A stretch of 64,000 nt of DNA from Escherichia coli (lineage in GTDB: Bacteria > Pseudomonadota > Gammaproteobacteria > Enterobacterales > Enterobacteriaceae). The position numbers were made by a program, and so were the translations under genes. The stretch lies in the NCBI RefSeq assembly GCF_003334785.1, contig NZ_QOWV01000003.1. The stretch is one strand, 5' to 3'. Positions 1 to 64,000 of this stretch are shown piece by piece (position 1 is the first letter of the stretch; each line of letters opens with the position of its first letter). The notes under the pieces were generated by a model. The model was given only the letters and a program-made list of their open reading frames with translations, did no database searches and was not told the origin of the DNA.

Positions 1-256
1 TCGCGCCAACCGAGAGGTCGATACCAGCGACCAGGATAGCGAAAAACTCGCCCATGCCGATCAATACCGTCACGGAGCTTTGAACAAAAATCTGGGTAAT
101 ATTATTGGTGGTCAGAAAATATTCTGGTGACAGCGAACCAAAGATGGCGACGATGATCGCCAGGATAAAAAAGGTGCCGTATTTATCCCAGAACAGCGCA
201 AAGTTGAACGGTTTCTTCTCGCTCGCTTCGCTTTTTACTCTTGTGGTAAAGCCCAT
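1..256 (-). CDS. alsC: D-allose ABC transporter permease AlsC, N-terminal part only (gene continues beyond window start)
   Basis: Reverse-strand translation from ATG at 256..254 gives MGFTTRVKSEASEKKPFNFALFWDKYGTFFILAIIV..., recognised as AlsC N-terminus; overlaps alsA stop. Confidence 0.8.
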   Translation of the reverse strand, partial: MGFTTRVKSEASEKKPFNFALFWDKYGTFFILAIIVAIFGSLSPEYFLTTNNITQIFVQSSVTVLIGMGEFFAILVAGIDLSVGA

Positions 257-1767
257 GCCATAATCTCCTCTTCGCTCATGTCATCGCGATTCGTCAGGAT
301 TTGCGTCAGTCGTCCTTCGCAGAACACGGCGATGCGGTCGCAGACGGTGATAATTTCAGGTAGTTCAGATGACACCATCAGGATGACTTTTCCGTCGTCC
401 GCCAGTTGGCGCATCACTTTGTAAATTTCGGCTTTCGCGCCAACGTCGATGCCGCGGGTAGGTTCATCGAAAATAATCACTTCCGGGCAACAGCACAGCC
501 ATTTGGAGATCAGGACTTTCTGCTGATTTCCCCCGGAGAGTTCGGTGATATTCTGGTTTACCGAATGACATTTCAGCGCCAGCAGTTCGCGTTGATTTTC
601 AGCGGTACGTTGCTCGTCAACTTCATGAAACAAGCCCATCGCGCCTTTATAGCCGCCGTCTTTCAGACTGCGGCTGATCGCCATGTTCTGAGCGATGGAA
701 AAGTTGGGGAAAAAACCGTTATCCCGGCGGCTTTCAGTGATGTAAGCCATCCCTTTTTTCACGGCATCCAGGGGTGAACGTGGAGAGATATCTTTGCCAT
801 TAAGACGGATTTCTCCGCCAGCGCGTTTATCCACGCCAAACAGACAATTCATCAGTTCAGTACGTCCGGAACCGACCAGTCCGGCAAAGCCTAATATTTC
901 TCCCCGGCAGACGCTAAATGAGATATCCCGGACCTTTTTTCTGTCACGACTGGTGACGTTCCGCACCTCAAAAACCGTTTCGTGCGCAAGGTTGCTGACA
1001 TTCTCCTTCATCGCGTTAAAACGGTTTTGCAGTTCGCGGCCTACCATCAGACGGACGATATCGTCATTTGACACATCGCTTACTATGCCGCTGCAAACGC
1101 TGCTGCCGTCTTTCATCACCGTATAGCGGTCGCAAATACGGCGAATTTCCGCCAACTTATGCGAGATATAGACGATGGCCGTACCCTCTTTACGCAACTG
1201 ATTCATGATCAGAAACAGATAGTCCACCTCTTTATTGGTGAGTGAGGAGGTGGGTTCATCCATGATGATGACTTTGGCATCGAGCATCAGCGTTTTGGCA
1301 ATTTCTAGCATCTGCTTGTGGCTGATAGATAAATTCGCCACTTTCTCATCTAGATCAACTTTCAAGCCCACGCGTAATAACATCATGGCGGCGCGGACAC
1401 GCATTTCTCGCCAGTCGATAATATTGACGCCACAGATTTTTTTCGTCAGATGACGACCAATATATAAATTTTCCAGTACGGTTAATTCATCAATAACGCT
1501 GAGTTCCTGATAAATAATCCCGATACCGAGTTGTGCCGCTAATTTATGATCCAGCTTGTTATAGCTAATGTTATTAATGGTAATGGTGCCTTTGGTCGGC
1601 TCATGTATTCCGGATAAAACTTTCATTAGCGTGGATTTACCCGCGCCATTTTCTCCTAGTAATGCATGTATTTCACCAGGATAAACCGTTAAATTAACCG
1701 ACTTTAATGCGTGAACCGGACCAAAGGACTTGCCGATCCCCGCCATCGATATATATGGCGTGGCCAT
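235..1767 (-). CDS. alsA: D-allose ABC transporter ATP-binding protein (duplicated ABC ATPase domains)
   Basis: 510-aa ORF with two Walker A motifs (GENGAGKST, GLVGSGRTEL); sequence recognised as AlsA. Confidence 0.93.
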   Translation of the reverse strand: MATPYISMAGIGKSFGPVHALKSVNLTVYPGEIHALLGENGAGKSTLMKVLSGIHEPTKGTITINNISYNKLDHKLAAQLGIGIIYQELSVIDELTVLENLYIGRHLTKKICGVNIIDWREMRVRAAMMLLRVGLKVDLDEKVANLSISHKQMLEIAKTLMLDAKVIIMDEPTSSLTNKEVDYLFLIMNQLRKEGTAIVYISHKLAEIRRICDRYTVMKDGSSVCSGIVSDVSNDDIVRLMVGRELQNRFNAMKENVSNLAHETVFEVRNVTSRDRKKVRDISFSVCRGEILGFAGLVGSGRTELMNCLFGVDKRAGGEIRLNGKDISPRSPLDAVKKGMAYITESRRDNGFFPNFSIAQNMAISRSLKDGGYKGAMGLFHEVDEQRTAENQRELLALKCHSVNQNITELSGGNQQKVLISKWLCCCPEVIIFDEPTRGIDVGAKAEIYKVMRQLADDGKVILMVSSELPEIITVCDRIAVFCEGRLTQILTNRDDMSEEEIMAWALPQE

Positions 1768-1800
1768 AAATAACCTCTCTGCACGAAATATCGTATTATT

Positions 1801-1893
1801 GCCTGATGGCTACATTTATCAGGTCTACGTTCAGGTTATTTTGTTGGCCGGATAAGACACTTCATTAGCATCATCATCCGGCATCATTCAGTT
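1801..1893. repeat. REP-like imperfect palindromic element in alsB-alsA intergenic region
   Basis: gcctgatggctacatttatcaggtc hairpin and gccggataagacac...catccggca resembling the REP consensus. Confidence 0.4.
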
Positions 1894-2829
1894 TTATTGA
1901 GTGACCAGGATTGAATCGACCAGTTTAAATTCCGGTGCTTTATCCAGCGGGATAACCTTGCCGGATTTCTCAGCGTCAACCATCAGCTTCAGACCCGTTG
2001 CGCCGATATCCGCCGGGTTCTGGGCAACCGTCGCGGTCATTTGTCCGGCTTCCACCATTTTGCGGGCTTCCGGAATGCCATCTGTACCGACGACCAGCAC
2101 TTTTCCCGTTTTTCCGGCGTTTGCGACTGCCTGAGCAACACCCATTGCCATCGTGTCATTCGCGCAATAGATCGCTTTAATATTCGGATTACGTTGCAAC
2201 ACGTTAGTGGCGACATCCAGTGCTTTAATGCGGTCCCAGTCGGCAGGCTGGCTGGCGACAAGCTTGATCTGGCTTGCTTTTTTGAAGGCTTCGGTGGCAC
2301 CATTACGACGCGCTTCACCGGAGGCGTTACCGGCTTTACCCTCAATGATTGCGACTTCACCACCTTCAGCGCCCAATTTGTCAATAATGAACGACGCGCC
2401 TTTCGCCCCGACAGCAACGTTATCGGTGGTGACAAAAGCTTCCACATTGCCGCCAGCTTTTTTCAGATTATCCATGTCGATTTTTTCATCGAGATTAACC
2501 AGATAAATGCCTTTTTTCCATGCGCGGGCGACAGGCATGACCAGATTCACTGAGGATAATGGAGCGAAGGCGATACCTTTGTAATTTTTATTACTGAGAT
2601 CTTCAAATAACTGCAATTGAGATTGAAAATCGCCTTCTGAAGGAGAGGCAAAAATATCAACGCTGACGCCCAGTGTTTTTGCTTCATCTTCAATGCCTTT
2701 TTTCATATCTACCCAAAATGGGTTGGAGAGGGTTTTCAATACGACAGCATATTCGGCGGCAGCAAAAGCGCTGGTTGACAACATTAAGCCCACGAGTGTG
2801 CCGCTGAAATATTTCAGATATTTATTCAT
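1894..2829 (-). CDS. alsB: D-allose periplasmic binding protein
   Basis: 311-aa ORF with N-terminal signal peptide; sequence recognised as AlsB. Confidence 0.93.
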   Translation of the reverse strand: MNKYLKYFSGTLVGLMLSTSAFAAAEYAVVLKTLSNPFWVDMKKGIEDEAKTLGVSVDIFASPSEGDFQSQLQLFEDLSNKNYKGIAFAPLSSVNLVMPVARAWKKGIYLVNLDEKIDMDNLKKAGGNVEAFVTTDNVAVGAKGASFIIDKLGAEGGEVAIIEGKAGNASGEARRNGATEAFKKASQIKLVASQPADWDRIKALDVATNVLQRNPNIKAIYCANDTMAMGVAQAVANAGKTGKVLVVGTDGIPEARKMVEAGQMTATVAQNPADIGATGLKLMVDAEKSGKVIPLDKAPEFKLVDSILVTQ

Positions 2830-2887
2830 AATAATGTTCTCACGGTAAGGGGACAGGTAACTCCGCGATGGCGGAATTACCTTTTTC

Positions 2888-3778
2888 TTATTTCAGCGCG
2901 CCTGGTGAGAAGAAATCAACAATTGCGCCGGTTTTTTGCATATTAATATTAGCTTGTTCAATGTTGAGCTGGGCGACAGAGACAAAAAAAGCGTCCAGCA
3001 AAGTTAGTTGTAATATTCTTGCCGAGGCATTACGACCTAATAACGGCGTTTCCGGGGCTGGTGAGCAAATAATATAATCGGCCAGTTTCGCTATCGGTGA
3101 ATGGTAGCTATGGGTTATACAAATAATCTTTGCCCCGTTCTTTTTTGCCAGTTCTACGGCCGCTTTTACATCACTGGTTCGCCCGGAATGGGTCACTACC
3201 AGCACAACATCTCCTTCCTGTAACAACGAAGCGGACATCATCATGATGTGAGCATCAGGATAGGCCTGACAGCGTACGCCAATGCGCAAGAACTTGTGCT
3301 GTACATCAGCACAGATAGCATTTGATCCTCCGGCACCGTACAAATCCCGCTGTCTGGCCTGATAGAAAAAGCGGGCGGCACGGTGGATCTCATCAACGTT
3401 GACGATCGACTGACCTTCCATAATGGTGCGTAAAGTGATGTTAAATACCTTATTCACCACATCCTGCGGCGCTTCATCAAAAGCCAACTCGGAAGGCAAT
3501 ACCTGTTCTGACTGAGAAAAATAATCTTCCAGCGCACTGCGTAAGTTACGAAAGCCGCTAAACCCCAGCAGCTTTGATACCTTAACTATCATCGCTTCAG
3601 ATACCGCCAGAGCTTCTGCGACATCTTTAATTGCGGGTGCACAACTCAGGTTACCGGGTTTGAGTAACCACTCCACGATGCGGCTTTCATTTTCTGTCAT
3701 TCCTTCCTGCTTCATTCGCAGGTAAGGCGCTAACCCTATACCGTTCGGAAGCGCTGAATCAAACTCTGACTGGCTCAT
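2888..3778 (-). CDS. alsR: RpiR/AlsR family transcriptional repressor of the als operon and rpiB (HTH + SIS domain)
   Basis: Track ORF 2888..3811 (307 aa); start placed at internal Met (cat at 3776..3778) to give the 296-aa length I recall; divergent from rpiB. Confidence 0.85.
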   Translation of the reverse strand: MSQSEFDSALPNGIGLAPYLRMKQEGMTENESRIVEWLLKPGNLSCAPAIKDVAEALAVSEAMIVKVSKLLGFSGFRNLRSALEDYFSQSEQVLPSELAFDEAPQDVVNKVFNITLRTIMEGQSIVNVDEIHRAARFFYQARQRDLYGAGGSNAICADVQHKFLRIGVRCQAYPDAHIMMMSASLLQEGDVVLVVTHSGRTSDVKAAVELAKKNGAKIICITHSYHSPIAKLADYIICSPAPETPLLGRNASARILQLTLLDAFFVSVAQLNIEQANINMQKTGAIVDFFSPGALK

Positions 3779-4136
3779 CACGTTCTCTTGTCCTTGAATT
3801 GAAGACGCCACTATATCACCACAGCAAGAACAGAAAAGATGCTGGCGACTTCACAAAAAAATAAAATTTATAAAGTTTATTTTATTGTGAACAATGGCGA
3901 GTGGCTTAAAATTTTATTTCATTTAATTAGTTTAAAAACATGATGTTATTTGTTTTTCTGGTTTTTTAGATGATAGATGTTGCTGGATGGTGAGTGTCTT
4001 TAACGCTATTGCGCTGTCAGATGTAACTCTGTAAAACAGATCAGGAAGGCGTAATTCATCGATTTTGGGTGTTTTTAATTCATTAACATCACAAATGTTT
4101 TTTGATTGTGAAGTTTTGCACGGACGGGGAAGATGA

Positions 4137-4586
4137 ATGAAAAAGATTGCATTTGGCTGTGATCATGTCGGTTTCATTTTAAAACATGAAATAGTGGCAC
4201 ATTTAGTTGAGCGTGGCGTTGAAGTGATTGATAAAGGAACCTGGTCGTCAGAGCGTACTGATTATCCACATTACGCCAGTCAAGTCGCACTGGCTGTTGC
4301 TGGCGGAGAGGTTGATGGCGGGATTTTGATTTGTGGTACTGGCGTCGGTATTTCGATAGCGGCGAACAAGTTTGCCGGAATTCGCGCGGTCGTCTGTAGC
4401 GAACCTTATTCCGCGCAACTTTCGCGGCAGCATAACGACACCAACGTGCTGGCTTTTGGTTCACGAGTGGTTGGCCTCGAACTGGCAAAAATGATTGTGG
4501 ATGCGTGGCTGGGCGCACAGTACGAAGGCGGTCGTCATCAACAACGCGTGGAGGCGATTACGGCAATAGAGCAGCGGAGAAATTGA
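4137..4586 (+). CDS. rpiB: Ribose-5-phosphate isomerase B / allose-6-phosphate isomerase
   Basis: 149-aa ORF MKKIAFGCDHVGFILKHEIV..., RpiB/LacAB family; sequence recognised. Confidence 0.95.
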   Translation: MKKIAFGCDHVGFILKHEIVAHLVERGVEVIDKGTWSSERTDYPHYASQVALAVAGGEVDGGILICGTGVGISIAANKFAGIRAVVCSEPYSAQLSRQHNDTNVLAFGSRVVGLELAKMIVDAWLGAQYEGGRHQQRVEAITAIEQRRN

Positions 4587-4654
4587 GATTCATCCACTAC
4601 TTGCATGGATGAGTAATGATTAATGTGGATAGAGTTTCTTTTTGAGGTTGGCTA

Positions 4655-4984
4655 ATGAAACGCTTTCCGCTATTTCTTTTATTCACCCTGCTCACGCTGT
4701 CCACCGTTCCGGCCCAGGCCGATATTATCGACGACACCATTGGCAATATTCAGCAGGCGATTAATGACGCTTATAACCCTGACCGTGGGCGAGACTATGA
4801 AGATTCGCGCGACGACGGCTGGCAGCGTGAAGTGAGCGACGATCGGCGCAGACAATATGACGACCGCCGCCGCCAGTTTGAAGATCGCCGCAGGCAGCTG
4901 GACGATCGCCAGCGCCAGCTTGATCAGGAGCGTCGGCAACTGGAGGATGAAGAGCGGAGAATGGAAGATGAGTATGGGCGATGA
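4655..4984 (+). CDS. yjdP: Small secreted protein with Arg/Asp/Gln-rich repeats
   Basis: 109-aa ORF with signal peptide (MKRFPLFLLFTLLTLSTVPAQA) followed by repeated DDRRRQ/EDRRRQ units; matches my memory of YjdP. Confidence 0.75.
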   Translation: MKRFPLFLLFTLLTLSTVPAQADIIDDTIGNIQQAINDAYNPDRGRDYEDSRDDGWQREVSDDRRRQYDDRRRQFEDRRRQLDDRQRQLDQERRQLEDEERRMEDEYGR

Positions 4985-5004
4985 GGTTGGGTATGGAGCA
5001 GGCA

Positions 5005-5110
5005 TCGCCCCTCACCCCAATGGGGAGAGGGAGAAAACGAGCGCAATATTCAATATCGAGCACAATCGGTCCCCTCGCCCCTCTGGGGAGAGGGTTAGGG
5101 TGAGGGGGCC
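5005..5110. repeat. GC-rich imperfect palindromic intergenic repeat (boxC-like family), two copies
   Basis: cccctcaccccaatggggagaggg and cccctcgcccctctggggagagggttagggtgaggggg; same motif recurs at 32281..32310. Confidence 0.5.
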
Positions 5111-5130
5111 AGCGCGCACATTCCCTCTCA

Positions 5131-5889
5131 TCACGCCACCCCAATCTCCATCCCATCAAACCCCACCTCAAACCCTGACGGTAGTGCGTTTTCCATCAGC
5201 CACGCATCAAACTGGTGGCTGATATGGGTCAGAATCACCCGTGGCGAGCGGATAACCTGATTCAGCGCAAGCACGGTATTTAAATCACAGTGATTACGCG
5301 GTGCATCCGCGCGCGGCGGGTGACTGCAATCCATCACCATTACCTGCGGCTGATTATTGCGTAAAAATTTCAGCGTTTTTTCCGGCAAGCCTGCGGTGTC
5401 AGACAGCCACGCCACCCGGCTGTGTGCCGTTTCCAGCAGATAACCGAAGGTCAGTTTTGAGTGGTTGAGCGGCAGGGGCGTGACCTGTAACCCCTGCAAA
5501 TCAAACACCACAAACGGTTCCACCGTGTGGCTGAAATCAAGCAGGCCCGGATGTTTAAACAGATCGTCGCAGCCCTGTTCATCCGGCGGGCCGTAAACCG
5601 GGATCGGATCGCCAACGCCCCAGCGCAGCGGAAACAGCCCCTGGACGTGATCCATATGATAATGCGTCAGCAAAAACTGCTGGAACGATCCGGGCGACCA
5701 GCGATCGGCGAGATCGTGCAGCCCGGCGTCGATCAGGGTGATTGCGTCGTTAAACTTCACTACGCCGCTGCACGGTTGGCGGCGATACTGCGGCGAGCGC
5801 CGCGCTCTGGCGCAGGCCGCACACTCGCAGCCCCATGCCGGAACGCCCTGTGCGCCGCCGGTGCCGGTGAGCGTGAGGGTCAGGCTCAT
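5131..5889 (-). CDS. phnP: Phosphoribosyl 1,2-cyclic phosphate phosphodiesterase (metallo-beta-lactamase fold)
   Basis: 252-aa ORF with HxHxDH motif ([12 protein letters not shown]); recognised as PhnP. Confidence 0.93.
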
Positions 5890-5890
5890 G

Positions 5891-6325
5891 TTACAGCGCC
5901 TTGGTGAAGCGGAAGTGGCTCTGCTCGTAGCCTTCGCGCAGATAGAAACGGTGCGCGTCGTGGCGCTTCACGTTGGTCGAAAGTTCGGTCATTTCGGCCC
6001 CGGCCTGGCGGGCTTCTTCTTCTGCCCACGCCAGTAACTTACTGCCGACGTTCAGACCGCGCGCCTGCGGCATTACCACCAACTCCTGAATTTCGCCGAT
6101 CCAGTTGACATGATGCAGATGAAACTGCAAATGCAGGCCGATCATGCCGACAACTTCGCCATCAAGCAGCGCCAGATGGTAGCGCATGTTTGGGTCGCGC
6201 AGATTGGCGTTAAAACCCACGCGAAACGCGTGGTGGTCAAACTCCGCCTGTTTTAGCTCACAAATCAGCGCGTAAACCGCGTCGGTGTCGTACTGCGTGG
6301 CCGGGCGAAGCTCACAAGCAGGCAT
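5891..6325 (-). CDS. phnO: Aminoalkylphosphonate N-acetyltransferase (GNAT)
   Basis: 144-aa GNAT-like ORF; recognised as PhnO. Confidence 0.93.
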
Positions 6326-6869
6326 GGTGTTTCTCCTTCTGATGGATCAGCGTCAGCAGCGTGTCGACCGACTGGCGCAGGCTGCCGTCATTGTTGAGCG
6401 TATGGCAATCCTGTGGAGTATAGCGGGCGGCGCGCGCCAGGCGGGCGTTAATTTCACTGGCGTTTTCACGGCCACGGTTTTCCAGGCGCTGGCGGAGGAT
6501 CTCCGGCGAAACCTGTAAACAGACGGGCAGCAGCGCCGATTGATAGCGCGCCCGCGCCTGCGGCAGATGGGCGCGTGAGCCGTTGACCAGCACGTCGAAT
6601 CCGGCGTGCAGCCAGAGATCAATCTCGACGCCGACGCCATAATACAGACCGTTAGCGTGCCAGCTTAAGGCCAACAGATTTTGCCCCGCGCGGGTAAAAA
6701 ACTCCTGCTCGCTCAGGGCGATATGGTTTTCACTTCCGGCGCTGGCATCGCGCGTGATGTAGCGATGCGCCACCAGTAACTGAGTTTGTTCCCGCAGGCG
6801 GAGTTCCGCCAGCAGGCTGTCTTTCCCGGAGCCGGACGGCCCCATTAACCAAATCAGTTTTCCCATCAT
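6312..6869 (-). CDS. phnN: Ribose 1,5-bisphosphate phosphokinase
   Basis: 185-aa ORF with P-loop GPSGSGKDS; recognised as PhnN; overlaps phnO start. Confidence 0.93.
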
Positions 6870-8005
6870 CAGAACACCCTTTTACCCTGACGCCAGACGT
6901 GGTCGATATGAATATGATTGTCCTTGCGATGCGCCAGCACCAGGTCGGCGCGTTTGCCCTCGCCAATCACCCCGCGATCCTGGAGATTAAGCGCCTGCGC
7001 TGGATTTTTAGTCACCAGCTTCACCGCCTGCGGCAGCGTAAAGCGGTTGCTCTGGTCATCGGCGACGCGAAATGCCGCATCGAGCAGGCTGGCGGGGTAG
7101 TAGTCGGAAGAGAGGATATCCAGCAGGCCAAGCTGCGCCAGTTCACTGGCCGCCACGTTGCCGGAGTGCGAGCCGCCGCGCACAATATTCGGCGCGCCCA
7201 TCAGCACGTTCATGCCATGCTTGCGCGAGGCTTCCGCCGCTTCGAACGTGGTGGGAAATTCGGCGATCACGCTGCCAAGCTGGTGAGATTCAGCAACGTG
7301 GGCGTGGGTGGCGTCATCGTGGCTGGCAAGCGCAATTTTTCGCGCGCGGCACAGGGCGGCGATGGATTCGCGATTCGGCTGCGACCAGCGTGCGGCGAGC
7401 GCCAGTTGCTCTTCTTCGTACTGCTGCATCTGCGCATCAGTGAGGGAGTATTTGCCCTGATAATATTCGCGATACTTCTTGCGGTTGGCGAACTGGCGCT
7501 GGCCCGGCGAGTGGTCCATCAGCGACACCAGCGTCACCGGCTCGCGCTGCACCAGTTTTTCAAACAGCGGCAGCGTGGTGTGATGCGGCAGTTCGCAGCG
7601 CAGATGCAGACGGTGCTCGGCGCGGTTGACGCCGCGTTTCTGCGTCTCTTCGATGGCGTTGATCATCTTCTCCAGATTCTCCAGCCGATCGCCGCCGTCG
7701 CGCACGTCGCCAATTGCCACGGCATCCAGTACGGTGGTGATGCCGCTCGCCACCATCAGCGCGTCGTGGCTGCTCATCGCCGAGTGGGCAGGCCAGTCAA
7801 CTTTCGGGCGCGGGGTGAAGAATTTATCCAGATTATCGGTATGCAGCTCAATCAGCCCCGGCAGCAGCCAGCCGCCTTCGCCGTCCATCGCCTCCGGCAG
7901 GCGGCTCTGGCTTTCGGCAAAGGCGCGGATTTCGCCGTTCTGCACCTCCAGCGAACCGCTTACCACCTCGTTTTCCAGCACCAGCTTAACGTTATTGATA
8001 ATCAT
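6869..8005 (-). CDS. phnM: RPnTP diphosphatase (amidohydrolase superfamily)
   Basis: 378-aa ORF; recognised as PhnM; stop/start overlap with phnN. Confidence 0.93.
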
Positions 8006-8682
8006 GAAGAGGCTCCCATTGGGTGCAGGCGGTCGGCGACGTCATTACGTACAGCTTCGTCATGGAAGATGCCTACGATGGCTGCGCCACGGGTTTTGGC
8101 TTCGCGAATCAGTTCCACCACCGCGGCGCTGTTTTTGGCGTCCAGCGAGGCGGTAGGTTCGTCAAGCAGCAGAATGGGGTAGTCGACGATAAAGCCGCGG
8201 GCGATGTTGACGCGCTGCTGTTCGCCACCGGAAAATGTCGATGGTGCCAGGTGCCACAGGCGTTCCGGCACGTTCAGGCGGGTGAGAAGACGCGCGGCTT
8301 TAGCGGCGCAGGCTTCACGCGGAACGCCGGTATCGAGCAGCGGCTGCATCACCACTTCCAGTGCTGAGATACGCGGGATGACGCGCAGAAACTGGCTCAC
8401 CCAGCCGACGGTGGTTTTGCGGATTTCCACCACTTTGCGCGCTGGCGCGGTGACCAGGTCTACCCACTCGTCACCGTGTTTGATCTGGATTTGACCTTCG
8501 TCGGGCAGATAGTTGGCGTACAGCGAGCGTAGCAGAGTTGATTTGCCGCTGCCGGAATGGCCGTGGAGCACCACGCATTCGCCCGCGTTGACGGTGAGCG
8601 AGGCGCGATTGAGGACGGGCAGGCGCACGCCGTTTTGCTGGTGCAGGATGAAGGTTTTACTGACGTTTTGTACGTTAATCAT
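8002..8682 (-). CDS. phnL: C-P lyase complex ABC-type ATPase subunit
   Basis: Track ORF 8002..8796; start placed at [11 protein letters not shown] (cat at 8680..8682) because the upstream extension runs through a REP element; Walker [10 protein letters not shown]. Confidence 0.88.
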
Positions 8683-8699
8683 TTTTCGCCTCGTGGTTC

Positions 8700-8792
<93 letters not shown>

Positions 8793-9551
8793 TCAATTCT
8801 GCAAAACCGATGACACCAGCAGCTGTGTATACGGATGATGCGGGTCGTCGAGCACGCGGTCGGTTAACCCACTCTCCACCACTTGCCCCTGCTTCATCAC
8901 CAGCAAACGGTCCGCCAGCAGGCGGGCGACGCCTAAATCATGGGTGACAATCACCACCGCGAGGTTCAGCTCCACCACCAGGCCGCGCAGCAGGTCGAGC
9001 AGGCGGGCCTGCACCGACACATCCAGCCCGCCGGTCGGTTCATCCATAAACACCAGCTTCGGATGCGTCACCAGGTTGCGGGCAATCTGCAAACGCTGCT
9101 GCATACCGCCGGAAAAGGTGGTCGGCAGGTCGTCGATCCGGTTGGCGGGAATCTCCACCTCTTCCAGCCACTTCTGCGCGGTGGCACGAATATCGCCGTA
9201 ATGACGTGCCCCGGTCGCCATCAGCCGCTCGCCGATATTGCCGCCCGCCGACACCTGGCGGCGCAGGCCGTCGAGTGGATGCTGATGCACCACGCCCCAT
9301 TCGGTACGCAGCAGGCGACGGCGGTCGGCCTCGCTCATTGCATACAGCGAACGGTTCTCGTAGTGAATTTCCCCCTGCTGCGGCGTCAGGCGCGCGGAGA
9401 TCGACTTCAGCAGCGTGGTCTTCCCGGAGCCGGATTCCCCGACAATGCCCAGCACTTCCCCCGGCCATAAATCAAAAGAGACATCGCTAAAGCCTTTGCC
9501 CGGCGCGTAAAGGTGGGTCAGGTTATTGACCGAAAGTAACGGTTGATTCAT
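8793..9551 (-). CDS. phnK: C-P lyase complex ABC-type ATPase subunit
   Basis: Start at [15 protein letters not shown] (cat at 9549..9551); Walker [10 protein letters not shown]; recognised as PhnK. Confidence 0.9.
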
Positions 9552-10393
9552 TGGTTTTTTGCCTCGCTCTGTTGGCGGCAATAATCGGTATCGGAGCAGA
9601 CAAACATGCGGTTTCCGGCGTCATCCAGCACCACTTCATCAAGATAGCTGTGGGTCGATCCGCAGATGGCGCATGGCTCATCCCACTGCTGAACGGTGAA
9701 CGGGTGATCGTCGAAATCGAGACTTTCCACGCGGGTAAACGGCGGCACCGCATAGATGCGCTTCTCGCGCCCCGCGCCGAACAGTTGCAGGGCGGGCATC
9801 ATGTCCATTTTTGGGTTATCGAATTTCGGGATCGGCGACGGGTCCATCACGTAGCGCCCATTTACCTTCACCGGATAGGCGTAGGTGGTGGCGATATGAC
9901 CGAAGCGGGCGATATCTTCATACAGTTTCACCTGCATCACGCCGTACTCTTCCAGCGCGTGCATGGTGCGGGTTTCCGTTTCGCGCGGCTCGATAAAGCG
10001 CAGCGGCTCGGGGATTGGCACCTGGAAGATAATTATCTGATCTTCGGTCAGCGGCGTTTCGGGGATGCGGTGACGCGTCTGGATAACCGTCGCATCGTCC
10101 GTACGTTCCGTGGTGTTTACCCCGGTCACGCGCTTGAAGAAGTTGCGAATCGACACGGCGTTGGTGGTGTCATCCGCGCCCTGGTCAATCACCTTCAGCA
10201 CGTCGCTTTCGCCAATCACGCTGGCGGTAAGCTGAATGCCGCCGGTTCCCCAGCCGTACGGCATCGGCATCTCGCGCCCGCCAAACGGCACCTGATAACC
10301 GGGGATCGCCACCGCTTTTAAGATGGCGCGGCGGATCATGCGTTTGGTCTGCTCGTCGAGGTAGGCAAAGTTGTAGCCGCTCAGATTAGCCAT
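9548..10393 (-). CDS. phnJ: Alpha-D-ribose 1-methylphosphonate 5-phosphate C-P lyase (radical SAM-type, Cys cluster)
   Basis: Start at MANLSGYNFAYLDEQTKR (cat at 10391..10393); C-terminal CxxC...C cluster; recognised as PhnJ. Confidence 0.9.
   Translation of the reverse strand: MANLSGYNFAYLDEQTKRMIRRAILKAVAIPGYQVPFGGREMPMPYGWGTGGIQLTASVIGESDVLKVIDQGADDTTNAVSIRNFFKRVTGVNTTERTDDATVIQTRHRIPETPLTEDQIIIFQVPIPEPLRFIEPRETETRTMHALEEYGVMQVKLYEDIARFGHIATTYAYPVKVNGRYVMDPSPIPKFDNPKMDMMPALQLFGAGREKRIYAVPPFTRVESLDFDDHPFTVQQWDEPCAICGSTHSYLDEVVLDDAGNRMFVCSDTDYCRQQSEAKNQ

Positions 10394-64000: not shown

Follow-up and report, generated by a model that had tools for sequence, protein, structure and literature searches.

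YjdP of Escherichia coli: a probable Sec-exported, charged helical protein behind a candidate RcsB-type promoter

The window analysed here, a stretch of 64,000 nucleotides from Escherichia coli, contains a short open reading frame whose translation is dominated by acidic and basic residues and which lies close to a G+C-rich palindromic repeat. Such a frame raises the question of whether it is a gene at all and, if so, where its product acts and what switches it on. The ORF listing gave an ATG start, a TGA stop and a 109-residue product.

4655–4984, + strand: yjdP coding sequence, 109 codons plus TGA (ORF, family match, RefSeq annotation, purifying selection)

The sequence-only reading had called the gene yjdP, and this name was borne out. 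The translation matched the NCBIfam equivalog NF041443, “DDRRRQL repeat protein YjdP”, with 147.9 bits (cutoff 90) over profile positions 1–101 of 101, and the RefSeq annotation labels the locus ‘DDRRRQL repeat protein YjdP’. The ORF is yjdP (b4487) of E. coli K-12, an annotated core gene. All homologues retrieved, one of them identical in sequence, already carried a precomputed assignment to Pfam family PF28054 (YjdP); a local Pfam-A scan of YjdP gave nothing significant, only coiled-coil noise, the library apparently being older than PF28054. The charged DDRRRQ-type repeats described earlier are present, and the translation contains the string that was quoted for them. The databases already list the gene and its family and describe the repeats. 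Full-text literature searches for yjdP, b4487 and DDRRRQL found no functional work, in keeping with the earlier statement that the function is not established.

A single copy of yjdP was found in 5405 of 5426 complete E. coli genomes. The homologous loci listed (80 of 91) represent at least about 18 genera of Enterobacteriaceae. The sequence-only reading had staked its case partly on a frame conserved outside the source strain, and the frame was intact in approximately 77 of these 80 loci. Salmonella and Klebsiella pneumoniae occurred neither among the 80 of 91 loci listed nor among 120 named clusters. The family is small and, at 50% identity, falls into 53 clusters in a collection of 1.84 billion representative proteins.

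Long shadow ORFs on the opposite strand could mean that the frame arose by chance in G+C-rich repetitive DNA or that the real gene lies antisense (4679–5005 or 4761–5171, − strand). However, the + frame is under purifying selection, with synonymous sites saturated between genera and with indels of multiples of three or of 21 nt. The signal peptide and the Shine-Dalgarno sequence are conserved, the curated family model was passed and a yjdP transcript has been measured (PMC5105897), whereas the antisense product was recognisable in Escherichia only, plus weakly (45–48% identity) in three Pseudocitrobacter loci. Purifying selection, family match and transcript refute a chance frame or an antisense gene, whose probability is practically nil.

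Collections of mobile elements were searched as well. A tblastn search of a phage collection of 50,697 records showed no YjdP match, and PADLOC returned only one coiled-coil-type match (E-value 0.019), which does not place YjdP among anti-phage defence proteins. In the plasmid collection yjdP occurred in 13 records, all non-mobilizable; these look like mis-assigned chromosome pieces, because several are chromosome-sized. In our reading yjdP is a genuine chromosomal gene that Enterobacteriaceae inherit vertically.

The signal peptide was assessed by a rule-based check of its n-, h- and c-regions and of the cleavage site.

4655–4720, + strand: Sec-type signal peptide, residues 1–22 (MKRFPLFLLFTLLTLSTVPAQA) (hydropathy profile; conserved A-x-A followed by Asp)

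The n-region M-K-R carries a charge of +2 (K2, R3). It is followed by an h-region of 15 hydrophobic residues, F4–V18, with Kyte-Doolittle 9-residue means of up to 2.6, and by the c-region P-A-Q-A with small residues at −3/−1 (A20-Q21-A22) before D23. These features agree with the sequence rules for Sec and type I signal peptidase (charged n-region, h-region of at least 10 residues, small residues at −3/−1). All 85 motif-bearing homologues end in A-x-A (AHA 50, AQA 18, ARA 11, AYA 4, ALA 2). Although the signal-peptide sequence diverges (dN 0.13–0.8), its character is kept, also in three divergent alleles and in an LFT-repeat expansion. Neither a lipobox, L-[AS]-[GA]-C, nor any Cys was found in K-12 YjdP, and no mature orthologue contains Cys; a twin-arginine motif, S/T-R-R-x-F-L-K, was likewise not found, the n-region reading M-K-R-F in K-12 and MKR, MQR or MKT in orthologues. 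The yjdP product has been described before as having a ‘putative signal peptide’ (PMC5105897). Cleavage probably occurs after A-Q-A22, and from these sequence features we infer export to the periplasm via Sec. The signal peptide on which the earlier reading had also staked its case is thus present by the rule-based check and conserved across homologues. Its word ‘secreted’ was right as to a Sec-type signal; putative export to the periplasm by Sec describes the protein better.

The predicted mature protein comprises 87 residues (11.0 kDa, pI 4.6, net charge about −8), among them 20 Arg, 19 Asp, 9 Glu and 10 Gln. Three segments follow the signal peptide.

4721–4780, + strand: N-terminal amphipathic segment of mature YjdP, precursor residues 23–42 (DIIDDTIGNIQQAINDAYNP), the most conserved part of the family
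4781–4834, + strand: variable acidic linker, residues 43–60, differing in length and sequence between genera
4835–4981, + strand: heptad array, residues 61–109, with S/Y/F/L/L/L/M at every seventh position, each followed by D/E-D-R-R-R-Q

The N-terminal segment contains the invariant motif DIIDDxIGNIQQAIxDAY and has a dN/dS of about 0.03 (range 0.02–0.08); AlphaFold2 predicted it to be helical with low confidence (pLDDT about 50). The linker evolves fast (dN 0.4–1.4) and was modelled with a pLDDT below 50. For mature residues 32–86, AlphaFold2 gave a single helix of roughly 55 residues with a pLDDT of 84–98, which agrees with the ‘charged helix’ proposed before. The sequence-only reading had overlooked both the N-terminal motif, where conservation is highest, and the conserved box in the promoter.

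The heptad unit, [Y/F/L/M]-D/E-D-R-R-R-Q, is strictly phased. Tandem Repeats Finder reported 3.5 copies of a 21-bp unit at 4838–4910, and within residues 61–109 six of seven hydrophobic residues share one heptad register (permutation, P<5e-5). The six hydrophobic heptad positions were found in 75 of 84 orthologues, and the array is under purifying selection with a dN/dS of about 0.06–0.16. Natural Escherichia alleles with 5, 6 and 8 heptads exist. The term ‘low-complexity’ is accurate for Asp/Arg-rich repeats, but undersells an array of this strict phasing under selective constraint. Across the family, Arg is the basic residue of choice (1536 Arg versus 32 Lys).

Opposite charges are arranged along the helix in a non-random manner. 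Attractive i+3/i+4 pairs numbered 36 (19 i+4 and 17 i+3) compared with 21.1 ± 3.5 expected from 20,000 shuffles, and only four repulsive pairs were present compared with 20.2 ± 3.4. This excess of opposite-charge over like-charge pairs along a long helix is the pattern expected of a charged single α-helix (SAH). Asp/Glu and Arg stacked at i+3/i+4 may therefore stabilise the helix by themselves in the manner of charged single α-helices; six or so heptads would extend to about 8 nm and bear one narrow Leu stripe. Mature YjdP would then consist of an amphipathic N-terminal helix, most likely a module binding a partner or a surface through DIIDDxIGNIQQAIxDAY, followed by the fast-evolving acidic linker and the stiff charged α-helix.

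A different view is that mature YjdP is mainly a disordered polyampholyte, a hydrophilin-like ‘molecular shield’ working without a specific partner, or that, in a periplasm under stress, it would act as a decoy for cations and cationic peptides or buffer them. Consistent with this, 53% of residues are charged, the net charge ranges from −6 to −13 across the family, residues 62–109 are masked by the BLAST low-complexity filter, and pLDDT is low in the linker and the N-terminus. A function based on composition only predicts neither the strict phasing and very low dN/dS nor the position-specific conservation of the N-terminal motif and the heptads. The helix pLDDT of 84–98 also speaks against disorder. 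Hydrophilins contain more than 6% Gly; YjdP, with 4.6%, stays below this value. We consider a disordered shield quite improbable.

More weight has to be given to the possibility that the heptads form a coiled coil of the leucine-zipper type, in which the Y/F/L/L/L/M stripe would join the chains of a parallel dimer or trimer and Arg side chains would flank the core, forming a short Lpp-like periplasmic stalk. A hydrophobic residue recurs exactly at every seventh position over at least 42 residues and is kept in 75/84 orthologues. A seven-residue Leu spacing may just as well point to self-association, and the heptad number is conserved between genera. A PDB sequence profile search with YjdP yielded weak matches, solely to coiled-coil chains (M protein, EibD, Skp), the best being streptococcal M protein with E = 0.003. 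However, the hydrophobic a and d positions of a canonical coiled coil were not observed; the positions i+3/i+4 from Leu are Arg, Gln or Glu, and in every heptad the second core position is Arg or Glu, which is unfavourable for an a/d core. In addition, the charge pattern is optimised for pairs within one helix. To approximate a homodimer, two mature copies were joined in tandem and modelled by AlphaFold2 from a paired alignment. The pTM was 0.48 and helix confidence fell, with a pLDDT of 85–89 in this two-copy fusion and of 96–98 in the isolated helix, values that describe model confidence and not the oligomeric state. Foldseek searches against the PDB gave 0 matches for the monomer model and none below E = 3.8 for the tandem-fusion model. 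A zipper is possible, though doubtful; we favour a monomeric, self-stabilised helix.

The region between the upstream gene and yjdP was analysed for regulatory elements.

4583–4600, + strand: near-invariant upstream box TTGAGATTCATCCACTAC (family consensus TTGAGATTCCTCCGCTAC; conservation across upstream sequences)
4584–4597, + strand: candidate RcsB box, the 14-mer TGAGATTCATCCAC (match to the published RcsB consensus)
4621–4626, + strand: putative −10 hexamer TAATGT (family consensus TAACGT; conserved T-A-n-n-n-T columns)
4644–4647, + strand: Shine-Dalgarno sequence GAGG, 7 nt before the ATG (direct reading; GAGG or GAGA conserved across loci)

The first three bases of the 14-mer at 4584–4597 are the stop codon of rpiB. 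The box follows the pattern TGAGATTC(C/A)TCC and was present in all 77 distinct yjdP upstream sequences, its end always 54–58 nt before the ATG. Within the box the information content approaches its maximum, just upstream it is near zero, and the box is kept whichever gene adjoins upstream, including in O157:H7, where an island takes the place of the als genes. Compared with the published RcsB box, TN(G/A)GAN4TC(T/C)NA (PMC7913699), 7 of 8 specified positions match and the final A is replaced by C; the core T-N-R-G-A-N4-T-C-Y was found in 77/77 distinct upstream sequences. Because a pattern this degenerate should occur, taken alone, about once every 4 kb on each strand, the case for an RcsB box rests on conservation and spacing.

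In the putative −10 hexamer T, A and the final T are conserved, and 23 nt separate the box from TAnnnT. Transcription is predicted from these positions to start near 4633. Relative to this predicted start, the box would lie next to or overlap the −35 region, a position that fits activation. A simple sigma-70 consensus scan reported no promoter-like site, TAATGT at 4621–4626 included, and a terminator scan gave terminator-like matches only on the wrong strand, within the G+C-rich repeat. An Rfam scan of 4000–5600 at permissive E-values produced no match, and RNAalifold gave no consensus structure for the yjdP 5′ UTR; a hand-specified 6-bp hairpin in this 5′ UTR received modest support.

Published RNA-seq data show that yjdP RNA rises 9.5- and 10.6-fold upon inhibition of LolCDE, together with osmB, bdm, wca, rcsA, ivy, mliC and spy (PMC5105897). 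Since the same inhibitor also raises sigma-S and Cpx genes (osmY, katE, otsAB, cpxP, degP; PMC5105897), the induction of yjdP is not Rcs-specific. Taken together, the conserved promoter and these RNA-seq data suggest that yjdP is switched on by the Rcs envelope-stress response, and direct control by RcsB would fit the upstream sequence. The gene would have its own promoter with an RcsB-type box centred near −42.5, so that it would be class-II RcsB-activated, and YjdP would be made when the Rcs phosphorelay senses damage to the outer membrane, to lipoprotein trafficking or to peptidoglycan.

Box and induction might also reflect another regulator, that is, a NarL/FixJ-family protein, an RcsB heterodimer, sigma-S or Cpx, in which case YjdP would be a general or osmotic stress protein. 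The many sigma-S and Cpx genes in the Lol-inhibitor list would fit this. The conserved box spans 18–20 nt compared with 14 nt for an RcsB site, and its last consensus base is missing. Overexpression of CsiR was accompanied by a ChIP peak inside yjdP and by 3.5-fold repression (PMC5217608), which points to other regulatory inputs. On the other hand, the RGA-N4-TCY core is intact in 77/77 sequences and the distance from box to −10 is the same as in rprA. Inspection of the conserved upstream segment by eye showed no direct repeat of the CpxR type, GTAAA-N5-GTAAA. We regard a regulator other than RcsB as unlikely.

The downstream side of yjdP is occupied by G+C-rich palindromic repeats and by the convergent phn genes.

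5008–5107, no strand assigned: G+C-rich palindromic intergenic repeats, two units, outside the gene (sequence inspection)

Copies of CCCCTC(A/G)CCCC-N3-GGGGAGAGGG are located at 5008–5031 and 5071–5094, and an inverted arm at 5095–5107. The palindrome was earlier said to follow the gene directly; it is indeed downstream, but begins 24 nt past the stop codon. It is missing from many strains and from other genera; in strain 1162invT2, from which the repeats are absent, 27 bp lie between yjdP and phnP. The yjdP–phnP intergenic site has been described as a hairpin–G-quadruplex element (PMC5100583).

Tight convergent synteny raised the idea that yjdP is tied to the phosphonate (phn, C–P lyase) operon, either as a periplasmic accessory or through convergent-transcription interference with phnP. 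In about 70 of the 80 loci listed, phnP is convergent and immediately downstream, often just 3–9 bp away; in one distant homologue locus (L083) yjdP and phnP overlap by 4 nt, and the upstream neighbour varies. Nevertheless, Escherichia whittamii has lost phnC-P (gene order yjdP-yjdN-yjdM-crfC) and kept yjdP with dN=0 compared with K-12, and Phytobacter loci lack phn genes within 5 kb. Moreover, yjdP and the phn genes are oppositely oriented, the conserved promoter shows nothing like the Pho box consensus on inspection by eye, and adjacency is expected from vertical inheritance in one family. As yjdP survives the loss of phnC-P, we set aside a functional tie between the gene and the phn operon as very improbable.

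Our preferred reading, to which we assign a rough probability of 0.55, is that YjdP is an Rcs-induced, Sec-exported helical protein of the periplasm with its own RcsB-type promoter. Its role in the envelope may be protective or that of an adaptor. A bolder version, which we offer as a long shot, makes yjdP a direct RcsB target conserved across Enterobacteriaceae and its product a fixed-length periplasmic adaptor or ‘ruler’. The N-terminal helix would dock on an envelope component, e.g. part of the Rcs sensing machinery or a protein of the peptidoglycan or outer membrane. With its ~8 nm, the rigid Asp/Arg helix would fix a distance or offer a charged surface, and the Escherichia alleles with 5, 6 and 8 heptads would tune its reach. 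yjdP is a K-12 ‘y-gene’ nearly universal in E. coli genomes. If the promoter has been read correctly, the gene would be a conserved and easily testable addition to the Rcs envelope-stress regulon and YjdP would be a periplasmic protein small enough to handle readily, with an unusual helix stabilised by its own Asp/Arg pairs. This overturns nothing; it should concern those working on envelope stress and on the physics of single α-helices.

With respect to the YjdP family (NF041443, PF28054), the protein in the window is the K-12 member itself, with a full-length match and no difference. Charged single α-helix (SAH or ER-K) segments occur in myosin VI/X and caldesmon. Like these, YjdP has dense opposite charges at i/i+3 and i/i+4, and a long isolated helix was confidently predicted for it. 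It differs in using Asp/Arg instead of Glu/Lys, in having one hydrophobic residue per heptad and in being bacterial, predicted to be periplasmic and only ~55 residues long in its helix; no sequence homology to the SAH examples was found. YjdP resembles Braun's lipoprotein Lpp, a periplasmic coiled coil, as a small, signal-peptide-bearing, heptad-repeat helical protein of the enterobacterial envelope (predicted), but it has neither lipobox nor Cys and only one hydrophobic core position per heptad, and no similarity was detected. Ivy, MliC, Spy, CpxP, OsmY and YpeC share with YjdP co-induction in RNA-seq (PMC5105897), small size and a signal peptide, and Spy and CpxP are all-helical, as YjdP is predicted to be. 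In contrast, no sequence or fold match connects YjdP with these six proteins; for the CpxP/Spy/ZraP family, an LTXXQ-type helical hairpin, neither Pfam nor PDB sequence and fold searches gave a match. The closest parallel to the promoter is rprA, the archetypal and verified RcsB-dependent promoter, which has a 14-bp TNRGA-N4-TCYNA-type box with its centre at −42.5 relative to the annotated RNA start and 23 nt from its −10. The candidate yjdP box ends in C and not in A, and conservation reaches 4–5 nt past the 14-mer, but it sits 23 nt from its putative −10, exactly as in rprA.

yjdP lies in an E. coli K-12-like gene order between rpiB and a convergent phnP.

Features of the window around yjdP
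2888-3811, minus strand: alsR/rpiR
4137-4586, plus strand: rpiB, the 5′ neighbour of yjdP
4583-4600, plus strand: conserved box TTGAGATTCATCCACTAC, overlapping the rpiB stop codon
4621-4626, plus strand: putative -10 element TAATGT, conserved as TAnnnT, 23 nt after the box
4655-4984, plus strand: yjdP, 109 residues, ATG start
5008-5107: G+C-rich imperfect palindrome in two tandem units, CCCCTC(A/G)CCCC-N3-GGGGAGAGGG plus TTAGGGTGAGGGG, filling the yjdP-phnP gap
5131-5889, minus strand: phnP, the 3′ neighbour of yjdP, then phnO and phnN

The ATG is located 7 nt downstream of a GAGG Shine-Dalgarno sequence. The gene name is borne out by identity to MG1655 b4487/yjdP and by a match to the entire profile of the NCBIfam equivalog NF041443, 'DDRRRQL repeat protein YjdP' (147.9 bits; curated cutoff 90). 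Of 5426 complete E. coli genomes, 5405 carry a single copy of the 330-nt coding sequence, and the probability of a spurious ORF is practically negligible. Public databases already list the gene together with its family model and record its repeat nature.

A GTDB scan using one genome per species yielded 91 relatives, and the 80 retained loci belong to Escherichia, Citrobacter, Enterobacter, Klebsiella (oxytoca, grimontii), Raoultella, Kosakonia, Cedecea, Leclercia, Lelliottia, Kluyvera, Pluralibacter, Trabulsiella, Pseudocitrobacter, Pseudenterobacter, Phytobacter, Silvania and unnamed Enterobacteriaceae; about 77 of them keep an intact reading frame. HMMER, run exhaustively against 1.84 billion representative proteins, recovered no more than 53 clusters at E<=1e-3, including a few compositional matches to giant repeat proteins; the family is thus very small and restricted to enterobacteria. 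yjdP was found neither on phages in a phage collection nor on genuine mobile plasmids in a plasmid collection. One full-length locus (L011) comes from a record labelled Chryseobacterium sp. 18061 (Bacteroidota). Its flanks match phn genes at 58-90% protein identity, as in Enterobacteriaceae loci, and the assembly is probably mislabelled or contaminated. In one E. coli genome (NZ_OZ501671.1), which matches the equivalent of window 4500-5200 in two pieces over ~1.5 kb, an IS1 transposase is annotated inside the rpiB-yjdP-phnP stretch.

All members share one architecture: a signal peptide, an N-terminal segment, a variable Asp/Ser/Arg-rich linker and a heptad array. The N-terminal segment, D[IV][IV]D[DE]AIGNIQ[QR]AIxDAY, is almost invariant, with hydrophobic residues in an a/d-like 3-4 spacing. 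Computed region by region against K-12, dN/dS was 0.02-0.08 for this segment and 0.06-0.16 for the heptads where synonymous sites were unsaturated (dN 0.05-0.27). In the linker dN reached 0.4-1.4, synonymous sites were saturated and dN/dS was mostly not measurable. With its fixed architecture and these dN/dS values, YjdP is a constrained protein, to which the label 'low-complexity' of the sequence-only reading does less than justice.

The secretion signal proposed in that reading is supported by sequence pattern: residues 1-22 are predicted to form a Sec signal peptide, with its three regions in MKR, a core of 15 hydrophobic residues, and P-A-Q-A ahead of an Asp. A-x-A precedes an invariant Asp in 85/85 homologues with the motif, while the sequence of the signal peptide drifts (dN as high as 0.8; several alleles within Escherichia). 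No twin-arginine motif was found in the signal peptide, and since YjdP has no Cys it is not a lipoprotein. The mature protein has 87 residues (11.0 kDa, pI 4.6), among them 20 Arg, 28 Asp+Glu and 10 Gln. Throughout the family Arg is used almost exclusively (1536 Arg vs 32 Lys), and the net charge is negative in every member (-6 to -13). That YjdP acts as a non-specific polyampholyte shield is decidedly unlikely.

The DDRRRQ-like charged repeats are evident both in the DNA, as a 21-bp unit of 3.5 copies at 4838-4910, and in residues 61-109, which split into sevens: SDDRRRQ / YDDRRRQ / FEDRRRQ / LDDRQRQ / LDQERRQ / LEDEERR / MEDEYGR. Six of the seven hydrophobic residues share one register (P<5e-5), and six hydrophobic heptad positions occur in 75/84 orthologues. 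Length alleles exist within Escherichia, namely a common 102-aa form with five such positions and a 123-aa E. albertii form with eight. In a 118-aa allele of strain 1162invT2 (L002 2156-2512; equivalent of window 4655-4720), tandem expansion of a 9-bp (Leu-Phe-Thr) unit, MKRFPLFLLFTLFTLFTLFTLFTLFTVPAQA / LFTLFTLFTLFTLFT, lengthens the signal-peptide hydrophobic core; this polymorphism in repeat length is the second in the short gene and independent of the first.

An AlphaFold2 model of mature YjdP, built on a 46-sequence alignment of mature proteins, contains a short helix at mature residues 3-18 (pLDDT about 50), a disordered linker at 19-31 (below 50) and a single uninterrupted helix at 32-86 (84-98), in agreement with the charged helix anticipated earlier. 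The long helix has 36 attractive i+3/i+4 pairs vs 21.1±3.5 in composition-preserving shuffles, and 4 repulsive pairs vs 20.2±3.4; in the model this charge layout is suited to intrahelical salt bridges. The hydrophobic stripe might instead reflect a zipper-type oligomer, which is the less likely reading; a canonical a/d coiled-coil core is absent, the second core position being Arg or Glu. An AlphaFold2 tandem fusion of two copies gained no confidence and matched nothing in the PDB, which holds no solved structure related to YjdP by sequence or fold.

The gene that precedes yjdP varies: about 20 loci have rpiB there, O157:H7 has a two-component island, and elsewhere other genes for sugar transport are found. 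The upstream sequences of different genera are therefore unrelated. Similarity sets in abruptly at the box (A/T)ATTTGAGATTCCTCCGCTAC, whose end lies 54-58 nt before the ATG in 77/77 distinct upstream sequences and whose information content is near maximal over ~19 positions. Apart from the box, TAnnnT provides the sole conserved columns of the region. The embedded 14-mer TGAGATTC(C/A)TCC(G/A)C matches 7/8 specified positions of the RcsB homodimer box TN(G/A)GAN4TC(T/C)NA, defined by structure and EMSA (PMC7913699). At rprA, the archetypal RcsB-activated promoter, the box TGAGACGAATCTGA, centred at -42.5 relative to the annotated RNA 5′ end, is followed by the -10 TACTAT exactly 23 nt on, the same spacing as at yjdP. 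By itself a degenerate RcsB box carries little weight; the window contains a single exact match to the consensus (TGAGATGCGTCTGA at 54286-54299, inside the dsbD coding sequence), within the chance expectation of 2.4±1.6. In an RNA-seq experiment with a LolCDE inhibitor, E. coli yjdP rose 9.5- and 10.6-fold and is listed amid the classical Rcs genes osmB, bdm, wza-wca, rcsA, yjbEFGH, ivy, mliC and spy (PMC5105897). Because of the box match, the rprA-like spacing and this co-induction, yjdP is most probably activated directly by RcsB, in the class-II manner. Control by another regulator is unlikely, even though the inhibitor also induces Cpx and sigma-S genes (PMC5105897) and a CsiR ChIP-seq and overexpression study reported a peak inside yjdP and 3.5-fold repression (PMC5217608). 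The literature searched yielded no rcsB-mutant results on yjdP.

In O157:H7 the als/rpiB genes are replaced by the EHEC OI167 island, the boundary of which lies just upstream of the box (L001 about 2910-2985; window 4583-4586). Different genera carry different genes ahead of the box (als/rpiB, other sugar ABC systems), which suggests an insertion or replacement hot-spot. Outside Escherichia, an inverted repeat GCCAG...CTGGC brackets the Shine-Dalgarno sequence (in an alignment of the 36 nt preceding the ATG; window ~4630-4654), beginning at about the predicted transcription start. In this repeat 76% of cells are paired, with some compensatory changes (GGTCAG/CTGACC, TGATC/GATCA) and covariation only modestly above shuffles (8-16 of 500). 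RNAalifold predicted no structure from the 5′ UTR alignment, and the K-12 5′ UTR largely lacks the repeat.

Convergent phnP adjoins yjdP immediately 3′ in ~70/80 loci, often 3-9 bp from its stop, and in two distant homologues a phn-type neighbour overlaps it by 4 nt. A phn-related role, which this adjacency might suggest, is very improbable: Escherichia whittamii has lost phnC-P, with yjdN, yjdM and crfC coming next after yjdP, yet retains yjdP with zero non-synonymous changes in the mature part, and no phn genes lie near Phytobacter yjdP loci. A functional link was set aside on this evidence; ancestral gene order together with the putative insertion hot-spot upstream of the box explains the pattern. 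In most genera the stops are 3-9 bp apart or overlap by 4 nt (L008, L013, L014, L025, L065, L083, L084 and others; window gap 4984-5131), leaving no room for terminators, so that both transcripts must extend into the facing gene; antisense or transcriptional interference between them is possible.

The palindromic repeat reported directly 3′ of yjdP is present and G+C-rich, although it begins 24 nt past the stop codon. No copy would be expected by chance, and the intergenic site is listed as a hairpin-G-quadruplex element (PMC5100583). The element is missing from many E. coli strains and from other genera, and so looks as if it had been inserted later between two genes that converge closely. 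A third, related copy occurs at 32294-32316.

Taken together, we favour, at a probability of roughly 0.55, a chain in which the Rcs response would induce yjdP, Sec would export an 87-residue periplasmic protein, its conserved N-terminal amphipathic helix would dock on some partner, and a self-stabilised Asp/Arg helix about 8 nm long would project from it. Regulation and architecture alone lead us to infer that YjdP may protect the envelope under stress or serve there as an adaptor. Three elements appear not to have been reported before and make this y-gene testable: the conserved promoter of RcsB type, the N-terminal motif and the charge pattern of the single helix. The long predicted helix shows the charge-pair signature of charged single alpha-helices and is unusual among them in its superimposed Leu stripe, one residue wide.

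Follow-up and report, generated by a model that had tools for sequence, protein, structure and literature searches.

The spacer between the convergent genes yjdP and phnP, in the 64-kb stretch of Escherichia coli DNA that was analysed (referred to here as the window), is in all likelihood a decayed head-to-head pair of BoxC repeats, a dispensable element whose effect is structural and is exerted through deletion and inversion. The right copy is a known BoxC (PIT, TMECO) repeat, which has already been catalogued individually as copy no. 22. What is new here is limited to details of the locus, namely the decayed partner, the deletion series, the flipped centre of the pair in a sister genus, and the origin of essentially the entire spacer from repeats.

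Identity of the repeat

According to Holder et al. 2015, the repeat was first named BoxC and was re-described as PIT elements by Hoyne et al. 2000 (PMC4666352). The TMECO consensus is CCCTCNCCC-N3-6-GGGNGAGGG-N3-GGGNGAGGG, and 23 MG1655 copies have been catalogued (PMC4666352). Copy no. 22, CCCTCGCCCCTCTGGGGAGAGGGTTAGGGTGAGGGG, is listed at MG1655 4,314,285-4,314,320 on the plus strand as type A with a mismatch (PMC4666352, Table 1), at distances of 88 nt to yjdP and 23 nt to phnP (PMC4666352, supplement). The window is sequence of K-12 MG1655, and when genome positions in NC_000913.3 are converted to it by subtracting 4309213, positions 5072-5107 are identical to TMECO no. 22, letter for letter and by position. 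The initial annotation had called the motif at this site 'boxC-like', and for the right copy this label is correct, since it is TMECO no. 22 and matches the three-block consensus as a regular expression (5072-5106). The three-block consensus gave no match for the left unit (5009-31) or for the copy in the melR-melA region (32294-316), which have two blocks each. The 36-nt core of no. 22 recurs as nos. 9, 16 and 19; copy no. 9 lies in the fabI (envM)-ycjD spacer, and it was a paper on the sequence of envM that originally described BoxC (Bergler 1992).

The repeat was expected to recur elsewhere in the genome, and all 23 published MG1655 copies were indeed re-extracted at their published coordinates (18 sites, this window included), every one of them intergenic. 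BLAST with the yjdP-phnP element finds 13-22 places per chromosome-sized E. coli record. Within the window, the motif CCCCTCRCCCC-N(2-6)-GGGGAGAGGG has two exact matches, at 5008-5031 and 5071-5094, and none in 100 dinucleotide-preserving shuffles, which bears out the claim that a GC-rich motif occurs twice between yjdP and phnP; the extension TTAGGGTGAGGGGG that had been ascribed to the second copy is found at 5095-5108. A looser two-block scan of the 64 kb (at most two mismatches, both strands) returned 5009-5031, 5072-5094 and, with one mismatch, 32294-32316, against a mean of 0.2 matches over 30 mononucleotide shuffles. The assignment to a family other than REP also stands, as positions 4985-5130 are devoid of the GCCGGATG core. 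No Rfam covariance model matched at E <= 1 on either strand of window 4400-5700, and a literature search for newer functional studies of BoxC/TMECO turned up only PMC4666352.

The spacer 4985-5130 is without any annotated feature in NC_000913.3. Two long spurious reading frames had been attributed to the repeat, and both exist: 4761..5171 on the minus strand, which overlaps yjdP and the 3' end of phnP, and 4857..5222 on the plus strand, which overlaps yjdP. The length of both is owed mainly to the crossing of real genes in other frames. The neighbouring yjdP is named 'DDRRRQL repeat protein' in other annotations and has DDRRRQ-type internal repeats in its 3' half (window 4840-4984); the gene varies in length between strains, those of M45 (357 nt) and Z0117EC0055 (366 nt) being longer than that of K-12 (330 nt).

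Table 1. Features of the yjdP-phnP and melR-melA spacers in the window, and yjdP-phnP spacer alleles of E. coli strains
Feature	Position in window	Strand	Description and basis
yjdP	4655-4984	+	convergent with phnP
phnP	5131-5889	-	convergent with yjdP
yjdP-phnP spacer	4985..5130		146 bp; essentially two abutting head-to-head BoxC units and their tails
Full left BoxC unit	4995..5044	-	head GCGCTCGTTTTCT (reverse complement of 5032-5044), remnant core, tail (4995-5007)
Left hairpin	5009..5031	-	inverted type-B core remnant; blocks 1 and 3 kept, middle block and CC (12 nt) lost
Full right BoxC unit	5049..5119 (about)	+	head TTCAATATCGAGCACAATCGGTC (5049-5071), core, tail GCCAGCGCGCAC; MAFFT and tail comparison
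BoxC core, type A, one mismatched triplet	5072..5107	+	CCCTCGCCC-CTCTG-GGGAGAGGG-TTA-GGGTGAGGG-G, three blocks; regular expression and identity with TMECO no. 22
Direct repeat TCGCCCCTC, copy 1	5005..5013	+	left end-point of the 70-bp O157:H7 deletion; alignments
Direct repeat TCGCCCCTC, copy 2	5075..5083	+	right end-point of the O157:H7 deletion; alignments
Degenerate BoxC remnant, melR-melA	32281..32325	+	GGTTTTCA-CCCTCTTCCC-AGA-GGGGCGAGGGG-AC
SCU-102 allele			spacer 158 bp; full pair
K-12 allele			spacer 146 bp; full pair minus 12 nt, between CCCC runs
B19695 allele			spacer 95 bp; full pair minus 63 nt, between CCCTC repeats; four-block hairpin left
O157:H7 allele			spacer 76 bp; 70 nt deleted, with the two TCGCCCCTC copies as end-points
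GF3-3 allele			spacer 41 bp; little more than last block and tail, GGGGCC(A/G)GCGCG
CFT073 and other B2 strains			spacer 27 bp; tail GGGGCC(A/G)GCGCG only; no hairpin

Anatomy of the two units

The flanks of type-A copies are conserved over about 20 nt on the 5' side and about 14 nt on the 3' side of the core (MAFFT alignment of 17 type-A copies), the head, of about 20 nt or more, ending in ...GnGCnCnnaCGGTC and the tail being like GAACAGGCCAGCAC. In type B the head ends in ...GTTTTCT and the tail is like CATCAGCGCGCAC (10 type-B copies). The second loop is TTA in the right unit (type A) and, read on its own strand, CCG in the intact left unit of strain SCU-102 (type B). On the minus strand the left core reads as block 1, a short loop and block 3, and its intact form, CCCCTCACCCCGGCCCTCTCCCCAATGGGGCGAGGG, is present at the same locus in SCU-102. 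The heads of the left and right units abut, and therefore the spacer is essentially two BoxC units placed head to head, an arrangement like that of the published pair 17+18 at lldD-trmL. This also settles how the 'two inverted copies' of the initial annotation are to be understood. As written, the phrase does not fit the literal matches, both of which lie on the plus strand and each of which is itself a palindrome, but in the biological sense it does, as the flanks show the left copy to be derived from an inverted minus-strand partner.

The site is like published BoxC in being intergenic and in combining its type-A unit with an inverted type-B unit, as in the five published pairs. Unlike in these, the left partner lacks the middle block and fails the consensus, and it is because this block is deleted that the published list counts the site as a single copy. 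A further difference is that the type-A core of the right unit is followed by a type-B-like tail, which an inversion of the centre of the pair would explain. Another unlisted and decayed head-to-head partner, the two-block remnant CCCCAAAGGGGAGAGGGGAC, is located in inverted orientation just upstream of TMECO no. 3, in the CP4-6 prophage (MG1655 about 282056-282075).

A further copy of the motif had been reported in the melR-melA intergenic region at 32281-32310. A copy is present there, but its core lies at 32294-32316 and it is a two-block remnant. Its heads are type B on the plus strand and type A (GTC) on the minus strand, and it can be read as a collapsed tail-to-tail pair, in which all that stood between the two first blocks would have been lost. 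A search of other strains for a complete pair at melR-melA found none, the length being that of K-12 in each E. coli row listed; in the B2 strain ATCC 25922 the remnant is further decayed. Its predicted fold is weak (z = -1.06).

The presumed ancestral pair and its derivatives in E. coli

Copy 1 together with the spacer is present, by BLAST, in 3127 of 5426 E. coli genomes, once per genome, and a second, weaker place was found only in some strains, in the Flag-2 cluster beside flgK. Copy 1 with the spacer was accordingly rejected as a repeated composite. In strain AST240 the Flag-2 flgK spacer holds a whole pair, in which a similar linker joins an inverted, complete type-B unit to a type-A unit. 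The similarity between the spacers is not strong evidence that the pair was copied as a unit, because part of it comes from the long conserved 5' head of type A. The allele expected to be ancestral at yjdP-phnP was written from the Flag-2 paralogue with the 12 nt restored, and was then used as a BLAST query. The predicted intact pair was found at yjdP-phnP in SCU-102, with 98% identity over 100% of the query, and about 71 of the 5426 E. coli genomes match it at 95% or more.

The shorter alleles are listed in table 1. The 27-bp spacer was seen in 4 of 25 evenly spaced BLAST rows, or roughly one in six E. coli genomes; sampling of the same kind puts the 41-bp spacer, very roughly, at one genome in six as well. 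The three deletions that could be resolved all lie between short direct repeats that come from the blocks of the element itself. Parsimony suggests that the direction of change was from the full pair to the K-12 form, which appears to be the commonest derivative and in which the long palindrome is broken into two small hairpins; in principle, a full partner could also be rebuilt by gene conversion from a BoxC copy elsewhere.

In a head-to-head A/B pair, a doublet of inverted hairpins, the outer blocks are complementary, and the intact pair forms an imperfect palindrome of ~110 nt, with about 32 paired bases in the single-strand hairpin. Folded as single-stranded DNA (ViennaRNA, Watson-Crick and GU pairs only), the full pair comes out as a single long hairpin at -39.3 kcal/mol (z = -6.2). 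For the K-12 allele the prediction is two separate hairpins at -22.8 kcal/mol (z = -2.3); a hairpin of 58 nt remains in the B19695 allele (z = -4.4), and the O157 allele has essentially no structure. As RNA, the K-12 spacer is predicted to fold stably on both strands, at -64.9 kcal/mol on one (z = -3.0) and at -63.8 kcal/mol on the other (z = -3.35).

Replication slippage and intolerance of palindromes (SbcCD) are features of E. coli. An intact BoxC pair, being a long imperfect palindrome, would be poorly tolerated, and its near-identical blocks of 9-10 nt would supply short direct and inverted repeats, between which slippage during replication or recombination may delete or flip parts of the element. 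The intact pair resembles the unstable, SbcCD-sensitive palindromes of E. coli in folding into one long hairpin, and the natural BoxC alleles, with their deletions between short direct repeats and their flipped centre, show the changes typical of such palindromes; unlike the engineered palindromes, BoxC is a natural dispersed repeat family. Sequence variability is raised around TMECO elements, and inverted pairs undergo partial deletions that leave a hairpin (PMC4666352). The suggestion in the initial annotation that the repeat is a structural element is correct only in this sense, as a DNA palindrome that drives rearrangement.

The junction in other genera

A search with PhnP, with one genome per species, returned 80 loci; they include no Escherichia, so E. 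albertii and E. fergusonii are outside the set. About 66 of the loci show yjdP and phnP in convergent arrangement. The two genes share 4 nt, a TTAA that holds both stop codons, in Kluyvera ascorbata and Citrobacter amalonaticus, and such an overlap looks common, being present in about 17 of the 80 loci by rough estimate. Because the genes overlap in other genera, the E. coli spacer appears to stem from repeats over essentially its whole length. BoxC occupies the junction in few lineages: a complete pair is present in three Pseudocitrobacter species, a single type-B unit in Leclercia sp. and Enterobacter cloacae M-7, and degenerate copies in a few others.

In the Pseudocitrobacter pair the A and B units are swapped relative to E. 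coli, and the tail on the phnP side, CAGCGCGCACATTCCC, has the same orientation in both. The centres of the Pseudocitrobacter and E. coli pairs are 81-82% identical when aligned flipped, versus 71-73% when aligned directly. The comparison suggests that the centre of the palindrome was inverted in place in one lineage, and such an inversion may be the reason why the type-A core of E. coli has a type-B-like tail; the alternative is that the pairs were inserted independently in opposite orientation. Genera whose PhnP proteins share only about 80% identity have near-identical cores. Simple decay is insufficient to account for this, which needs selection, homogenisation or recent spread and keeps alive the readings that involve a mobile element or homogenisation. 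The PhnP of Pseudocitrobacter is 94-96% identical to that of E. coli, and those of Citrobacter and Kluyvera are 81-84% identical; the high value for Pseudocitrobacter suggests either a close relationship or a transfer of the region.

Other BoxC sites

Four other sites show how BoxC varies between strains. The BoxC at pstB-pstA, which adjoins a true REP element, is missing from about half of the E. coli rows sampled. The strain-variable element at ilvC-ppiC measures 55 nt, which fits the length of 56 bp given for BoxC in the older literature. Strains without BoxC at adk-hemH (e.g. O157:H7) carry an unrelated 50-nt segment in place of the BoxC and a REP-like hairpin, so that, to judge from the alleles, the whole spacer is exchanged there and not simply deleted. 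The BoxC at zntA-tusA is nearly fixed. Among the 18 sites of K-12, seven lie between convergent genes and only two between divergent genes; the excess could reflect a role at 3' ends, or insertions could merely be tolerated there.

The E. coli matches in a plasmid collection were mostly to chromosome-sized or very large records, with partial matches in a few plasmids of ordinary size. Outside E. coli, most BoxC-like matches in the same collection fall in three genera, where large replicons often carry them (53 records for Sinorhizobium, 45 for Azospirillum and 34 for Rhizobium), and therefore related GC-rich three-block motifs exist well beyond the enterobacteria. A search of phages matched three odd records; each of the Campylobacter phages A18a and A11a (MG065686.1, MG065691.1) carries, at three places, a 42-nt stretch that matches the E. 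coli BoxC core exactly, which looks like foreign or contaminating sequence.

BoxC shares several features with the REP, BIME and REPIN elements: these are short GC-rich intergenic palindromes located mostly at the 3' ends of genes, and BoxC too comprises two subtypes in alternating, inverted orientation, the linkers being conserved both head to head and tail to tail. Unlike REP, BoxC has neither the GCCGGATG core nor a known recognition motif of the GTAG type, and unlike REPIN it has no RAYT transposase known to go with it. With about 23 copies in K-12, BoxC is far less numerous than REP.

Alternative explanations

What, then, brought the pair to this junction? It may be a non-autonomous mobile element comparable to a REPIN or MITE, inserted whole between once-overlapping genes by an enzyme acting in trans, in which case the E. 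coli and Pseudocitrobacter orientations would be independent insertions rather than a flip in situ; we regard this as unlikely. The generalisation that BoxC elements are REPIN-like mobile doublets, in which the inverted A/B pair would spread together with its conserved heads and tails, is likewise doubtful; on that reading the single copies and two-block hairpins of K-12, the left copy and the mel remnant among them, would be products of decay. Several observations are consistent with mobility. Heads and tails are conserved beyond the 36-nt core, A and B alternate in inverted pairs as in BIMEs and REPINs, a paralogous pair with a similar linker exists at another locus, the near-identical cores recur across genera, and the yjdP-phnP junction is filled in several genera in different configurations and empty in most. 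At pstB-pstA, moreover, the presence or absence of BoxC is a clean 92-nt difference flanked by an 8-nt direct repeat, AACCGTGT; however, a deletion between direct repeats would explain this pattern just as well, and a third AACCGTGT is located inside the element. No target-site duplication is visible at yjdP-phnP, and neither ilvC-ppiC, where the 55-nt element replaces 14 nt, nor the complex replacement at adk-hemH is a clean insertion. The element is essentially absent from phages and genuine plasmids, no link to mobile elements was found by Holder et al. (PMC4666352), and the unchanged orientation of the phnP-side tail in the two genera favours a flip of the centre.

The hairpins might instead serve the flanking genes, as a two-way terminator or a 3'-end protector of the convergent yjdP and phnP (phn operon) with REP-like stabilisation of mRNA, which appears quite improbable. 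Like rho-independent terminators, they are GC-rich stem-loops just downstream of a stop codon: the element begins 23 nt past that of phnP and 88 nt past that of yjdP, and the spacer RNA folds stably on both strands. The share of K-12 sites that lie between convergent genes and the presence of BoxC at the same junction in Pseudocitrobacter, Leclercia and Enterobacter cloacae M-7 would also agree with such a role. Unlike terminators, the hairpins have no U-tract, being followed directly by AGAAAACG and GCCAGCGC, and a scan of 4500-5400 for the rho-independent terminator consensus found no hairpin with a T-run in the spacer on either strand. In the part of the literature that PMC4666352 summarises, PIT/TMECO elements had neither promoter nor terminator activity (Hoyne & Maher 2002, cited in PMC4666352), the copies tested, according to the same summary, being others than no. 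22. In addition, the spacer is 27 bp long and free of hairpins in roughly one of six E. coli genomes, the left unit and spacer are lost in more than 40% of them, and the genes overlap by 4 nt in other genera. The terminator proposed in the initial annotation was rejected on these grounds, namely the negative scan and literature and the many strains and genera that live without the element, and we infer that the pair has no dedicated role in the expression of yjdP or phnP. A different cause of the instability itself has also been considered, in which the G-rich strand would form an intrastrand triplex in vivo, blocks 2 and 3 folding on block 1, and would stall replication. The right unit has the three required blocks, and CD and NMR have shown a stable triplex in vitro in oligonucleotides of both types, whether or not they contain the mismatched triplet (PMC4666352); copy no. 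22 is of type A and has the mismatch. Nevertheless, a duplex forms instead once the complementary strand is added, and DMS footprinting in vivo detected no protection (PMC4666352). All three deletions resolved at this locus end in direct repeats between blocks, as predicted by hairpin-assisted slippage, for which the third block is unneeded. The triplex is a very improbable cause.

Implications

The reading of the spacer as a decayed head-to-head BoxC pair leaves the understanding of phn or yjdP expression unchanged. For annotation, it means that the yjdP-phnP site should be labelled as a BoxC/TMECO repeat pair and that the reading frames 4761..5171 and 4857..5222 should be disregarded. If the mobile-doublet reading were true, it would make a defined family of mobile elements out of what has for 30 years been a 'repeat of unknown function'. 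At this locus, one ancestral palindromic pair appears to have given rise to at least five shorter alleles in E. coli and to a flipped version in a sister genus, which makes it a clear natural example of what was reported statistically in PMC4666352. The yjdP-phnP locus is therefore a convenient system for measuring palindrome-driven deletion and inversion.
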